IMG/VR virus record: IMGVR_UViG_3300032307_000539 | Location: 1,629 to 65,628 of that record | Length of the DNA: 64,000 nt | Source: a virus | Taxonomy: Duplodnaviria; Caudoviricetes | Reading direction: 5' to 3' (one strand) | Shown here: one piece after another, positions 1 through 64,000 of the stretch | Numbering within the stretch: the stretch's first letter is position 1 | Layout: each line of letters starts with the position of its first letter | Notes under the pieces: generated by a model | What the model was told of the DNA's origin: nothing | Databases searched by the model: none | The model's input: only the letters and a program-made list of their open reading frames with translations | Made by a program: the position numbers and the translations under genes

Positions 1-2
1 TG

Positions 3-395
3 TTTGGAGACAAAATATCTTTGACAGATATAGGGCTTAGTGTAAATAAAGACCACGCAACTGTTATATATGGAATAAAAAAGGTTGAAAGCTCAAAGGT
101 TTTTGACCCACAGTTGTACACTCTTTTAAGGTCTTTTTTAGAGTACTGCTCAAGCAAAGACGAAGAAAATAAAGACATCTTAGAATACGCTAGAAAGATG
201 GATATTGAATCTCTTACAGAAGAGGTTTTGAGATTAAGAGCAAATCAATTATCGTTCCCAATACTTGCAGAAATAAACAGTTTCTTGAACGAATGCGATA
301 AAGAAACTAGGGAGTCACTATTATTAAAAATAAAAACAGTTTACGAATTAAATAAAAAAGTGTATGATGTCAGAAATAAAGTTACCGCAGGTTAA
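3..395 (+). CDS. DnaA C-terminal (domain IV)-like HTH DNA-binding protein, 5' partial
   Basis: Frame open from the window edge; SLTDIGLSVNKDHATVIYGIKKV resembles the DnaA domain IV motif (SL..IG..F.RDHTTV.HA). Confidence 0.65.
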   Translation, partial: FGDKISLTDIGLSVNKDHATVIYGIKKVESSKVFDPQLYTLLRSFLEYCSSKDEENKDILEYARKMDIESLTEEVLRLRANQLSFPILAEINSFLNECDKETRESLLLKIKTVYELNKKVYDVRNKVTAG

Positions 396-774
396 AGAAT
401 TAACTCCAGAATTGAAAGATATTTACTTATCAGAAACAGAAAGATGTGGTCAATTCAAAAAAGAAGATGTTTCAGATACCGATTTGGTAGGCTCTCACTT
501 CTCATTTGAATCTTCTTCTCAAGGAGAGGAGTTTTGGTTTCAAGTGTGGAACAGTTTAACTGGAAATCTATTGCTAGATTGTGATTCTGACACGATAATT
601 GTTGCAGGGCCTAATACCACATTCCCAGCTATATCAAAAGAGAAAACAATAAAAGACATTGATAAAATGGTTTTATTTAAAGACGGAGATTTAAAAGAGG
701 TTATTTTTGATATTTCTGAAGCAAAAATCGAAATTAACGATTCCGGGAAAACGTTGACCATAAACTTAAAATAA
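364..774 (+). CDS. hypothetical protein
   Basis: ORF coupled to upstream gene; contains an F.F..S.QG.EFW motif shared with other small ORFs here. Confidence 0.6.
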   Translation: MMSEIKLPQVKELTPELKDIYLSETERCGQFKKEDVSDTDLVGSHFSFESSSQGEEFWFQVWNSLTGNLLLDCDSDTIIVAGPNTTFPAISKEKTIKDIDKMVLFKDGDLKEVIFDISEAKIEINDSGKTLTINLK

Positions 775-778
775 TCAC

Positions 779-786
779 TATCTTTG
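779..786 (+). promoter_or_regulatory. Bacteroidota -7 promoter element TATCTTTG
   Basis: Matches TAnnTTTG, just upstream of ATG 799. Confidence 0.6.
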
Positions 787-798
787 TGTTTTCATCGT

Positions 799-1236
799 AT
801 GAAGTACAATTCAAAAGCAAACACATATAAAGGTATTCGATTCAAGAGTCGATTAGAGACTTATATGTATAAATTGTTTGAAGGAGCCGGCATAAAAGCC
901 GAGTACGAAAAACACAAGTATGAAATATTAAAGCCCTTCTTCTTTCCTTTTGACTGCTATGAAAAATCAATCAGAGGGAAGGCTTTGGTTAATAAGGGAA
1001 ATAAAAAGATACAGGGTATAGTTTATACTCCTGACTTCGTTATAGAAGACCAAAACACAACCTATATCGTAGAAACAAAAGGTATTGCAACTCCAGATTT
1101 TATGGTTAGGTTTAAGCTTTTCAAGAATTGGTGTTTGAGCCAAGGCAAAGATTTCGTGATATTTATGCCTAGAAACCAGACGCAGTGTAACGAAACGCTA
1201 GAAACAATACAACAAATGATAGAGGCCGCTAAATAA
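799..1236 (+). CDS. PD-(D/E)xK endonuclease, T7 endonuclease I/DUF1064-like (candidate resolvase)
   Basis: GIRFKSRLE, YTPDFVI and IVETKG motifs; ATG 799 preferred to the TTG at 784. Confidence 0.75.
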   Translation: MKYNSKANTYKGIRFKSRLETYMYKLFEGAGIKAEYEKHKYEILKPFFFPFDCYEKSIRGKALVNKGNKKIQGIVYTPDFVIEDQNTTYIVETKGIATPDFMVRFKLFKNWCLSQGKDFVIFMPRNQTQCNETLETIQQMIEAAK

Positions 1237-1250
1237 CGGCCTCTTTTTTT
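1221..1250 (+). terminator. intrinsic terminator between convergent genes
   Basis: AGAGGCCG-ctaaataa-CGGCCTCT followed by a T-run. Confidence 0.75.
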
Positions 1251-4200
1251 ACTTCCTATACTCAGCTTCTATGAATTGAACAAATCTAAACAAAGACTCT
1301 TTATCATTTGAGTAAATAATATCTTCATTCAATCTCTGAGTAAGAAATTCCAAATCAGAATCGCCCTTCTTGTAGCTCTCTATAAGCTCGTTAACATCCT
1401 TGCTTATATCTACAACTGGAGGAGGATTCTTTTTGTACTTCTCTATTTCTTTTCTAACATAAGCCAAATCCTCCATAGACATTTTTGCTTCTGACGATAT
1501 AGCGTTTAATGTTTCTTTTCTCCAATACCTTTTAGCGGACTCAGGCATATTAGAGTCTAAAACCTCATTGATAAAGTTGTGGTTGTATTTTGTGTACAAA
1601 GCCACTTGCACACTATTATTTTTAACATCAAAGATATTCTTGAGCTTTTCCTTTGCTTCGGCTTGTTTTTTTCGCAACTCTTCTTTAGAGTAATTCTCAC
1701 TACCTTTATAGTCAAGCCAAAACATATCAAATACAATATTATTCATTGCCCTGTCTTCTTTTTCTGCAAAAACCCTATTTTGTCTTTCAGAAAGATTTAC
1801 ACCCTTCTCTCTTAGATATTCTTTATTATAAATAACGTTGTTCTTAAAGTCATTTATACCGAAAGATATATTTCTTCCAAGAGGAGTAAGACCAATTGAG
1901 GCTAAGGCATCAGCTATTTTTCCGGCTCTACTTAACGTTTCGTTTTTATTTGTAGATAATGAGCCAGTATCTTCTTTTTTCTTTTCCGGTGTTACGGCCT
2001 TAAATACCTTTTCACCACCCTTTACCGCTATGTCCATCACTGGTATATTCGGGGTGTAGTCTCCTTCTTTCTTCTCAGAGAAAGCCACGTTATAACCTAT
2101 ATTCTTTTTTTGAGAACCACCAAATCTAGGCTCGTATTTCCCTGAATAAGTAATATCTTCTCCATACTGCTTATTGGCCTCTTCAATAGCCGAGGTTATA
2201 ATCTCTCTAGAAACAGAGCCTCTTCCTTGTGTTGCTGTTTGTATAAGGGCGTCAATAATTATTCTTCTTTCTTTGTATATTTTATCTTCCTCCGTTTCGT
2301 CTATTCTAGAAGTACCTTCTAGTAAGTTAGCATCTCCTTTATCATCATCGCCGGCTAACGCAGTAGCTATGGCCCCGCCTATTGGCGCTAACAACAACAA
2401 TTTTGTTGCTCTAATAACCTCCCCGTAAACTAAGTTTGAAGCTAATTTAACAGAAGCTGTCTTAACACCATCTATATTTCCCCTCCTGAAGGCGTCCTCA
2501 ACAGCATTACCCTGAGCTAGATTGAACGAATTAAAAAACTGGTTTGCCATTCTCCATATATTATAACCAGCGCTATCTTTTGGAGACCTTCTTAGTTTTT
2601 CAGGTAAATTAAACGGGTTTTTTGTCCCAACAGTCTTTGATAGATTTGTGTCGGCATATAGTGATGATTCGTATATCGCATCTCTATGTTTGTCCAAGTA
2701 TTCAACATCTCCCTTTTCAATAGCTTTATAATCTGGCTTTTCACCTGTAATTTCCAAAAACTTAGCATCGAAAGAACCGTAAAATAACGGTATGGCCACA
2801 GCTACATCTGGATTATTAATCATTATTCTATTGAACTCCTGTAAGTAATCGTAATACTGACCAGTTGTCTTTTTGTTTAAAAACCTAATATTTTCAATCA
2901 TTTTAGACTTTATCTCACTAGGTCTTTTGCTTCTTTTTCCTGAGCCTAAAACCTCTGCGCCTTGTAGTATTTTACTCTCATTTGCTATACGAGAACCCTG
3001 TTGAGTTCCTATGTTTTCAATTACAGATGCGTGATTTACTTCGTTTGAAAGTATGTTTTTATACACGGCAATTCCTCTTATAAGTTCTTGAGGGTTTTCC
3101 ATTGCATTCACGACATTGGAAAACATATCTGCAAAAATCTTGTCAATACCAATTAGTTTCGTGCTTGTAGCCAATGTAGAGGCCGCGTCAAGAACCTCAT
3201 CAGCAACGCTTTTCTTCATTAAACTTATACCAACAGTGGTCTCAAGTGCATTCTCGTAATCATTTTCAATTACAGTCAACACCTCTAATCTTTTGTTTTT
3301 TTCCGACTGACTCATGCTGCTTTCCAAAATTCCTTTTCTTACAGCCGACAGTGTTTTTGCGACAGTTTTGCTTTCAGAGTTTAACTTCAACAAGGACAAC
3401 TCTCTTGCATTCATTTCGTAAACCCCAACAATGTCTTTTAAGTTCAAAACAAGTGAAGGCCCTGTTGCCCCAGCTTTCTCTTTCACAGAAGAAGCAACTG
3501 CTGATGGTCGACCTAAAAAGCTGCTTTTTATGTCTTCAAAAGTGTCTCCTCCTATTCTAGTTAGTCTTATTGGAAAATACGACTCATTGGCTACGAATGG
3601 AGTTCCTTGTTGAAAGAAAGCATTCTCCTGAGCTAATGGGTTTGTTTCGTTTCTCGAATCATCAAGATTTTTTATTATGGACTTTTCTGCTTCTGTTAAA
3701 GCTATGTTTTCACCTCTTTCAGTAGCTGCTTCAGCTTCAGATATAAGCTCCTTTAAAATATTGATTTCCGCCTCGTTGTATATATCTTGTTTGGTTGGGT
3801 CGTTTAACACATCTCTAAAATATTGCGAAGCAGACCTAGCGTTTTTCATTCCAGCCAAGTGCATTCTTTGGACAAGAAATACTCCTAATCTTAAATTTGT
3901 TTTTATGATTTCGTTATCCTTACCTCCAGATATTTTTGATATTTCTTTCAAGGCTCCGTCAAAATAATCTCTCTGAAGTCTGTCTACAAATGTACTAGCT
4001 TCTCCAACAACACTTCCTGAGCGACCGTATACAGACTCATACAGAGGTCTTTCATTTTTACCTAAGTTTTTAAAGAATAAAGAATCCTTTGCAAAACCAA
4101 AGGACCCCCTTACTTTTTCTTTAATAGTAGATGTTTTTGTGCCAGCGATATTTTTAATTATCGACTTGGCTCTTGAAAAATAACCAGTAAAGTTTACTGC

Positions 4201-5358
4201 AAATTTATCTCCAAAAACTGCCTCTAGTTTTTTTGACCGGTTAAATGCGTCTATATCAACTTTAAAAGACTCTAAAGTTCTCGACTGATAACCCATCTCC
4301 ATCATAGATAAGGTGTTCAATAAATTTTCTGCCTTTGACTTACCTAATGTCGATAGATATTCTGGAGTTAAACCGCTTAATACTTGGTCAAGCCTTTCTC
4401 TGGTGGCTTTGTCGAATAGTTGGCTAAAATTAGCTCTATTACTCTCTAATGAAGAAGAAACGTCATTTATCTCTTTTAATGTTTCTGCGGAATCCCAAGG
4501 TTCTTTTTCTATCTCTAAAATCTCCTTTAAAGATTGAAATCTCTCTTGGTTTTCGATAATAAAGTCCCTTTCTGCGTTTGTTATAATTCCAGACTCATTC
4601 ATTGCTATAGCAACATCAAGTAAGTCGTTTCTATTAATCAAATCGGAAGAGCCGGGAGATTCAGAGAACTCCCTTATTTTTTCAGATAAATAAGTTATGT
4701 TTTCTCTGCGTTTAAATATAACGTCCGACATCATTTTTGCTTCTTGAGAGGCCTGACTTGCAGTTGTTTTTTCAGAAAGAACCCTCCCAAGCAAAGATTC
4801 ATAACCGCTAATTTCAGAGGCTGGTATTTCTTCTACAGGTATAGACAGTAATCTTGAAAAATCTGTAAAACTACCCTCTTCTTTTACTAATTTTCCACTT
4901 TTTAATTTTTCAGATAAAGCTTTTCTTTTATTGTTTAGCTCTTTTTGCTTTCTTTCGTAATCTTTGATGGTAACAGTCTTGTCTAAAAGGTCAACGAACT
5001 TTTCGATAGCAATATTTTTGTTGGAGGCTCTCTCTATATTTAAAGCAGCCTTTGTTAGTGACCTTACGCTAGAACTATTGTATGTTCCGGAGCGAACAGC
5101 CTCGTTTAGCATATTGATTAAAAAACCAACTCTTTCCTTCATGTCGGATTTTTTTTCTACAGCAGAACGCTTTACTTCTTCTAATGCTTTACCAACAGCA
5201 TCATTTTGGTCTTGAATAGATTTAGCATCAATCATTTCCTTTAAGGAAGATGCATCTATAACACCGTTTTTTAGAGCCTCTATTAACTCAGCTTCGCTTT
5301 TAAAGTTATGTGTTACTCCGTCTTTGTCTGTGTATGTAAAGCCACAAGGATTAGCCAT
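1249..5358 (-). CDS. large internal virion/ejection protein (about 1369 aa)
   Basis: Long helical ORF at the end of the virion operon; likely start MANPCGFTY at 5358, directly after the ferritin stop. Confidence 0.6.
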   Translation of the reverse strand: MANPCGFTYTDKDGVTHNFKSEAELIEALKNGVIDASSLKEMIDAKSIQDQNDAVGKALEEVKRSAVEKKSDMKERVGFLINMLNEAVRSGTYNSSSVRSLTKAALNIERASNKNIAIEKFVDLLDKTVTIKDYERKQKELNNKRKALSEKLKSGKLVKEEGSFTDFSRLLSIPVEEIPASEISGYESLLGRVLSEKTTASQASQEAKMMSDVIFKRRENITYLSEKIREFSESPGSSDLINRNDLLDVAIAMNESGIITNAERDFIIENQERFQSLKEILEIEKEPWDSAETLKEINDVSSSLESNRANFSQLFDKATRERLDQVLSGLTPEYLSTLGKSKAENLLNTLSMMEMGYQSRTLESFKVDIDAFNRSKKLEAVFGDKFAVNFTGYFSRAKSIIKNIAGTKTSTIKEKVRGSFGFAKDSLFFKNLGKNERPLYESVYGRSGSVVGEASTFVDRLQRDYFDGALKEISKISGGKDNEIIKTNLRLGVFLVQRMHLAGMKNARSASQYFRDVLNDPTKQDIYNEAEINILKELISEAEAATERGENIALTEAEKSIIKNLDDSRNETNPLAQENAFFQQGTPFVANESYFPIRLTRIGGDTFEDIKSSFLGRPSAVASSVKEKAGATGPSLVLNLKDIVGVYEMNARELSLLKLNSESKTVAKTLSAVRKGILESSMSQSEKNKRLEVLTVIENDYENALETTVGISLMKKSVADEVLDAASTLATSTKLIGIDKIFADMFSNVVNAMENPQELIRGIAVYKNILSNEVNHASVIENIGTQQGSRIANESKILQGAEVLGSGKRSKRPSEIKSKMIENIRFLNKKTTGQYYDYLQEFNRIMINNPDVAVAIPLFYGSFDAKFLEITGEKPDYKAIEKGDVEYLDKHRDAIYESSLYADTNLSKTVGTKNPFNLPEKLRRSPKDSAGYNIWRMANQFFNSFNLAQGNAVEDAFRRGNIDGVKTASVKLASNLVYGEVIRATKLLLLAPIGGAIATALAGDDDKGDANLLEGTSRIDETEEDKIYKERRIIIDALIQTATQGRGSVSREIITSAIEEANKQYGEDITYSGKYEPRFGGSQKKNIGYNVAFSEKKEGDYTPNIPVMDIAVKGGEKVFKAVTPEKKKEDTGSLSTNKNETLSRAGKIADALASIGLTPLGRNISFGINDFKNNVIYNKEYLREKGVNLSERQNRVFAEKEDRAMNNIVFDMFWLDYKGSENYSKEELRKKQAEAKEKLKNIFDVKNNSVQVALYTKYNHNFINEVLDSNMPESAKRYWRKETLNAISSEAKMSMEDLAYVRKEIEKYKKNPPPVVDISKDVNELIESYKKGDSDLEFLTQRLNEDIIYSNDKESLFRFVQFIEAEYRK

Positions 5359-5359
5359 A

Positions 5360-5851
5360 TTAGAATAATTTTTTCTCCAACAATAACATTGTGAATTTAT
5401 CAGAAGGATTAACTCCTTCAAGCTTTCCAAGCATATCGCTATATGTAATAACGGCGTCTTTTTGAGCCTCCCTAAAGAACTGTAAGAAGTCAAACGTGCA
5501 GACATCTCCAATATCCATCAGCTCTTTTGAACACTCATTGTATAAGCTATAAAGCTCATATTCCGTGTCATAAACAGTTTGTATTAGCTCTGATAAATTA
5601 TTGTAATTAAGTTTTGAAGGGAACTCGACAGCAACGCTTGGGTCTACATTCCAATCTATCAGATAGTCTTGAATCTTTCTAGCGTGACCTAGTTCCTCGT
5701 CACTTTCTTTTATGAAAAAATCTCTTGCTAAGTCAAATCCGTTGTCTCTACACCAATTACTTGCTGCTTGATACGTGTAGTGATGCAAATACTCTTTTGA
5801 AATCTTTTTTGTTAGGATTTCTATAGTTTTAGGGTTGAGTGTTTTTAACAT
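5360..5851 (-). CDS. ftnA: ferritin (non-heme, FtnA-like)
   Basis: 163 aa; E..Y, ESDEELGHA (EExxH), downstream E and Q ferroxidase ligands; TFDFLQFF helix. Confidence 0.85.
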   Translation of the reverse strand: MLKTLNPKTIEILTKKISKEYLHHYTYQAASNWCRDNGFDLARDFFIKESDEELGHARKIQDYLIDWNVDPSVAVEFPSKLNYNNLSELIQTVYDTEYELYSLYNECSKELMDIGDVCTFDFLQFFREAQKDAVITYSDMLGKLEGVNPSDKFTMLLLEKKLF

Positions 5852-8800
5852 GGTATTTCTTTAATTTTTCCTTCTTTAATTAATGCCGCTACAATCTCGT
5901 ATGAACGTGACTCAAGCACTCTGTTATTTATGTCATTAACCTTGTTTTGCAAAGATACTTCTTTTTCATTTTGTGTTTTCGTAGGCTCTTCTTTTGTAAA
6001 AAGTTTATCCAATACTTCTCTTGATTCTGGGTTTATATCTAACTCAATCGGGCTTCCTTTGATGTTGTTATATATCTTCTCTAAATAATTTTTAGCACTT
6101 TGAAATATTGTCTTCAATTCATTTGTAGGAGCAATTCCATCATAGAAGTATTTTTCAACACCTCTAGCAAAAGCCTCACTTGTTTGTTCGGTCCAGCCTT
6201 CTGTTCCAGCCCAATCTTGAATCGTCTTCATTTGGCTTTCTGATAAATCTGATTCAAGTATTCGTCCTATTTGATTAATTGGTGTTTTTGAATCAGCGTC
6301 ATTAAAAAACTCGATTACTTTTTTACCATCACTTAGCATTTCACTTGTTTTAGCAAAATCCTTAGATACGTTCTCAACTTTTCTATACCAACCATTACCA
6401 AGACCACTAGCTTCGGCCCTAGCATTCATTATACTAAGAACAAGTTTGATTTCGTTATTTAAGAAGCCTCTTTCGTGCAAAACCTCAGCCGTCTTCTTTT
6501 GAATAAACTCTGCGTGTTCAGCGTCAGTTCTCTTATCAAATGGTATAGCCTCAAGTTCAGTGGTTGATTTCTCATTAGACATAACCTGATACAAATACCT
6601 CTTAGCTTCCTCAGAATTGCTTACTTCTTTTACACTCGTATATCCCTCTGGAACTTCAGTTGGCACAGCATCTCCATTCTTCGTGCTGTAATAGAAAACA
6701 TTCGATTTCAATTGCTCTGAATTGTAATCAATAACCGCTTTGTATCTCGCCTCTCTGTCTGTTATTTTTTCTCCAGTTTGCTGTTCGGCATTTTTCTTGG
6801 CCTCGGCAATTCTCTTTTCTTGGTCTGATTTTGAAAGCCCATAAAAACCATCGTTTCTTTTTCTTGAAGCGGTGTTTATTTCCTCTATCTTCTCGAATGC
6901 CCTTTTAAAACTTCTCTGCAACTCAGCAAGCTGTACTCTTTTGTCTTCTTTAGATAAGTCTGAATCCTTAACCCTTTCGGCTTCTTTTTTGATTTCCGCA
7001 ACCTTATTTGAAAGGTCTAAAACCACCTTTCTATCCCCTTCAGGCATCAATTCTAGTCTATCTATAGAATCTTCCACAACCTTTCTTGATTGAGACTCTA
7101 ATCGCTCACCCTCCTTTATGAGTAGTTGTTTGGCCTCTGCGCTCAAGTTAGGGTCTTGTAACTTCTGACCTATTTCTGTCGCTCTCAAGGAGTTTTTATG
7201 CAGTAAGTTTAACTCCTTGCTATTCATATATGGAGAGGTCTGTTCTGCAACTATATGAGAGGCGACTACGTTCTGAGAATGTAGTATTACAGCGTGAAGA
7301 GTCTGGTCTATTCCACCCCAAGATTTTGAGAAGTCAAATTCCTTACCAAGAACATATCTGTCGCTAAGACCGTTGATAACGCTTGTTGAACGAAGAATAG
7401 CATCCAGTTTCACAGAATCTCGTAGGAACTTGCTAGCCTCTTGAGCGAACTTTTCCCTCATAGTCCTAGACAACATTTCCGGAGCTACACTCCTAATTAT
7501 TGGGTTAAATATGGTTTTAACTTGAAAAGCCAACGGAAGATTTGTAGCTGCTCCATACAAAATAGCACCAGTCCAAGCTTGTCTACGCCCATATAAATCC
7601 TTGCCTTCGTTATTTTTTACATCGTAAGTTTTCCCTCCAAAGTCAAACTTATCCTTATTTGAATCTTTCGCTTCGTGTAAAGCCCGTTTAAACTCTCTGT
7701 TCTCCTGATTTATCTCTCTTAACTTAGCTCCAGTAGCATCTGCGGTAAGAGCAATAGTTCCAGCAACAGGACCTCCAGCAGTTATAGCGGCAACCATTCC
7801 AAGTCCGTCTCCAAAAATACTTGTAGTTTCGTTTATAAAACTACTAACATTTGTAACCTCCTTTACATCTCTAACTCCAGCCAGTTCTTTCTCCTGTGCT
7901 TCCGTAGCAATGTTTATAGCTTTCTCAACATCCTTCTGAGCCTCTTCTTCTCCAAGCAATGGAAATCCCGTGTCTTTCGCTAGGTCTTTTCCTAATTGAT
8001 ACATATTGGCTAAAGCACCCCAGCCCCACGCTTTTACTCTCTTTGCCATTTCAGCCAGTTCATTGGTCTCCGCAGAATAACCACTTACGGCAGTTTTTAA
8101 GTTCTTAACCTTCTTGACCCCTTCATAATATTTTTTTCTTACTTTTAAATATTCTGAATAATACCCAGATATTAACGCCTCATTTTTGTCATACTCATTC
8201 TTTAACCTCTGAAACTCATCTTTGTCCTTGACGGTTCTAGCAGTATCAATAAGTTCGTTTCTTTTGTCCACAAGTTTATCCATACTAAGATTGAGCGCAG
8301 AAACCCTATCAAAGTCTAGTTTGTTTTCTTTTTCAGTAGCTTTTAGTAAGTTTCTACTAACTTTAGTTATAGCAAATCTTTCTTGAGGAGTCAACTTTTC
8401 AGTAGCATCATAATACTTATTTAGTAATAATGCGTCTTGCTTATTTTCAAAGAATCTATTTTTAACTCTTTCGGCCTTTTCTTCCGGTTTTAAATCCTTA
8501 AACTTTGGGTCTTCGATGGAAAGCTCTTCTCTTATGTCTGCAAAGTTATCTCCCTTTAAATCAACGACTGTTTGCCCGGTCATTTTCCCGGAAAGAGTAT
8601 TCATGGCTGTTCTAAAAACATCCTCTGTCTCATCTAGAATACCAGTTCTTTGAACTTGAGCGTTGTATTCTCTTTCAATCGAATCTAAGTCTTCTCTTGT
8701 TATAGAAATATCACCTACTTTGGCTTTTGCTGAGTTGTACCAGTTAGATTCTTGAGCCTTAAATTCTTTTGCGGTATTAGAGTTCGCCATAAACTCTGTA

Positions 8801-9513
8801 TTTCCATAAGTAATTTTTTTAAGACCCACACTGGTCTTTGCAAGCTGTCTATCGATGTCCTCTAAACTCTCTACGGACAACGCTAATGATGGTGAGTTGA
8901 AGTCAATTTTAGGCAATTCAACAGGCTTTACCTCTACTCGTTGTGTTTGTGGATTATATACCTTTGACACTGTTTTTTCTGCCTCAGAAACAGCCTTAAT
9001 TTTAGGTCTATCAACAACCTGAGTTACAATTTCTTTTTCAGGCAGTTTTGTTTTTTTAGACTCAATCAGCTTTTGTACAATACCAGTAGGGACCTCTTCT
9101 TTTGATTTTCCTTGATTTGCCTTTTGCTTTTTCCAAAGCTCTATCTCCTTGCTGTTTTGTACTTTTTTGACAGTAGTATATCCGGCCGGAACCTCTTTTG
9201 GCTCCGACTCCACATTGCCCACTTTAGGGTTTACGTTGTAGTAATATACGTTCTTATCTTCCTTCCCAGTAGAGGAAACCAAAGGCCGAGCCTGCTTTTG
9301 TTTTTTTGAAACCACAGAACCACGTTTGGGTGGTTGAGGCTGTTCTTGTGTAGTAGATTCCGAAACAACTTCTGTTGAGTTTAAACCTGACGGTTCGCTT
9401 GACTCTTTTTTTTTTAAGTCAAAACCATAAGCATCTGCCACGTCTTCAATAGTCGCATTTGTTTCTAATGCAATAGATTCTATTTCTTGTAGGGTTATCT
9501 TGTTTTCAGCCAT
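5845..9513 (-). CDS. large internal virion/ejection protein (polyvalent-type, degenerate zincin-like C-terminal domain)
   Basis: 1222 aa; coiled-coil and Gly/Ala hydrophobic segments; EAFARGVEKYFYDGIAP motif; position after the tail genes. Confidence 0.6.
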   Translation of the reverse strand: MAENKITLQEIESIALETNATIEDVADAYGFDLKKKESSEPSGLNSTEVVSESTTQEQPQPPKRGSVVSKKQKQARPLVSSTGKEDKNVYYYNVNPKVGNVESEPKEVPAGYTTVKKVQNSKEIELWKKQKANQGKSKEEVPTGIVQKLIESKKTKLPEKEIVTQVVDRPKIKAVSEAEKTVSKVYNPQTQRVEVKPVELPKIDFNSPSLALSVESLEDIDRQLAKTSVGLKKITYGNTEFMANSNTAKEFKAQESNWYNSAKAKVGDISITREDLDSIEREYNAQVQRTGILDETEDVFRTAMNTLSGKMTGQTVVDLKGDNFADIREELSIEDPKFKDLKPEEKAERVKNRFFENKQDALLLNKYYDATEKLTPQERFAITKVSRNLLKATEKENKLDFDRVSALNLSMDKLVDKRNELIDTARTVKDKDEFQRLKNEYDKNEALISGYYSEYLKVRKKYYEGVKKVKNLKTAVSGYSAETNELAEMAKRVKAWGWGALANMYQLGKDLAKDTGFPLLGEEEAQKDVEKAINIATEAQEKELAGVRDVKEVTNVSSFINETTSIFGDGLGMVAAITAGGPVAGTIALTADATGAKLREINQENREFKRALHEAKDSNKDKFDFGGKTYDVKNNEGKDLYGRRQAWTGAILYGAATNLPLAFQVKTIFNPIIRSVAPEMLSRTMREKFAQEASKFLRDSVKLDAILRSTSVINGLSDRYVLGKEFDFSKSWGGIDQTLHAVILHSQNVVASHIVAEQTSPYMNSKELNLLHKNSLRATEIGQKLQDPNLSAEAKQLLIKEGERLESQSRKVVEDSIDRLELMPEGDRKVVLDLSNKVAEIKKEAERVKDSDLSKEDKRVQLAELQRSFKRAFEKIEEINTASRKRNDGFYGLSKSDQEKRIAEAKKNAEQQTGEKITDREARYKAVIDYNSEQLKSNVFYYSTKNGDAVPTEVPEGYTSVKEVSNSEEAKRYLYQVMSNEKSTTELEAIPFDKRTDAEHAEFIQKKTAEVLHERGFLNNEIKLVLSIMNARAEASGLGNGWYRKVENVSKDFAKTSEMLSDGKKVIEFFNDADSKTPINQIGRILESDLSESQMKTIQDWAGTEGWTEQTSEAFARGVEKYFYDGIAPTNELKTIFQSAKNYLEKIYNNIKGSPIELDINPESREVLDKLFTKEEPTKTQNEKEVSLQNKVNDINNRVLESRSYEIVAALIKEGKIKEIPC

Positions 9514-9515
9514 AT

Positions 9516-11039
9516 TTATTTTTCATTAGCTTTTTTAGTACGGAATGAGTTTGTATTTGTATCAAAAATAAGACCTAACTCTCGGTTAAAGTAGTTTCTC
9601 ATTTTTATTTTAACATCATTACTAATGTTTTGCTCAATTGCCTTCTTGTATATATAATTGCCTATGTCCAAGACACTCTCAAAAGTTTTCTCTTTATCAT
9701 CAACATCAAGGTATTTGACGCCTCTTAATTGCTGAATAAATGCAACAGCATTATCCCCAGATAAAACTTCTGTTTTGCCTCCAATAGATGACTGGCCTAA
9801 CTTAGATGAAGCTGGGCCAGTACTGGTCCCCAAAGAGTCGGAAGATTTTTGTCTGTATTGGAAAATAGCTTCTCCCGAAGAAGGGATAAAACCCAATCCA
9901 GTAGCTACTCTATCTGAAAATTCACCTTTTTCGCCGCTTATTGTCCAAATGGTTGCTTTTTTGGAAACCATAGAAGGTTCTTTTTTACCAGCTTCTTGTA
10001 TAGCTATTTTAGTGTTAATTGTCACTGGGGAAAGCGGGTCTACAAAAGGAATTTTATTTGCAGCATTTCTTGATGAAAAACCTCTAGCCTCATCCTCTGC
10101 TTTAACATCTTTTAACTTGTAAACCTGCTTTACTTTTTCGTATAGAGCATTTGAAACGTCATCGTAATCTTCTTTTGTGTATTCTTTTTTTGGATTTCTA
10201 AACCTATCATCATTCGGAAGTAACTGATTAGCAACGTCGGCAAACAGTGCATTGCTACTCATCAAAACCTCTCTTGCTGTTTTTTTTAAGGTTTCGGAGT
10301 CTTCGTTGTCCAAGAAAGTTTTATCTATCGTTATGGAGCCATCCTCTCTCTTTCTTTGATAAACACCCACAGAACTTGCTATGTTTTGAACCAGACCTTT
10401 TCCATCCTCTCCAACTAAGCTCGTTGAAGGTATTACCGATGCCTTCCAGTTAACAACCTCGTTAAGAGTAACATACGGCTTGGACTCTCCAAAAGAATTA
10501 GTCACATTTACTAATATAGGATTTCCATCCCCCCCAACTTCTAGCCTTCCATCAGACCTTGTTTTGTAAGGAATAAACACAGTTTCCCCGTCGACATCTT
10601 TTACATCATAATTACCGTTTATTATGGAGTTAAAAGCCTCTGTAAAAGCAAGACTGGCTTTTGATATTTCTTTCTTTTCAAGAGCTTCGTTGTAGGCTTT
10701 AAAACTTTCCTTCGCTTTTCCCATTTGACTTACAAGCATATAAGCTTGTTGCTCAACTAAATTTGCCCCAGCTATGTCTCCAGCAGAAATTCTGTTGTAG
10801 TACTCAGTTTGCTTTGAAGCTAACTTTTCAGTTTGTAAAACGTCAAATTTAATGTGTCCAGTCGTTTGAGCCCTTACTTCTAGTGGCTTTACTTCTTTTT
10901 CTTTAGGCTTAGCGGCCGCTTTAGCCAACCTCTTTTCGTCTGCTTCTTGCTGAAATTTTTGAGCATTCAAAGCCACTTCTCCAAAATCAACTTTGGGAGC
11001 TGTTACAGTTGCAAATGCATTTGTTTTACCTATTGCCAT
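9516..11039 (-). CDS. putative internal virion protein
   Basis: 507 aa in the ejection-protein position. Confidence 0.5.
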   Translation of the reverse strand: MAIGKTNAFATVTAPKVDFGEVALNAQKFQQEADEKRLAKAAAKPKEKEVKPLEVRAQTTGHIKFDVLQTEKLASKQTEYYNRISAGDIAGANLVEQQAYMLVSQMGKAKESFKAYNEALEKKEISKASLAFTEAFNSIINGNYDVKDVDGETVFIPYKTRSDGRLEVGGDGNPILVNVTNSFGESKPYVTLNEVVNWKASVIPSTSLVGEDGKGLVQNIASSVGVYQRKREDGSITIDKTFLDNEDSETLKKTAREVLMSSNALFADVANQLLPNDDRFRNPKKEYTKEDYDDVSNALYEKVKQVYKLKDVKAEDEARGFSSRNAANKIPFVDPLSPVTINTKIAIQEAGKKEPSMVSKKATIWTISGEKGEFSDRVATGLGFIPSSGEAIFQYRQKSSDSLGTSTGPASSKLGQSSIGGKTEVLSGDNAVAFIQQLRGVKYLDVDDKEKTFESVLDIGNYIYKKAIEQNISNDVKIKMRNYFNRELGLIFDTNTNSFRTKKANEK

Positions 11040-11041
11040 AA

Positions 11042-11602
11042 TTACTTTTTGGAAAGAGCGTCAATATATTTCTGTGTTTGAATAGAATTAGCAATTCCTT
11101 GAGCACCACTGGTCAATCCTTGAAGGCCACCTTGAAGACCACCCATTAAAGACTGCTGTCCGGCGTTAAATTGAGAAGAAAGAGCCGCAATATCTTGCAT
11201 ATACCGTTGTTCTCTCATTCCTCTTAAATTAGCCTCTTCTTGAGCAATCATCTTACTTCTTTCAGCTAATTGTCTATCTATGTCTGCGCCTATAGCTTGA
11301 GCTTGCTTGTTTTGTTCTGCGACTAAGTTTTGGGCTCCCCCAACCAATCCTCTAACACCTCCAGCAGATAGTGAGTCCATAGCCGTCCCTACGGCAGAAG
11401 ACAACATTTCTTTTTGCATTTCGGCTCCCTTAGTAGCCACTTGTATTCCTTCTGCATAGTTTTGTAACTCAGGGACTTTATATTGCTCTAAAGCTTTTTG
11501 AGCATCCTTTTGCATTTCAGCTCCTTTTATTGCCTGAAAGATTCCTCCCCCGGCAGACGCTAATCCAGTAGCACCCATTATAAAACTTGTTGCTGCCGCC
11601 AT
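11042..11602 (-). CDS. Gly/Ala/Gln-rich ejection protein (T7 gp14-like role)
   Basis: Hydrophobic Gly-rich N- and C-termini with a central coiled coil; synteny. Confidence 0.6.
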   Translation of the reverse strand: MAAATSFIMGATGLASAGGGIFQAIKGAEMQKDAQKALEQYKVPELQNYAEGIQVATKGAEMQKEMLSSAVGTAMDSLSAGGVRGLVGGAQNLVAEQNKQAQAIGADIDRQLAERSKMIAQEEANLRGMREQRYMQDIAALSSQFNAGQQSLMGGLQGGLQGLTSGAQGIANSIQTQKYIDALSKK

Positions 11603-11603
11603 A

Positions 11604-11999
11604 TTATTTTAATATTTTTACTAATTCAACACAATTTTGACTTCCTATTTGAAAGTCGTTTTTAACATAATCGTTTATTAAAGAGTGGTTTTTTAAAGAG
11701 GCATACCCAATTCTGTATCCCATCTGTTTCCCAATTTCACAAAGAGATGAAATCAAATACGAAATTGATTGTCTTCTCAATGGCTTGTCTTTTACGTTTG
11801 GATTTGATACTATAAACTCAATCCAACACATTGCAGAGTTGGTTTTGTATAAAAAACCGGCACACACGGGTATTTCTCCATCAAATACCATTATTCCAGT
11901 TTGCGGTAAACAATCGGCTGGAGGCGCAGTAAATCTCCAAAAAGACCACCATTCGCACAACATTCCGTAATCATTATACGTTACAAATCTGTAATTCAT
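11604..11999 (-). CDS. GNAT-fold acetyltransferase-like virion assembly protein
   Basis: GIMVFDGEIPVCAGFLY...WIEFIVSNP; T7 gp13-like position. Confidence 0.6.
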   Translation of the reverse strand: MNYRFVTYNDYGMLCEWWSFWRFTAPPADCLPQTGIMVFDGEIPVCAGFLYKTNSAMCWIEFIVSNPNVKDKPLRRQSISYLISSLCEIGKQMGYRIGYASLKNHSLINDYVKNDFQIGSQNCVELVKILK

Positions 12000-12020
12000 A
12001 GTACTGCAAAGATATGAATA

Positions 12021-12779
12021 TTATTGATACGATTTGACGGCATCGGCGTTTAAAGCGTAAAGAGTGGTCTCTGTTGAGTGACTTTCTGTTGTTAGCTTAA
12101 CCTTTGCGTAAACTCCTTTTACACCGTAACTTTCCGCTATTGGGTTTTTAGCAACAAAAACAATTCCGCCGGCAGGATAAGAATATGGGGTAACAGGAGC
12201 CTGAATGGTTATGGAATTACCCGTGTAAGCAGTGACAGTTGAAACCGGTTCGTAAGATTGTGTGTTTGGGCTGTATATACAAAGAATGTCTCCAATAGAA
12301 ACAACGTTTGGTATATTGCTAAAAGAAAATACGTTTGATAAAAAAGACGTTGGAACACCAATTCCCTGTATTGACAGTAGGTCAAAATTAAGAGTTGAGT
12401 TTGCATCTCTCCTTATGAATGCATAATGCTCACCCTCTCTTACACTAAAACTTTCTCTGTTGATGTGACCAGAATCTAAATTTGTCTCTATCAACAAATC
12501 AAAGTTATTCACATTTGCCTCGATGCAAATTGTCTTAAACTCTTTAACCTCACTAGGGGCTTGATTAATAACTGTTTGTATGTAAGACGGGAAAACCTCG
12601 TAGTTTCCATTGTTATTATAAAATCTGTTTATAGGGGCAGAGCTGACATTGTGAAGTGCCAGCTTACCCTTTTTAAACGTATACATATCGCCTTTAATTT
12701 TAACGTAAGACTCTGGCTCAAAAGACCAGTTGGAAGTCCAACCGTTATTTTTCTCGTCAAAAGAAATTGTTTTTCCCAT
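12021..12779 (-). CDS. tail muzzle/stabilization protein, C-terminal part
   Basis: Starts TISFDEKNNGWTSNWSFEPE, typical of the distal part of crAss-like stabilization proteins; ends with G.YAKVKL. Confidence 0.6.
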   Translation of the reverse strand: MGKTISFDEKNNGWTSNWSFEPESYVKIKGDMYTFKKGKLALHNVSSAPINRFYNNNGNYEVFPSYIQTVINQAPSEVKEFKTICIEANVNNFDLLIETNLDSGHINRESFSVREGEHYAFIRRDANSTLNFDLLSIQGIGVPTSFLSNVFSFSNIPNVVSIGDILCIYSPNTQSYEPVSTVTAYTGNSITIQAPVTPYSYPAGGIVFVAKNPIAESYGVKGVYAKVKLTTESHSTETTLYALNADAVKSYQ

Positions 12780-12780
12780 A

Positions 12781-15700
12781 TTAAATGCTACAAAATAATG
12801 ATTCTGAATACGTATTGTATTGCTCTTGTAAAATTATATTTCCTCCAATCTGTGTTACAGAACCCGGTCTACAACATATTACAGGGTCTCCAATCTCGTC
12901 GTTAAACACGTATTCCTTGTATAAAAATGGATTTCCGTTAGACACGATAGGTATTGTAAATTCAATTGTCTGAACATTATCAAGACAGTCTGTGTACTGA
13001 AACTCAATAACTTCATTCTCTCCTTCTAATACGTTTGACAAATACTTGAATGAGGTAAATCTAAAGCAAGATTCTGAAGAGTTAACAGTTATATTTATGC
13101 TTCCTTGATAGCTACATCCAAACTCATCTGTAACAGAGTATATAATGAAGTCAGAACTTCCGCTTTCGTTTGTATATACAATATCGTTGTCAACAACCTC
13201 TGCTGTACCATTTGATGCTCCGGAAACTATACCTACAATTACACTTCCTTCGTAAGTATCGTTTCCAAGTACATTTATTGTTAGGGTCTCTCCCTCGTTT
13301 AGAGATACATTGTCATCCTCAACAGATATTTTAGAAGCGCAATCCCAAACAATGTATAGTTTAGAATTTACAGAAGGTTTTGAAAACACAAAAGAACCGC
13401 TAGCAAAGTTTCCTGAAAAGTCGAGAGATAACCAAACTGCTTCGTCAAGAACCTGATTTACATCTAAAGAGTCTTCTGTTACAAAATACCCAATTCTGTT
13501 GCATGGCTTGAAGTCAAAAGAACCGTCCTTAGCGTAAACGTTAATTGTAGCTCCATCCTGTGGTATTTCATTTATACCCTCTTGACCGATTAAGTTTTCA
13601 AATCTAGACACTCCATCTGATTCAAAAACTTCGTTATTTGAGTTTCCACCTACAACGCCAATTAATGGATTAGACCAACTGTACCCAGTCTGCATTGATT
13701 TACCTGCGTCTGTATCGTCATTGACAACAAGTAGAACAACTTCTCCTTCGTTTAGTTCGGGGCACTCAGCCTGAATGGTGTATTGAGAAGAGTCTTCCTC
13801 CGTGCTCAATGTGATAATCACTAAATCAGCAACAGTGTTCTTTTCGTACTCCACAACACCTGACCCTTCCAATCTACTGTATGTAGATACGTTTTCTCCA
13901 TCAGAAACAACCATTCTTGATTCAGAAGAAAAATTGTAAGGTATATTCATTGTAAACGACTGCTTAGGAGCCGGCACGTTAAACACTATTTCTTCGTCGG
14001 GAATAATAGTTCCTGATACAGTTAAGTTACAGGGAGTTTCAACATCTTCAACTGGTTTTTCTAAATCGGAAAAAGTTAAATAGTACTGCTGCTTTTTATC
14101 GTCAAATCCACCAAAAATAAAATTATTGATGTATTGGTCGAATAACTTAACAAATTCAGCAATCATTCCGTAAACAGATATTGGTTGAATACCATCTCCT
14201 CCCAATCTTAGTACAGCTCTTTTATTTGCGTCCGCAAAATATATTGAGTTGCCGTAAAAAGCAAAAGATTCCGGGTTATTCCCAATACCAAACTCACCAG
14301 CATACGGAACTTCATTTCCCAAGACACTTTCTACAGAAGCGACCTGTCCTCCTCCAACTGAGTCAAAAAGTATGTTTTTAGTGTACAATATATTGTGAAC
14401 TTTATATTGCTGAAAAACAATTAAATTCGTGTCTTTAGTAAATAGCTTTTGAATAGAACCATATCTATCATCCAAGTCTTTGTAGTTAGCTCTTGATAAG
14501 TTAAATTCATTAAGAGAATTGTAATTCGACGTTTCGTCAAAAGCTCCGCTATAAGTTAAAGATGCAATATTCCTGTTCGCTTTGTATCCGTCTATCTCCA
14601 CTCCATTTCCTCTCGTAGCGGTGGACAAAAAGTTTCCATTAAACTTATCTCTTACAATGTAGCTTTCGGCTCCATTCCCTTGAGAATAACAGTTAAAATA
14701 GTTAAGGGTTATTTCACAAGGCGTATTTGCCGATATGTCTTGGTCTTCGTCAGAGCTGTATTTTCCTAAATGATTCCCAGACCCATCAATCAAGTAGGTA
14801 TCTTGAGTTTCGTAGAATATCTGAGAAGATTTATCTTTTGGGTCTGTTTCAAAAATAAGTAAGTTATCAGAAGATAATATAGTTATTTTCGTGTACATAA
14901 ACGTTCTGTTCTGTGCGTTACCATTCATTATACTTGTAACACCACAGTACAAATAACCAGTCCCTGTAATTGGGTTTTGATTCTGAGGAAGTGATGGGTC
15001 TAAACCATCCTCTACTCTAAAGAAATTTGTAGTGAAAGGATTCGCAGACACAACTTCGGCCTGATAAAAATCATAGAAGTTAGCATACGTATTTAAAGCC
15101 ACAAAGTCTTTTTCAAAAACATATCTGCCTCCATTACTTCCTCCTTTTTCATTTCTGTAAAAAATAGTAACTTTAGAACCAGCCTTAATCTCGTAATCAG
15201 TATACGAAGTTCCATCAAATGTCGTAAACAAAGAAGACCTTGCCGTGGCTGAACCATTCCTTATAGCTGAGTTAGCCTCTACCTCCTTGTATATTTGCTC
15301 TGCATTAGCAAAATCAATAGAGTATATGTTTTTGATTTTTATGTAGTTCCCGGCCGGCTCCTCAAAAGTAGTGGATTGAATAAAGTCTGGTGCTTGAGTT
15401 CTGTAATCTAAAACCTCTATTTTAGTTAGCACATCGGTAGGCCCGTCCAAATCTCTTTTTAGTATCAAATTATCCCCAACAGCTACCTTTTGGTTTTCTA
15501 GACCCTCTAGCTTCAACCAAAGATAATTCCCGTCCTTAAAAACAAATGTTGCGTAAATATTTTGATACTCAAGCTTATTGTCTTTAACGAATATTTTGTA
15601 CCTATTCGCCCACGCAGGAGCTTTGTGGTTAATGTTGATTTTTATTTGGTTTTTTTTGTCGCTTTCCGATATAGGTATAAAGACAGTTCCGTCTGAAATA

Positions 15701-17403
15701 GTTTCATTTGCAATAACAGTGCTATATCTTCCGGACCCGTCTAAGTAAACAATGCCACATTCATAACTTCTGTTTGTTTTACAACTAGCGAATGCGCTTC
15801 CTTCACTTAAAGTCGCGACAAAAGACATCTCTGTAAACTTGAAATATTCTATAAAGTTTGTTTCATCGTATACTTCTGGAGTGGTTGGATAATTAGTCCA
15901 CACACGGTGTTTCACAAATGGCAGCTTGATGTTCAACAAGTTAACATCTGTAGAAGATATTATTTGAAATGGCTGAAACTTATCAGGATATGTATTATCC
16001 TCATTATCAACGGGAATTATTTGCGATTGGTTTTTAAAGTTTTCAGTAGCTACAACAGATATGAAGTTTATAAAGTCAGGGTCAAGAGACAGCTCTTGAG
16101 CGTTATTATAATCTTTGGCACAATAATATGATATGTCGCAGTTATAAACACTTCCTCCAAAAAATATTCCAGAAAATGAAGACGTATTGGATGTTGCAAT
16201 AAGCGATATGTTTATCACGTTGTCTTTTCTAATCGGTGTATTAGTAAAGTCTATTGAGACCACATCATTAACAATGTTAATGTCTGAAAAAGAAGGAGGA
16301 ACTTCAGAGTCAGAAAAACTTTCAGAAACATAGTTAACATCAAAATCCGCCTTTACCTCATCACCATCAATGTCAACCAAGTCTCTACCCTCTACGTAAT
16401 TTCCGTAAATCAACCTGTTTCCAATAAATTCTTGAGCCTGAGCTTTTAGAGGTACGTTGTCAAAAAGTCTTTTTATTTCGTCCTCTGCTAAAATGCTATA
16501 TATTTTGTTGTTGGAGAACACAAAGTCCTTGGTCGTATTGTCTGACCAGAATTTCTTGCTCTTATTGAATGTGTCAATTATGTATACAAAACTAGAGTTG
16601 CTCTCTCTGAAAACCAATTGGACATCAGTTACGTTTCTATCTCCAGTATTAAATTCAACCTTTACTCCGTTAAACTGATTTATCATACCAGAGTTTTCCT
16701 GAGTAAGATAGTCAAGTCTAAAGTTAGCAGGGTAGAACTGAGGATTTGAAAATGTAGACAAAGCACTGTACTCACCGTCAATATACTTATATCGATAAGC
16801 AAAAGATAAAAACCTTTCCTTTATGTTGTTTTCAACACCCGTACCCACAATAGCGGGAGTACACACAGGAGCCTCAAAGGGTGGCTTTTTGTAGAGAGAT
16901 ATATCATCACTGTTGAATCCATTTAAACCATATCCCTTAGCTCTCCCTATATTTACGCATCTAATGTCGTTTAGATTGTCAGTCCAAACTAATAGTTTTT
17001 GTTGGTTAAATGAATTGTAAATTACATTAATACCGGTAACATAGTATTTTGGGTCGAAGTTTAAAACATTGCTACCAGCATCTCTATCGTCTTCAAGAAC
17101 TACAGATGTGTTTCCGCTTAACTCACTGTATTCTAATACTAAGTTTTTAGTAGGCGAATAAACAAGCCAGTATATACAAGAATTTGCCTCATCAGCTATA
17201 GAGCCAATACATATAGATTCCTCTGGAAGTTGGTATGTTGACACAAACTCAAGCCCATATACGTTTTGAACGGACCCAACTTTTTGCCCTTCGCTATTTG
17301 ATACGATAACGTTTAAAGCGTCAATATACTCCCCGTCAGGTACAAGTCTAAGGTCTAAATCCTTATTCATTTTACCCGAAACAAATTGTCTTTTTAACTC
17401 CAT
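12781..17403 (-). CDS. tail muzzle/stabilization protein (P22 gp10/crAss-like) with C-terminal Ig/cadherin-like extension
   Basis: GKMNKDLDLRLVPDGEYIDALN N-terminus, FAYRYKY.DGEYSALS, GNRLIYGNY, FGIGNNPESFA. Confidence 0.8.
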   Translation of the reverse strand: MELKRQFVSGKMNKDLDLRLVPDGEYIDALNVIVSNSEGQKVGSVQNVYGLEFVSTYQLPEESICIGSIADEANSCIYWLVYSPTKNLVLEYSELSGNTSVVLEDDRDAGSNVLNFDPKYYVTGINVIYNSFNQQKLLVWTDNLNDIRCVNIGRAKGYGLNGFNSDDISLYKKPPFEAPVCTPAIVGTGVENNIKERFLSFAYRYKYIDGEYSALSTFSNPQFYPANFRLDYLTQENSGMINQFNGVKVEFNTGDRNVTDVQLVFRESNSSFVYIIDTFNKSKKFWSDNTTKDFVFSNNKIYSILAEDEIKRLFDNVPLKAQAQEFIGNRLIYGNYVEGRDLVDIDGDEVKADFDVNYVSESFSDSEVPPSFSDINIVNDVVSIDFTNTPIRKDNVINISLIATSNTSSFSGIFFGGSVYNCDISYYCAKDYNNAQELSLDPDFINFISVVATENFKNQSQIIPVDNEDNTYPDKFQPFQIISSTDVNLLNIKLPFVKHRVWTNYPTTPEVYDETNFIEYFKFTEMSFVATLSEGSAFASCKTNRSYECGIVYLDGSGRYSTVIANETISDGTVFIPISESDKKNQIKININHKAPAWANRYKIFVKDNKLEYQNIYATFVFKDGNYLWLKLEGLENQKVAVGDNLILKRDLDGPTDVLTKIEVLDYRTQAPDFIQSTTFEEPAGNYIKIKNIYSIDFANAEQIYKEVEANSAIRNGSATARSSLFTTFDGTSYTDYEIKAGSKVTIFYRNEKGGSNGGRYVFEKDFVALNTYANFYDFYQAEVVSANPFTTNFFRVEDGLDPSLPQNQNPITGTGYLYCGVTSIMNGNAQNRTFMYTKITILSSDNLLIFETDPKDKSSQIFYETQDTYLIDGSGNHLGKYSSDEDQDISANTPCEITLNYFNCYSQGNGAESYIVRDKFNGNFLSTATRGNGVEIDGYKANRNIASLTYSGAFDETSNYNSLNEFNLSRANYKDLDDRYGSIQKLFTKDTNLIVFQQYKVHNILYTKNILFDSVGGGQVASVESVLGNEVPYAGEFGIGNNPESFAFYGNSIYFADANKRAVLRLGGDGIQPISVYGMIAEFVKLFDQYINNFIFGGFDDKKQQYYLTFSDLEKPVEDVETPCNLTVSGTIIPDEEIVFNVPAPKQSFTMNIPYNFSSESRMVVSDGENVSTYSRLEGSGVVEYEKNTVADLVIITLSTEEDSSQYTIQAECPELNEGEVVLLVVNDDTDAGKSMQTGYSWSNPLIGVVGGNSNNEVFESDGVSRFENLIGQEGINEIPQDGATINVYAKDGSFDFKPCNRIGYFVTEDSLDVNQVLDEAVWLSLDFSGNFASGSFVFSKPSVNSKLYIVWDCASKISVEDDNVSLNEGETLTINVLGNDTYEGSVIVGIVSGASNGTAEVVDNDIVYTNESGSSDFIIYSVTDEFGCSYQGSINITVNSSESCFRFTSFKYLSNVLEGENEVIEFQYTDCLDNVQTIEFTIPIVSNGNPFLYKEYVFNDEIGDPVICCRPGSVTQIGGNIILQEQYNTYSESLFCSI

Positions 17404-18287
17404 TATTTAATCCAGTTTGTTTGGCTTCTCATAGATTGTAACAACTCATCATATCTAAGATTCATTAATCTTATTTTAGTGTTGTTTCTAATAGCCTTAA
17501 ATTCGTCTTTTGCTCGTCTTACAATGTATTCTTGAATACCAACTTTATTGGTTAATATCTCGGCTTTTATGAAGTGATACAAGTATTTTTCAGCAAGTTT
17601 ATTTACCTTTAATTCCGACTCACTTAAATCAGAAAGACCATCAGAAATATACTCGATAACAATAGTTTTGTCTTGTAATTCAGAACTAAATCGAATAAAT
17701 CCCTTGTCTTTTTCAATCATAAAACTTCCATTTCTGTTGGCTTTCTTCCCATCCATCCCGAATCTAGCTCCATATAAGTAGCCTTGACCAGCCTCGAATG
17801 GATACCCTAACTCAAAGGAAGTTCTATTTGCATTGACTAGAGGAGACTGCCCCTGCAATGTTTCTGATAAAGGCGTTCCTTCAAGAGCGTCTCCATTATT
17901 ATCAAACATTACATTGTAATTGTTGTCCTGTAAATATGCCACAGATATTGCGTTGCTATTGTTTTGAATTAAAGGACGTAAATTTCCGTTCTCGTCTACA
18001 TAGCTTATTCTAACATAGTTTATATAATCCTTTGGAAGTGGCATTTTTAAATCTTGAGCAACCTCTAGTTCTAAGGCACGAACCTCTCTTCCGGCGTCAT
18101 AATTTAACTCCTGAAGACCTCTTTTTGCGTGAAATATAACCTCGTATCTTTTGCAGTCATTGATAACCTTGTCATCACCAACATACATTATATAGAAGTT
18201 GTTTATGATTTCCTTTAACAAAACATATTGGTACTCACCCCAGTTATTTTCGTCTTCGTAGTATTGTTGGTCTGTAAGTTGTAACAT
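17403..18287 (-). CDS. tail ring/adaptor structural protein
   Basis: FHAKRGLQELNYD, LPKDYINYVRIS, IEYISDGL; synteny. Confidence 0.7.
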   Translation of the reverse strand: MLQLTDQQYYEDENNWGEYQYVLLKEIINNFYIMYVGDDKVINDCKRYEVIFHAKRGLQELNYDAGREVRALELEVAQDLKMPLPKDYINYVRISYVDENGNLRPLIQNNSNAISVAYLQDNNYNVMFDNNGDALEGTPLSETLQGQSPLVNANRTSFELGYPFEAGQGYLYGARFGMDGKKANRNGSFMIEKDKGFIRFSSELQDKTIVIEYISDGLSDLSESELKVNKLAEKYLYHFIKAEILTNKVGIQEYIVRRAKDEFKAIRNNTKIRLMNLRYDELLQSMRSQTNWIK

Positions 18288-18973
18288 TATTGCGTTCTAT
18301 TTGTTATCATTTCGTGTTCTTCAATTGCTTTTGCGGCAACAACAATATCTTGTTCTCTTATGTTCAAACCAGCATACTTTAAAATACGCATAGTTATCTC
18401 CATCTTGTCGTCATATCCAATCTCAAAGTCTTGATAGTTTGGGTCGGACGGATTAAACACGGCGTCCTCACCAACCATAAAGTAAGTCCAATTAGGGTCT
18501 TTTGGTAGCCTGAAGTAAACCAACTCAACACCATCCTCTATAGTGTCTGGATATACTTTGTAAGTGCCGTCATATTTGACATAAGCCGGATATAAAAGAG
18601 AAGGAGCTGTTAAGTTGCTTTCCAATAAAAACCACAGTTTATCCCTTCCTATATTTTCAATCTCCTTACTATTGTAGAGAAGATTTATTGTAACGTAAAA
18701 ATCATTAGGTTCCTCAAAAATACCATTGTTGTATGTTAACGAAGTTGGAGCAACAATAAACTTGTCTAGGTTTTCCTTGGTCTTTTTTAATATTTCTTTT
18801 TCATTAATACGAGATTCCCTAACTACAGACGCTCTATTATGTCTATGAAAATAACCATCAACAATTTCCTGTTGAGCCTGTTTTGCAAAAGTGTTAAATT
18901 CAAGAGGGGTAATATATCCTCGACTTTCCTTGTTTAATATGAAGTGAACAAGGTTTCTTATGTCGTTAATCAT
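18287..18973 (-). CDS. tail ring/head-tail connector protein
   Basis: ILNKESRGYITPLEFNTFAKQAQ, YFRLPKDPNW; synteny. Confidence 0.7.
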   Translation of the reverse strand: MINDIRNLVHFILNKESRGYITPLEFNTFAKQAQQEIVDGYFHRHNRASVVRESRINEKEILKKTKENLDKFIVAPTSLTYNNGIFEEPNDFYVTINLLYNSKEIENIGRDKLWFLLESNLTAPSLLYPAYVKYDGTYKVYPDTIEDGVELVYFRLPKDPNWTYFMVGEDAVFNPSDPNYQDFEIGYDDKMEITMRILKYAGLNIREQDIVVAAKAIEEHEMITNRTQ

Positions 18974-18998
18974 AATGTCAAATTTTATGCAAATTTAC

Positions 18999-19027
18999 AA
19001 AAAAAAAGCACCCCGTTTCCGGAGTGC
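18999..19027 (-). terminator. intrinsic terminator
   Basis: GC hairpin followed by a U-run on the minus strand, after the 257 aa gene. Confidence 0.6.
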
Positions 19028-19051
19028 CAAAAGAGAAAAATATTATAAGGC

Positions 19052-19825
19052 TTATAGTGATTCGCTAATTTTAGAAAGCACGTCCATACCCTCGTCCGTT
19101 AGGAAGAATGAAGCCATTGCTGAGTAAACGTTTTCTCCAAAAGGTACTGTTAAAATTTTCCCTCCTTCTTTCGCCCAAGTTACATTTCGTCCGTCTCTGC
19201 TGATTTTGATAATACCCATATCTACAGCTCGAACTGCAATGTTTCTAAACTTGACAATATCATCATCCACAAGAGCCATAAACTCTTTTGGGTTTTTACG
19301 AGCGTAAACCATTAAGTCACGTCGAAGTTCAGATGAAGATAATCGGTCTACTTTATTCTTGAAAATCACTCGCCCAACGGCCTCTAAATCCTCAATAGCC
19401 ATTTCTTTTACTTGAATCTGAGCGTTTAGTACAACCAACTCTTCATCGTAATCCTTTTGAGCTTTTTGCTCTGGATTGAACTCATAGAATACTTTTCCGT
19501 TGTCCGGGTGGTAAATTGATAAAAATTTTTGTAACTCAACATTTTCTTTAGGGACGATTAGTTTCCCGTTCTCCATGACAATTTGAGTTGTTACAGCATA
19601 CCCATCTTGCTCATCTAAGAATACAGAAGACTGATTGTCGCAATAACGTAAAGCTCGATTCTTTTCACCGTCAAAATACAATAGTGGTTTTGATGGAGCG
19701 TGCTTAGAACGGATAGCGTAAGTAATTGGAGTTGCATCTCCTTTTAAAATGTAAGTTCTGTCCTTGAACTCAAAAGTTTCTTCAGTAGGTCTTTCAACCA
19801 CTTGCTTTGGTTTTCTTCCAGCCAT
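19052..19825 (-). CDS. conserved protein downstream of the capsid gene
   Basis: 257 aa ORF with its own TATATTTG promoter element (19852-19859, minus). Confidence 0.6.
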   Translation of the reverse strand: MAGRKPKQVVERPTEETFEFKDRTYILKGDATPITYAIRSKHAPSKPLLYFDGEKNRALRYCDNQSSVFLDEQDGYAVTTQIVMENGKLIVPKENVELQKFLSIYHPDNGKVFYEFNPEQKAQKDYDEELVVLNAQIQVKEMAIEDLEAVGRVIFKNKVDRLSSSELRRDLMVYARKNPKEFMALVDDDIVKFRNIAVRAVDMGIIKISRDGRNVTWAKEGGKILTVPFGENVYSAMASFFLTDEGMDVLSKISESL

Positions 19826-19860
19826 ATTAAATTAGATTAAAAATGATGGTGCAAATATAC

Positions 19861-19893
19861 AAAAAAAAAGAGAGGCATAAGCCCCTCTTCTTT
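19861..19893 (-). terminator. intrinsic terminator after the capsid gene
   Basis: AAGAGGGGC-TTAT-GCCTCTCTT hairpin plus U-run on the minus strand. Confidence 0.7.
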
Positions 19894-19909
19894 GTAGTGT
19901 AGATTACTA

Positions 19910-21286
19910 CTATTTTAACAACATAAAGTTGTTAGCTCCAAGAGTAATCAATGCTCGCTCTGACAAGAAGTGAACAGCCATAGCGTCCAAATCTGTGTTA
20001 GAAGCACCACCAGCAGAACCTACTACCCAAGACTTATACTTGCGGTCTTCAGTTTCTGACTTGCGGTAACGTACGTGTAAGAACGGACGCTTAGCATTTT
20101 TACCAATTACTTGGTCGTAAACAGTAGTAGTACCAGCAGGAACCAAGATACCGTCAATATCGGTAACGTAACCACGAGTAGTAGCGTCGTTCAAATATTT
20201 CCAGTCAGACTTATAAAAGTCATATCCTAAGTTAAACCCTTTGAATCCTAAGTTTAACGCCATCTTCTCATCGTTATCAAACAAACCGTAAGAAGCCAAT
20301 GCTGTGTTAGCATTAGAGATAGACGCTAAAGTCTTGTCAATTTCAAACGATGTTTTACGATTTACGAATAAAACGTTTTCTTGAATAGCACCTTCTTTGT
20401 CAAGAATCTTAATGATGTTTTCAATGTCTTCACGCTCAGTGATTGCTCCAGTACCAACGTTACCACGAGTTTCAACTTCGTAGAATAAACCTTTAGTACC
20501 TTTGTAACCAGCAGTAGCAGCAGCAGAACCAGCAACAGCTACTTCTCCTTCAACCATTGACATTTCAAGGTAATCCTCAAAACGTAAACGAGTTTCGTGT
20601 TCTGATTTCAAATACCACAAGTATCCTGTAGCACCGTTTTCAGTAGTAACTTCAACCCATCCGATTTGAGCCATATCAGAACCATTAACTTGGTATTTGT
20701 CTTTGATAATGATAGGGTTGTTTTCTAAGAACTCAGATTCAGCTTCCAAAGAACCTTCCATTCCGTTAGTTCCTTTTTTAAATTCAGAACCGTAAACGAA
20801 GATTTTTAAAGCACTAGCAGTGTTTGAAATACCAATAGAATCCAAGTCTGTATCAGCGTAAGGAGCCACAGTAATAGTAACGCCATCAACAGCAATGTTT
20901 GTAACAATAGCTTTTGCTACAACACTGTTAGAGGTGTCACTGACTACGATAGTTTGATTTAAACGCACGGCATGAGGAGCATCAAACTCGATTTCATTAA
21001 CGTCAGTCAATGTTCCTGTTCCAAATACGTGTAAACGACCTTGCTCTGTCCATTTGATCAAGTCAGAAGTAGAAGGCATTTCAGCTCCAACCATACGAAG
21101 GAATGAAGCAATAGAGCGATTACCGAAACGCTCAAACTCTTTCTCATACAAATCAGGTAATTCGTGAGACAAGAAATCAAATGTTCCAATGTAGTTTGTA
21201 GATAATACAGACTTGCTTGGTGTAGGGGTCAATAAAGGAGCCCCTGTAATCGCGTTAGATGTAAAATTTGCGGTTTGTAAAGCCAT
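19910..21286 (-). CDS. major capsid protein
   Basis: 458 aa; strongly biased codon usage; ERFGNRSIASFLRMVGAEMP, GYLWYLKSEHETRLRFEDYLE; follows the scaffold gene and precedes a terminator. Confidence 0.85.
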   Translation of the reverse strand: MALQTANFTSNAITGAPLLTPTPSKSVLSTNYIGTFDFLSHELPDLYEKEFERFGNRSIASFLRMVGAEMPSTSDLIKWTEQGRLHVFGTGTLTDVNEIEFDAPHAVRLNQTIVVSDTSNSVVAKAIVTNIAVDGVTITVAPYADTDLDSIGISNTASALKIFVYGSEFKKGTNGMEGSLEAESEFLENNPIIIKDKYQVNGSDMAQIGWVEVTTENGATGYLWYLKSEHETRLRFEDYLEMSMVEGEVAVAGSAAATAGYKGTKGLFYEVETRGNVGTGAITEREDIENIIKILDKEGAIQENVLFVNRKTSFEIDKTLASISNANTALASYGLFDNDEKMALNLGFKGFNLGYDFYKSDWKYLNDATTRGYVTDIDGILVPAGTTTVYDQVIGKNAKRPFLHVRYRKSETEDRKYKSWVVGSAGGASNTDLDAMAVHFLSERALITLGANNFMLLK

Positions 21287-21309
21287 TTTGTTTGTGTTGT
21301 GTTGTTAGT

Positions 21310-22356
21310 TTATCGTTTAATTATTTTCAAGCCACTTCCAAAAGAATCATCTTGCACAGCTCTAATTCTAGGCTTGTCGTTTGTTTGGACGTCTTTGACA
21401 TCTCTAACATTCATATCGACATTTTTAATATCCTTAATGACGCCTTTTGTTGCGTCAGACTTGCCTTGCTCGTAAAAAAACTTAGCAAAAGCATCAGGAT
21501 TCATCGCCATCGTTAAAGCCTTGTGATAAGAGTGTGCATCTTTAAGAACACCGTTTTCATCTAAATGTTTCTTAATGAAATTAGTAACGTCTAGGTTGTT
21601 GCTTTTTACTTCCTCGACATTTTCCGGTTTATAACCAACTTTCTTCTCCCCTAAGTCAAATTCAAAACCTTTGAATGAATTAAAGAAGTCCTCGGTCTTT
21701 TTCATAAACACGGACGAGCGTTCTCTCTGTTGTTTCTCCTCCTGTTCTAAAGTGGCATTATGTTGTTTGTAAAACTCATACGCTTTTTTCTGTTCTTCAG
21801 ACAAACCAGCACTAGACCCTAGCGATAGTTTTAATTCGTCTTTTTTAGAATTTAAAAAGTTTCGAGCTTCAAACAACTCCTCTTTTAAGGCAACTTTTTT
21901 GTTTTTAATGTCCGACTCAGAATCAACATCTTCATCGAACCCATACTTAGAATCGATAAGGTATTCAATATCCTCCTCATCTAAGTGCGGTTTTTGCATT
22001 TTATAATAATTTCTAAGAACTTCTTCATCTGAGGCTGAGTTCCAATCTTTACTGACCTTTATGTAATTCTCTACACCATAGTCAATTAAAGTTTTAACAT
22101 CCTCCGGCAATTCTGGAGTTTTAAAAATATCCTCTACACTATTTAGTTGTTTCTCGTACTTAGTATTCAGATATTGTAAAATTTCGTCATCGCTTAAAGA
22201 GGATTCTTTTATTTCTTCTTGAACCTCATCTTTTGTTTCATTCTCATTTACTTCTTCGTTAAGGTTTTGTTCAAACTCCTCTTGAATAGATTGTTCTTGC
22301 TCCTGAATAGATGATTGCTCCTCCGCATCAACGACTCTAAATTTTAATCCCTCCAT
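21310..22356 (-). CDS. capsid scaffolding protein
   Basis: Very acidic N-terminus; FAKFFYEQGKSDA; between portal and capsid. Confidence 0.7.
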   Translation of the reverse strand: MEGLKFRVVDAEEQSSIQEQEQSIQEEFEQNLNEEVNENETKDEVQEEIKESSLSDDEILQYLNTKYEKQLNSVEDIFKTPELPEDVKTLIDYGVENYIKVSKDWNSASDEEVLRNYYKMQKPHLDEEDIEYLIDSKYGFDEDVDSESDIKNKKVALKEELFEARNFLNSKKDELKLSLGSSAGLSEEQKKAYEFYKQHNATLEQEEKQQRERSSVFMKKTEDFFNSFKGFEFDLGEKKVGYKPENVEEVKSNNLDVTNFIKKHLDENGVLKDAHSYHKALTMAMNPDAFAKFFYEQGKSDATKGVIKDIKNVDMNVRDVKDVQTNDKPRIRAVQDDSFGSGLKIIKR

Positions 22357-22396
22357 GTTTATTTAATTAAATTTGTGCAAAATTAATATATTTTTT

Positions 22397-24814
22397 TTAA
22401 TCTATTTTAAACAAGTCTTCAAAGCCCCCTAAAGAGTCTTCTTCGTTAAAGTCAATAGGGTCTAAATCTTGAGTTCTTTGTTTAATCATTTTCGATTGCT
22501 GTGTGGCTTGCAGTTTAGTTCTTTCGTCTTTTCTATCCTCCTTCATTTTTTCAGTCTCTGTTTTTGACTCTATAGAACGTGTAGCCACGCCAAGGTTTAT
22601 TTGGCCCTGCATATTTATTAGCTGCGACTTGTACTCAAATTCTTTAGCCATTTTCTCTAAAGACATTTGGTGTTCCATTTGAGCCATTTGAGCGTCCATT
22701 TGACCTTGTAGTTGAATTACCTGTGCCTTGGACTCAGATTGGGCTTGAGCTAAAGAGGCTTGTGCAGACGCTTGAGCCTGATAGTTTTCCTTGTTTCTTT
22801 CCGAATCTCTCTGCTCTTTTTCTCTTTTTTTGAACTTTAAAAGTTCAGATGCGATTTTTATGTTTTTTACGGAACGAATATCAATGGCATCGTCAATATC
22901 TATTTTTCCGGCGGATATTGCACTTTGTATGTTTTGCTCAAGCATTTGTCGCTCTTCTTCGTCAGGGGACATTTCAATGTAAATACCAAAATCATAAAAT
23001 GGCAAATCTAATATGTTATCTAGAATATCTATTGAGTTCTGACCAATCATATTTGCAAAAGTGTCTTTCATATCAGAAAATTCAAGAACATCTGACATTC
23101 TATAACATAAACACTCGCTTAATCTCTCGGTAATAAATATGCCGCTTTCTAAAACGTGTTTTGTAGCTGTGTTACTGTTTAGTGCCGCTAATTTTTGAAG
23201 ACCCACCAAAGAGTATTGGTCTGGTTTTGAGCCATCTCTTGCTTCGTTTAATCCGGTTACATCTCTTAACATATTTAAGTGATGATTGTACATATTAAGC
23301 AAGGAAGTTATTTTTGCATTTGCACCTGATGAGGTAAGCTCTTGAACTGGGACTCTGGCGTTGTTAAACTCTCCATCTTCTGTATAACTTCTACCAATAA
23401 CACTACCGGTTTGAAAGTATAGATTTAATGCGTCTTCGGGAGTGTATGAATTTCCATTTCCTAAATTAATTGCGTTTAACCCATCTACGTCAAGAAATAC
23501 ACCGTCAGGTTTCATACCGGCAATAACCTGCTGTATCTTCAAGTGAGTTAACTGTATTTGGTCGGCAATAGGAATCATCCTCTTAACCAAAGAATCGATT
23601 CGGCCTCTGTACATTCTTGGCGCACACATAACGTATGGAGGGTACACTTTTGATAGCGCAGATTTTGGTCTGACCATATTTCGCATTACCTCCCACTTTA
23701 GCAAGTGATTTGTACCTAAAACTAAAACTCCTTCAAACCAAACATCGATTCTTTTAGAAAGTTTTTCAAAGTTGGCGTCAGAACCTTTCGGACCTTCAAA
23801 TTTATCGTCTCTTTTAATTACTTTTTCACCGCCGTTTCTGGTTTTTTTATTCTTGTATACTACGTTTAAATCTGTTTTAAATGTAAAAAACAAAAGTGTA
23901 GCAGTATTGTTCTTGATATTACCGTTAATGTTTCCACCCCTTATGTTTTGATACGCATCCCATCTTGCGGCCATTTTAGAAATTTCTTTAATTTCTTCTT
24001 GACTCAAATCAGGATTTATTTTTTTTAGCTCTGTAACGTTGACATTTTTGACTTCTCCAAAATAATAACAATCTTCAAACTGAGGACTTTCTGTAGGAGA
24101 CCAAATCATATTTGCTGGGTCGCAATACTCAATATTAATTCCTTTGTGTTTGTCAAAATAATGTTTACAAGCAGAAACCCCAATAACAGTTGCGTCTTCG
24201 TCAAGCCTTTTCTTGATTAAATCATAACGATTTAGTTTCAATACGTTTTCAATAGCCTTTTCTTGAGCAACTTCAATTTCATCTTTGTAAAACTGCATTT
24301 TTAAATCCAACTCCTCCTTACTCTTCGGTATTTCGTTTTCCGGAACAGGGGATATGTCGTACCCAGCAGTCTTGGCAATATCAATAATTGGCCTTGAAAC
24401 CATTGCTTTCTCAAGGTCTTTTTTGTACTTTTTCTTTTTACTCGAAGAAGTAGCGTCAATTGCATTTGCCTTAATCTCAAACAAACGATTTGACATCCCA
24501 TTAACGACAATATCGACAAACTTTGGGACAATAGGAACTGGAGTCCAATCTAAATTCAAGTAAGAAATATCCCCGCTTAAAGACATTTCTTTTTTGTATT
24601 TCTGAACAGACTGCTCTCCTTTTGCATACATTCTTAATTTATGAAAAAAATCTCTGTTTGTATAAAAACGTGAGCCGTCAACAGATGTTTTTCTAAACCA
24701 CTCGTTTTGTATTGCGTGACCAACTTGAAGACCCCAATCCTTGCTTTTTTTGATTTCGTCTGTTTCTAGTTGGTCTGGAAAAAATACCGCTGGTATTGAA
24801 AAATTATCATTCAT
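22397..24814 (-). CDS. portal protein
   Basis: 805 aa; SYLNLDWTPVPIVPKFVDIVVNG, RDVTGLNEARDG; Gln-rich C-terminal coil; follows terminase. Confidence 0.85.
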   Translation of the reverse strand: MNDNFSIPAVFFPDQLETDEIKKSKDWGLQVGHAIQNEWFRKTSVDGSRFYTNRDFFHKLRMYAKGEQSVQKYKKEMSLSGDISYLNLDWTPVPIVPKFVDIVVNGMSNRLFEIKANAIDATSSSKKKKYKKDLEKAMVSRPIIDIAKTAGYDISPVPENEIPKSKEELDLKMQFYKDEIEVAQEKAIENVLKLNRYDLIKKRLDEDATVIGVSACKHYFDKHKGINIEYCDPANMIWSPTESPQFEDCYYFGEVKNVNVTELKKINPDLSQEEIKEISKMAARWDAYQNIRGGNINGNIKNNTATLLFFTFKTDLNVVYKNKKTRNGGEKVIKRDDKFEGPKGSDANFEKLSKRIDVWFEGVLVLGTNHLLKWEVMRNMVRPKSALSKVYPPYVMCAPRMYRGRIDSLVKRMIPIADQIQLTHLKIQQVIAGMKPDGVFLDVDGLNAINLGNGNSYTPEDALNLYFQTGSVIGRSYTEDGEFNNARVPVQELTSSGANAKITSLLNMYNHHLNMLRDVTGLNEARDGSKPDQYSLVGLQKLAALNSNTATKHVLESGIFITERLSECLCYRMSDVLEFSDMKDTFANMIGQNSIDILDNILDLPFYDFGIYIEMSPDEEERQMLEQNIQSAISAGKIDIDDAIDIRSVKNIKIASELLKFKKREKEQRDSERNKENYQAQASAQASLAQAQSESKAQVIQLQGQMDAQMAQMEHQMSLEKMAKEFEYKSQLINMQGQINLGVATRSIESKTETEKMKEDRKDERTKLQATQQSKMIKQRTQDLDPIDFNEEDSLGGFEDLFKID

Positions 24815-27092
24815 GCTTTCTTATTAAAACGCTTTGCATTCCGTTGTTAGAATATCTTGCAAAGTTAAAAATTATTTCTTTAGGTTTTTCTTGAGTCTTT
24901 TTAGCGTAGCTTTTATTTGCCATAATAGCTAGACCACTACTAATCGTGGCGTCGTACTTTGTTCTGTCTGATATGTTAAAGTTGGCCCAATCCATTAATG
25001 TTTTATTAAAGTACATATTTCCGCAAGAACCTACCTCTCTAAACTCTCCAGTGTGGTCTATTCCAACAAACTCGTCAATGTAACTTTCAACGGCCTGTGC
25101 CTGCAAATCTCTTGTTTGCTCAGAAGAAGGAATACCACCTAGTTCTTTCTCAGATGTAGATAGTTCGTTCTTGTGCTTGTCAGGCCTGTTAAGTGAGTAA
25201 CCTCTGTAACCACGATTTTTAAAGTACTTTAATTGACCAACTTTATTATTCTCAATAAGTATTGGCATTGAGTAAAAAACGCAAGCCATTAAGCAGTCTT
25301 CATAAAACTCTTCTGCCGTTCTTGGTCTAGCAATATATTCTAAGAAAAAATGATTACTCGGAGCCCCTTCTAAATTAAATTTTGTTAGGCCGTGTAAAGA
25401 ACCTTTTGAGCCGCCTCCACCAACTACTCCTGAAATATCATAAGTATCACAACCAAAAGCCCCTATATGAGCGTTTTTAGGATGCTTTGTTCCGTTTTGT
25501 TTAATGTCTATTTGGTTTCTCATCTCTTTCTCTGGAAACCAAGTAACTTTAAAGTTGCCCTCATTTGTAGGAATCCATATAACTTCAGAGTCTTGAATCC
25601 CATTCTTCCAAGCAAACTTTCCAGTATGAACAATACTTCTTGTAATTAAGTCATCATTAAACTCTATTTGCTCGTATATTTTATTTAAGTCAAACAAAGA
25701 GTTTTTAGCCTCGTCTCTAAAAGCGTGAGATTCTGTTCTTGGGTTTTGTCTGTAAAACTCGTTAAGAGCATCTGAGTCACCTCTCAGCGAATCCACTGTG
25801 TTATTCCAAAACTCTATAACGCCCTGATATATGTATTCGCCATCTATACCCAATACAGGTGTTTCTGGTGTTTCAAGAACCGGCATACCGTATCGGTCTA
25901 TATACCCTTCAAAATTCCATTCTGTAGGTATAAACAAAGAATACAAACCGGACTTTGTTTGTCCATTGGCGTTTCTCTGAAGCACATTACTATTCATGTA
26001 TATTTTCTTAAAACCGGACCCCCCCTCTTTTTGAGAGTTACAAGTGCTTCCCATCATGCACTTGCCTATAACTTTACTACCAACGCGTAAACAAGTCTGA
26101 ACTACTCGCCAGTTATTTTCAATGCTATTTGGCGGCAACCATTTACCGCTTTCATCTTCTACCAAGAGTTTTAACTTTTCACCGTCATAAGAGTTATCTC
26201 CTGTGTTTTTCCAGTCTATAGATGTGTCTAATCCGTCGATAGAATCTTCTTCACTATCGAACATATTGTTTTTAGATATTTTCTTTGCAGGAACCCTATA
26301 CGCCAATTCAGATTTTGGTTTATCCATACCATCTTGGATAGGTTTAAAAAAGAATGGATAGTTTGTTGATACAGGAACAACCTTGTCTGTAAACATTTTT
26401 TTTGCGTCAGGCCCTGTTTTTGAAAGAATACCTATTCGGCTGTTTTTACTTATAGTGGCTATATTTACTGCTTCACCAGATGCCATAAAAGAAAATCCGG
26501 AACGTCTGTTTTTTAGATAGCACATTCCGTAACATCTGTAATCAGCTTTACAAGCCTCCCAGAAAATCCAAAAAATTCTATTTGACTCACGAAAGTCCGG
26601 TAAACCTACGTCTATTTTCGTCCACTGAAGGTACATATAGTTTGTTCCAGTAATATAGGTTGGCTTTCCATTATTCATAAACCAAAAACCATACTCTCTT
26701 CTATCAAACTCTTCTTCTATGTAAGGAACCCACTTATCTCTAAATTCAGAAGGCATTTTATTCCACATAAAAATGTTCTGTATCTTAGATAGTTCCTTTG
26801 GGTATTCAAAAGGCTTCCAGTATTGTTCTTCTTTTTTAGACGAATTTTTATGTATTGATTTATGGCTATGTGGAAGTGCTATTTTTAAGTTTTGAATCTC
26901 ATAGACATCTCCTATGGTTCCGTCTTTTGATATTACTACTAAATCAAACTCTTTGTTATAACCATAAACCCAAGATTTAGATTTGTTTCTTTTTAAAATT
27001 TCTTTTTCCGGAACAACATCTACTAATCGATATATATTATTTTCCTCTTCTTTCTGCAAAGGTTTGCATTGATTTTGATTCGTTTTTTTCAT
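24807..27092 (-). CDS. terL: terminase large subunit
   Basis: Walker A-like KNRRSGFS, Walker B LLVEDESGKW, nuclease GCDTYD; exact start uncertain. Confidence 0.9.
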   Translation of the reverse strand: MKKTNQNQCKPLQKEEENNIYRLVDVVPEKEILKRNKSKSWVYGYNKEFDLVVISKDGTIGDVYEIQNLKIALPHSHKSIHKNSSKKEEQYWKPFEYPKELSKIQNIFMWNKMPSEFRDKWVPYIEEEFDRREYGFWFMNNGKPTYITGTNYMYLQWTKIDVGLPDFRESNRIFWIFWEACKADYRCYGMCYLKNRRSGFSFMASGEAVNIATISKNSRIGILSKTGPDAKKMFTDKVVPVSTNYPFFFKPIQDGMDKPKSELAYRVPAKKISKNNMFDSEEDSIDGLDTSIDWKNTGDNSYDGEKLKLLVEDESGKWLPPNSIENNWRVVQTCLRVGSKVIGKCMMGSTCNSQKEGGSGFKKIYMNSNVLQRNANGQTKSGLYSLFIPTEWNFEGYIDRYGMPVLETPETPVLGIDGEYIYQGVIEFWNNTVDSLRGDSDALNEFYRQNPRTESHAFRDEAKNSLFDLNKIYEQIEFNDDLITRSIVHTGKFAWKNGIQDSEVIWIPTNEGNFKVTWFPEKEMRNQIDIKQNGTKHPKNAHIGAFGCDTYDISGVVGGGGSKGSLHGLTKFNLEGAPSNHFFLEYIARPRTAEEFYEDCLMACVFYSMPILIENNKVGQLKYFKNRGYRGYSLNRPDKHKNELSTSEKELGGIPSSEQTRDLQAQAVESYIDEFVGIDHTGEFREVGSCGNMYFNKTLMDWANFNISDRTKYDATISSGLAIMANKSYAKKTQEKPKEIIFNFARYSNNGMQSVLIRKHE

Positions 27093-27318
27093 CGGTTTTT
27101 TTGCTTATCATTTCCTCTTCATTGTCTATTCTTTGCAACAAATACAAAGCATCCTCAAAAGCAGTCCTTTTAGCTGAAACTGCGTTTTTTAGTTTGTCAG
27201 CAGATAAATCTCCGCCTTCTTCACCAACAATGCTTTCTTCTAAAACCTTGATAAGCTCGTTAATTGACTTATAAGCAGCGTCAATAATCCTCTGCCTAAT
27301 CTCTTTTTTGTCTTGCAT
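27037..27318 (-). CDS. putative terminase small subunit
   Basis: Small helical ORF directly upstream of terL (DLSADKLKNA). Confidence 0.45.
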   Translation of the reverse strand: MQDKKEIRQRIIDAAYKSINELIKVLEESIVGEEGGDLSADKLKNAVSAKRTAFEDALYLLQRIDNEEEMISKKTDEKNESKSMQTFAERRGK

Positions 27319-27319
27319 T

Positions 27320-27880
27320 TTAATTAAATTTTAATACTATATCTGAAAGTCTCATTCTATAAAGCCTTTCATCGTTTAAAAAAAACTCGTACTCGCTATT
27401 TTTTTTAAAACCAATTAAATCCCCTTTTGTAACATCTTTAAAGTCCTCGTTAAAAATTACAATATGACCAATATGCTGCTTTTCTTTTTTGCAATCATCT
27501 ATAAGGACGTATTCATTTTTCACTGGTTTTACAAAACAGTAGTCGTTATTAGCCTTCCACTCTTCATTGTTTTTTTTGTAAGCATATATCTTGTAGTCGT
27601 CAACAAGATACTCGTCGTCTTTAAAAAACTCTGATGACTTCTTTGGCCGGCCTTTCATATCGTAGTAGGTTCTAAATACGTTGTGATGTACGATTACTAA
27701 GTCACCAACACATATCATTCCCTTATATTCTTTAGGAATAGCCTTAACAACTCCAACTCTATTTACGCTTTTGTGGTCTTCAAAAGAAGTGTTTTTGATT
27801 ACGTCTACTCCATTTATTTTTTTTGAGTTGTTATACTCTCCATTCAACGGAGTGATTATAAAATACCTAACAGACTGCAT
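27320..27880 (-). CDS. GroES-like protein (two GroES-type repeats)
   Basis: GVVKAIP...VGDLVIVHHN and FVKPV...GHIV...KGDLIGF...EYEF...LYRM. Confidence 0.55.
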   Translation of the reverse strand: MQSVRYFIITPLNGEYNNSKKINGVDVIKNTSFEDHKSVNRVGVVKAIPKEYKGMICVGDLVIVHHNVFRTYYDMKGRPKKSSEFFKDDEYLVDDYKIYAYKKNNEEWKANNDYCFVKPVKNEYVLIDDCKKEKQHIGHIVIFNEDFKDVTKGDLIGFKKNSEYEFFLNDERLYRMRLSDIVLKFN

Positions 27881-28101
27881 TAAAACTCAAGGTTATATTC
27901 AACGACAACGCTATAAGGTTTGTTTATTTTTTTCCAAAGAAGCAGCTCTTTATCCTCGTTTTCAACCCAAACAAAAAAGGATTCTTCAGATTCAAGTATT
28001 GCGTTTATCTTATATTTTGATGAAACTCTTTGCTCTACAAAGTAGTGCATTCCATCCTTGTAGTCTTTCCCTAAAGTTATTTTTCTTATTAAACCATTCA
28101 T
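27880..28101 (-). CDS. conserved hypothetical protein
   Basis: First gene of the operon, after TAAATTTG (28117-28124, minus); IRKITLGKDYK..MHY. Confidence 0.6.
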   Translation of the reverse strand: MNGLIRKITLGKDYKDGMHYFVEQRVSSKYKINAILESEESFFVWVENEDKELLLWKKINKPYSVVVEYNLEF

Positions 28102-28124
28102 TAGATTAAATTTTTACAAATTTA

Positions 28125-28448
28125 TTAAAAAAAACAAAGAAAAATCAACCCTCCATAGCCTCCAGAAAAAACATCGTTTATGTCAAACTTATTTCCTCGT
28201 TTTGCGTGATAGTGTTCCCATGCGAAGTTAGGAATATATCCAGCAATCCAGCCTATAACAGCCTTGGCCAAAAATGGCAAATCAGATGTTTGAGGTAATA
28301 TGTAAACCAAGAAAGCGAAGAATGCACCTGCTAATAAATGCAGGTAGTGTCTTTCTTTAATAAATCCCTTAATTATTTTAGGGAGATTAGTTACAATAGG
28401 ATGTAGATGTTGTAACAACGCGTAAAATGTTGAGTCTTTAAATGCCAT
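28125..28448 (-). CDS. membrane protein
   Basis: Two to three hydrophobic segments. Confidence 0.5.
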   Translation of the reverse strand: MAFKDSTFYALLQHLHPIVTNLPKIIKGFIKERHYLHLLAGAFFAFLVYILPQTSDLPFLAKAVIGWIAGYIPNFAWEHYHAKRGNKFDINDVFSGGYGGLIFLCFF

Positions 28449-28785
28449 ATCGTTTAGTTAAGGTGTTTCTTAAAATTAAATACTCTTTAAATTGCTGTGG
28501 ACTCAGTTTTTCAGGTGCTTTTATTCCAAATTGTACCCTTTGAGTTTCGTCCATGTAATCGAAATCATCACCTGTTAATGGCTTGATTCTGAAATAAATA
28601 AACCCAAAAAATAAAGCGGTTATGGTTGTTGCGTATGCAAGCCACTGAAAAATAGTATCTTGTGATAAATACGACAACACAAACAATGGATATATTATCC
28701 TTGCTGAACGCGTGTAATTATATGTCTTGCCAAAAATGACTACCCAATAATCAAGAGCGAAGTTTTTTACTATTAAATTTCTCAT
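28438..28785 (-). CDS. membrane protein
   Basis: Two hydrophobic segments. Confidence 0.5.
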   Translation of the reverse strand: MRNLIVKNFALDYWVVIFGKTYNYTRSARIIYPLFVLSYLSQDTIFQWLAYATTITALFFGFIYFRIKPLTGDDFDYMDETQRVQFGIKAPEKLSPQQFKEYLILRNTLTKRYGI

Positions 28786-28789
28786 GATG

Positions 28790-28987
28790 TTATTCTTCTT
28801 CTATATAAGGAATAGGTTTAAATTCTATGATTTGAAATTTATCATTTCCTTCAATGTTTTCAGCTTGCTCTAAAGAAGAAATCCAATTTTCATTTATATC
28901 TTGTGTAAAATTAAAAACAAACCCTTCTTTATACTCTAGATTCTGTAGCTGGTTAACTATCTCTAATGGTACTATCTTGACTAACAT
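28790..28987 (-). CDS. hypothetical protein (possible fibre chaperone)
   Basis: Tightly packed ORF after the fibre genes. Confidence 0.45.
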   Translation of the reverse strand: MLVKIVPLEIVNQLQNLEYKEGFVFNFTQDINENWISSLEQAENIEGNDKFQIIEFKPIPYIEEE

Positions 28988-28989
28988 GT

Positions 28990-29766
28990 TTAAGATATTA
29001 AATTATTTATTATGTCTACTAATGCCCCGTGTTCAGAGTTTGTTAAACTTCCTCCTGCCCAAAAAATTCCTCCTAAAGTTGCGTTTGAGTATATACTTTC
29101 AGTCCTTAATAAAACCACATTAGCTCCACTAAAACTGGAAAAACCTGTTTGAGTTCTATTAGCGACGGTTTTATTTCTAAAAAGTCTTAATGCAGTACTA
29201 CTATCTCTATAACCAGCTTTTACCTCTGCGGCTGATGTGTAGTTAAAGGTTGAAGTTAAGTTTGAAAGCGAATTAATCCTTATAGCGCTAGTTGAAATTG
29301 TTAATCGCATTCTGTTATTTGAAAAAGAATTAATTTCGGACATTATTGCTTCAAGACCTAAAGTACCACCATTAACAACCCTTAATGCGTATCCAGCACT
29401 ATTCAATTGATAAATACCCCCACCTTGGTTTGGTGCAAATCCTGTATTAAAATAAGCATCAACTCCATTACCGACAATGCCGCTATTAGTCACAAAAGAA
29501 AGTCCGCCAAATACTGTTCCCTGAAATAGAGATGGATTTCTTACATCTATTCTTGCGCAATCTAAACTACTATTCCAAAGAAACTTCATAGACCTTGTTT
29601 TTGACCATATACCAGCATTAACCATATCTATAACAGCTTGGTTATGTCTTTCTTTTGTAAAATTATCAGGATGGGGGATAGACAATGCTGTTAGTCTATC
29701 AAGATAAGACTGATATTCTGGAGAATATCCTCCTAAAGTAAGCATCATCATTCTTCTCAAACTCAT
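28990..29766 (-). CDS. putative tail fibre-associated/receptor-binding protein
   Basis: MSLRRMMM start; beta-rich Gly/Ser/Asn composition (GNGVDAYFNTG). Confidence 0.5.
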   Translation of the reverse strand: MSLRRMMMLTLGGYSPEYQSYLDRLTALSIPHPDNFTKERHNQAVIDMVNAGIWSKTRSMKFLWNSSLDCARIDVRNPSLFQGTVFGGLSFVTNSGIVGNGVDAYFNTGFAPNQGGGIYQLNSAGYALRVVNGGTLGLEAIMSEINSFSNNRMRLTISTSAIRINSLSNLTSTFNYTSAAEVKAGYRDSSTALRLFRNKTVANRTQTGFSSFSGANVVLLRTESIYSNATLGGIFWAGGSLTNSEHGALVDIINNLIS

Positions 29767-29767
29767 A

Positions 29768-32410
29768 TTAAGCTCTTTGATTAATAGAATAAATTATTTC
29801 AGTAGAATTAATGTACATACAAAAAATGTAATTAATCTGTCCTGTTGTGTAATTTCCACTTCCACTGAGTTTTTTAAATGGAGAAGTAAATGTAGGTGCT
29901 GTTCCTGAGTTATGTATAATTACATTGGTTACGCCTACCTGAGCATTTGTTGTATCAACTGATATGTTTCCAGTTTCAGGTGTTGCAATTGAACCATACA
30001 ACCTATCTGTTACAAAAGTCAAAACTGTACCTGTTGTAGTACCAGCAGCGGTTGGTAAAGGTGTATATCCTAATGCGTCTTGTTTTGAATTAAATGTAGT
30101 CCAATCTGTAGAACTTAACTTTCCTGTATTTATTGCAGAAGCTACAGGAAGATTAAATGTATGCGTATCAGTTACTGATGAAATATTAAAATCCGTTCCT
30201 GTTGTGCCAACATCAAAATACTGTACTTGTTGTGTTAATCCATTTAACGCTGTTAGACCCGTTGTAAATGTTGTAAGCACCTCACAAAGATTACCATTCT
30301 CTGTATGTAATGTTATAGTCCTTCCACCTGTAATTACATAAATACGGACTGCCAATCTATCAGTAATGAGTAATGAAGTTTGCGGAACAGGAATTGAGGT
30401 ATAGTACTGGTCAACAGTTGTACCATTTGTAATACCTTCTGGATTTGTTGAACCACTTGCGACAAGAGTAAACACATTTGTAGTGCTAACTTTGTAAATT
30501 TCAGCATAAAATTGTGGACTTCCACCAGATGCACTTGATTGAAAATAAAACTCTAAATTCCAATTACCACCAGGTATATTTAAAAACGAAGGGTCTCCAG
30601 CGTCAGTTATAAATGATGCAATATACCCATTACCTGCTCCATTTGTTCTTATAAAATTAGCACCTCCTCCAAGTATTGGTGTTTTACTCATTTGATAATA
30701 AGTATCTCCACCAAATGTACCTTGAGACACACTACCATTAAGATAGTAATTAACCGACGCGCCACCTCCTGTTGAGTTTGGAAAATTAGCTAATGTTCCA
30801 TCACCTCTAACGTATTGCGAAACTGAACCAGCTCCAGTAACTGTTATATCACCACTTGATGTTATAGGGCTATTTGTTACAGTAAAAGCTGAAGGCATAG
30901 TTAATCCAACAGATGTAACACCTGCAGAAGGAATTGTTGGATACGCTATCTGCTTTACATTGCCTGACGAATCTCTTACCAATAAACTATCAGACGTGGC
31001 TCCTGTATCGGGCGTCTGAGATATTTTTAACTTACCATTAGAATCTATAACAAAAGACTCAGTATACGACGCTCCAGTCTTAAATGTATAGGTTCCTCTT
31101 GTTCTATACTCTGTTCCTATTGTGTTGTCATCTATGACTATGTTGGACTGCGACGCACTAGGGTTGCCTAATACAAAGTCCATTTGCGTTTGGGCCCTTT
31201 GTATGGACAGTAGTGTATTACCGTTTAAAAAACTTCTGTTTGAGTCTGCAATCTTTACAGAGCCAAAGTTATCTTCTGATATTTTACTCCAAGTAACATT
31301 TGTTGGGGAACTGAACTTAGCTATTCTGTTTGTTTTACCAACACCTGTAATCCCAGTATCAGGCATAGATGTCAACACATAGTCCATTGTTCCGGGGTCC
31401 CATACATAGGCCAAGTCCGTGTCTAGTGCAATATATATAACTCCAACTGTGCCTATTGATGGAAACGATGCTAAGTCAGCGTACTCAACGACCTGCTCCT
31501 GCGATATAAATGGATTAACACCATCCTCACCGTCATTTGTTAGGTCCGATGTTTTTGTGGGTATTTCTGGCTTGTTTAATATTAGAGAATCTCCTCCTGT
31601 TGAGTCCCAATCCGCATTTATTTGTCTAACCCTAGCCCCTTCGCCTAAATCGAGCCAATAAGTATTTCCTCCAATCTCTGGAAGTATAGCGTCATTATCA
31701 AACTTAGCTTTATATATTCTTCCTTCGTAATAGACTACATCGCCAGCCTTATATTCGTTATTTAAAGCATCTGTGTGATTTACAGAAAACTCAATGGCGT
31801 TTAATGAAACTGCCGGTAAATCATCGATAGTTATAAAACCAACATCGTTGTTAAACTCAGATAGGTTTTCTGGAGCTCCATCTATGTCGCTGTAATTAAC
31901 GGACATATCAAGCAAACCAATTAAAAAAGAATCGTTAAAAGACAAAAATCCGTTTCCGCGGACAAACTCAACATCTATTTTGAGTAGGTTTGAGTTGTCT
32001 GGGTGGTCTTCAACCAAAATTAACTTGTATATAGAGTAGCAATTTGGGTTTGCGGAATTGTAAAAATATATGTAGTCTCCTTCAAAACTTGAGATTAATT
32101 GGTCAAAAAAACGAACTTTTAAATCTTTTTTGGACAGCCCAAAAGATGTTACAGAATTAAACGAAACTGTATCAGGAGAGGGTTCAAAAATCCAAATAAA
32201 GCCAGAAGGCGTGCCAGATGGGTTTTGCCACTCTGTGTACCTTAAAGTGACGGAGTTTGGAAATAAAATTGTACCAACGCTTGAGTAGTACTCTGCAACC
32301 TTGTCGGCTGTAAAGTTCTTTGTTTGATTAGAAGACTGAGCATCGCTACCAATCCACTTATCATTACCTCTTACTACACCATCGTTTTCGTATGTATGTA
32401 TTCTTGCCAT
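29768..32410 (-). CDS. tail fibre protein
   Basis: 880 aa; Thr/Gly/Ser rich; LSEFNNDVGFI, KTSDLTNDG, SSTDWTTFNSKQDAL fibre motifs. Confidence 0.75.
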   Translation of the reverse strand: MARIHTYENDGVVRGNDKWIGSDAQSSNQTKNFTADKVAEYYSSVGTILFPNSVTLRYTEWQNPSGTPSGFIWIFEPSPDTVSFNSVTSFGLSKKDLKVRFFDQLISSFEGDYIYFYNSANPNCYSIYKLILVEDHPDNSNLLKIDVEFVRGNGFLSFNDSFLIGLLDMSVNYSDIDGAPENLSEFNNDVGFITIDDLPAVSLNAIEFSVNHTDALNNEYKAGDVVYYEGRIYKAKFDNDAILPEIGGNTYWLDLGEGARVRQINADWDSTGGDSLILNKPEIPTKTSDLTNDGEDGVNPFISQEQVVEYADLASFPSIGTVGVIYIALDTDLAYVWDPGTMDYVLTSMPDTGITGVGKTNRIAKFSSPTNVTWSKISEDNFGSVKIADSNRSFLNGNTLLSIQRAQTQMDFVLGNPSASQSNIVIDDNTIGTEYRTRGTYTFKTGASYTESFVIDSNGKLKISQTPDTGATSDSLLVRDSSGNVKQIAYPTIPSAGVTSVGLTMPSAFTVTNSPITSSGDITVTGAGSVSQYVRGDGTLANFPNSTGGGASVNYYLNGSVSQGTFGGDTYYQMSKTPILGGGANFIRTNGAGNGYIASFITDAGDPSFLNIPGGNWNLEFYFQSSASGGSPQFYAEIYKVSTTNVFTLVASGSTNPEGITNGTTVDQYYTSIPVPQTSLLITDRLAVRIYVITGGRTITLHTENGNLCEVLTTFTTGLTALNGLTQQVQYFDVGTTGTDFNISSVTDTHTFNLPVASAINTGKLSSTDWTTFNSKQDALGYTPLPTAAGTTTGTVLTFVTDRLYGSIATPETGNISVDTTNAQVGVTNVIIHNSGTAPTFTSPFKKLSGSGNYTTGQINYIFCMYINSTEIIYSINQRA

Positions 32411-32799
32411 TAATTAGTAATTAAAAGAAACCCAGACAAAGATAGTGAAACTATGCCTATATATTTCCAAAACGTTTTTTTCGTTTTTTCTTTTTTAATT
32501 ATTTTTTCGTTGTTTATGATAACTTGGTTTAAAGAGTTGTTTTCCATCTCCTTTGATTTGTAAGCACTTAATAGAAGTTGATTCTGTTCTTGTAACAGAG
32601 CAGTTCTTTTTTCTTCATTCTTTAAGATGTCTTTTGTTAACTTTAACTCCGCCTTGCAAGCGTCACCCTTTATTAGCTCCGTTATTATCTTTACTGACTG
32701 AATGCTGTCCAGTATCACAACCTTTTCCTGTGCGTTCATCGAAATAACACTGCATATCAGAAACGCTATACTTACTAACAAGTTTAATTTTTTGAACAT
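32410..32799 (-). CDS. spanin-like lysis protein
   Basis: Coiled coil with C-terminal TM; overlaps its neighbour next to the endolysin. Confidence 0.5.
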   Translation of the reverse strand: MFKKLNLLVSIAFLICSVISMNAQEKVVILDSIQSVKIITELIKGDACKAELKLTKDILKNEEKRTALLQEQNQLLLSAYKSKEMENNSLNQVIINNEKIIKKEKTKKTFWKYIGIVSLSLSGFLLITN

Positions 32800-33046
32800 A
32801 TACTTTTTTGATTTTTGATTTTTGACGTATTAAACTATCTTTTGTTTTGACTAAAACACCATCCTTTTCTTTTAGATTTTCATACATTTTTATGTATGTT
32901 TTTGCCTGAGCATTGTAAAATAAAGCGGAATCCTTTAAAACTTTATTTTCGTGTTCAAGATGTCGAGTTTTGTTTAGGTTGAAAAACAGAGTAATTACAA
33001 GAACAGCAACAATTCCTACGGCAATGTATTTTTTATAATTCAACAT
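32663..33046 (-). CDS. spanin-like lysis protein (inner-membrane type)
   Basis: N-terminal TM plus coiled coil; downstream of the endolysin. Confidence 0.5.
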   Translation of the reverse strand: MLNYKKYIAVGIVAVLVITLFFNLNKTRHLEHENKVLKDSALFYNAQAKTYIKMYENLKEKDGVLVKTKDSLIRQKSKIKKVYVQKIKLVSKYSVSDMQCYFDERTGKGCDTGQHSVSKDNNGANKG

Positions 33047-33536
33047 AATTAATTCCGTTTTTATCTTTAATCAATTTTCCAGAGTCATACTTTCTTTTTA
33101 AAGACCTCCAGTCATTTCCGAAGTTCATTTCAAAATGAGGCGCGTCTTTAAACCTTTTCCAGTCGCCACCCCAAGACCATCCTTTAGACTTGAAATAGTT
33201 AACAACTTCCATCCAGTCAGCTTTAGAGTCTTTGTCAAAATCACGAATCATAGACCAAGATGCCTCTTCAAAAGTTCCGTTTCCGTCATTGTCATATAAC
33301 AATACAATATCAAAAGCCAATCCGTAATTATGAATTGACTGCCAAGCACGAGCGTTTGTAACTTTTGGTCTTCTATTAAACAGGGCATTTTGCTCTTCTG
33401 GCGTTCTGTAAACATACGCAAATCTAAGCCTTGCGCCTTTGCCCAACAGGTTGTTGGCCTCTATGTATTGCTGTCGAAGTTGCTCTCTAATTTTTGGATG
33501 AGCCTGCTTTATACGCTCAAGTGTAATATTATCCAT
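33033..33536 (-). CDS. endolysin, M15 L-Ala-D-Glu peptidase
   Basis: YRTPEEQ, SIHNYGLAFD, WGGDW..FKDAPHFE. Confidence 0.9.
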   Translation of the reverse strand: MDNITLERIKQAHPKIREQLRQQYIEANNLLGKGARLRFAYVYRTPEEQNALFNRRPKVTNARAWQSIHNYGLAFDIVLLYDNDGNGTFEEASWSMIRDFDKDSKADWMEVVNYFKSKGWSWGGDWKRFKDAPHFEMNFGNDWRSLKRKYDSGKLIKDKNGINYVEL

Positions 33537-33846
33537 TTGATTTTGATTTTATTATTGCTACTCCAAGGGCTGAAAAAAAAGCGACTATAACCGCAATAGC
33601 CCATTTAAACTGTTTTACGTATGTGTTAACCTCAACTTTAAACTCTTCAAGGTCGTCAACCTTAGCCTCTACAGAACGTAACTTTCCAGCAATACCTTGC
33701 TCAGAACTTAATGGGTTGCCCATAATTGCGTTTTTAATATCTCTGACGTCACCACCAACGTCCTCTAGCTTCTCCTTAAAAAGTCGTTGATGTTGTTCCA
33801 ACCTGTCTAATCTTTCACTGTTTAGGTAATCTCTATTCGGCTCCAT
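33529..33846 (-). CDS. membrane-anchored coiled-coil lysis-region protein
   Basis: Coiled coil plus C-terminal TM; ATG 33846 preferred. Confidence 0.5.
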   Translation of the reverse strand: MEPNRDYLNSERLDRLEQHQRLFKEKLEDVGGDVRDIKNAIMGNPLSSEQGIAGKLRSVEAKVDDLEEFKVEVNTYVKQFKWAIAVIVAFFSALGVAIIKSKSNG

Positions 33847-34033
33847 TGTTACTTTTTGATTTAAAAAGTTTTTCAACAGAGTCTACAAAACTTTGAACGG
33901 CAATATAAGCAGTTGCTATAATTACCCAGTCTGTTGAATGTAAAACACCTTTAAACAAAGCTACTGAAGCCACAACGAAAACAAGCAACTTCCTGCTTAT
34001 CCATTTATTGATTCTGTAGTCTAAATTTTTCAT
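33833..34033 (-). CDS. putative holin
   Basis: 66 aa, two TMs, SRKLLVF motif; upstream of the endolysin. Confidence 0.6.
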   Translation of the reverse strand: MKNLDYRINKWISRKLLVFVVASVALFKGVLHSTDWVIIATAYIAVQSFVDSVEKLFKSKSNNGAE

Positions 34034-34034
34034 A

Positions 34035-34352
34035 CTAATATGAGTATAATGTTGACAAGCCTAAAGCTAAACTTTCGTAGTCATCAGTATAGTCATTGCC
34101 ATCAACAAGTATTTGTGTAACATTATTTGTAGGTGTTGAATATATATCAATACCCAAGTGGGAGTAATACGCTGGGTCAATACCTAAGATGTGCATATAT
34201 AATTTCCATTGAGTCTTGCCAGAGGCGGTTACTCTTTCTTCTGGAAAATTTTTAATCGTAAATGTTGAATTGTTTAATGGATATACTTGAAACAATTCTC
34301 CATCTATGTATAATGCAATGTGGCTTCCTATTTTTTCAAATGAAAATATCAT
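34035..34352 (-). CDS. hypothetical protein
   Basis: Tightly packed ORF. Confidence 0.5.
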   Translation of the reverse strand: MIFSFEKIGSHIALYIDGELFQVYPLNNSTFTIKNFPEERVTASGKTQWKLYMHILGIDPAYYSHLGIDIYSTPTNNVTQILVDGNDYTDDYESLALGLSTLYSY

Positions 34353-34654
34353 TATTTTTTGTTTTTAGTGTTATTTGTCTTTGCTTTAACTAATCTCGTG
34401 TTTTTTTTGTGATTAGAACCCCCTTTAGCTAATGGCTTTATGTGGTCAACCACATATCCGTCAGGTATATTTTTATGCCTAGCTCTAGCCTTTGCCCTCA
34501 TGCTTTTCTTCTTTTTTTCTTCTGGAGTAGCGTTCTTTGCTTTTTTATAGGCCTTTCCTTTTTCGCTTTTATTCCATTTAGAAGAAGTTTCTTGATGCTT
34601 TTTTCTAGCCTCTGGATTTTCTCTATAATATTTAGCAGTTTTACTTAAAGCCAT
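34352..34654 (-). CDS. small basic HNH-motif protein
   Basis: VVDHIKPLAKGGSN...N motif. Confidence 0.65.
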   Translation of the reverse strand: MALSKTAKYYRENPEARKKHQETSSKWNKSEKGKAYKKAKNATPEEKKKKSMRAKARARHKNIPDGYVVDHIKPLAKGGSNHKKNTRLVKAKTNNTKNKK

Positions 34655-34658
34655 AATA

Positions 34659-34829
34659 TTATTTTTTCATCATTTTTTTTGCTTTTCCTTTAGCAGCTTC
34701 TTTTTTTTTGTACTTTCCAGCCTTAGACATTGCAATTGCTACTGCTTGTTTTTGACTCTTACCTGAAGCCATTTCTTTTTTAATGTTTTCTGAAATAGCT
34801 TTGTCTGATTTTCCTGATTTTAACGGCAT
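34659..34829 (-). CDS. small Lys-rich protein (56 aa, not in the ORF track)
   Basis: MPLKSGKSDKAISENIKKEMASGKSQKQAVAIAMSKAGK...; fills the gap between neighbours. Confidence 0.7.
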   Translation of the reverse strand: MPLKSGKSDKAISENIKKEMASGKSQKQAVAIAMSKAGKYKKKEAAKGKAKKMMKK

Positions 34830-34834
34830 AACTT

Positions 34835-34978
34835 TTATTTTTTATATGGAAATTTTTTGTTTAACATTTTCTGTCTTTTATCGCATCCGCAGTCTTTAGA
34901 TACTTTTTTTACAACAGCTTTCACTCCGGTATATTTTGCTAACTTAGCAATAGTATCTCCTAATCCTCTGCTTTTCAT
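34835..34978 (-). CDS. small basic CxC protein (47 aa, not in the ORF track)
   Basis: MKSRGLGDTIAKLAKYTGVKAVVKKVSKDCGCDKRQKMLNKKFPYKK; ATGA overlap with the upstream stop. Confidence 0.7.
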   Translation of the reverse strand: MKSRGLGDTIAKLAKYTGVKAVVKKVSKDCGCDKRQKMLNKKFPYKK

Positions 34979-35316
34979 CTTTTAATAGGTTTTACTCTCC
35001 TACCCATTCCTACCTTTGATTTTTCTTTCTTTTTACTAGCAAGTTGCGACTTACTCATTTCTGATTTAGTCACCGGTGTTTTTGAAGACACTCTTTTTGT
35101 TGGCCTACAGTATTCGTTTTTACCGCCGGCTCCACAAGGCTTTCCGGTTCTTGTGTCTTCCCACTTTTCATCCTGCCATCTTTTTAATTCAGAGCCCTTT
35201 TTTCCTTTACGAACATTTCCTTTAGATTTCCTGCATTTAGCTATTGCCTGAGAAGCTCTTGCTGAAGGAAAAACATCGTATTGAGCTTTGACTTTTTTAT
35301 AACAAGCATCTTTCAT
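34975..35316 (-). CDS. small basic Cys-containing protein
   Basis: DACYKKVK..FPSARAS..LKRW.DEKW..GKPCG..YCRP. Confidence 0.65.
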   Translation of the reverse strand: MKDACYKKVKAQYDVFPSARASQAIAKCRKSKGNVRKGKKGSELKRWQDEKWEDTRTGKPCGAGGKNEYCRPTKRVSSKTPVTKSEMSKSQLASKKKEKSKVGMGRRVKPIKR

Positions 35317-36020
35317 TTTTGCAAATTTAATGATTTCCTGATAGACTTAGCTTTGTGATAATTTTTTTCATTTGCAAAGTTAAAGTCACTCAAAAACCAT
35401 CCGTTTGAAGACTTTCTTTTTTTATTTAATAAATCATTAATTCTAAACGTTTTATTGTTTGTAAACACTCCTGCTTGATAAACATCATGAAAATAAAAAA
35501 CATCTTCATTTGTATTTTTTAAGCAAACAGGGGTATTATATCCTTTTAAACAAAACTTATTGTTTTTAAATCTTTTCTTGCCACTTATATTTTTTAAACC
35601 CAAAAAAGAAGCGCAACTTGCTTGAGAATCAAAACTAAATTCTTCCCCTGTTTCGCAATCTATTATACAAATGTTTTTTGATGTATTTAAATTTGAGCCT
35701 CCAATACCTCCTAATTTTATATTTAAACAACTACTATTGCTCAGTAAATCTTTAGTTACAATCTTTTCTTCAAAAGAATAGGCGTCATGCATATTATCAA
35801 ACTCAGCTATAATTTCTCTTTTAAAATTCTTGTATCCATATTTTATTACTGAATCAATAAACGCTGACTTTACGCCCTTTTTTTTAAGACTTATAGCATT
35901 TCCTTGACTACAAACTCCGCATCCTATATATCCATCAGAAATTCTTCTTTCTAAATGGACTCCAATATAAAATTTATCGTTCACAGTGCAAGTTGTTTTG
36001 TAGACTATATATCTTGGCAT
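35313..36020 (-). CDS. GIY-YIG (Seg-like) homing endonuclease
   Basis: YIVYKTTCTVNDKFYIGVH...DGYIGCG...LNIKLGG; more AT-rich than its flanks. Confidence 0.75.
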   Translation of the reverse strand: MPRYIVYKTTCTVNDKFYIGVHLERRISDGYIGCGVCSQGNAISLKKKGVKSAFIDSVIKYGYKNFKREIIAEFDNMHDAYSFEEKIVTKDLLSNSSCLNIKLGGIGGSNLNTSKNICIIDCETGEEFSFDSQASCASFLGLKNISGKKRFKNNKFCLKGYNTPVCLKNTNEDVFYFHDVYQAGVFTNNKTFRINDLLNKKRKSSNGWFLSDFNFANEKNYHKAKSIRKSLNLQK

Positions 36021-36289
36021 TACTTTCCTTTCAAATATTTATCGCTATTTGGCGACCATAAGTTTTTACAGGCCCAGTATCTAGCGGTTAGTTTGTTAGT
36101 CGCAGAGGCGCATTTATGTCTTGCATTAAAAGATTTTCTAGCTTTTGCTGAATAATTTGATTTGTAACCATCTGCTCCGTAATGTATTAGCTTTTCTGTT
36201 CCGTTAGAACAAGCCTTGACCATTCTTTTCTTTCCAGCCCTATCGCTTGGTCTAGGACTATTGCACTTCATTTTGCTTTTATCTGCCAT
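36020..36289 (-). CDS. small basic Cys-containing protein
   Basis: KLIHYGADG...ARKSFNARHKC...TARYWACK. Confidence 0.65.
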   Translation of the reverse strand: MADKSKMKCNSPRPSDRAGKKRMVKACSNGTEKLIHYGADGYKSNYSAKARKSFNARHKCASATNKLTARYWACKNLWSPNSDKYLKGK

Positions 36290-36292
36290 AGC

Positions 36293-37069
36293 TTAGTTGT
36301 ATATTCGCACTTCTATTTGACAATTCAAAATGCCGTCTGTAGGTTGTGGATTGCCACCTGAAAGAGCCATTAAAAATACTTGAGAATTACTCACCCTCCC
36401 AATCTTTACGAAATTGTCGTACGCACCAAAATACGTTGGGGTTGCAAAACAAACTGTCTTATTATTTGTAAAGGTAGAGCCACTTATTGTGCCTATATAC
36501 ACTCCAGCACTATTTCTAGTCCACGACACAGTTCCGCCAGTATTGTTAAAAACTTGACTCACAACAAAAGGAGGGTCTGTCGGAAAAGTGCCGGCCATAA
36601 GTATAACTACGTAGGATTTATAGTTTAGACCTTCACCAGCAACACCTTGCGGTCCTTGCGGTCCAGTAGCGCCTTCAGCTGCTAACAACGCCCAATTTCC
36701 CGGATTATCGGCAGGGTTTTCATTTTCAGAACCAGCATTACTTTCCGTGTATAAAAACCAAGAAGCCCCGTCATATCCAACTGCGTCGTTTTCAAAATAA
36801 TCAGTGCCTAAAACCCACTGCCCCCTCCATAATAACCCCGCTGGGCCGGCAGGACCCGGAACACCTTGAGGGCCTTGAGAACCTTGAGGGCCTGTGTTTC
36901 CTTGAGGACCTTGAGGACCTTGAGGACCTACACTTCCGTTTCCAAGAACAAAATCAGCTAATTTTTGAAGTGTGAAATTTTTAGTTATATTTCCAGCAGA
37001 GTCAGTTCCTACCAGCCTATCTGTTCCTTCTAAATTATTATCGTTTTGATATGTTTCTATCCTAGCCAT
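36293..37069 (-). CDS. collagen-repeat fibre/decoration protein
   Basis: GPQ repeats; N-terminus paralogous to the 880 aa fibre. Confidence 0.7.
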   Translation of the reverse strand: MARIETYQNDNNLEGTDRLVGTDSAGNITKNFTLQKLADFVLGNGSVGPQGPQGPQGNTGPQGSQGPQGVPGPAGPAGLLWRGQWVLGTDYFENDAVGYDGASWFLYTESNAGSENENPADNPGNWALLAAEGATGPQGPQGVAGEGLNYKSYVVILMAGTFPTDPPFVVSQVFNNTGGTVSWTRNSAGVYIGTISGSTFTNNKTVCFATPTYFGAYDNFVKIGRVSNSQVFLMALSGGNPQPTDGILNCQIEVRIYN

Positions 37070-37082
37070 TTATATTTTTTTG

Positions 37083-37114
37083 CAAAGTTACAATATTTTT
37101 AATTTGTACATTTG
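37083..37114. promoter_or_regulatory. divergent Bacteroidota promoters (TAACTTTG minus, TACATTTG plus)
   Basis: Two back-to-back TAnnTTTG elements between divergent genes. Confidence 0.65.
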
Positions 37115-37131
37115 CTATAAAATTCAATATA

Positions 37132-37695
37132 ATGGAAGAGAACGAGGAGTTAAATCAGGAAAAACCAAAGAAAAGAAAAATGCGTAGGAAGTACGAAAGG
37201 AAAGTTCCTGCCGTTAAAACAAGAAAGACTACAAAGAAGCCGAAGCCTAATTATAATTTTACAGAAAGAGCGTCAAGTTACTTAAAATATTTTAGGTTAG
37301 TTCGTCGATATGTACAGAAGAAGTACGAACTTTCAATGGTTGAGTTGGAAATGATTTTATATCTATACGACGAAAACATATTTGACAAACCTACCTTTGT
37401 TTGGTATTCAAGAACAATTGGATTTACTTCGTTTAATTGGTTCGACCAATTCAAAGACAGGGGTATTATAGAAAAATGGAGGGACGAGCACGGTTTGAAA
37501 AAATACTATAAGCTAGCATCTAAATACAAACACGCTTGTTATACGCTGTACAAACACTTAGAAGGAGAACCAATACCTACACGTGTAAATCAAAATCCCT
37601 TATTCAAATCAACCGCTTCTACAAACGACAAAGTTTATGCTAGGTTAATAAAGAGAATGAATGAAGAAAGAGCAAAAAAAAATGGAGGGGAATAA
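37132..37695 (+). CDS. hypothetical protein, possible winged-helix regulator
   Basis: Basic N-terminus; YLKYFRLVRRY..KYELS..ELEMILYLY; own promoter and terminator. Confidence 0.55.
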   Translation: MEENEELNQEKPKKRKMRRKYERKVPAVKTRKTTKKPKPNYNFTERASSYLKYFRLVRRYVQKKYELSMVELEMILYLYDENIFDKPTFVWYSRTIGFTSFNWFDQFKDRGIIEKWRDEHGLKKYYKLASKYKHACYTLYKHLEGEPIPTRVNQNPLFKSTASTNDKVYARLIKRMNEERAKKNGGE

Positions 37696-37708
37696 CCCCT
37701 CCGTTTTT
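37684..37708 (+). terminator. terminator between convergent genes
   Basis: GGAGGGG-aataa-CCCCTCC then T-run; A-run on the other side. Confidence 0.7.
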
Positions 37709-37964
37709 ATAAAACAACTTTTACGTCGTCTTCGCTAATTACAATATACTTTGTCTCTCCTACCCTGATTTCACTTCCGGCAATATCGTCGTAATAAACA
37801 ACATCACCCACTTGAACTGAATCCACCTTGTCGGACTTTAATTCTACCTTACCGGTTTTATATCGTATTGACTTGTCAGAAAACTCAGTTATAACAAGCC
37901 CAGCTTTGTTCTTAACTTCCTGTTGAACCTTACTAAGAAGTATAGTTTTTCCTAATGCCTTCAT
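37707..37964 (-). CDS. groES: co-chaperonin GroES
   Basis: MKALGKTILL...AGLVI...VQVGDVVYY...VISEDDV; directly after groEL. Confidence 0.8.
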   Translation of the reverse strand: MKALGKTILLSKVQQEVKNKAGLVITEFSDKSIRYKTGKVELKSDKVDSVQVGDVVYYDDIAGSEIRVGETKYIVISEDDVKVVL

Positions 37965-39553
37965 TATGCTCTTTTATTTGTAATTGTACACTCAGTAGTT
38001 AACAGTGTAGCCGATACAGAAACGGCGTTCTGAACTGCATTTCTAGTCACTTTAGTGGCATCTATAACACCAACGTAAAACATATCTCCAAAAGACTCTG
38101 ATATAACATCATACCCATATCCAAAACCTCTCTCTTCAATAGTGTCAGCTACATAATTAAAATCAACTGATGCATTCTCTAATATGTTTTTCATTGGCGC
38201 AGAAAGAGCATTTAATACACAAAGATAGCCGTCGACATAGTGTGTCGGGTTTTCAATGTACATATCTACATTTTTTAGGAGCTCCTCTTGAATTTCATAC
38301 AAACAAATACCACCCCCAGCAACAACACCTTCTTCAAGAGCAGACTTTACCGCTTTAATCGCATCATCAACACGGTCTTTCTTTTCTCTCATCTCAACTT
38401 CGGTATCGGCGCCAACATAAATAACAGCAACACCTCCAGAAAGCCTGCTTAACCTATCCTTGTAATGCCATAAATTAAGCTTGTTTTCAGCCCTTGCAAT
38501 CGCATCATTTACAGTTTTGATAGTATCTTCTATTTCTTCCTTAAAAGTCTCTCTATCGGTAATTATTACAGTGTCTTTCTCTGTAGAAACACATTTAATT
38601 GCGTGACCTAAATAGCTTGAGTCAACAGTGGACAAGTCGTTTCCTGTTTCGTCAGAAGCGAGTATGGCTCCTGTTAAAACACAAAGGTCTTGAAGTAGTT
38701 CAAATCTCTTAATACCAACTCCTTCTGGTTTTACAACATTAACCTTAATATTCCCTTTTGCCTTGTTTACGTTTAATGCATTAAGCACGGAATCATCCAT
38801 ATCTGAAATAATTAACAAAGAACGCTTATTGCTTGTTACTACTTCAAGCACAGAAATAATTTCGTCCATAGACTTAATCTCTTGGTCTGAAATAAATACA
38901 AGAGGGTTATGTAGTACGGCCTCGTGTTTTTCTTTATTGGTAATTAAGTACGGGCTAGCATATCCTTTATTAATTTTTGTCCCATTAATTACGTCTACGT
39001 GTGTTTTGGAAGTAAGGCTTTCCTCCATAGTTACAATACCATTCTTGCCCACCTTTGAATATGCGTCTGCGATAATGTTACCTAGCTCCGGGTCGTTATT
39101 TGCGGAAATCCTAGACACGCTTTTCAGTGTGGTTTTATTTACTTTCTTAGACTTTTTCTTTAGAATTTCTACAACATCTTTAGCGCATCCTTCCATCCCT
39201 TTTTTAAACATCGTAATGTTTGTTCCGTCTTGAACAACACCCATTGCATTTTCAATAATAGCTTGAGCCAAAACCATAGATGTTGAGGTTCCATCCCCGG
39301 CATTATCAGCACTTCTTGAAGACGCTTGCTTTACAACGCTGGCTCCAAGATTTTCAATTGGGTCGGAAAGATTAATTGAGTTTGCGACAGTAACACCATC
39401 CTTTGAAACGTGAGGAAGCCCTCTTTCGTCTTCGATGATTACATTCCTGCCCGAAGGACCTAATGTAACTTTCACTGCATTCGCAACAGTGTCTACTCCT
39501 TTTTTCAATTTAGTCTTGGCATCAATGCCATAAAGAACTTCTTTTTCTATCAT
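37964..39553 (-). CDS. groEL: chaperonin GroEL (phage type)
   Basis: AVKVTLGPSGRNV, KDGVTVA, AGDGTSTS, EEGVVAGGG; lacks the GGM tail. Confidence 0.95.
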   Translation of the reverse strand: MIEKEVLYGIDAKTKLKKGVDTVANAVKVTLGPSGRNVIIEDERGLPHVSKDGVTVANSINLSDPIENLGASVVKQASSRSADNAGDGTSTSMVLAQAIIENAMGVVQDGTNITMFKKGMEGCAKDVVEILKKKSKKVNKTTLKSVSRISANNDPELGNIIADAYSKVGKNGIVTMEESLTSKTHVDVINGTKINKGYASPYLITNKEKHEAVLHNPLVFISDQEIKSMDEIISVLEVVTSNKRSLLIISDMDDSVLNALNVNKAKGNIKVNVVKPEGVGIKRFELLQDLCVLTGAILASDETGNDLSTVDSSYLGHAIKCVSTEKDTVIITDRETFKEEIEDTIKTVNDAIARAENKLNLWHYKDRLSRLSGGVAVIYVGADTEVEMREKKDRVDDAIKAVKSALEEGVVAGGGICLYEIQEELLKNVDMYIENPTHYVDGYLCVLNALSAPMKNILENASVDFNYVADTIEERGFGYGYDVISESFGDMFYVGVIDATKVTRNAVQNAVSVSATLLTTECTITNKRA

Positions 39554-39579
39554 AGTTATTTGATTTTATTAAGATTTAG

Positions 39580-39604
39580 CAAATATAAAACTTTTGTACA
39601 TTTG
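39580..39604. promoter_or_regulatory. divergent Bacteroidota promoters
   Basis: TATATTTG (minus, 39580-39587) and TACATTTG (plus, 39597-39604). Confidence 0.6.
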
Positions 39605-39625
39605 TTGTAAGCAAATTTTTAAAAT

Positions 39626-39838
39626 ATGAAAGACCTACTTCAACAGTTTAGATACCTTATTGACATTTACGAGTCAACTGGTGATATGTCTCATCTCTTT
39701 GAGTTAGAAAGAGAGCTTGGAGACTTTCTTGATACCGTAGTTGATGATTATCTTGAGGAGACCAATTACGATAATGTTTCCGAAAACTTTTACGTTCAAA
39801 ACATAATCAATTGGGTTCAGAATCACACTAGGGAATAA
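39626..39838 (+). CDS. acidic hypothetical protein
   Basis: ORF with an upstream promoter element. Confidence 0.55.
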   Translation: MKDLLQQFRYLIDIYESTGDMSHLFELERELGDFLDTVVDDYLEETNYDNVSENFYVQNIINWVQNHTRE

Positions 39839-39865
39839 CCCGTGTTTTCATCGCTTAAAGCCGTG

Positions 39866-40714
39866 CTATTGTGCGGCTTTTTTTAATTCATCCCATCTTT
39901 TGTTTACGGTTAATCTAGAAACACCGCTATACTCGCTTACGCTAGACTTTGTTACTTTTAATCCTTTTTCCTTTAAAATCATTATTGCACGAATCATTAA
40001 GTCGGTTTTTTCGTTTCTTAAACATTCATTTTTATCAATAACCAAATCATATCCTTTCACGAGCATTTCGTTCATATATTCTTCGTAATGTTTTTTTACT
40101 GTCTTATATGAAATACCAGTTATTAGACTTATATCTGATATAGAACAAATTTTATTCTCTTCTTTAATAGATACGATTGAATTAATTATTTCTGATTTTA
40201 CTTTATTCATTTTCATCTTGTTTAAACATTTTGAACTTTCTTTGATTTTTTTTATTCTTATCAATTCATTATACTCCTTTATATATTCTTTACCTTCTAG
40301 TGAGTTTAACATAATTTCTTCTTCTTCCGTTAGTTTAATCAATTCATCGACATTGTTCTTCCATTCTATCTTTTTGAGCTCTTTAACTTTTGAAAACAAC
40401 TCAGCATTAAAGCCGCCAAAAAAAACGTCATTACACACTTTATATACATCAGAGTCCAATAAGAAAGTACCATTGGTCTTCATTGTAGAGCGAATCAATT
40501 TAAGACCATCCTTAACTAATTCTTCTTCCGTACAATCAGTATTTAAATACCAGACTTTCCAGACGTAAACACGATAGTTGTACAGAGCTGTTTCTCTAGA
40601 AGAAGATATGTTAACATACCTAGCATCTACACATTCATACTTATCGTTCCAAACATAGAGATACTCAAACTCAACCCTATCCTTTTTATCTGTTAAAACT
40701 ACAAACTTTTTCAT
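39866..40714 (-). CDS. DNA-binding protein with two C-terminal HTH motifs
   Basis: SISDISLITGISYKTVKKHY and TKSSVSEYSGVSRLTVNKRW; start MKKFVV after TATCTTTG (40720-40727, minus). Confidence 0.6.
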   Translation of the reverse strand: MKKFVVLTDKKDRVEFEYLYVWNDKYECVDARYVNISSSRETALYNYRVYVWKVWYLNTDCTEEELVKDGLKLIRSTMKTNGTFLLDSDVYKVCNDVFFGGFNAELFSKVKELKKIEWKNNVDELIKLTEEEEIMLNSLEGKEYIKEYNELIRIKKIKESSKCLNKMKMNKVKSEIINSIVSIKEENKICSISDISLITGISYKTVKKHYEEYMNEMLVKGYDLVIDKNECLRNEKTDLMIRAIMILKEKGLKVTKSSVSEYSGVSRLTVNKRWDELKKAAQ

Positions 40715-40899
40715 CACAACAAAGATAATAAATAATATCAATACTACAAGCAATGTGTTTGCAATTATCAAAAATGTATATACCTTTGGAAGCAGTCCTT
40801 TATATAAACCACTGACTACAATGGTGTATACATTTTTTAAAACCACAACTATACAAACAACTTGTAGAAACCTACAAAGTACCCCTATCACGTTTTATA

Positions 40900-42090
40900 A
40901 TATATATAATTAAGCGACATAGGGTGGCATTGTAGGTTTTTAAAACCAAAGAAGTAAAACGATGAAAACACGATATAGTTCCAGCCCGCTTAAACTCCAT
41001 AGTAGACACGCCTAAAAACCATAGTACATAATACGATTGATTGGATTCCCTCCCCCGCTTTCACCTCTCTCTTCCCAATAAAACTCTTTTCCCTTTAGTC
41101 CCCCCCTACATTTATTTTTAGACGCGTCTAAAAAATATTTTAGCTTTTTCTAACTACATTTTTGTGGCTTCATAAAACTATTTTTTCGGTTTGCCTAAAA
41201 AAGTATCAATACTATTTATGGTTTTTTGTTGGGGTATAGGTTTTATTTATTATAAGGTTTGTTTATGGCTTTGGGATTATCCCTAACTTTTTTTTATGAT
41301 TTATCAAACTTATAATTCAAATGTTTTTTATAGGTTTTTTCCTTTGTGTTTTAATCGTTGTTTCAATTACTTACATATATATACAATTAATACACTACTT
41401 TTTTTCAATAGCAAAATAACAAACCCAAAATAAGGGCATTTTTAAGCGATTTAAGAGGCTTTTATACTTGTATGGTGTCTTACTACCAAAACAAAAATAA
41501 AGTTAAAAATCCTTTATTTACAGGGTTTCACAAGGCTTTTTATTTTAAATAATACCAAAATGTAGGATTATACTTACAATGTAAGATAATTCTTACTTTT
41601 AAAAACACTGTTTTTGTAAGAAAATACTGTATTAATATTGCACTTTATCGGTTTTTTGTGCATTTCATCGATTTTTTTTGGTTTTGGGTTTATGTTCGTT
41701 GTATATTCGCCTTGTGTTTGAGAAACGGCAGGCACTATATATATAACGTTCGTTGAATAGCCGTTTCAATCTTTTAAGGTTTTTAAATTGATTTTTAGCC
41801 GTCGGCATTCCGATACCGAGAAAGCGTACTATATAGGCGCTAACAAGTTAACGACAGGGTTAACAGGGTTTTAAATTAATTGTAAAAATCGACGTGCCGA
41901 GCTAAGTGGATTTTGTCCGCAAGGTGCTAAAGGGTTTAGCGTTGTAACTTGAACGGGTTACATTTGAAATTTTGTACATTTTTTAACTTTATAATAAAGG
42001 GTTAACCTCTTGAGGTACGATATTTTTTATATCGGCTTTATTCGTTTAAAGTAACCCACAAAAACTATTTTATTAATCTTAAATTTTATA
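40900..42090. other. long non-coding region, likely genome end/packaging site and early promoter region
   Basis: About 1.2 kb with no ORF, homopolymer-rich, at the switch between minus-strand and plus-strand gene blocks. Confidence 0.5.
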
Positions 42091-42093
42091 ATT

Positions 42094-42423
42094 ATGAGTG
42101 CAACAGCAGCAACAAAAAAACAAGTTACAACAAAACAAGCAACAACAACGGCAAAAAAAGAAACTACCAAGAAAGTTTCTGACTACCAAAAAAACGTATT
42201 GTTTGTAAATAGGGATTTCAAAACCTATTTAAGAAATACGGGTAAAGCTATCAAATTGTTATTGTCCACAGAGGCAATAACGCCAAAGCAAAAAATGTTT
42301 TTCCGAAATTTACAGAAAAACGACGTATTGTACCAAGCATTTGACAAAACCGTGAAACGAAACAAAAATAACGAGGTTTCCGTATTCGAGGTTTTGAAGG
42401 CGTATCACCGAACAACAAAGTAA
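42094..42423 (+). CDS. first early protein, basic
   Basis: ORF with an AT-rich initiation region. Confidence 0.65.
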   Translation: MSATAATKKQVTTKQATTTAKKETTKKVSDYQKNVLFVNRDFKTYLRNTGKAIKLLLSTEAITPKQKMFFRNLQKNDVLYQAFDKTVKRNKNNEVSVFEVLKAYHRTTK

Positions 42424-43097
42424 TTCGATTAACACAAAGGTAAAAGTATAGGGGCGGTTTATACCGTTCCTATATTTTTTTCGTTTCACAATCACCCAAT
42501 GTAAAGGTATGTGAGGCAAATAATCAAATTGTGTTCCCATAGTGGGCAAAGTACATTCGGTTGTAAACACAAACAAATAGGTTAAATAATGTACTTATGA
42601 ATAGCTACACCGTTAAACATAGGTGTACGCCCTTACTATATCGGGGCTAATAGTATAGTGACACAGCCATTGGAATAGTATGGCATCGAGTACCTTTGAC
42701 TTGCGGGAACGTGTTAAGGCATTTACATTTTGAAATAGGTGTAGGCTATACGTATGTGCGTATAGAATAGTAAGTCAGTGTATTGTAGTTACGTGTGGCA
42801 ACGTGGCGAAATACACTTTAATTCATTAGAAAATGTTTGTCCCTTATGGGGATTTTATATATTATAACGTGTGGTCTTTCACAATCACTGCACGTGTGGA
42901 ATGTATTGCAAACCTATGAGTTTTGTACATTAAAACTTTACTGTGAAAGGTTGAAAGTAAAAAATAATGTATTGCAAGTATTGGGAACGGCTGTGTTTTG
43001 GTCGTTCCCTTTTTTATCACTACAACTATGGTAGGCGTTACTTAGGTGCGTGTGGGTTCGATTCCCAATGTGGTGGCTAATTTTAAAAATATGTATT

Positions 43098-43337
43098 ATG
43101 AAAAAAGTATTAGCATTAGTATTTCTAGCTGCAAGTTTAATAAGTTGTAAGCACGAAGAAACAGTAAGAGGAGTTGTGGTTGGTCACGAAACATTCGCAG
43201 ACAAATATGGGCGTGGAACTTACAGCACTATTATCAAAACAGAAGATGGGCGTGTAGTGGAGAGTACGGAATTGAAGTATTATATTGAGCCTGTGGGAAG
43301 TAAAGTTGCAATCAAAGTATCAATATCTAATAAATAA
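43098..43337 (+). CDS. putative lipoprotein
   Basis: MKKVLALVFLAASLISC lipobox. Confidence 0.6.
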   Translation: MKKVLALVFLAASLISCKHEETVRGVVVGHETFADKYGRGTYSTIIKTEDGRVVESTELKYYIEPVGSKVAIKVSISNK

Positions 43338-43342
43338 GTTAT

Positions 43343-43660
43343 ATGGAAAATAAAAATTATTATGTCATAACGACAGTGGACAACTCTATTTTAGAGAGAA
43401 ACAATTACGAGGCGCAAATACATTTTTTGTTAGATGATTACAATGAAGATGGTATTTATATAGCGTCTTTGTTTAATATTGCGGATTGCGATGACTACAA
43501 ACTAATAATAAAAGAAGAATTTACCACATTCAAGGGTGCCGTAGATTACTTAACTAACGGAGCAAGTATTTATTTGGAAAGCGATTTTAATAACGCAATA
43601 AGAAAGGGTGAGTCTGCCAAAAAAGATTTAGAGACAATTAAAAATGGATTTCAATTATAA
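43343..43660 (+). CDS. hypothetical protein
   Basis: ORF in the early operon. Confidence 0.55.
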   Translation: MENKNYYVITTVDNSILERNNYEAQIHFLLDDYNEDGIYIASLFNIADCDDYKLIIKEEFTTFKGAVDYLTNGASIYLESDFNNAIRKGESAKKDLETIKNGFQL

Positions 43661-43673
43661 AACTGAATGTATT

Positions 43674-43847
43674 ATGAAAAATTACTATTTACTAATGTCG
43701 TTGGTGTTCGCTTTATTTACTGCGATAGTATCTGTTAATTTGATTTTCTTCTGCGACTCGCAGGATGAAGTTTTCGCTTCCGCTTACCTTGTTGTGGTTT
43801 TTTCGTTAGCCGTTCTTTATTGTGACTGTCAAAAATCAAAATACTAA
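43674..43847 (+). CDS. small membrane protein
   Basis: Two TMs; start context ATGTATTATGAAAAA shared with 43098. Confidence 0.5.
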   Translation: MKNYYLLMSLVFALFTAIVSVNLIFFCDSQDEVFASAYLVVVFSLAVLYCDCQKSKY

Positions 43848-43852
43848 GTAAA

Positions 43853-45025
43853 ATGAAAGCAACAAAATACAACGGTACAAGATACCAATTAGACGAAAGT
43901 AAATTTAAACCTGCGTACATTAAATTCGACCAAGACATGTTTGATGACGAAATCTATCCCGTGTTGTTTGGGTTGGGGTTTGAGGTTAGGAATTTGGAAG
44001 AAAATTGGAAATATGTAACAAACGAACTGAGTGGAAGCGATTTTAACTTTTCGCTAACTGGTCAAGATAGTTATGAAAAACCCCGCCTCCAATGCCACAC
44101 CGCTACTGAATTTCTCAACGCAAGCGGTATTTTTGCGGATGAACTCCCCAAAGATTGGTATATCGAAGTGACTGATGACAATTTAGAGGAGTTGGATGCG
44201 TGGAGGAAGAGTGTGGCGAAGGATTTTACTCACCATCGTTTAAAAGTAGGGTGGTTTGTTATGTCTAAACATCATACGGATGAAAGCAATTATTTTCGCG
44301 GATATGAATGTTATTTAATAAAATACCATCCCAACCACCAAAAAATCGACTTAGAAACATTTAGAAAAATTACAAATATGAAACCAGATTTTTCAATTAA
44401 AGGAACAAAACTTCCTAGTATCCCTAGAGGAACGCTCTATAGAGCATATCATTCACCATATAAAAATGAATTCGGTCTTAGTTCTAAGACTCTTGTCTCC
44501 TACGGATTGGAAGAATTTGAAGGCGAGACGTATGTTTTAGCTGACATCAACGATTACAAGGGTAGTAATTACTTTATGTTTAAACTCTCATACATTGAAC
44601 ATTTATGGAAAGAACAAAGTCAAAAACAAGATGTGAAAAAATTCACAATCACCGCAGAACAAGCACAATCAATCATTAACATTGCTTGCAGCGCATGGAA
44701 AAAACAATTAGCTGAAAAATGGGCTAACAACATTGTATTAGGGGACGAAATTGAAGTCTCAGAAGAGTTCTACAAAGAAATGCGAGCAGCTTGTACAGCA
44801 CCACAAAACGAGTTGTTTGATAAAATCTTTGGGAAAGACGATGATTCTGTTGATTTGTCTATGTTAAATAAACCAGGAATTGATAGTACGACCCATGGAA
44901 TGATTCAGGTAAGAGGCGGTAGTGAGCATAGAAATAAAGCATTCTTTCTTTCAGAAGGTTTTAATTGGGAAATCAAAAGGGATTCAGAAGGATTATTATG
45001 TTTAATTCCAACAAAAAAGAAATAA
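43853..45025 (+). CDS. multi-domain hypothetical protein
   Basis: 390 aa ORF, apparently fused small modules (LPKDWYIEVT etc.). Confidence 0.6.
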   Translation: MKATKYNGTRYQLDESKFKPAYIKFDQDMFDDEIYPVLFGLGFEVRNLEENWKYVTNELSGSDFNFSLTGQDSYEKPRLQCHTATEFLNASGIFADELPKDWYIEVTDDNLEELDAWRKSVAKDFTHHRLKVGWFVMSKHHTDESNYFRGYECYLIKYHPNHQKIDLETFRKITNMKPDFSIKGTKLPSIPRGTLYRAYHSPYKNEFGLSSKTLVSYGLEEFEGETYVLADINDYKGSNYFMFKLSYIEHLWKEQSQKQDVKKFTITAEQAQSIINIACSAWKKQLAEKWANNIVLGDEIEVSEEFYKEMRAACTAPQNELFDKIFGKDDDSVDLSMLNKPGIDSTTHGMIQVRGGSEHRNKAFFLSEGFNWEIKRDSEGLLCLIPTKKK

Positions 45026-45028
45026 ATT

Positions 45029-45226
45029 ATGAAACCAATCTATTACTTCGCAGTCTCTATGTCTGCTTTTATTTTAGTAGTTATGCCAACTATTTGTGGT
45101 ATTATCGAACAATCGGCTCATATTGTATGGGCTTGTGTTTTCATTGAAGTAAACCTGCTTGCTTCAATCTACTCTTTGTACTTAGAATTAAAAAGAAAAA
45201 CACGATGGGAGCAAGACCAAGAATAA
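45029..45226 (+). CDS. small membrane protein
   Basis: Two TMs. Confidence 0.45.
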   Translation: MKPIYYFAVSMSAFILVVMPTICGIIEQSAHIVWACVFIEVNLLASIYSLYLELKRKTRWEQDQE

Positions 45227-45402
45227 AGACTTTTATCCGAGAAGCAATTGCTTTGGAGGATAGAAAAGCAGAGGTTTTCAATCTAGCTTTAAGACAAATT
45301 GTTAGTGAGAAAAAAGTTTCATTCAAAGAAGCTAAGACTATACTAAAGAAACAGCTTTTTTGGGCAAACGTCAACAGAGAGTTTAACGCTTTAAACGCAT
45401 AG
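45205..45402 (+). CDS. hypothetical protein
   Basis: Coupled ORF. Confidence 0.5.
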   Translation: MGARPRIKTFIREAIALEDRKAEVFNLALRQIVSEKKVSFKEAKTILKKQLFWANVNREFNALNA

Positions 45403-45407
45403 GTATT

Positions 45408-45653
45408 ATGATTTTATTAGGTAATCACACATACGCAGAGTTCGTAATGATTTTTCTAGGTAATGATGTTGCCACTAAGTATATTCAAAACTGTAGGCAT
45501 ATAGACCCAACCGAAAAACCATTAAATAAAAATTCAGTTCTTCGATGTATTGACAATTCTTTTTATTGGAGTTCAACACCGGATGGTCATGAGTATTGGA
45601 GAGAAAAAGACAAACAAATGTCATGTAATTTAAACGATTTACCCAACCTTTAA
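45408..45653 (+). CDS. hypothetical protein (F.WS.TP.GHEYW family)
   Basis: SFYWSSTPDGHEYW motif. Confidence 0.55.
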   Translation: MILLGNHTYAEFVMIFLGNDVATKYIQNCRHIDPTEKPLNKNSVLRCIDNSFYWSSTPDGHEYWREKDKQMSCNLNDLPNL

Positions 45654-45680
45654 CTTGTTAATCAAATTAAATATTTTATT

Positions 45681-47204
45681 ATGAAAAAAAGTTTTTCAAA
45701 AACAATCCAAGAACTCGGATTGGAAAAAGAAAGAGTTCTATCATCCATATCGTTTGGACACATCACAAAAGATGATGTAATAAATGGCGAATATATCATC
45801 TCTGATGCTGGGTTTTTATACAACCCTGACACGCACTTTGAATACAACGGCTCTATATACGATAAAGAAGAAGGATTCTACTGCGACCATAGAGGTCAGT
45901 TCCTTCCTTTTACCCAATTTGAGATTGCAGAGGTTGTTACTGATTCTGGAGTTCTTCAGTTGTGGAATAATAGTGATGCTTCTGACCTACAGTATTTCTA
46001 CGAAGACCGCTATTACGAATCGAGTCGGGCGGTGTACAACTCAGACATAAACCTGTGTGTTACAGAAGATACCGGTGTAGTAATGGACACCTTCAATGCT
46101 TATTACTCTGAAGAAAGTGGGTATTACTATGAGTATGAAGACAACATGCCTGAACACTCATCAAATTATTATGTCGACGAATACCACTATGGAGGGTATG
46201 AAAAATTCAACTTCTCCTCAGACCCACAGAGATTCATCGGCTTTGAAATTGAGAAAGAGGATTGGGAAGTCAAGTCGTCAATTGACATTAGCGAATTTAA
46301 GAGAAGAACTGGATTTGTTTGGAGAAAAGAGCGTGATGGCTCTTTGGATGATGAGAGTGGTTTTGAGGTAATCTCACCAACGTTTGAGTTAGATGTTGAC
46401 AAAATATTTGAACACATCAGAGGCAACGATGTTTTGGTGGACCACATCAACGCAAGTAAGTCGTATTCTTGCGGAGGGCACATACACCTGTCTGTAAAAG
46501 GAATGACTGGAAAAGAGTTGTTTAACCACATCAAGGGGTACGTTCCATTGTTCTATTCCTTGTACCACAGAAGAAGTGAGACCAACTACTGCAAAGCCAA
46601 GCCATCATCAAAGCTTCTTTCTGATAACGAGAAATACCAAGCAGTTCAAATTCTAGATAATAGAATTGAGTTTAGAATTATATCTGCGGTTAAGGATGTA
46701 GATAATCTTGAGTGGAGGGCTAAGTTAATGGAAATCATCCTTGATAATCCAACGAGTTGTTTCCGGAAAGCCTACGAAAACATATTGAAGTCAAACACCT
46801 TTGGTGGACACCTGAAAAAAGCGTATCCTGAAAAAGAAAAGTACGAAGCATTCAAGAAGAGAATCAAGGAAATGACCGAGAAATTCGAGAATGTCAACTT
46901 CAATATCTCTAAGTTCAAAGAAGCTCAAGAGGCTGCGGACAAGAATTACGAACAAGAAAAACGAATGTTATTTTACAAGAGTAACGTAAAACGGATTCAA
47001 TCTCTTATTAATTCTGGAGGATTTATGGCAAAGTTAGTAAACAAAAATCCATCTGACGACGAGTGGATGTTTATCGGCAGAGTTGCGGTTCCGTTTGAAG
47101 AGGGTCAGGTGTTAAAAGTAATCGATTTCAGTCGAGGATGTGCATTCAAAATAGAAGGATGTGAACACTATTTCCCAATGACTATGTTTGAAATACAACA
47201 GTAA
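45681..47204 (+). CDS. putative amidoligase (COOH-NH2 ligase family)
   Basis: FIGFEIE, ERDGSL, GFEVIS, SCGGHIHLS, IEFR motifs. Confidence 0.8.
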   Translation: MKKSFSKTIQELGLEKERVLSSISFGHITKDDVINGEYIISDAGFLYNPDTHFEYNGSIYDKEEGFYCDHRGQFLPFTQFEIAEVVTDSGVLQLWNNSDASDLQYFYEDRYYESSRAVYNSDINLCVTEDTGVVMDTFNAYYSEESGYYYEYEDNMPEHSSNYYVDEYHYGGYEKFNFSSDPQRFIGFEIEKEDWEVKSSIDISEFKRRTGFVWRKERDGSLDDESGFEVISPTFELDVDKIFEHIRGNDVLVDHINASKSYSCGGHIHLSVKGMTGKELFNHIKGYVPLFYSLYHRRSETNYCKAKPSSKLLSDNEKYQAVQILDNRIEFRIISAVKDVDNLEWRAKLMEIILDNPTSCFRKAYENILKSNTFGGHLKKAYPEKEKYEAFKKRIKEMTEKFENVNFNISKFKEAQEAADKNYEQEKRMLFYKSNVKRIQSLINSGGFMAKLVNKNPSDDEWMFIGRVAVPFEEGQVLKVIDFSRGCAFKIEGCEHYFPMTMFEIQQ

Positions 47205-47248
47205 AAATAAACTTTAAAAATAAATAATTAACAATAAAACTTAAAAAT

Positions 47249-48139
47249 ATGTGTATAGCTATATTGAATACTAAAAAAGGTGGATTAATTTCTGATGAGT
47301 CAATTTATAATTCTTGGGAGAACAACGATATGGGCGGTGGTCTTCTCTGGAATAAGTCAGGCAAGCTGAATGTCTTTAAGACCAAAACATACGCCGAGTT
47401 CCTGTCTATGTACAAATCTCTACGTGCTGACAATGACGTTGAAAACATTGTGCTTCACTTTAGGATTGCTACTAGCGGCTACGATGGTATGCATAACATT
47501 CACCCCTTCTTGGTCTCTGAAAACCTTGGGTTTGTTCATAACGGAGTGATTAACGGTCTTGGTGACAAGGATTATTCAGACACTTATTACTTTAATGAGA
47601 TGTTGAAGAATCTTCACGGTAACTTCCTAAAGAACATCACAATCATCGAGTTAATCGAGAACTACATAGGTTACAGCAAGTTAATCTTCTTGAACAATGA
47701 TGGTCGTTACAGGATTATAAACGAGCACTATGGTCACTGGGTGGGCAACAACTGGTATTCAAACGACTCGTACAAGTGGGTTAACAACTACGTTTACTAC
47801 GGTAATCAGAAGGTTTCTAAGTATGATTCTAAGTTAGATGCAAGCGCAAGAACATTTGTAGACGAAGATGATTTTGATTATGATTATGGTTACGGTGTTC
47901 CAAAAAAAGTTGACTCCGGACTAGAAGAGAGATTGTCTATTGATGGGTTTACTGAGTTTGAGTGCTACGAAGAGCTTTGTAGTTTTTATGGGGCGACGCC
48001 ATACACTGATGAAGCTGAAGAATTACTCAGCGAAGCGATGCAAGAATACCAAATAGACAACTGTATAGACCTTTATGACTGCTGGGTAAACTACAGTGCC
48101 TATCAAAACAATCAACGAAAAAACGGTGTTATCAACTAA
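47249..48139 (+). CDS. class II (Ntn) glutamine amidotransferase
   Basis: N-terminal MC, HFRIAT, HPF, HNG, SDT motifs; next to the amidoligase. Confidence 0.85.
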   Translation: MCIAILNTKKGGLISDESIYNSWENNDMGGGLLWNKSGKLNVFKTKTYAEFLSMYKSLRADNDVENIVLHFRIATSGYDGMHNIHPFLVSENLGFVHNGVINGLGDKDYSDTYYFNEMLKNLHGNFLKNITIIELIENYIGYSKLIFLNNDGRYRIINEHYGHWVGNNWYSNDSYKWVNNYVYYGNQKVSKYDSKLDASARTFVDEDDFDYDYGYGVPKKVDSGLEERLSIDGFTEFECYEELCSFYGATPYTDEAEELLSEAMQEYQIDNCIDLYDCWVNYSAYQNNQRKNGVIN

Positions 48140-48194
48140 TTTGTGTAATAATGGGCGGCGCCTTACCTCGTCGCCCTATTAAAAAATATTTACT

Positions 48195-48458
48195 ATGAAT
48201 GTAGAAGAATTTAAAGAAAGATGCAGATTAATAATGGGAGACGACGACTTTGATTTTGTGTTTTCAAAGGTTAAGGAATCAAACGTTGAGTATTACTACA
48301 AACACAAAGACGGGCTCTCTAAAATAATAAACTCGTTTTCTTGGTCGTTTCACGACGATAACAGATGTAGAAATATTTGCGACAAATACTTAGAACTAAA
48401 CACGATGGTAAATTACAGTCACCTAAGCACCCGTTCTTTATATCACACCTTATATTAA
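48195..48458 (+). CDS. hypothetical protein
   Basis: ORF in the small-gene array. Confidence 0.5.
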   Translation: MNVEEFKERCRLIMGDDDFDFVFSKVKESNVEYYYKHKDGLSKIINSFSWSFHDDNRCRNICDKYLELNTMVNYSHLSTRSLYHTLY

Positions 48459-48462
48459 ATCT

Positions 48463-48723
48463 ATGACTTACATTGAAAAACTAGAAGAAGTTCTAAATGA
48501 AGACTTCTTAAAACTACTTGTGTATAATTGTAAAAAAACCGGTCGTGAACAAAGGCTTTACGAAGAGATTAATTACAATAACGCTGTGCTATTCATCTCA
48601 CGGCTCGTGGGAATATTTGAAACTGACAATAGTGATTATTGGTACGACGCACATTTATCCGTACATTCTCTTAATGTTATGGGTGATTTAGGAATTGAAG
48701 AACCAAAAAACATATTCAAATGA
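48463..48723 (+). CDS. hypothetical protein
   Basis: ORF in the small-gene array. Confidence 0.5.
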   Translation: MTYIEKLEEVLNEDFLKLLVYNCKKTGREQRLYEEINYNNAVLFISRLVGIFETDNSDYWYDAHLSVHSLNVMGDLGIEEPKNIFK

Positions 48724-49001
48724 AAGAAAATTTAAAATCAATCGTGAAAAACTTGGTCAACTTTTTTGACAAGAAAACCAAAGACTTATCTTTGATGAGT
48801 AGAAAACAAGAACTTAGCTACATAAAGTCTTCTGTTGCGGACCTTATCTTGAGGTCCAGACCAAACGGAGGGTGTTTAAGCGTCTCTGAAATCTGCGAAG
48901 TATTAAAGTATATCGAATCAGAAGTTGAGCAAAACATATTAGATAAAAAGCAACAGGCTATTGAACTTTTAGAGGAAATACAAAGTAACACTGATATTTA
49001 A
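48720..49001 (+). CDS. hypothetical protein
   Basis: ATGA-coupled ORF. Confidence 0.5.
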   Translation: MKENLKSIVKNLVNFFDKKTKDLSLMSRKQELSYIKSSVADLILRSRPNGGCLSVSEICEVLKYIESEVEQNILDKKQQAIELLEEIQSNTDI

Positions 49002-49024
49002 TCACAATCAACCGGAAAGAGACT

Positions 49025-49225
49025 ATGACAACATTTGAAACTTTATTAATAATCATCGTGTGGATAGGTTATGGAGTATTTAGCGCTTATCAAGCAATTA
49101 ATGTGAATAACAGATGTCACAATGCTAATTTAGGAATATATGTAATGTTTCCTATACTTTCGCCTATTATTCTTATAGCAAGAGTATTGCTAGGTATTTT
49201 TAACCATAATATATTTAAATCATGA
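49025..49225 (+). CDS. small membrane protein
   Basis: Two TMs. Confidence 0.5.
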   Translation: MTTFETLLIIIVWIGYGVFSAYQAINVNNRCHNANLGIYVMFPILSPIILIARVLLGIFNHNIFKS

Positions 49226-49494
49226 GAACAATCAAAGAACTATTACAAATAATGCTTGATAATCAAGACTTATTTCAAAGAGGATTATGCGGTTGGGCGT
49301 GTCGTATATATGAACATGACATAATAAACAATGAAGAACTTTCGGAGTTAGAAGATTACATAATAGACAACAGACCATCAAAATATTCTAGCATTAGTGC
49401 TTTTCTTTGTCAAAATTCCCTGTTTTATTGGACTCATGGTAATATTTCTCCAAGAATCAAATGGATTAAAAAGCATATTAAACTTAACTCTTAA
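49222..49494 (+). CDS. hypothetical protein
   Basis: ATGA-coupled ORF; GLC...FYW..G.ISPRIKW. Confidence 0.55.
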   Translation: MRTIKELLQIMLDNQDLFQRGLCGWACRIYEHDIINNEELSELEDYIIDNRPSKYSSISAFLCQNSLFYWTHGNISPRIKWIKKHIKLNS

Positions 49495-49527
49495 TAATCA
49501 CAAAAAACTAATAGAAATTGTAAAAGA

Positions 49528-49689
49528 ATGAAAATAATAGACAAACTTGTAATTATTGCAATGGGTTTATTTATATGCTTTAAAATTAGTTGGGAAACAC
49601 CGCTACCGTTAATAGGTCTGATTCCAATTTTATATGCAATAATTTATTTAATAATCCGAGGCTTTAATGATAATGATGATTGCGGCTAA
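49528..49689 (+). CDS. small membrane protein (53 aa, not in the ORF track)
   Basis: MKIIDKLVIIAMGLFICF...; its TAA lies inside GGCTAAC of attC-like site 1. Confidence 0.5.
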   Translation: MKIIDKLVIIAMGLFICFKISWETPLPLIGLIPILYAIIYLIIRGFNDNDDCG

Positions 49690-49822
49690 CGAACGATACT
49701 TGGCGTTCGGCATTGATAGAACGCACAAACCATTATTAACCTAATACACTTTATAAAATGAACCAAACGAACGAAAACCACGAAAACAATGCTGACGCTA
49801 AGTTATTATTAGGCGCAGTTAA
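49681..49822 (+). repeat. attC-like palindromic site 1
   Basis: TGCGGCTAAC..ACTTGGCGTTCGGCATTG ... CAATGCTGACGCTAAGT..ATTAGGCGCA imperfect inverted repeat. Confidence 0.6.
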
Positions 49823-50024
49823 AAAAAAGCACCCGATTGACAACGGAAAATGGATTATAGAAAAATTGGGAATGATGCCATATAACTTAGTTGAAAACCA
49901 TAAAAGTAAAACAGTTAGAAAAATTGGATTATTCCTATGTTTGATATGGTTGCCAATAGTAATGACACCATTCATTCCATATTTTTTATACAATATGGTA
50001 GAAGTGATTTTGCACGATGCTTAA
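49758..50024 (+). CDS. cassette-like membrane protein
   Basis: Starts inside site 1, ends at site 2; C-terminal TM. Confidence 0.55.
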   Translation: MNQTNENHENNADAKLLLGAVKKKHPIDNGKWIIEKLGMMPYNLVENHKSKTVRKIGLFLCLIWLPIVMTPFIPYFLYNMVEVILHDA

Positions 50025-50168
50025 TTGCGCCTAACGTGCCGATGCTATACGAAGGCGGGGAAATAGATGCACCCCCTGTCAGCCTTGCACAAATGACAAA
50101 TAGTAGCACAAACTTTCAATTGCGGAACGCTGCCCCGCTTTTGTATAGCATTTGTTGGCAGCAGTTAA
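50021..50168 (+). repeat. attC-like palindromic site 2
   Basis: GCCTAAC..ATGCTATACGAAGGCGGGG ... CCCCGCTTTTGTATAGCAT..GTTGGCA. Confidence 0.65.
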
Positions 50169-50178
50169 ATTTAAAGAG

Positions 50179-50457
50179 ATGACTTATGTAGTAATGACAA
50201 ACGGAAAAAAAGGGATGTTCTTGTTCCTTGTTGATAGAACTAAAATCAAGGACAGATGGTGGAGTTATGACTGGGCTGATGCAATGCAATTTCATAAACA
50301 AGATGCAGCCAAAACACAGGCAAGAAAATTGAGGTACAAAGAGCCAGAAGTCATAACGATTAATGAAGCTATTAAATTGACCAAAAGAAATGATGCCAAT
50401 TATGATTATGAAGTACAAGAACATCTCTTTTCTTCTGATGCACTTGGTCAATATTAG
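50179..50457 (+). CDS. cassette-like hypothetical protein
   Basis: ATG shortly after site 2; followed by a half site TTGCACACAAC. Confidence 0.55.
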   Translation: MTYVVMTNGKKGMFLFLVDRTKIKDRWWSYDWADAMQFHKQDAAKTQARKLRYKEPEVITINEAIKLTKRNDANYDYEVQEHLFSSDALGQY

Positions 50458-50583
50458 CGGTGTCGCTTTATTGCACACAACTCAAGGCTAACTGCATATT
50501 TTACCGACTTATACACCAAAACAAGGGGCATACCCCTAAAAAACCATAACAAAAAAAGAGTTTAACCTTAAAAAATTAGAAAA

Positions 50584-51390
50584 ATGAAAAACATACATTT
50601 AATACCAACGGATAAGGCGAGTATGTTATTTTATTATAACAATCACTTAGGATTAGCAAGAAATTTTGTAAAGAAAAATGATGGAGTTAATCCAAAACAC
50701 ATCTACATCACTTCTGATGAAGAAATTAAAGTTAACGACTATATTACAGATGGTTATAAAGTATGGAAGTGGAAAGATGATTCAAGTCTATTAGGCAGAA
50801 AAAAAGTTATTTTAACAACAGACCAAAATTTAATTGCTGATGGAATACAAGCTATTGATGATGAGTTCTTGGAATGGTTTGTTAAGAATCCAAGTTGTGA
50901 GTGGGTGGAGGTTAGATTTGACTACAAAAAATTCAGATGGAGCGACTTAAATAAGTCGCAATGTTACAAAATAATCATTCCAAAAGAAGAACCTAAGCCA
51001 CATTCATTCTGTGAAACACCAGAAGAAAAATGCACAATGAATTATTGTGATGAAAATGGTTGCCAAAATAGAGTAAGACACTTAGTAGAGCCACAAGAAG
51101 AACTTAAACAAGAAATCATATCAACAGAAGAAGACGCAAAGATTTTTGTAGACACTTTAGAAAACCCTCCTGCTCCTAATGAAAAGTTGAAAACAGCTTT
51201 TGAAAAACAATTAAATCAAGAAACACTTGAAGAAGCTGCGGAAAAGTATGGGTGGAGAATTAAAATAAATACATTCTCAGATAAAGTAAAAGCAAATGAA
51301 TTAGCAGAATCAGCACAACAAGATTTTATTGAAGGTGCTAAATCAGATGCAGCAAGAGACTATTGGTTTAAAATATTTAAAGAACAATAA
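50584..51390 (+). CDS. hypothetical protein (ETLEEAAE family)
   Basis: MKNIHLIPTDK..., IDDEFLEWFVKNPSCE, ETLEEAAE. Confidence 0.65.
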   Translation: MKNIHLIPTDKASMLFYYNNHLGLARNFVKKNDGVNPKHIYITSDEEIKVNDYITDGYKVWKWKDDSSLLGRKKVILTTDQNLIADGIQAIDDEFLEWFVKNPSCEWVEVRFDYKKFRWSDLNKSQCYKIIIPKEEPKPHSFCETPEEKCTMNYCDENGCQNRVRHLVEPQEELKQEIISTEEDAKIFVDTLENPPAPNEKLKTAFEKQLNQETLEEAAEKYGWRIKINTFSDKVKANELAESAQQDFIEGAKSDAARDYWFKIFKEQ

Positions 51391-51391
51391 G

Positions 51392-51661
51392 ATGGTAAGT
51401 AAAGAAACACTTGAAGAAGCTGCGGAGAAATTTTTAAATAAAGATGGTTTTAATTTTTATAACCATTATGATACAAGACCATCGTTTATCGCAGGCGCTA
51501 AATGGCAACAAGAACAAGATAAGAGTAAGTATAGTGAGGAAGAAGTTTTGAAATTTACTCAAACAATTCTTATGCAGTATAAGTTTGGTAATACAGACAT
51601 TGAACAAATGGATTTGCTAAAAGAAACTTTTCAATTATTTAAAAAACAAATAAGATTATGA
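51392..51661 (+). CDS. hypothetical protein (ETLEEAAE family)
   Basis: KETLEEAAE...FIAGAKWQQEQ..YSEEEV. Confidence 0.6.
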   Translation: MVSKETLEEAAEKFLNKDGFNFYNHYDTRPSFIAGAKWQQEQDKSKYSEEEVLKFTQTILMQYKFGNTDIEQMDLLKETFQLFKKQIRL

Positions 51662-52143
51662 AACAAACAGCGGAATATATAATGCCACATCTTACATTAT
51701 ACGAAGATGGCAGATTATATAATCATAAAACAAAAAAATTTAAGAAGTGGACAAAAGATACTAATGGCTATATGAAAACACAAATATGGGTTTGCGGGAA
51801 ACCTAAAAATGTAAGTCAGCACAGGTTATTAGCACAATCATTTATACCTAATCCTAAAAATAAGCCACAAGTTAATCATATTAATGGCATTAAACACGAC
51901 AACAGATTAGATAATCTTGAATGGGCAACACAATCTGAAAATAGCAAACACTCGTTTGCCAATGGTTTGCAAAAGACAACAAGACCACATATGAGAAAGG
52001 TTATAAATACTGATTCTCAAAAAATTTATGACTGCATATCTGATGCAGCAAAAGATATTAAAGTGTCTATTGGACATTTAAACTTGATGCTAAATGGTAA
52101 AAAAAACAATACAACTAAATTAAAAATTTATGAAAAAAGTTAG
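51658..52143 (+). CDS. HNH homing endonuclease
   Basis: HRLLAQSFIPNP..KPQVNHINGIKHDNRLDNLEW.T.SEN; C-terminal NUMOD1-like helix. Confidence 0.85.
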   Translation: MKQTAEYIMPHLTLYEDGRLYNHKTKKFKKWTKDTNGYMKTQIWVCGKPKNVSQHRLLAQSFIPNPKNKPQVNHINGIKHDNRLDNLEWATQSENSKHSFANGLQKTTRPHMRKVINTDSQKIYDCISDAAKDIKVSIGHLNLMLNGKKNNTTKLKIYEKS

Positions 52144-52327
52144 CGCAGTAGAATGGTTGGCACAACAATTAGAATCAATTACACAAGATTTATTTGAACA
52201 AGCCAAAGAAATAGAAAAGCAACAAATGAAAAATGCTGTATTGGCTCAAACAACAAAACACGAGGGATTAAGAAAAATATTTGAAAAGCAGTTTGAACAA
52301 TACTACAACGAAACATTTAAAAAATAG
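52130..52327 (+). CDS. hypothetical protein (AVEWL family)
   Basis: SAVEWL...FEQAKEIEKQQ...EQYYNETF. Confidence 0.6.
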   Translation: MKKVSAVEWLAQQLESITQDLFEQAKEIEKQQMKNAVLAQTTKHEGLRKIFEKQFEQYYNETFKK

Positions 52328-52331
52328 ACTT

Positions 52332-52574
52332 ATGACACTAAGAGAGAAGTTTAGCGAAGAACCTATAAACATTAATTTATATAATTTTAAATTAACAGTA
52401 GACTCAGCAAAAAAATTAGAAAAAATAGCAGATGAATTTGCTATTGGATTTGCTGTATGGTTATCAATGTGGTGTGAATTAGGAAGAGACCGAGATGGTT
52501 GGTACATTCATGGCGGAAAGTGGTACACTTCAAACGAACTATTAAAAATCTACAAAAAAGAAAAAGGATTATGA
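52332..52574 (+). CDS. hypothetical protein
   Basis: MTLREKF...IADEFAIGFA.W...ELLKIYKKEKGL. Confidence 0.55.
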   Translation: MTLREKFSEEPININLYNFKLTVDSAKKLEKIADEFAIGFAVWLSMWCELGRDRDGWYIHGGKWYTSNELLKIYKKEKGL

Positions 52575-52774
52575 GTAAAAGCTTATATGAGAAGTACAGA
52601 GAGATAGGTCTTTCAGAAAGCCGCATTGAAGAGTGTGGTGAAATAGTAGATGAATTTGTGTTGCACTTTTACGAATGGATGAAGCAAGAAGACACTAGTG
52701 ATAACGCAGAAAAATGGTTTGGGTTTACAGACAAAGATATGTTAAATGAATTTAAAGAGCAGTATGAGTATTGA
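52571..52774 (+). CDS. hypothetical protein
   Basis: ATGA-coupled; IVDEFVLHFYEW resembles the upstream gene. Confidence 0.5.
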   Translation: MSKSLYEKYREIGLSESRIEECGEIVDEFVLHFYEWMKQEDTSDNAEKWFGFTDKDMLNEFKEQYEY

Positions 52775-53189
52775 AGAAAAGAGAAGAGAGATTTTTTTAT
52801 TGATGAAGTCTAACAAAATTTCATTACATAGGTTTAAAACTTCCGAAGCTATGTTTTACAATGGCATTAAATGTGAGATGAAGCCTTCAGATTATGGTAA
52901 TGTGTACGGTGTTTTTGACACCTCTACAGACCTATATAAAGAAATAAGCGAAAACGACTTAGACCTGATATTAAAACACGGGCTAGACTTTGTGTGTGAC
53001 AGGCTTAAATACAATAGACGTTTAAAAAAGATTGAGAGACTTACAAGTAACTTAGAAAACGAAAAACACACGTCTTACGGAAAAGCAATTGTACTGTCAA
53101 CAATTGAAAACCTGAAAGAATCTATGAGTGAAATAAAAGAAAGAAGGAAAGAAGATAAAGATTTCTTTGTTGGTTTAGAAGTAATTTAG
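52764..53189 (+). CDS. hypothetical protein
   Basis: Coupled ORF. Confidence 0.55.
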   Translation: MSIEEKRREIFLLMKSNKISLHRFKTSEAMFYNGIKCEMKPSDYGNVYGVFDTSTDLYKEISENDLDLILKHGLDFVCDRLKYNRRLKKIERLTSNLENEKHTSYGKAIVLSTIENLKESMSEIKERRKEDKDFFVGLEVI

Positions 53190-53220
53190 TAAATTTGTAT
53201 AACAATCTAATTAATTTAAA

Positions 53221-53778
53221 ATGAGTGAAGTAAGAGAAAGATTACTAAAGGTTCAATCAGAACTAAAGGCTCCGAAGTCGCAGTACAACTCCTTCGGAAA
53301 GTACAATTACAGAAATCAAGAAGATATACTTGAGGCTGTAAAACCATTACTATCAAAACACGAGCTGTCAATGACGATTTCAGACGAGATTGTTTGTGTT
53401 GGAGAGCGTTACTATGTTAAAGCCACTGTGTTTATTTCGCATAAGGGAGAGGCTGTTTCTGTTAGTGCTTTCGCTAGAGAAGAAGAAAACAAGAAAGGTA
53501 TGGATGCTTCTCAATTAACGGGAGCTACGTCTTCTTACGCTAGAAAGTATGCCCTCAACGGTATGTTCTTGATTGACGACACTAAGGATTCTGACGCTAC
53601 TAATACGCATGGTAAGGATTCAAAATCACAATCATCCACAAAAGAACTTCCGGCAATAACGAAAGACAGGTTCGACAAGGCTTTAAAAGCAATTGCTTCT
53701 GGTGATTACACAATTGAGCAACTAAAGTCAACGTTTAGTTTATCAAAAGACCAAGAAGAAAAACTTTCCTCAATCTGA
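53221..53778 (+). CDS. erf: ERF-family ssDNA annealing protein
   Basis: LKAPKSQYNSFGKYNYR, QLTGATSSYARKYALNGMFLIDD.KDSD; promoter element TAAATTTG at 53190. Confidence 0.9.
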   Translation: MSEVRERLLKVQSELKAPKSQYNSFGKYNYRNQEDILEAVKPLLSKHELSMTISDEIVCVGERYYVKATVFISHKGEAVSVSAFAREEENKKGMDASQLTGATSSYARKYALNGMFLIDDTKDSDATNTHGKDSKSQSSTKELPAITKDRFDKALKAIASGDYTIEQLKSTFSLSKDQEEKLSSI

Positions 53779-53800
53779 TTACTAATTAAAACACTAATAA

Positions 53801-54472
53801 ATGAAGACATTTAAAGCAAGGGCATCTATGATGGGTGCTCTTTTTACTGAGCCTAGAGCCAAGAAAGATTTGATTTCTGCGACTTGCGAGTCTTACTTGC
53901 AGGATTGGTTTTTAGAGAACAAATGGGGTATTAAGAATGGCTTCTCTTCAAAGTATACAGACAAGGGAATATCTGTAGAGGAGGATGCTATTTCTATGTA
54001 CAATCGTGTTTTCAACGCTAATTGCGTTAAGAACGATGAGTGGTTTGAGGATGAATATTGTACCGGAACACCAGATATTATAAATGAAGATGAAGTAATA
54101 GATGTTAAGAACAGTTTTTCCGTAAAAACGTTTCCGTTCTTTGATAAGGAATTACCCAACAAAGGCTACTTCTACCAACTTCAAACATATATGAGGTTGA
54201 CCGGCAAGTCGAAAGCAAAGATTGTGTATTTTTTAATAGATACGCCAGAAGATATTATAGAAAGAGAAGCTAAGAGTATTTTGTACAAGGAAAACCTACC
54301 AAATGATTTTTATGATATTCTTCTTGAAGAGATAAGAGAGCAACATACGTATGGGCATATTCCTGAGAAAGAGCGAATCAAAGTGTTTGAGGTCTTAAGA
54401 GACGAAGATGTTATAAATGCAATCGAAAATAAAGTTAAATTTTGCAGGGAATTTATTGAAAAATCATTCTAA
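53801..54472 (+). CDS. YqaJ/lambda-type exonuclease
   Basis: RAS, KG..VEEDAI, TGTPDI, IDVK, YQLQTYM. Confidence 0.8.
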   Translation: MKTFKARASMMGALFTEPRAKKDLISATCESYLQDWFLENKWGIKNGFSSKYTDKGISVEEDAISMYNRVFNANCVKNDEWFEDEYCTGTPDIINEDEVIDVKNSFSVKTFPFFDKELPNKGYFYQLQTYMRLTGKSKAKIVYFLIDTPEDIIEREAKSILYKENLPNDFYDILLEEIREQHTYGHIPEKERIKVFEVLRDEDVINAIENKVKFCREFIEKSF

Positions 54473-54541
54473 TTTAATATATTTGCATAGGAGTTAGCTG
54501 AAAATCCTACAAAGAGTAAGCGAACATTTAAAACAATTACA

Positions 54542-54826
54542 ATGGCAAAATTAATTGCACTAAGCATTGATGTAAGTAAACTTGACAAAAGCAAATTTGT
54601 TAAGGGTAAAAAAGGTACTTACGCAAACATTACAATCTCTGTTAATGATGAAGAAGACCAATTTGGAAACAATGTTTCTGCTTGGGAAAGTCAAACAAAA
54701 GAAGAGAGAGATGAAAAGGCAAACAGAAACTTCTTAGGTAACGGTAAAACGGTATGGAGTAGTGATGGTGCACCTAAGTCTGGTGAAAGAGCTAAGGAAG
54801 AAGAGGAAGATGATTTGCCCTTCTAG
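54542..54826 (+). CDS. ssb: single-stranded DNA-binding protein
   Basis: Acidic tail ending DDLPF; follows erf/exo; own promoter element TATATTTG at 54478. Confidence 0.7.
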   Translation: MAKLIALSIDVSKLDKSKFVKGKKGTYANITISVNDEEDQFGNNVSAWESQTKEERDEKANRNFLGNGKTVWSSDGAPKSGERAKEEEEDDLPF

Positions 54827-54831
54827 TATTA

Positions 54832-54860
54832 AAGGGGGTTCGACTCCCCCTTGCTTTTCT
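54832..54860 (+). terminator. hairpin/terminator with a T-loop-like loop
   Basis: AAGGGGG-TTCGACT-CCCCCTT then GCTTTTCT. Confidence 0.5.
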
Positions 54861-54863
54861 GAG

Positions 54864-54997
54864 TAACTATTCGGATATATAATCTTTACTTGTCGGTAAG
54901 GTAGCTAGTGTGTTTGGTCGTATCTCCGTCGTTCCGAATAGTGATAGTTCATAATAGCGATGAAAACACATAAGACTGACAGCACGGAAATCCGTGT
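54864..54997 (+). ncRNA. candidate pseudoknotted ncRNA A
   Basis: 10-bp helix 54866-75/54933-42 crossed by a 7-bp helix 54909-15/54964-70; terminal hairpin CACGG-AAAT-CCGTG. Confidence 0.5.
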
Positions 54998-54999
54998 GC

Positions 55000-55088
55000 C
55001 ATCACTTGGTGTAAGCAGGAATGAATACTGCCGTGGGCAACATCCTTCCACAAGCGAAGGGATGAAGGTTCGAGTCCTTCAGTGGTGC
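55000..55088 (+). tRNA. atypical tRNA-like RNA (loop centre CAA) with a hairpin inserted in the D-loop
   Basis: Acceptor CATCACT/AGTGGTG; T-arm GAAGG-TTCGAGT-CCTTC; no U33. Confidence 0.55.
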
Positions 55089-55108
55089 TAACTTTAAATT
55101 AAATAACA

Positions 55109-55339
55109 ATGAATGAATTAACATTTGGAGAAAAGCTAGTGGGTCTAACATTTAATCCTTCAGGAGACCCTAATGTTCAAAGAGCAAAAGAACTTTGTGC
55201 TGAATTAGCTGATTTATTAAATCAAAATGCAGACCCTAATTCAGAAAGACCTTTATGTAGATTACTTTTTGATAAAGCAATTGGAGATATTTTAGATGCT
55301 CAAATGAATGTAGTTAAAGTATTGACTTTTAAATACTAA
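55109..55339 (+). CDS. Acb2/Tad1-like helical-hairpin protein (candidate anti-defence nucleotide sponge)
   Basis: FNPSGD..VQRAKELCAEL...AI..ILDAQMNVVKVLT resembles the family pattern. Confidence 0.6.
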   Translation: MNELTFGEKLVGLTFNPSGDPNVQRAKELCAELADLLNQNADPNSERPLCRLLFDKAIGDILDAQMNVVKVLTFKY

Positions 55340-55387
55340 AACTGTTTGGATTGGTTGTCACTATACAATGAATAAAGGAAGTGAAAC

Positions 55388-55522
55388 GGAGAGGTGGCGG
55401 AATAGGTGATGATGTGCTATTTATAGACGATTCTTAATATCCTAATAGTAGACGCAACCGAGTGAGCGGTGGTAGGTAATAGTCAATAACTACACTTGCA
55501 AGTTCAAATCTTGCCCTCTCCA
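55388..55522 (+). tRNA. atypical class II (Leu/Ser-like) tRNA-like RNA with ~40-nt D-loop insertion
   Basis: GGAGAGG/CCTCTCC acceptor, TGGCGGAAT...TAGACGC D-arm, GCAAG-TTCAAAT-CTTGC T-arm; aberrant anticodon arm. Confidence 0.6.
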
Positions 55523-55525
55523 CAA

Positions 55526-55767
55526 AAAACAACACATAGAAAGACAAACAGGTAATTGACCGATAAGTAAAGATAGGTTATGTGTAGGTGTTTGAACCTT
55601 GCGACTTGGGCACTAATCCCGCTATTATTTTAAAACATAACGGAATTACCAACACTACCAAGAAGTGTTACGTTTGTTCGAGTATGGTAAAAGTAGAGAG
55701 TTCGATTCCTCATTTAATTCCTATGGTTTAGGTTACTTTACCCCAATCTTGGTGGATGTGTTGTTTT
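55526..55767 (+). ncRNA. candidate ~240-nt multi-helix pseudoknotted ncRNA B
   Basis: Perfect 12-bp closing helix, at least five internal helices, a T-loop hairpin and a perfect 7-bp loop pseudoknot. Confidence 0.65.
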
Positions 55768-55772
55768 ATTTT

Positions 55773-55850
55773 GTCCGCATATCGGCTCTGGCTCATAACC
55801 AGTTGAAACCGTAGTCTGGTTACACGTGGGTTCAAATCCCTCTGCGGACA
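55773..55850 (+). tRNA. D-armless tRNA-like RNA, anticodon CAT
   Basis: GTCCGCA/TGCGGAC acceptor, CTGG-CTCATAA-CCAG anticodon arm, GGG-TTCAAAT-CCC T-arm. Confidence 0.65.
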
Positions 55851-55891
55851 CTAAAAAAACAAATAAAGATTGTTTTATTATAAAATTTAAC

Positions 55892-56009
55892 TATCTTTGC
55901 AAAAGTAATTTTCTGTGGAGGATTAAATTACTACGAAAGACATTTTAAAAAAATAATAAGAAACCTTACAGGGATTAGAGCCTCCACCTCGAAACCTGTA
56001 GGGTTTTCT
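55892..56009 (+). promoter_or_regulatory. promoter (TATCTTTG) and structured kissing-loop leader of the replication operon
   Basis: Hairpin loops GTGGAGG (55915-21) and CCTCCAC (55981-87) are perfectly complementary. Confidence 0.55.
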
Positions 56010-56026
56010 GTTTTAAAACCAATTGT

Positions 56027-56539
56027 ATGAAATTTTCAGAGAAACAATTAGAAGACATTATTTTTAATTCAGACAATTCTTTTTTACAGGAAAAAGGATT
56101 TGATATTTGTGGTAAAAAGTTTAGGCAATTAAACATAAACGGCTATGGTGTTGCAGATTTGATTTGCGTAAGTAGAAATGGTCAATTATTAAACATAGAT
56201 ATTGTAGAGTTGAAAAGAGACGACATATCCATATCTTCTTTCATGCAGGCTTTAAGGTATTTAGATGGAATAAAACATTACTTGAGAAAAAGAAGGTTTG
56301 AATACACTGTTAAATTTACAATAAAACTATGCGGAAGCTCTATATCTGACAACAGAGAGCTAAACTTGATGACGAAATATATTGATGTTTATCCGTTCAT
56401 TGACATAGATTTTTATACATACAGGTTTTCTGTTGATGGAATTTTTTTCGACAAAATAGAAACATTGTATGGATTAGAGTATGACCATTTTAAGGATGTA
56501 AAACCTAAAAAGAAAGAATCTGAATTTACATATTTTTAA
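56027..56539 (+). CDS. PD-(D/E)xK nuclease-fold protein
   Basis: SEKQLED, RQL..GYGVADL, IVELKR, QALRY. Confidence 0.6.
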   Translation: MKFSEKQLEDIIFNSDNSFLQEKGFDICGKKFRQLNINGYGVADLICVSRNGQLLNIDIVELKRDDISISSFMQALRYLDGIKHYLRKRRFEYTVKFTIKLCGSSISDNRELNLMTKYIDVYPFIDIDFYTYRFSVDGIFFDKIETLYGLEYDHFKDVKPKKKESEFTYF

Positions 56540-56540
56540 A

Positions 56541-57386
56541 ATGAGTGGTTGGATTAAAATAAATAGAGACTTGTCAAACCATTGGATTTGGCAAAATAGC
56601 GACTACCTTAAGTGGTGGTTAGATATGCTAATAGAGGTTAATCATACACCTTCAAAGGTGAATATAAAAAACATCATCTATGAATGTAATAGAGGTGAAA
56701 AATTATATTCTTTAGATACTTGGGCTAAAAGATGGAACACAAATAAATCTAAGGTAAGAAGGTTTTTTGAATTATTACAAGATGAAGGAATGATAGTTGT
56801 AAAAAGTGAAACGCAGACTACACGCGTAACAATCTGTAATTATGACAGTTATCAATCTAATGACGATGGAGTTGAAACGCAAATGAAACGCAAACGAAAC
56901 GCAAACGAAACGCATTTGACACCAATACAAGAAAGAAAAGAAAGAAAAGAATATATAACTTCTAATAATACTGGTTTTTCAAAACCAGATGAGATTGATT
57001 GGAATGGTTTGATTTCTTTTTTCAACAAAGTAACCGGTAAGAAGACACGAGTTGTTGGAAGTAAAGCAAAGAGACAATTTAAAAAAAGGCTCGATGAAGG
57101 TTTTAAAAAGGAGGATATAATAAGTGCTATCAAAAATTGCTTTAATGACCCGTATCACAAAAAGAATCCTCACTACTTGACTTTGGAATTTATATCTAGA
57201 GAGGATAAATTAGCAAAATACTCTGATTACAAAAAAGCAGAAGTGAAATTACCTGATGATTGGTTTTTTAGAGAACTTACTCAAGAGCAAAAAGAAATAC
57301 TTCCGCCTGAGAAATTAAAATCTTGGAATTTAAACAAAATGAAAACAGAATTAGAAGGCGGTAAACTAAGACCAATTGAACGATGA
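56541..57386 (+). CDS. phage replication initiator (replisome organiser)
   Basis: MSGWIKINR N-terminus, wHTH (SLDTWAKRW..NKSKVRRFF), VTICNYDSYQ, C-terminal FFNKVTGK domain. Confidence 0.8.
   Translation: MSGWIKINRDLSNHWIWQNSDYLKWWLDMLIEVNHTPSKVNIKNIIYECNRGEKLYSLDTWAKRWNTNKSKVRRFFELLQDEGMIVVKSETQTTRVTICNYDSYQSNDDGVETQMKRKRNANETHLTPIQERKERKEYITSNNTGFSKPDEIDWNGLISFFNKVTGKKTRVVGSKAKRQFKKRLDEGFKKEDIISAIKNCFNDPYHKKNPHYLTLEFISREDKLAKYSDYKKAEVKLPDDWFFRELTQEQKEILPPEKLKSWNLNKMKTELEGGKLRPIER
56874..56917 (+). repeat. iteron array, likely replication origin
   Basis: Four GAAACGCA units at an 11-bp period inside the initiator gene, followed by an A-rich tract. Confidence 0.7.
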
Positions 57387-59110
57387 TAACAGTATTTAAA
57401 AATCTTTACGAACTAAATGAACCAAGACACCCTGAAATAAGCCGTGTTTTAGACGCTATAAGAGACGAAAAGATAAAAGACATAGTAATTACTATCCGGG
57501 AAGAAAAAAACAAGTCTAGGCGCAATATTTTAAAGAAGAGTCTGCCTTGTATTTTGTTCTCAGGTATATTCTACGAGAGAAATGACAAGGCCATTCAAGA
57601 GCATAGTGGTTTTATCTGTTTAGATTTTGACGAGTTCTCCTCGAATGAAGACTTGATGGAGTTTAGGGAAAGGATGATTAACGACCCTTATTCGTATTCC
57701 GTGTTTATCTCGCCATCAGGTGATGGTTTAAAGGTAATAGTCAAAATACCGGCCGAGATTGAAAACCACAGGGCATACTTCAATGGTCTTAAAGTATACT
57801 ACAACAGCGAACACTTCGATGATAGCTGTGTTAATGAGAGTAGGATATGTTATATGTCTTCCGATAAAGACATATATATAAACAAAGGCTCAAAAGTATT
57901 CAACTATAAATCTAAGAAGAAAGAAGTTACTCAAATTACCCAAGTAGTAGACGTTGTTTCTAAAGATGAAATAATAGATGGTCTTTACAAGTGGTGGTCT
58001 TCAAGATATGGAATGGTTGAGGGTGAAAGAAACAGAAATGTTTACATCTTATCTATGGCCTTCAATGAATTTGGTATTTCTGAATTGGAAGCTAAGAGTT
58101 TTATGTCTCAATTTGCTCACGAAGGATTTGACCACGAAGAAATTCGTTCCTGTGTTGAGAGTGCTTATAGAAAAACACACCTATTCAACACCAAGTCATT
58201 TAGTAAAAACCAGACTTTTGACGAGTATGTTCCGGAGCAAAATTCACAATCATCCGCTGAAAAAGTATCTGTAAACTTTAGCAACATATACCAATCTTCA
58301 TTCGTCGATGTTACTAGAGAGATAGAGTATCCTCCGGTAGCTTTAAGTATGGGTACTAAAGTTATGGGAAAAAAATCATTCCCCATACCGTTTGGAACAT
58401 ACGGAAACTTTTCTTGCATAGTTGGCCCGCCAAAGACAATGAAGACGTTTCTGAAATCTCTTTTAATTGCTAGATATATAGGCTTTGATTCACACAACTA
58501 CGCTATGAATATGGAGACCCATAGGGACAGAGATTGTTTCGTTATCGATATAGACACAGAACAGGCCGAGTTTCACGCGCACTCATCATTTAAAAGAGTT
58601 ATGTCTTTGTGTCGAATAAAAAACTACGAATATTATAGGCCATTTGCATTAAGACCATACGAACCAAAAGAACGTCTTGAGTTTATAGAGTGGTTGATAT
58701 ATGAAAGCGAGCTTAAAAACAATATTGGTTTTATGGCTATAGATGGTCTTGCCGACTTAGTTGATGACTTTAACGATTTAAAGGAAAGTCAAAAAGCTAT
58801 ACAAAAAGTAATGAGATGGACTGATGACTGTCAGTTTCACCTAACAACAGTTCTACACTCGAACTTCGGCTCAGCAAAGGCTGTTGGACACATAGGCTCA
58901 TCAATGCTTAAAAAGGCTGAGACGGTATGTCAGTTGTCTAGAGAGGATGATGCTGTTAGGGTTAGCTTCACACACACTAGAGGGTTTAAAATAGACGACT
59001 TTTCATACGCTATTAATGATAGCGGCCTCCCGTATGTATTGAACAGCAATTACACGGATTATAAAGACTTTAAAATAGATGACGATGATGATGATAATAT
59101 ACCCTTTTGA
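57383..59110 (+). CDS. primase-helicase (BT4734/VirE-N-like + PriCT + RecA-type ATPase)
   Basis: KKSLP, HSGFICLDFD, FISPSGDGLK, GERN; Walker A GPPKTMKT, IDTEQ, AIDGLADL, VLH, GHIGS. Confidence 0.8.
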   Translation: MITVFKNLYELNEPRHPEISRVLDAIRDEKIKDIVITIREEKNKSRRNILKKSLPCILFSGIFYERNDKAIQEHSGFICLDFDEFSSNEDLMEFRERMINDPYSYSVFISPSGDGLKVIVKIPAEIENHRAYFNGLKVYYNSEHFDDSCVNESRICYMSSDKDIYINKGSKVFNYKSKKKEVTQITQVVDVVSKDEIIDGLYKWWSSRYGMVEGERNRNVYILSMAFNEFGISELEAKSFMSQFAHEGFDHEEIRSCVESAYRKTHLFNTKSFSKNQTFDEYVPEQNSQSSAEKVSVNFSNIYQSSFVDVTREIEYPPVALSMGTKVMGKKSFPIPFGTYGNFSCIVGPPKTMKTFLKSLLIARYIGFDSHNYAMNMETHRDRDCFVIDIDTEQAEFHAHSSFKRVMSLCRIKNYEYYRPFALRPYEPKERLEFIEWLIYESELKNNIGFMAIDGLADLVDDFNDLKESQKAIQKVMRWTDDCQFHLTTVLHSNFGSAKAVGHIGSSMLKKAETVCQLSREDDAVRVSFTHTRGFKIDDFSYAINDSGLPYVLNSNYTDYKDFKIDDDDDDNIPF

Positions 59111-59112
59111 TT

Positions 59113-59415
59113 ATGGCTAAGAAAAAAGAAGTAGAGTATTTTTTTGACGAAGAAGATTTGATGTATCACAGGTTTGCAGTTAGAAATGATTTTGCTGTAG
59201 TAAAGAAACCGGTTCCTGATAGAATAGGAATGTATTGGGTTGCTAAGTATAAACCTAGTAAATACAAAAATGTTCAGTATTGTAGAATAGACAAGCAAGA
59301 ATTAGACAAGCCTAATAACAGGGTTATGTTCAACAATTACGAAGCTGATAAATTTATCGCTGAAACTTTAAAACAATTTTATAACTTAAAAAAAGAGAAA
59401 AATGGAAACAATTAA
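59113..59415 (+). CDS. hypothetical protein
   Basis: Coupled ORF. Confidence 0.55.
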   Translation: MAKKKEVEYFFDEEDLMYHRFAVRNDFAVVKKPVPDRIGMYWVAKYKPSKYKNVQYCRIDKQELDKPNNRVMFNNYEADKFIAETLKQFYNLKKEKNGNN

Positions 59416-59680
59416 AACAGTAAGAGGAAGAAAACCAAAAGGTAGTAGCATTAATTTTATTGTAGAGAAAAACGTAAAAGTGTTTAAGTCTAAAAGAAAA
59501 TCTAAGCCAGAATCAATTTATCCATACCACAAGATGAGCGTTGGAGATAGCTTTGAATTTCCATCATCTATGTTGAGTAGAATTTGTGCGTCTTCAAATT
59601 ATCACTCAAAGAAATACGGGATTAGATTTTTAGTAGCTAAACAAGATGGTGAAAAACACAGAATATGGCGAGTAAAGTAA
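59402..59680 (+). CDS. small basic DNA-binding-like protein
   Basis: YPYHKMSVGDSF...RIWRVK. Confidence 0.55.
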   Translation: METIKTVRGRKPKGSSINFIVEKNVKVFKSKRKSKPESIYPYHKMSVGDSFEFPSSMLSRICASSNYHSKKYGIRFLVAKQDGEKHRIWRVK

Positions 59681-59706
59681 ATAAAATACCAAACAAAAAG
59701 AGGCAA

Positions 59707-59946
59707 ATGTCTATACACAAACTAATTGTATTAACAGAATTAATGTGTGATGAGTTGGATTCCGTTTCGGCAAACTCAACGTATTCAAAGCAAGTAAGGC
59801 TACACAGCAAGGCACTTCAAGAATTATTAGAGCCTATGTTGTCGAGTGCTTACGAGGCTAGTTTTATAAAAAATTCCACCTATATGCAGTCATTGACAAG
59901 CAAAGTAGACACTGTTATTAGGAAGAACTTTATGGTTGTTGATTAA
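59707..59946 (+). CDS. hypothetical protein
   Basis: ORF; start uncertain. Confidence 0.5.
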   Translation: MSIHKLIVLTELMCDELDSVSANSTYSKQVRLHSKALQELLEPMLSSAYEASFIKNSTYMQSLTSKVDTVIRKNFMVVD

Positions 59947-60007
59947 AAAAATGGGTTTCATAGTTTTATTTTGTAGTAAAAAGTTAATACTTTTGAAAAA
60001 AACAATT

Positions 60008-60175
60008 ATGGAACCCAATCAATTAAACCACATTAACTTCTGCATGAAGCAGATTAATGACCTAACAGACCAGATTTACGAGTCCTTTTTTGAAGATAAA
60101 GAGGTTCGAGAGAAAAGCATTAAAGAATTAATCACAGTTTTAAATTCAATGTTAGAAGATATTAAAAATGACTAA
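60008..60175 (+). CDS. hypothetical protein
   Basis: ATG after TACTTTTG (59988-59995). Confidence 0.5.
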   Translation: MEPNQLNHINFCMKQINDLTDQIYESFFEDKEVREKSIKELITVLNSMLEDIKND

Positions 60176-61403
60176 CAACTATAAAAAGGCATTTCCTCTT
60201 TATTTGGAACTCGTAGAGTCTGGTCTTAATAAGACCGATGCCGCAAAGAAAGCCTGTAAAGAATACGGTATAAATTACAGTGATTCTTCAAGGAAAATCC
60301 TAAGTAAGAAGTTTTTTAAATACAAACCAGACTTCAAGACAGAGACAAACCAATACGAGGTTACATCAAGAATGTCTGCGTTGAAAAAAGACGGTAGCTT
60401 GATGGATATAGACGAGTATTGTACTTTTTATAAAATACCAAGGCATCACGCTCGTTCTTACAAATTAGTTACTCACACCGGGACGCCTTATTACAATATT
60501 GCTTCTAATGTTATCGAGGAGGCTTCATACGTAAGCGAGGATGAGCTAAGGAGCTTTATAGAAAAAGGATTACAATCTATAACCTTAAAACCTAATGTTG
60601 TCCTTAAAAATAACGAAAAGATTGGCGTTGTCAAGATAGCCGACCTTCATTTAGGGGCGTATGTAGATAATTTAATAAAGACCAAAGATTTTTCGATTGA
60701 CATCTTGGCTCAGAAATTATATGATGCGGCAAATATGGTCAACGAAAGAAACTACAAATTAGTTCACATCCATATTTTGGGAGATATAATTGAAAGTTTT
60801 ACTGGTCTTAACCATAAGAACTCTTGGAAGGGCTTAGACAAGGCTATGGTTGGAGCGGAGGCTATTAAGCTAGTAGTAAGGGTTTTGCACGACAACTTCC
60901 TTTCAAGAATTAATAATTTAGGAGAAGTTAAAGTTGTTGCTGGTAATCATGACAGAGTCTCTTCAGACAACAAAGAAGACGTTTGGGGTGGTGCAGCGAA
61001 CCTTGTGTGTTGGGGCCTTGGACTTATAGGGTATAATGTTGAGTTTAATCCCTTAGTAATTACGCATACAGTAGACGGGATATGTCACATTCTAACACAC
61101 GGGCACCATGGTATAAGCGGTAAGACCACTAAGCAGATATGCTGGGACTACGGAGTTCAAGGTAAATTTAACTTGATTTGTGAAGGACACCTTCATAGCA
61201 TTATAGAAAAGTTGTCAATCAGACAAAGAGAAGTTTTTCAAGTGATAAAAGACGACTCTGTAGACCACAGGAGGATGAATTGTCCGTCTTTCTTTACGGG
61301 TAACTTCTACAGCGAGAGTCTTGGTTATACATCGCAGAGTGGTTTTATGGTCACTGAAGACAATGGTAAGGGAGTCCCTAACGTGTTTTATTATGCTGTT
61401 TAA
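60168..61403 (+). CDS. calcineurin-like metallophosphoesterase with N-terminal extension
   Basis: ADLHLG, LGDIIE, AGNHDR, THGH, GHLH. Confidence 0.85.
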   Translation: MTNNYKKAFPLYLELVESGLNKTDAAKKACKEYGINYSDSSRKILSKKFFKYKPDFKTETNQYEVTSRMSALKKDGSLMDIDEYCTFYKIPRHHARSYKLVTHTGTPYYNIASNVIEEASYVSEDELRSFIEKGLQSITLKPNVVLKNNEKIGVVKIADLHLGAYVDNLIKTKDFSIDILAQKLYDAANMVNERNYKLVHIHILGDIIESFTGLNHKNSWKGLDKAMVGAEAIKLVVRVLHDNFLSRINNLGEVKVVAGNHDRVSSDNKEDVWGGAANLVCWGLGLIGYNVEFNPLVITHTVDGICHILTHGHHGISGKTTKQICWDYGVQGKFNLICEGHLHSIIEKLSIRQREVFQVIKDDSVDHRRMNCPSFFTGNFYSESLGYTSQSGFMVTEDNGKGVPNVFYYAV

Positions 61404-61451
61404 CGGATAACGTTTTGCTGATTATTAGTAGGAACTTAATTTTCAAGAGAT

Positions 61452-61622
61452 ATGTATTTACTACAACATTGGATAATTGATTGGGATAAGGTTAAAACCC
61501 AAGAGGATTTAATAATAATTCTTAAAAACCTACAATTAGGATTTGAAAACCCAAGCGAAGATTTAAAAAAACTTTGCAAGTTCGTTAATAAATCCGATGG
61601 TCAAGAGGTTACGTTCGGCTAA
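61452..61622 (+). CDS. small hypothetical protein (56 aa, not in the ORF track)
   Basis: MYLLQHWIIDWDKVKTQEDLIIILK... Confidence 0.45.
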   Translation: MYLLQHWIIDWDKVKTQEDLIIILKNLQLGFENPSEDLKKLCKFVNKSDGQEVTFG

Positions 61623-61651
61623 ATGTCTTTTAAACCTTAAATAAAAATACA

Positions 61652-61927
61652 ATGATTATAGAAATTTTAAAAATGATGGGTTTAACAATATTGCAAAACG
61701 CAAGTTTTACCTTAGTAAGCAGAGCGAGAAATAGTAAGAGTTTGAGTTACCACGCTACCGCGTCAATTTTAAGCAATGGAATTTGGCTTTTAGTTATTAG
61801 AAATGTAGTGTCAAATTTTGACAAAATAGAATTAATGATAACCTATTTAATTGGCTCTGTTTTAGGAAGTGTAGGAATGCATTATTTAGCAATGAAATAT
61901 TTTGAGAAACATAAAGAAAAAAAATAA
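61652..61927 (+). CDS. small membrane protein
   Basis: Three TMs; QNASFTLVSRARNS. Confidence 0.6.
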   Translation: MIIEILKMMGLTILQNASFTLVSRARNSKSLSYHATASILSNGIWLLVIRNVVSNFDKIELMITYLIGSVLGSVGMHYLAMKYFEKHKEKK

Positions 61928-61943
61928 TTGCTAAAAAAATGTC

Positions 61944-62228
61944 ATGATAAAAATAAAAGAATTTGAAAAAGGCGAGCATTGCTTCGGCCCAATACTAACG
62001 GTCAATGGAATTGAGTACAACGACTTAAATCAGCAGGAAGTGATTGATTTCATTAACGATATGTTTAAGAACAACCTGAACAGCGGATTGCTGATTAGAG
62101 AATGTTTTGACATCTGTTTAGACTACCTTCAGGCAGAGATGGTCGACTCTAGCTCAGACAGTTGTGAGCAGTGCGGTAACTTTAATAGCTATGCTAAATA
62201 CGTTGTAGAGGATGAAGATTTTAGTTAA
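61944..62228 (+). CDS. hypothetical protein with a CxxC motif
   Basis: HCF...CEQCG. Confidence 0.5.
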   Translation: MIKIKEFEKGEHCFGPILTVNGIEYNDLNQQEVIDFINDMFKNNLNSGLLIRECFDICLDYLQAEMVDSSSDSCEQCGNFNSYAKYVVEDEDFS

Positions 62229-62412
62229 AGGAGTCATAGAGGTTGACGAAGATAAATGGTATAGCCACGCTGACGAAGAAGAGTTTGCGTGGTTTAAGTC
62301 ATTATTAGACGACAAGAGCAACGAGCCTATGTTGATACTTTGGAGTAATGAAGTAGGTGATGAGATTGGAGGTACAAGTGAATTTGAGTACAAAATATTA
62401 AAAGATGAGTAA
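62212..62412 (+). CDS. acidic hypothetical protein
   Basis: Coupled ORF; LWSNEVGDEIG. Confidence 0.5.
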   Translation: MKILVKGVIEVDEDKWYSHADEEEFAWFKSLLDDKSNEPMLILWSNEVGDEIGGTSEFEYKILKDE

Positions 62413-63223
62413 ATACAAGCTAATAAAAGAATATCCCGGCAGCCCTCACTTAGGAGCTGTAGTTGAAAGACAATATTTGTTTAATTCTCACCTTTGTTAC
62501 ACAGGCGATAAAAAATGGTGTGTTTTAGTTGACGACGTTGAGAATAATCCTGAGTATTGGGAGAGGCAGGTTATGAAAAACAAGAACCTAATCAGCATCA
62601 GCGGGTCCATAGGAAGTGGTAAGGATACCGTAGGCAAAATCATTCAGTACCTTCTGTGTGAAAATAAAGGAGAAATTCCTGTTGAAGACGTTTTAAGATA
62701 CTCTGAACACGATTGGTGGATTCAGGAGCAATCTGGATTTGAGATTAAGAAGTTTGCAGGTAAATTAAAGCAAGTGGCTTCTTTACTTACTGGTGTTCCT
62801 ATTAAAGAATGGGAAGACCAATGGTTTAAATGGCAACAAATGCCTGAGCAATGGGGAATGACGTACCGTGAGTTTCTTCAAAAACTAGGCACAGAAGCAA
62901 TGCGCGATGGTCTACACAAGGAAGTTTGGGTAAACTCCTTGTTCTCAGACTACAGACCACAGAAGCTGAGAGAGTACAACCCAAGCAAGTGGATTATCAC
63001 CGACACAAGGTTTCCCAATGAACTTGAAGCTGTTATAGAAAGAAAAGGAATTACTATTAATGTCGTAAGGCCAGAGGTTAGAATGAACGGACATATAGCT
63101 CACTCTTCAGAAACATCTTTGAAAGACGCTAAGTTCGATTACGAGATTGTCAATGACGCAGGAATACCAGAGCTTGTGGACAAGGTGAAAGGAGTATTAA
63201 TTAAGGAAGGGATTTTAGTATGA
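62405..63223 (+). CDS. deoxynucleoside monophosphate kinase with a short N-terminal module
   Basis: ISGSIGSGKDT, FAGKLK, REFLQKLGTE, IITDTRFPNE, HSSE. Confidence 0.9.
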   Translation: MSKYKLIKEYPGSPHLGAVVERQYLFNSHLCYTGDKKWCVLVDDVENNPEYWERQVMKNKNLISISGSIGSGKDTVGKIIQYLLCENKGEIPVEDVLRYSEHDWWIQEQSGFEIKKFAGKLKQVASLLTGVPIKEWEDQWFKWQQMPEQWGMTYREFLQKLGTEAMRDGLHKEVWVNSLFSDYRPQKLREYNPSKWIITDTRFPNELEAVIERKGITINVVRPEVRMNGHIAHSSETSLKDAKFDYEIVNDAGIPELVDKVKGVLIKEGILV

Positions 63224-63426
63224 CACCAAAAAACCAGGCACAAGATTTAATAGATAATTTTTTAGGATGTTTAATTAAAAATTCAAGTTTTTATGTTGAT
63301 AATGATTTTATAGAACAACAAGCCAAACAATGTGCATTAATAGCAGTTGATGAGATTATAAAACACTGTTACGAAGTTATGAAACCATTTTGGGAGGAAG
63401 TAAAACAAGAAATCGAAAAGTTATGA
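63220..63426 (+). CDS. hypothetical protein
   Basis: MTPK..A.DL...AKQCALIAVDEII...FWEEVKQEIEKL. Confidence 0.6.
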   Translation: MTPKNQAQDLIDNFLGCLIKNSSFYVDNDFIEQQAKQCALIAVDEIIKHCYEVMKPFWEEVKQEIEKL

Positions 63427-63780
63427 CAAGCTACAAGAACAGATACGATGATGTCTACACGTTTGAGAAGACAGACGACGGAAATATTATGATGAAGGGC
63501 GACTTCAAGTGGTTAAGGTTTGGCTACCCAAATGAATACAGCAAGGCGTATGAAGAGTACTTGAAGGACAATAAAAATCACAAGTATTGTATGGACTTAA
63601 AGACGTTCAAGGAAAAGGTTCACGACTACGACAACAAGGCAGGCCAGCTCGTCTATGAGAAGTACGCAAGACTTGTCGAATCAAGGGTGGACATCATTAA
63701 TATGTTGGACCCGTCGGGAGGTCCCTATATGTGCCAAGGAATGGATATGGGGACTATCGGCAATGAGTTTATAGACTCAA
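63423..63780 (+). CDS. hypothetical protein, truncated at the GC junction
   Basis: MTSYKNRYDDVYTF...DPSGGPY; the frame runs into foreign high-GC sequence with no stop. Confidence 0.5.
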
Positions 63781-64000
63781 CGAGTCGGGAAAGTTCGTAC
63801 ACCCAGACGAGCCGCTCGTCCTGCGTGTGTCCCTGGCGCGCAAGGTCCCGACCGTGCTCCCCGAGGTGCGCTTCATCGAAGTCCCCGTCGCGGTGGTCCC
63901 CGAGAGCATCGAGGAGCAAGCGGCCCGAGCCGCGCAGGCCGAAGTCGACGCCATCGCAGCCGCGGCTCGCGTGTGACCCCCTGGTCCGCGGTGCTCACGC
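63781..64000 (+). other. high-GC foreign sequence (probable chimeric join)
   Basis: Abrupt GC rise; encodes the end of a high-GC3 ORF (...EQAARAAQAEVDAIAAAARV, TGA at 63974-63976). Confidence 0.7.

Follow-up and report, generated by a model that had tools for sequence, protein, structure and literature searches.

Two imperfect palindromes separate single small genes in the early region of a Flavobacterium-type phage genome, and the question raised by this locus is whether such palindromes delimit exchangeable gene cassettes in the manner of integron attC sites. Integrons have been described mostly in Proteobacteria and in connection with antibiotic resistance. The window, namely, the whole stretch of DNA that was analysed, is 64 kb long and was taken from a 65.6-kb IMG/VR virus record rated complete by CheckV. 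Structural genes occupy the − strand to approximately 41 kb, and small early genes occupy the + strand beyond; the palindromes sit amid small early ORFs without family matches. The large terminase matched its counterpart in an uncultured spring-water podovirus at 61.6% identity and those of Flavobacterium 'elemo' phages at 42%, and Cellulophaga phages were also among the matches. A 268-aa neighbour protein had 314 relatives, none of them close. No recombinase is encoded in the window's own genome, and no tRNA was detected in the window by ARAGORN. A search of the region against Rfam 15 returned no family at the gathering score, and four weak snoRNA- or miRNA-like chance hits appeared at E ≤ 10.

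Both palindromes proposed in the first-pass annotation are real. The features of the locus, including the boxes and stems defined by the covariance model described below, are as follows:

49528–49689, + strand: ORF1, 53 aa, membrane-like; its final codons and stop lie inside left box L1.
49676–49691, + strand: left box L1, 10 nt followed by CTAACG; the predicted crossover CTAA/CG falls between 49689 and 49690.
49677–49826, + strand: site 1, a family member with 105.6 bits (E 2e-23) against the covariance model.
49698–49715 with 49787–49803, + strand: inner stem of site 1, 17 bp, with the closing stem and internal loop outside it.
49758–50024, + strand: ORF2, 88 aa, without a family match, starting at an ATG in the site 1 loop.
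49807–49822, + strand: right box R1, pairing with L2 at 15 of 16 positions (13 Watson–Crick plus two G.T) and with L1 at 13 of 16.
49690–50034, + strand: predicted complete cassette, 345 bp, which would comprise hairpin 1, R1, ORF2 and L2 as far as CTAA.
50021–50036, + strand: left box L2, 10 nt followed by CTAACG.
50022–50172, + strand: site 2, a family member with 121.2 bits; its loop has no ATG.
50041–50060 with 50133–50152, + strand: inner stem of site 2, 20 bp.
50153–50168, + strand: right box R2, for which no matching left box was detected downstream.
50179–50457, + strand: ORF3, 92 aa, no family match.

The left ends recur at 49679 and 50024 (spacing 345) and the right ends at 49806 and 50152 (spacing 346). 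Each element folds into a closing stem, an internal loop, a 17–20-bp stem and a loop of approximately 70 nt. The loop of site 1 is 71 nt long and contains the start of ORF2, which reads across the 3′ arm and R1 and stops within L2. The long arms of site 2 (50042–50060 and 50133–50151) are 19 nt each and 89% complementary; the ATG of ORF3 lies 10 nt past GCAGTTAA and 6 nt past the model match. Upstream stop codons fall in or beside the left boxes, as had been noted from the sequence: the ORF1 stop is the TAA within CTAAC (49687–49689), and the ORF2 stop (50022–50024) lies 6 nt ahead of the second box. On the + strand, RNA folding gave z-scores of −5.10 for site 1 and −4.47 for site 2, with none of 200 shuffles as good, and folding with DNA parameters gave −1.98 and −2.77. 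The − strand folded no better than its shuffles (RNA z −1.26 and −1.46; DNA z +0.22 and −0.70).

The two hairpins were used to search for a wider family. An initial pattern scan of IMG/VR returned 27 stretches, 26 of which were chance and only one of which (L014) folded alike; a looser pattern returned 109 stretches, and a fold filter retained 14 loci besides the window. A covariance model was built on an alignment of 16 member sequences. Because these training members had been selected by how their + strand folds, the model carries a degree of strand bias, and the pairing figures given next are to some extent favoured by the selection. Compensatory changes were present in 13 of the 20 predicted pairs of this alignment, and double changes in 13 of the 14 pairs of the inner helix. 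In the 28-pair structure, 84.4% of cells were paired, compared with 67.7% after shuffling (0 of 500 shuffles reached the observed value) and 30–47% when the partner was slid. The family plan comprises a left box of approximately 10 variable nt plus CTAACG, a short internal loop, a covarying stem of 17–20 bp, a variable loop of 2–80 nt, and a right box of TGTTRG plus approximately 10 variable nt, with site lengths of approximately 75–155 nt. CTAAC is invariant in 16/16 aligned members and GTT is present in 15/16, the exception being site 1 (ATT). The internal loop occurs in all members and is asymmetric, with 4–6 nt on the 5′ side and 1–3 nt on the 3′ side.

Model matches total hundreds across unrelated phages and bacteria. 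Other uncultured phages carry 9–20 copies each: at E ≤ 0.01, the complete 40.7-kb genome G003 has 20 matches, G002 has 11 and the 10-kb fragment G001 has 13, and the viral contig G004 had 13 at E ≤ 1e-5. Sites in phages flank methyltransferase genes among up to 20 early genes per 40-kb genome. G003 has two divergent gene blocks, and the sites in each follow the direction of their own block; in an independent set of 79 loci, seven matches were found in four loci, all seven on the gene strand. A blastn search of two sites against 50,697 GenBank phages gave no match, and no tyrosine recombinase, serine recombinase or Y1 transposase was found in the complete phages G000, G002 and G003. A protein common to all site carriers was also sought; a 177-aa protein shared by G002 and G003 was absent from the other loci compared. 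The assignment of both window palindromes to an attC-like, cassette-delimiting hairpin family is supported.

In the window, the best hit of the model beyond sites 1 and 2 reached 13.8 bits at 52966–53104 (E 0.32). A third half-site had been claimed at approximately 50471–50481, after the next gene, and was borne out by neither model, pairing nor folding. This segment was absent from the five best downstream partners of R2; the best of these partners (14/16, at 50830) is itself within chance, with 200 shuffles giving a mean best of 12.6 and a maximum of 14. Folding of 50455–50570 was also no better than that of shuffles (z −1.07). The claimed half-site is thus at chance level. The two nearest GenBank relatives of the window phage have no model match at E ≤ 0.01; the small early ORFs are all missing from MW202828.1, which was compared in the search for an empty site, and no relatives of ORF2 and ORF3 were found in IMG/VR. 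Since the nearest relatives carry no sites, the two-site cluster of the window is regarded as a small and probably acquired outpost of the hairpin family.

The relationship between neighbouring sites is the most informative property of the family. The first-pass annotation had rested its case on the complementarity of 49809–49822 to 50021–50034 at 13 of 14 positions, better than to the left end of its own site, and both statements hold: over 16 nt, R1 forms 13 Watson–Crick and two G.T pairs with L2, compared with 10 and three with L1. The margin of R1 is small when taken alone (15 vs 13 of 16), yet it follows a family-wide rule. Across 35 adjacent pairs from eight sources (seven loci and the window), the mean pairing energy of a right end was −17.6 kcal/mol with the left end of the following site, compared with −9.0 for its own left end and −8.3 for any other left end. 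Of the following and the own site, the following one was the better partner in 30 of the 35 pairs and the own one in four, with a tie in one. A gapless count over the ten variable positions gave 7.74 pairs for the next site (d = +1), compared with 5.2–5.5 for d = −2, −1, 0, +2 and +3. Among 34 adjacent pairs, two positions were nearly always G.T on the + strand (32/34 and 31/34). Inspection by eye showed the offset rule, together with these two G.T positions, in one adjacent pair of bacterial sites, and it also showed matched ends on either side of the gp35 methyltransferase gene in phage P12002L. Both ends of an integron cassette derive from one site in its circular form, which gives such an offset match, and the outer part of each site in a cassette array matches the inner box of the next, as was found here. 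Offset complementarity is the classical signature of integron cassettes.

The same sites occur in bacterial chromosomes. A strict pattern run over 185,579 species genomes returned three contigs, all Bacteroidota metagenome-assembled genomes (MAGs), with at least 8, at least 71 and at least 33 model matches among the 150 candidates scored per genome; among the relatives of one of these array-bearing MAGs, 23 of 41 have matches. Bacteroidota chromosomes carry tens of sites per genome, and cassettes of one or more genes each end in a site. In G019, the matches span 890–1107 kb (approximately 217 kb) of a 2.67-Mb contig and lie almost all on one strand. In the stretches that were read (L232, L235 and L236), most ORFs share a strand and the sites occupy the opposite one, each gene or gene group being followed by one site; one two-gene unit is oriented the phage way round. 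A tyrosine recombinase of 342–369 aa lies at the array edge in G007, G018 and G019, where the homologous enzymes are at most 4 kb from the first site and one-orientation sites start at the recombinase, as in an integron. In G009, whose copy is 37% identical, the recombinase adjoins only a weak site match; no such arrangement exists in the window genome. The recombinase of G019 is divergent from its cassettes, like that of a classical integron, and a 43%-identical recombinase lies just downstream of the array in the viral contig G004.

In NCBI, relatives of this recombinase, which are very common in Flavobacterium, are named 'site-specific tyrosine recombinase/integron integrase'. The enzyme scored 194.1 bits, in two stretches, on TIGR02249, where the cut-off is 265, and 219 bits on NF040815, where it is 220. 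Residues 168–329 aligned gaplessly to positions 2–170 of PF00589, i.e. the IntI-specific insertion is absent. The best solved relatives were archaeal XerA proteins (137 bits, one stretch), with IntI4 lower at 111 bits in two stretches. By these profile and alignment results, the associated enzyme is classed as a Xer-like tyrosine recombinase without the IntI-specific insertion. The use of a host or helper recombinase had been proposed for the phage. The phage indeed has no recombinase of its own, so any cassette movement would need a host enzyme, and a matching enzyme family is common in Flavobacterium; this enzyme is, however, Xer-like and not a canonical IntI.

On this evidence, we consider it fairly probable that both palindromes are attC-like recombination hairpins of a Bacteroidota integron-type cassette system. 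Passages of PMC5027507 place recombination between the A and C of the bottom-strand AAC triplet. The gene strand in the bacterial arrays is the reverse complement of the model, and thus the + strand of the window corresponds to the bottom strand of an integron, the strand that folds. Folding of the bottom strand had been suggested in the first-pass annotation; in the window it is the + strand, not the − strand, that folds. The + strand would fold as single-stranded DNA, and the recombinase would cut at the AAC of the left box; given the AAC rule and the strand match, the crossover is likely at CTAA/CG, giving a predicted cassette of 49690–50034. The G/TT crossover in the right box, as initially assumed, is unlikely: bacterial ORFs lie mostly on the opposite strand, and blocks of phage homology begin at left ends. 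The cassette that had been drawn at 49809–50154 is replaced accordingly by the one predicted from the left-box cut. Excised cassettes would be circular, each joining a left box to the right box of the preceding site, and such a junction would explain the matching ends. The window would then hold one complete cassette (hairpin 1 with ORF2), followed by the second hairpin with ORF3. Phage genes are on the strand that folds, a mirror image of the arrangement in most bacterial cassettes. The original integron-like reading is partly supported: it was right in kind and is much strengthened by the family evidence, and its crossover, strand and enzyme class are corrected.

Many properties of the phage sites also concern gene expression. 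Every phage site lies on the coding strand, and the upstream ORF stops in or just ahead of the left box at most phage sites. Among 62 phage sites examined, 33 have an ORF-opening ATG in the loop, 49–96 nt before the 3′ end of the site, and these ORFs run on across the 3′ arm and right box to encode unrelated proteins, methyltransferases included; the loop thus often supplies the start codon and the first 20–25 codons. At the remaining sites, the ATG was at the 3′ edge (6/62), 3–77 nt past the site (22/62) or absent (1/62). Site 1 is of the loop-ATG kind, and site 2 is of the kind with an ATG after the site. A phage site must therefore also matter for expression, given its constant coding-strand placement and the start codons in 33 of the 62 loops. 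An alternative is that the hairpins act solely in the phage mRNA, by presenting a start codon in an open loop, by insulating or stabilising cistrons or as processing sites, their likeness to attC reflecting ancestry or coincidence. The fold on the + strand but not the − strand, the co-orientation of all phage sites with their genes (in the divergent blocks of G003 and in the independent set alike), the loop start codons and the predominance of G.U over A.C appositions (17 versus 3) in the inner stem across the 16 aligned sequences all agree with this reading, which was initially favoured. It was demoted by the offset rule and by the placement of the bacterial sites. These sites are antisense to most genes, yet they keep the two fixed wobble positions, which indicates that the asymmetry belongs to the DNA site. 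The other offset positions of the 34 adjacent pairs held 10 G.T (G.U) and 17 A.C appositions; G.T is no commoner than A.C, unlike what selection on RNA pairing would give. The arrays next to a recombinase are left unexplained by a role in mRNA, and the lack of an Rfam match also stands against it. We regard action in mRNA alone as unlikely, although it is the best placed of the alternatives.

Two further RNA-level candidates were rejected. Translational bypassing, with take-off at GGC-UAA and landing at GGC, is not compatible with L014, in which the post-site frame closes after four codons and the ATG is out of frame. Splicing or ribozyme activity was set aside in view of the lack of an Rfam match and the variable interior.

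Mosaicism around the sites was observed repeatedly, with breakpoints at site ends. The block common to L036 and L049 starts at the left end of one site and stops at the left end of the next, and the block common to L108 and L118 likewise runs as far as the following left end. Over 50031–50172, site 2 has 95.8% identity to a site in the unrelated viral contig L098, with unrelated flanks; six pairs, this one among them, have only the site in common, with blocks beginning at left ends. In contigs from other samples that contain site 1 or site 2, the sequence downstream of the site differs. No excision circle, empty site or cassette-skipping joint was found among the listed contigs of four runs, a material in which rare forms cannot appear. 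Site-only pairs are not predicted by a single crossover point, which suggests that homologous exchange also takes place at the conserved boxes; exchange at both boxes probably occurs by general recombination as well. A YqaJ/RecE-like exonuclease is encoded in G002 and G003, and in G003 a DUF3127-type single-strand binding protein lies beside it.

These observations are what would be expected if the sites were mere homology linkers, like the PeSL of T4-type phages, at which general phage recombination swaps genes with neither a site-specific enzyme nor hairpin chemistry. Breakpoints at both site ends, pairs common only in the site, unlike downstream sequences in other samples, the exonuclease and binding protein, and the PeSL precedent (PMC2839356 and PMC4122927) all fit. 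Homologous exchange alone, however, neither creates nor keeps the complementarity between a right end and the next left end, and it explains neither the covarying inner stem nor the recombinase at the edge of bacterial arrays. We judge a pure linker role to be improbable, slightly more so than a role in mRNA alone. Chance structures, ordinary terminators or a local duplication might be suggested by the presence of only two copies in the genome and none in the nearest database relatives, but this explanation is already refuted, with a negligible probability, by hundreds of covarying model matches in unrelated phages and bacteria and by the absence of a T-run after either site.

The cassette reading, which we prefer, was then compared with known systems. 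The hairpins have in common with integron attC sites an imperfect hairpin with basal AAC/GTT triplets, a variable terminal loop and low stem conservation. The R-box arrangement of attC, with 5′-RYYYAAC-3′ facing 5′-GTTRRRY-3′ at the hairpin base, was found, the outer R/Y positions of this consensus conforming in 4/16 members, about chance level. Terminal structure and length vary as in attC, with loops of 2 to approximately 80 nt, and attC lengths of 57–141 bp overlap the approximately 75–155 nt recorded here. Their arrays, like those of integrons, have one site per cassette, a single orientation and an outer end that matches the inner end of the next site. The central spacer of attC is unpaired and usually 5–6 nt on each arm; the internal loop that may correspond to it is always present here, but it is asymmetric (4–6 vs 1–3 nt). 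The family further differs from attC in the two fixed G.T appositions of its closing stem and in its phage genes, which lie on the folding strand and often start within the loop. Extrahelical bases of attC lie near L″ on the bottom strand, a G plus a T 6 bp further, and contact the IntI-specific domain, according to passages of PMC5027507. Such canonical extrahelical bases are not evident in the hairpins described here, where single bulges occur on the 5′ arm approximately 10 bp into the stem and are absent from site 2, L014, L083 and L098. The system works like an integron but departs from the canonical family in two defining features, the IntI insertion and the extrahelical bases.

Clusters of attC sites in phages are already published. 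According to passages of Qi et al. 2023 (PMC9892861), a screen of 10,705 phage genomes found 17 attC clusters without an integrase, one of which is in Polaribacter phage P12002L and involves two methyltransferase genes, and IntI1 recombined one of the sites of this phage. Our model matched P12002L at 29993–30066, 38864–38938 and 39107–39251, all on the − strand, which is the gene strand, and one match falls between two methyltransferase genes. These matches are presumably the same as the published attC sites (PMC9892861, as far as its passages describe them). P12002L, a lytic phage of the Flavobacteriaceae type that lacks an integrase and has sites between DNA methyltransferase genes, is thus a parallel to the case described here. 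The phages in the passages of that study have 2–3 sites each, compared with up to 20 in the relatives analysed here, and those passages of PMC9892861 mention neither loop start codons nor a Xer-like partner. The passages of the IntegronFinder 2.0 preprint record one complete integron only in Bacteroidetes, and those of a review list Bacteroidota among the integron-bearing phyla. A title and abstract search found no papers on such Flavobacterium arrays or on start codons in attC loops.

Other repeat families were also considered. PeSL resemble the hairpins in being repeated motifs between small early genes, in plastic regions with mosaic breakpoints at the motifs, and mini-circles have been proposed and detected for them (PMC2839356 and PMC4122927). 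They differ in consisting of a sigma-70 early promoter and a terminator stem-loop that recombine by homology, and they lack offset complementarity, AAC/GTT boxes, bacterial arrays and a recombinase partner. The bacterial arrays, for their part, resemble sedentary chromosomal integrons in their length beside one recombinase, approximately 217 kb in G019. Sedentary chromosomal integrons, such as that of Vibrio with its VCR sites, have very long arrays of similar long-looped sites and one recombinase. The present arrays differ in a recombinase without the IntI-specific insertion and in a host phylum that is Bacteroidota. REP, ERIC and MITE-type palindromes are transcribed intergenic hairpins of approximately 35–150 nt in many copies; they are found in both orientations and do not flank individual genes with matching ends. 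The hairpin family likewise consists of transcribed, many-copy intergenic hairpins, and no transposase partner was found for it.

A broader interpretation, which combines all these elements, is tentative and possible rather than probable. The early regions of many Bacteroidota phages would be mirror-image integron arrays, in which a hairpin opens each cassette and doubles as the 5′ leader, start codon and first 20–25 codons of its gene, while the CTAA box that follows supplies the stop and closes the cassette. A widespread host Xer-like recombinase that needs no extrahelical bases would move the cassettes, phages and hosts would draw on one cassette pool, and the 100-kb-scale arrays would represent a class of integrons largely missed by standard finders.

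If true, these results would mean that Bacteroidota and their lytic phages possess a cassette system of integron-like kind, with atypical sites and a Xer-like enzyme. The fast turnover of phage accessory genes would then have a concrete mechanism, and phages and hosts a direct path for exchanging genes. A natural DNA recombination site would double as a translation start module, and current integron finders may undercount a whole phylum. The occurrence of the same site family in phages and in Bacteroidota chromosomes suggests that both may draw on a shared pool of swappable genes.

Matches to the covariance model of the hairpin family extended over about 217 kb of the 2.67-Mb contig of a Bacteroidota genome (G019:C1:885170-1106776, of which locus L236 is a part), nearly all of them on the same strand. 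These matches begin 3.8 kb from a divergently oriented Xer/IntI-like recombinase gene, and the stretch has the appearance of a very large cassette array in the chromosome of this bacterium. A 268-aa recombinase was also encoded on the viral contig G004 (L222:1543-2349; G004:C1:44042-44848), which carries 13 sites, and it shared 43% identity with the bacterial array-side recombinase. Given that a resolvase and a Y1 transposase are encoded on the same contig, G004 may represent not a simple phage but a large mobile region.

Two complete phages with site arrays, G003 and G002, have in common a protein of 177 aa and unknown family (PHROG 21613; L220:14303-14836 and L221:3893-4438), which is 72.5% identical between them, whereas their terminases are only about 31% identical. 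Its gene lies immediately upstream of that of the YqaJ exonuclease, and the protein may be an annealing protein.

Several other genes and matches were located in the window, as follows:
37964-39553, minus strand: GroEL-like chaperonin (PHROG 5725, E 4e-138)
51658-52143: HNH homing-endonuclease-like gene, 1.2 kb downstream of the sites
55773-55850: Rfam tRNA match (31.4 bits, barely over the gathering score of 29)

GroEL, and also GroES, were observed in relatives of the window phage. Within 48000-52000, matches to GenBank phage DNA were confined to the HNH gene. ARAGORN detected no tRNA over the whole window, including the Rfam-matched segment.

A short motif, GCACA followed by A or C and AAC-like bases, recurred in the loops of several sites; its copies were positioned as follows:
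about 49723: loop of site 1
about 50087 and about 50106: loop of site 2
about 1568 of L014, an early-found viral family member: loop
about 50472: non-loop copy, in the spacer after ORF3

Most of ORF3 (50179-50457, plus strand) is flanked by a 21-nt inverted repeat with 90% complementarity (50204-50224 and 50415-50435), which showed no resemblance to the boxes of the hairpin family. Summed contig depth over site 2 (50015-50115; runs X2-X4) reached 54 in one metagenome, several-fold above the flanks, which fits many copies of the site 2 type in the community of that metagenome.

What the first reader, a model, noticed from the sequence alone, without database searches (positions are those of the whole stretch)
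55526..55767. Large pseudoknotted ncRNA candidate between tRNA-like genes
Seen: closing helix AAAACAACACAT/ATGTGTTGTTTT (12 bp). Nested helices GACAAAC/GTTTGTT, GGTAATT/AATTACC and GTTATGT/ACATAAC. Hairpin AACACT/AGTGTT, whose whole 7-nt loop ACCAAGA (55657-63) is perfectly complementary to TCTTGGT (55747-53). A bulged GGTAAAAGTA/TACTTTACC helix encloses a GTTCGATTC T-loop hairpin. It lies exactly between two tRNA-like genes, so tRNA processing would release it. I do not recognise it as tmRNA, RNase P, 6S or SRP RNA. Inference: an undescribed structured RNA (ribozyme, decoy or scaffold).
Basis: partly seen in the sequence, partly recalled or inferred. Interest (0 to 1): 0.8.

Follow-up and report, generated by a model that had tools for sequence, protein, structure and literature searches.

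The report
New phage RNA inside tRNA operons
This is a real, strongly conserved folded RNA gene that many uncultured phages carry inside their tRNA gene clusters; it matches no catalogued RNA family and its job is still unknown.

Summary
On the single sequence they are not beyond chance: folding z-score is -1.3, and a 12-bp inverted repeat is as common in shuffles. Comparison settles it. A covariance model built from relatives matched 96 places (87 distinct sequences) in 92 of 98 loci from viral and metagenome contigs. 92.7% of cells in the final structure pair, against 37-43% when partners are slid, and 35 of 45 pairs change on both sides.

The fold has a closing helix P1, then P2, P3, hairpin P4 and P5, two variable domains, and invariant junctions (AGAAA and GAGUA). 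The "pseudoknot" is real and covaries, but it is a kissing loop. The T-loop is not conserved.

G·U outnumbers A·C 245 to 27, so the + strand is the RNA. 22 of 87 copies lie 1-15 nt from a tRNA gene, and 297 of 298 tRNA/tmRNA genes in these loci share its strand.

I found no match in Rfam 15, cultured phages or the bacterial genomes searched, and no matching paper. It is most likely a stable trans-acting RNA cut out by tRNA processing. Its function is not shown.

The parts
55526..55537 (+). P1 5' strand (closing helix, pairs with 55756-55767)
   Evidence: All 11 modelled P1 pairs change on both sides somewhere in the family; 94.4% of cells paired. RNAalifold also predicts P1 de novo on the MAFFT alignment.
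55538..55542 (+). J1/2, AGAAA, nearly invariant
   Evidence: Each of the five letters is kept in 85-86 of 87 distinct sequences.
55543..55549 (+). P2 5' strand (pairs with 55672-55678)
   Evidence: 98.5% of cells paired; many G·U wobbles (for example col 20-247: GU 69, AU 15, GC 2). Predicted de novo.
55551..55557 (+). P3 5' strand (pairs with 55644-55650); closes variable domain 1
   Evidence: All 7 pairs change on both sides; 72.4% of cells paired. This register was not in the model's structure. The window has one extra base pair relative to the consensus.
55558..55643 (+). Variable domain 1 (2-106 nt across the family)
   Evidence: Length range. The window's version is shared with L020, L029 and L053. 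An inner hairpin changes AGGT/ACCT to AAGC/GCTT.
55651..55669 (+). P4 hairpin (6 bp, AACACT/AGTGTT) with 7-nt loop 55657-55663
   Evidence: 97.1% of cells paired; 5 of 6 pairs change on both sides.
55658..55663 (+). Kissing-loop strand A (CCAAGA), pairs with 55747-55752
   Evidence: col 224-426: UA 32, CG 7, unpaired 0. col 230-421: AU 75, GC 2, other 1. These pairs were not in the model. The MAFFT alignment gives CG 5, UA 4.
55672..55678 (+). P2 3' strand
55679..55685 (+). J2/5, C-GAGTAT; the AGUA core is nearly invariant
   Evidence: A 85, G 84, U 85, A 86 of 87. It lies opposite J1/2. Reading the two as an S-turn (AGUA/GAA) rests on a recalled consensus and was not tested.
55686..55690 (+). 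P5 5' strand (GGTAA, pairs with 55738-55742); closes variable domain 2
   Evidence: All 5 pairs change on both sides; 92.6% of cells paired.
55691..55737 (+). Variable domain 2 (0-107 nt across the family); holds the window's T-loop-like GTTCGATTC at 55700-55708
   Evidence: a T-loop-like motif is in 5 of 87 distinct members (3 in domain 2, 2 in domain 1).
55738..55742 (+). P5 3' strand (TTACC)
55743..55755 (+). P6: 3-bp hairpin (55743-55745 with 55753-55755). Its 7-nt loop 55746-55752 carries kissing strand B (TCTTGG, 55747-55752).
   Evidence: col 418-427: AU 56, UA 11, CG 8, UG 1, other 3. Predicted de novo by RNAalifold on the MAFFT alignment.
55756..55767 (+). P1 3' strand
55388..55523 (+). 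Left flank: tRNA-like gene 2. Acceptor and T arms are good; the D loop has a 44-nt insert; the anticodon arm is aberrant. It ends 2-3 nt before P1.
   Evidence: Rfam tRNA 31.9 bits. ARAGORN finds it only with the intron option. The L007 version lacks the insert.
55773..55850 (+). Right flank: tRNA-like gene 3 (anticodon loop CTCATAA). It starts 5 nt after P1.
   Evidence: Rfam tRNA 31.4 bits. Relatives in L007, a crAss-like phage and Streptomyces phages covary. It shares its acceptor stem and anticodon loop with the tRNA-Met at the same spot in Elemovirus.

Best explanation
Window 55526-55767 (+) is a gene for a stable, trans-acting structured RNA. It belongs to a family that phages carry as one more gene in their tRNA operons.

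Proposed life cycle (inferred):
- It is transcribed with the neighbouring tRNA or tRNA-like genes.
- It is cut out by the host's tRNA-processing enzymes. A cut after the discriminator base of the upstream tRNA, which carries no encoded CCA, makes its 5' end. RNase P cleavage at the downstream tRNA makes its 3' end.
- Helix P1 then closes the two ends.

Fold (shown by covariation): P2 is probably extended by the invariant AGAAA / GAGUA internal loop. It runs beside a second stack made of P4, a 6-bp loop-loop kiss and the 3-bp hairpin P6. P2, P4 and P6 keep fixed lengths across the family, while P1, P3 and P5 carry variable lengths or domains.

Function (inferred, not shown): the invariant junction letters sit on this rigid core and probably form a recognition surface. 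My best guess is that the RNA binds a host or phage macromolecule of the translation or tRNA system, as a decoy or modulator.

My odds:
- real functional RNA of the + strand: 0.95
- released by tRNA processing: 0.7
- acts by binding a macromolecule as decoy or modulator: about 0.3
For: Family size: model R1 matched 96 places (87 distinct) in 92 of the 98 sources given. These were the window, 32 of 32 viral loci, 59 of 62 metagenome loci and 0 of 3 bacterial-genome loci.

Structure:
- 92.7% of 3621 cells pair, against 36.7-43.0% with partners slid by 1-3 columns.
- 35 of 45 pairs change on both sides; 0 of 500 shuffles reach any of the five measures.
- P3, the kiss and P6 were not in the model's structure, so the alignment was not fitted to them.
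- On a MAFFT-only alignment of 20 sequences, 87.7% of cells pair against 37-44% slid. RNAalifold predicts P1, P2, P4 and P6 de novo on it.

Strand: G·U 245 against A·C 27 cells.

Gene context:
- 51 of 87 distinct copies lie in loci with a tRNA or tmRNA gene.
- The nearest such gene is within 1 kb for 38 copies, within 200 nt for 28 and within 20 nt for 22. It is on the same strand in every case.
- 297 of 298 tRNA/tmRNA genes in these loci are on the element's strand.
- The junction sequences show no encoded CCA on the upstream tRNAs.

Position and copy number:
- In 29 loci with 3 or more same-strand tRNAs the element is in the middle in 18, first in 6 and last in 5.
- There are 1-2 copies per viral record in 5 of 5 records.
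- No protein family is shared by the neighbourhoods; the largest cluster is in 6 of 32 loci.

Invariant junctions: AGAAA is kept in 85-86 of 87 and AGUA in 84-86 of 87.
Against: - No transcript has been seen. No RNA run is listed as holding the region.
- The single sequence does not fold better than shuffles (z = -1.3).
- 36 of 87 distinct copies lie in loci without any ARAGORN tRNA. L002 is one, where the element sits between an exonuclease gene and a DUF805b motif. Many of these loci are short; the median is 5.8 kb.
- In the window the flanks are aberrant tRNA-like genes that ARAGORN does not call, so their processing is assumed.
- Nothing points to a particular binding partner.
- For P1, P2, P4 and P5 the alignment A3 was fitted to the model's structure, which inflates the paired percentage for those helices.
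Confidence: 0.55

Rival explanations
1. It is a building block of an RNA-only assembly. The complementary P4 and P6 loops pair between molecules rather than within one, giving dimers, rings or cages. Phi29 pRNA does this with its two loops (recalled), and GOLLD and ROOL form such cages.
For: Covariation cannot tell a kiss within one molecule from one between molecules. GOLLD and ROOL are also phage RNAs often near tRNA islands, and they form homo-oligomeric cages (passages read). Two paralogs in one phage (L044, L053, L122) keep distinct kiss sequences, CAAGA/UCUUG against CAAGG/CCUUG, which would keep two assemblies apart.
Against: The helix lengths fit a closed intramolecular arrangement: P2 (7 bp) plus the roughly 6-layer internal loop runs beside P4 (6 bp), the kiss (6 bp) and P6 (3 bp). 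These lengths are constant in the family. This is inference, with no 3-D model. The RNA is much smaller than ROOL or GOLLD.
Confidence: 0.12
2. It is a ribozyme, either self-processing or acting on tRNA precursors or other RNAs.
For: It has a rigid multi-helix core, nearly invariant unpaired letters at the junctions and variable peripheral domains, as known ribozymes do. This comparison is a general recollection.
Against: No match to any Rfam ribozyme or RNase P model at E<=10. The element's ends are explained by the abutting tRNAs without self-cleavage. No activity can be tested with these tools.
Confidence: 0.1
3. It acts in cis on its own operon. It could be a stability, processing or anti-termination element for the untranslated tRNA transcript, and not a free RNA.
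For: It is always co-oriented with the tRNAs and often only 1-4 nt from one. In several members P1's 3' strand runs into a U tract.
Against: It sits in the middle of arrays more often than at the start: 18 against 6 of 29. It also occurs away from any called tRNA, as in L002. A fold this elaborate and this conserved in sequence is more than a processing spacer needs (inference).
Confidence: 0.1
4. It is a DNA-level element: a replication origin, a protein-binding inverted repeat, an attachment site or a MITE-like mobile element with terminal inverted repeats.
For: In the window it lies in the recombination and replication module, between the Erf and exonuclease genes and a DnaD-like loader and primase/helicase. 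It has 12-bp terminal inverted repeats. Its position differs between phages.
Against: G·U outnumbers A·C 245 to 27, and this asymmetry has no meaning in duplex DNA. Pairs covary over distances of 90-230 nt, including a loop-loop interaction. Only 1-2 copies occur per genome. The strand matches that of 297 of 298 tRNA/tmRNA genes.
Confidence: 0.02

Closest known systems
GOLLD and ROOL RNAs (Rfam families; Kretsch et al., bioRxiv 10.1101/2024.12.08.627333, passages read)
   Same: They are structured noncoding RNAs of phages and prophages, often near tRNA islands. They have no dedicated protein partner and no known function.
   Different: Neither Rfam model matches. This RNA is 150-280 nt, against roughly 580 to over 800 nt. 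Its core is different: a P1-P6 junction locked by one loop-loop kiss. It was found only on viral and metagenome contigs, not in cultured phages or the bacterial genomes searched.
Phage T4 stable RNAs species 1 and 2 (rnaC, rnaD)
   Same: They are small stable RNAs encoded directly behind a tRNA in the phage's tRNA cluster, on the same strand, annotated only as small, stable RNAs (annotation read).
   Different: Model R1 does not match them, even with filters off. rnaC ends in a tRNA-like T arm plus acceptor strand (sequence read), so it resembles the window's flanking tRNA-like genes more than the element itself.
Phi29 pRNA (recalled; no call fetched it)
   Same: It is a phage-encoded structured RNA of similar size whose two loops are complementary and covary.
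   Different: Rfam reported no pRNA match on the element. pRNA is not part of tRNA operons, and its loops pair between molecules on the packaging motor. That behaviour is unknown here.
UG27 reverse-transcriptase ncRNA arrays of phages of Bacteroidota (bioRxiv 10.64898/2026.09.22.753630, passages read)
   Same: They are phage-encoded structured RNA units of about 150 nt with a pseudoknot.
   Different: Those come in arrays next to a reverse transcriptase and template cDNA. Here there are 1-2 copies and the window's genome has no RT.

Membership tests
Any Rfam 15 family | Score at or above the family's gathering threshold on the element | tested here: not met
   (gathering thresholds, whole window) gives only the tRNA at 55773-55850. 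(E<=10, 54000-56600) gives one overlap with the element: mir-1175 at 15.2 bits against a gathering score of 51, E = 8.7.
tRNA | Cloverleaf with acceptor, D, anticodon and T arms | tested here: not met
   ARAGORN finds nothing on the element. The T-loop-like hairpin is in a variable domain, and a like motif occurs in 5 of 87 members.
tmRNA | tRNA-like ends plus a tag-peptide reading frame | tested here: not met
   ARAGORN's tmRNA mode finds none in 54001-56600, and there is no Rfam tmRNA match. Separate tmRNA genes exist in 7 carrier loci elsewhere.
RNase P RNA | Match to the bacterial, archaeal or type T RNase P models (conserved regions CR-I to CR-V, P4 pseudoknot) | tested here: not met
   No RNase P model reported at E<=10. 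By my recollection of the RNase P topology the order of strands also differs; no tool tested this.
GOLLD / ROOL | Match to the Rfam models | tested here: not met
GOLLD / ROOL | Phage-borne, near tRNA islands | tested here: met
   38 of 87 copies are within 1 kb of a same-strand tRNA or tmRNA gene.
Y RNA / YrlA | Rfam Y RNA model match; a Ro60 (TROVE) gene, and often an RtcB gene, in the same genome | tested here: not met
   No Rfam match. TROVE is in 0 of 5 carrier records and RtcB in 0 of 5. A host-encoded Ro60 cannot be excluded.
Retron / RT-associated ncRNA (incl. UG27) | Adjacent reverse transcriptase gene | tested here: not met
   No RVT_1 match in the window's 65.6-kb genome. No RT appeared among the neighbour clusters.
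T4 rnaC / rnaD | Sequence and structure similarity to the T4 genes | tested here: not met
   R1 with filters off on the T4 tRNA region gives no hit on 70908-71171.
MITE-like mobile element | Many near-identical copies per genome with terminal inverted repeats | tested here: not met
   1-2 copies per record in 5 of 5 records. Copies differ by compensating changes.

The most novel reading that the evidence does not exclude
This is a previously unnamed class of phage RNA with an activity of its own. It could be a new ribozyme or an RNA-only assembly built through the P4-P6 kiss. Phages would place it in tRNA operons so that host tRNA enzymes mature it, and it would act on the host's tRNA or translation system during infection, for instance against tRNA-targeting defences.
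Probability: 0.2. Interest if true: 0.85.

Novelty: new member of a known kind. Interest (0 to 1): 0.64.

Why it matters
Phage tRNA clusters are now read as counter-defence and translation-tuning modules. The few non-tRNA RNAs found in or near them (T4 species 1 and 2, GOLLD, ROOL) have no known function.

This family adds a compact case of 150-280 nt that is well defined by covariation. It has a clear core, 87 distinct natural variants and two natural insertion sites. That makes it small enough for probing, crystallography or cryo-EM, pull-downs and genetics.

It also shows that ordinary annotation leaves a conserved gene unmarked in many uncultured phage genomes, including ones of 36 to 309 kb.

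Tried and rejected
- Single-sequence thermodynamics did not separate the element from shuffles on either strand (z = -1.30 and -1.73).
- Expression: no RNA holder is listed among the 20 public runs that hold part of the region. I did not lay reads, because all holders are DNA contigs.
- An exact 26-mer from variable domain 2 found nothing in viral contigs.
- The 18-mer scan of the 3' block gave 14 stretches, of which 7 were false. Six were the same coding region of a small protein and one was GC-rich.
- The 5' block scan gave 43 stretches, of which 6 were false: L023, L035, L039, L051, L052 and L058.
- The bacterial-genome pattern scan gave 3 stretches, none confirmed by the model.
- 0 of 151 genomes of one bacterial class matched. 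That search used stricter filters and scored 16 candidates per genome.
- Three of 62 metagenome loci found by the pattern did not reach E<=0.001 with the model: L083, L085 and L119.
- A weak model hit at window 48691-48857 (17.4 bits) lies in sequence that reads as coding, and I judged it chance.
- blastn of the window region and of the best-scoring member against 50,697 GenBank phage records found no homolog of the element.
- The nearest cultured relative is Elemovirus, with 59% identity in the primase/helicase. It has no copy.
- Neighbouring proteins gave no partner: PD-(D/E)XK nuclease, SPFH and GIY-YIG families appear in subsets only.
- I considered RNase P, Y RNA, retron-type RNA and T4 rnaC/rnaD and rejected them (see Membership tests).
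- My first P3 register, copied from the window, fitted only 35% of cells. Shifting it by one fixed it.
- My first seventh pseudoknot pair (col 222-427) had 27 unpaired cells. P6 replaced it.
- Literature searches found no description of this RNA.

Full report
**What is in the window.** The 242-nt stretch 55526-55767 holds no ORF of 50 aa or more on either strand. It is flanked by two Rfam tRNA matches, at 55388-55522 (31.9 bits) and 55773-55850 (31.4 bits; gathering score 29). ARAGORN with default settings calls no tRNA in the whole window.

On its own the sequence is not remarkable. The MFE is -55.4 kcal/mol against a shuffle mean of -49.9 (z = -1.30; 19 of 200 shuffles fold as well). The window holds 2 perfect 12-mer inverted repeats within 300 nt, against a mean of 2.7 in 20 shuffles. 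The window is nearly all of a 65.6-kb IMG/VR virus record that CheckV rates complete.

**Relatives.**
- A locus fetched through the primase/helicase (L002; the proteins are 42% identical) holds a copy. Blocks of about 20-45 nt are almost identical there, while P1 and P3 differ by compensating changes.
- Exact-block scans of viral contigs gave more copies. After removing duplicates and false hits, 29 distinct complete elements remained.
- I aligned 20 of these 29 with MAFFT (A2). They were the window plus 19 of the shorter ones.
- From A2 I built model R1.
- A degenerate block scan added 62 metagenome loci and 3 bacterial-genome loci.
- R1 then matched 96 places (87 distinct sequences) in 92 of the 98 sources given. 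These were the window, 32 of 32 viral loci, 59 of 62 metagenome loci and 0 of 3 genome loci.

Members are 150-284 nt when complete. Carrier contigs range from a few kb to 309 kb.

**Structure.** The consensus, 5' to 3', reads:
- P1 (variable outer part, then ACACAU)
- AGAAA
- P2 (GACAAAC)
- A(A)
- P3 (GUAAU), enclosing variable domain 1, then AUUAC
- P4 (AACACU, loop A[U/C]CAAGA, AGUGUU)
- AU
- P2' (GUUUGUU)
- GAGUAU
- P5 (GAUAA), enclosing variable domain 2, then UUAUC
- P6 (CCx, loop AUCUUGr, yGG)
- P1' (AUGUGU, then the variable outer part)

Counts on the 87 distinct rows of A3:
- 92.7% of 3621 cells form standard pairs, against 36.7-43.0% when the 3' partners are slid by 1-3 columns.
- 35 of 45 pairs change on both sides, and 0 of 500 shuffles reach the observed values.

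| Helix | Cells paired |
|---|---|
| P1 | 94.4% |
| P2 | 98.5% |
| P3 | 72.4% |
| P4 | 97.1% |
| kiss | 99.8% |
| P5 | 92.6% |
| P6 | 97.9% |

A3 was fitted to the model for P1, P2, P4 and P5, which favours those helices. The corrected P3 register, the kiss and P6 were not in the model. The MAFFT-only alignment gives the same picture (87.7% paired against 37-44% slid). RNAalifold predicts P1, P2, P4 and P6 on it without guidance.

**The pseudoknot is a kissing loop.**
- The loop letter before CAAGA is U when the partner reads UCUUGA, and C when it reads UCUUGG (UA 32, CG 7, none unpaired).
- Two distinct divergent paralog sequences change CAAGA/UCUUG to CAAGG/CCUUG.
- The 3' partner is itself the loop of a 3-bp hairpin. 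Its third pair covaries (AU 56, UA 11, CG 8, UG 1, other 3).
- P2, P4 and P6 keep 7, 6 and 3 bp throughout, while P1, P3 and P5 vary.
- From this I infer two parallel stacks joined at both ends: P2 plus the internal loop, beside P4, the kiss and P6. No 3-D model supports this.
- AGAAA and AGUA face each other across the end of P2 and are kept in 84-86 of 87 sequences. They fit the S-turn (sarcin-ricin / loop E) consensus as I recall it. No tool tested this.

**RNA, and which strand.** In the paired columns G·U occurs 245 times and A·C 27 times. On the opposite strand these numbers would be swapped, and in duplex DNA the asymmetry would have no meaning. There are 1-2 copies per viral record in 5 of 5 records.

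**Gene context.**
- 51 of 87 distinct copies lie in loci that hold at least one ARAGORN tRNA or tmRNA gene. The median locus is only 5.8 kb.
- The nearest such gene is within 1 kb for 38 copies, within 200 nt for 28 and within 20 nt for 22. It is on the same strand in every case.
- 297 of 298 tRNA/tmRNA genes in these loci share the element's strand. Seven loci also carry a tmRNA gene.
- Within 300 nt the usual neighbours are tRNA-Leu upstream (15) and tRNA-Cys (7) or tRNA-Thr (7) downstream.
- The upstream tRNAs end at the discriminator base with no CCA, 1-4 nt before P1.
- In 29 loci with at least 3 same-strand tRNAs the element is in the middle in 18, first in 6 and last in 5.
- No neighbouring protein family is general. 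The largest cluster is in 6 of 32 loci.
- L002 shows that tRNA flanks are not obligatory.

**The window's own setting.** The order of features is:
1. An Erf-like annealing protein and an exonuclease.
2. A small protein with an acidic tail, preceded by a DUF805b motif.
3. An RNA island from about 54830 to 55850: a conserved structured stretch, tRNA-like 1, a 76-aa ORF, tRNA-like 2, the element and tRNA-like 3.
4. A terminator-like hairpin.
5. A NucS-like protein, a DnaD-like loader and a primase/helicase.

The close relative L020 lacks the ORF and tRNA-like 2. The nearest cultured phages are Flavobacterium Elemovirus phages, 59% identical in the primase/helicase. They have a canonical tRNA-Met at the matching spot and no copy of the element.

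**Comparison with what is known.**
- Rfam 15 reports nothing on the element beyond a chance-level microRNA hit.
- ARAGORN finds no tRNA or tmRNA on it.
- The T4 stable RNAs rnaC and rnaD share the setting, directly behind a tRNA in the cluster, but do not match R1.
- GOLLD and ROOL share the habitat, phages and prophages often near tRNA islands with function unknown (passages read). They share neither sequence, size nor fold.
- The window genome has no reverse transcriptase. Five carrier records have no Ro60 or RtcB gene.
- No homolog was found in 50,697 GenBank phage records by blastn. None of the 3 bacterial pattern hits was confirmed. None of 151 genomes of one bacterial class matched.

**Literature.** Six searches found no description, and no paper in the library holds the conserved motifs. 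PMC10690425 reports 8,495 unnamed candidate structured RNAs from IMG/VR. I read passages only. I did not see its supplementary tables, and they could list part of this family. So I call it undescribed with about 0.6 confidence.

**How it most likely works.** It is shown that this is a conserved + strand RNA fold, a single-copy gene co-oriented with tRNA genes and often abutting them. From that I infer co-transcription with the tRNAs and release by RNase P and 3'-end processing, with P1 closing the ends.

The function is a guess. A rigid core that displays invariant junction letters suggests that it binds a macromolecule of the tRNA or translation system, as a decoy or modulator. Rivals are an RNA-only assembly through the kiss in trans, a ribozyme, a cis-acting operon element and a DNA element. 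The last is nearly excluded.

**Limits.**
- No expression data exist for this region.
- There was no R-scape test, no 3-D model and no host assignment beyond similarity to Flavobacterium phages.
- Family counts come from pattern-seeded collections. They are a lower bound and are biased towards the commonest sequence type.

Noticed in passing
window 55773-55850 (also L007:3650-3745, L126:385-480, L127:388-483): The right-hand tRNA-like gene belongs to a small, odd family. Members also occur in a crAss-like phage and, unannotated, in Streptomyces phages. It has a 7-bp acceptor stem, a T arm and a canonical anticodon loop (CAU, GAU or UAU). Only 3-4 nt stand where the D arm should be. These covary (CGG/CCG against CCC/GGG) with a strand behind the anticodon arm, and a D-loop-like TAGTCTGGT hairpin sits in the variable-arm position. 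It shares its acceptor stem and CTCATAA loop with the canonical tRNA-Met at the same spot in Elemovirus. It may be a tRNA with the D arm moved behind the anticodon arm.
   Followed up: partly
window 55388-55523: The left-hand tRNA-like gene has good acceptor and T arms and a type-II-like start. It carries a 44-nt insert in the D loop that the L007 version lacks, and no convincing anticodon loop. It resembles T4 rnaC in being a tRNA top half with an aberrant body.
   Followed up: no
window 54869-55090: A further conserved noncoding stretch, 79% identical over 225 nt to L020. It has a 9-bp helix CTATTCGGA/TCCGAATAG and ends in tRNA-like gene 1 (55000-55088), whose acceptor and T arms are good and which ARAGORN finds only at a low threshold.
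   Followed up: no
window 54488-54522; L002:4838-4873: A DUF805b RNA motif scores just under its gathering threshold (34.7 and 35.3 bits against 35.6). In both phages it lies directly upstream of the same small gene for a protein with an acidic tail. That suggests a cis-regulatory link to this gene family in phages.
   Followed up: no
window 55879-55995: An intergenic stretch 78.6% identical to unannotated DNA of Flavobacterium Elemovirus phages. It ends in a terminator-like hairpin (about 55963-56013) just before the 170-aa ORF. It could be a leader or attenuator of the replication genes.
   Followed up: no
window 55109-55339: A 76-aa ORF sits between tRNA-like genes 1 and 2. It matches no protein family above threshold and is absent from the close relative L020. 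It looks like an insertion into the RNA island.
   Followed up: no
L025, L026, L030, L034, L056, L067, L109: Phage-encoded tmRNA genes, two of them of the permuted kind, lie in carrier loci. They are mostly on the element's strand, and some are within about 0.4-0.6 kb downstream of it.
   Followed up: no
L009:4191-4267, L024:5399-5475, L041:6136-6212, L049:5155-5231: ARAGORN calls a tRNA with a four-base anticodon (gaaa or gtaa) at the same position in several of these phage tRNA arrays.
   Followed up: no
variable domains of 5 of 87 family members (window, L110, L087, L096, L117): T-loop-like GTTCRANYC motifs recur in the variable domains. By my rough estimate of about 0.5 expected by chance, this is more often than expected. 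They could be structural modules or pieces picked up from neighbouring tRNA genes.
   Followed up: no
L056:4577-4771, L044:8801-9012, L053:6512-6723, L122:3137-3348, L021:6932-7109: Divergent second copies (53-86 bits) lie about 1-1.4 kb upstream of the main copy in the same phage, with their own P1, P2, P4 and kiss sequences. A still more distant variant (L021, 31.9 bits) keeps P4, the kiss, P5 and a closing helix but lacks the AGAAA/GAGUA junctions.
   Followed up: partly
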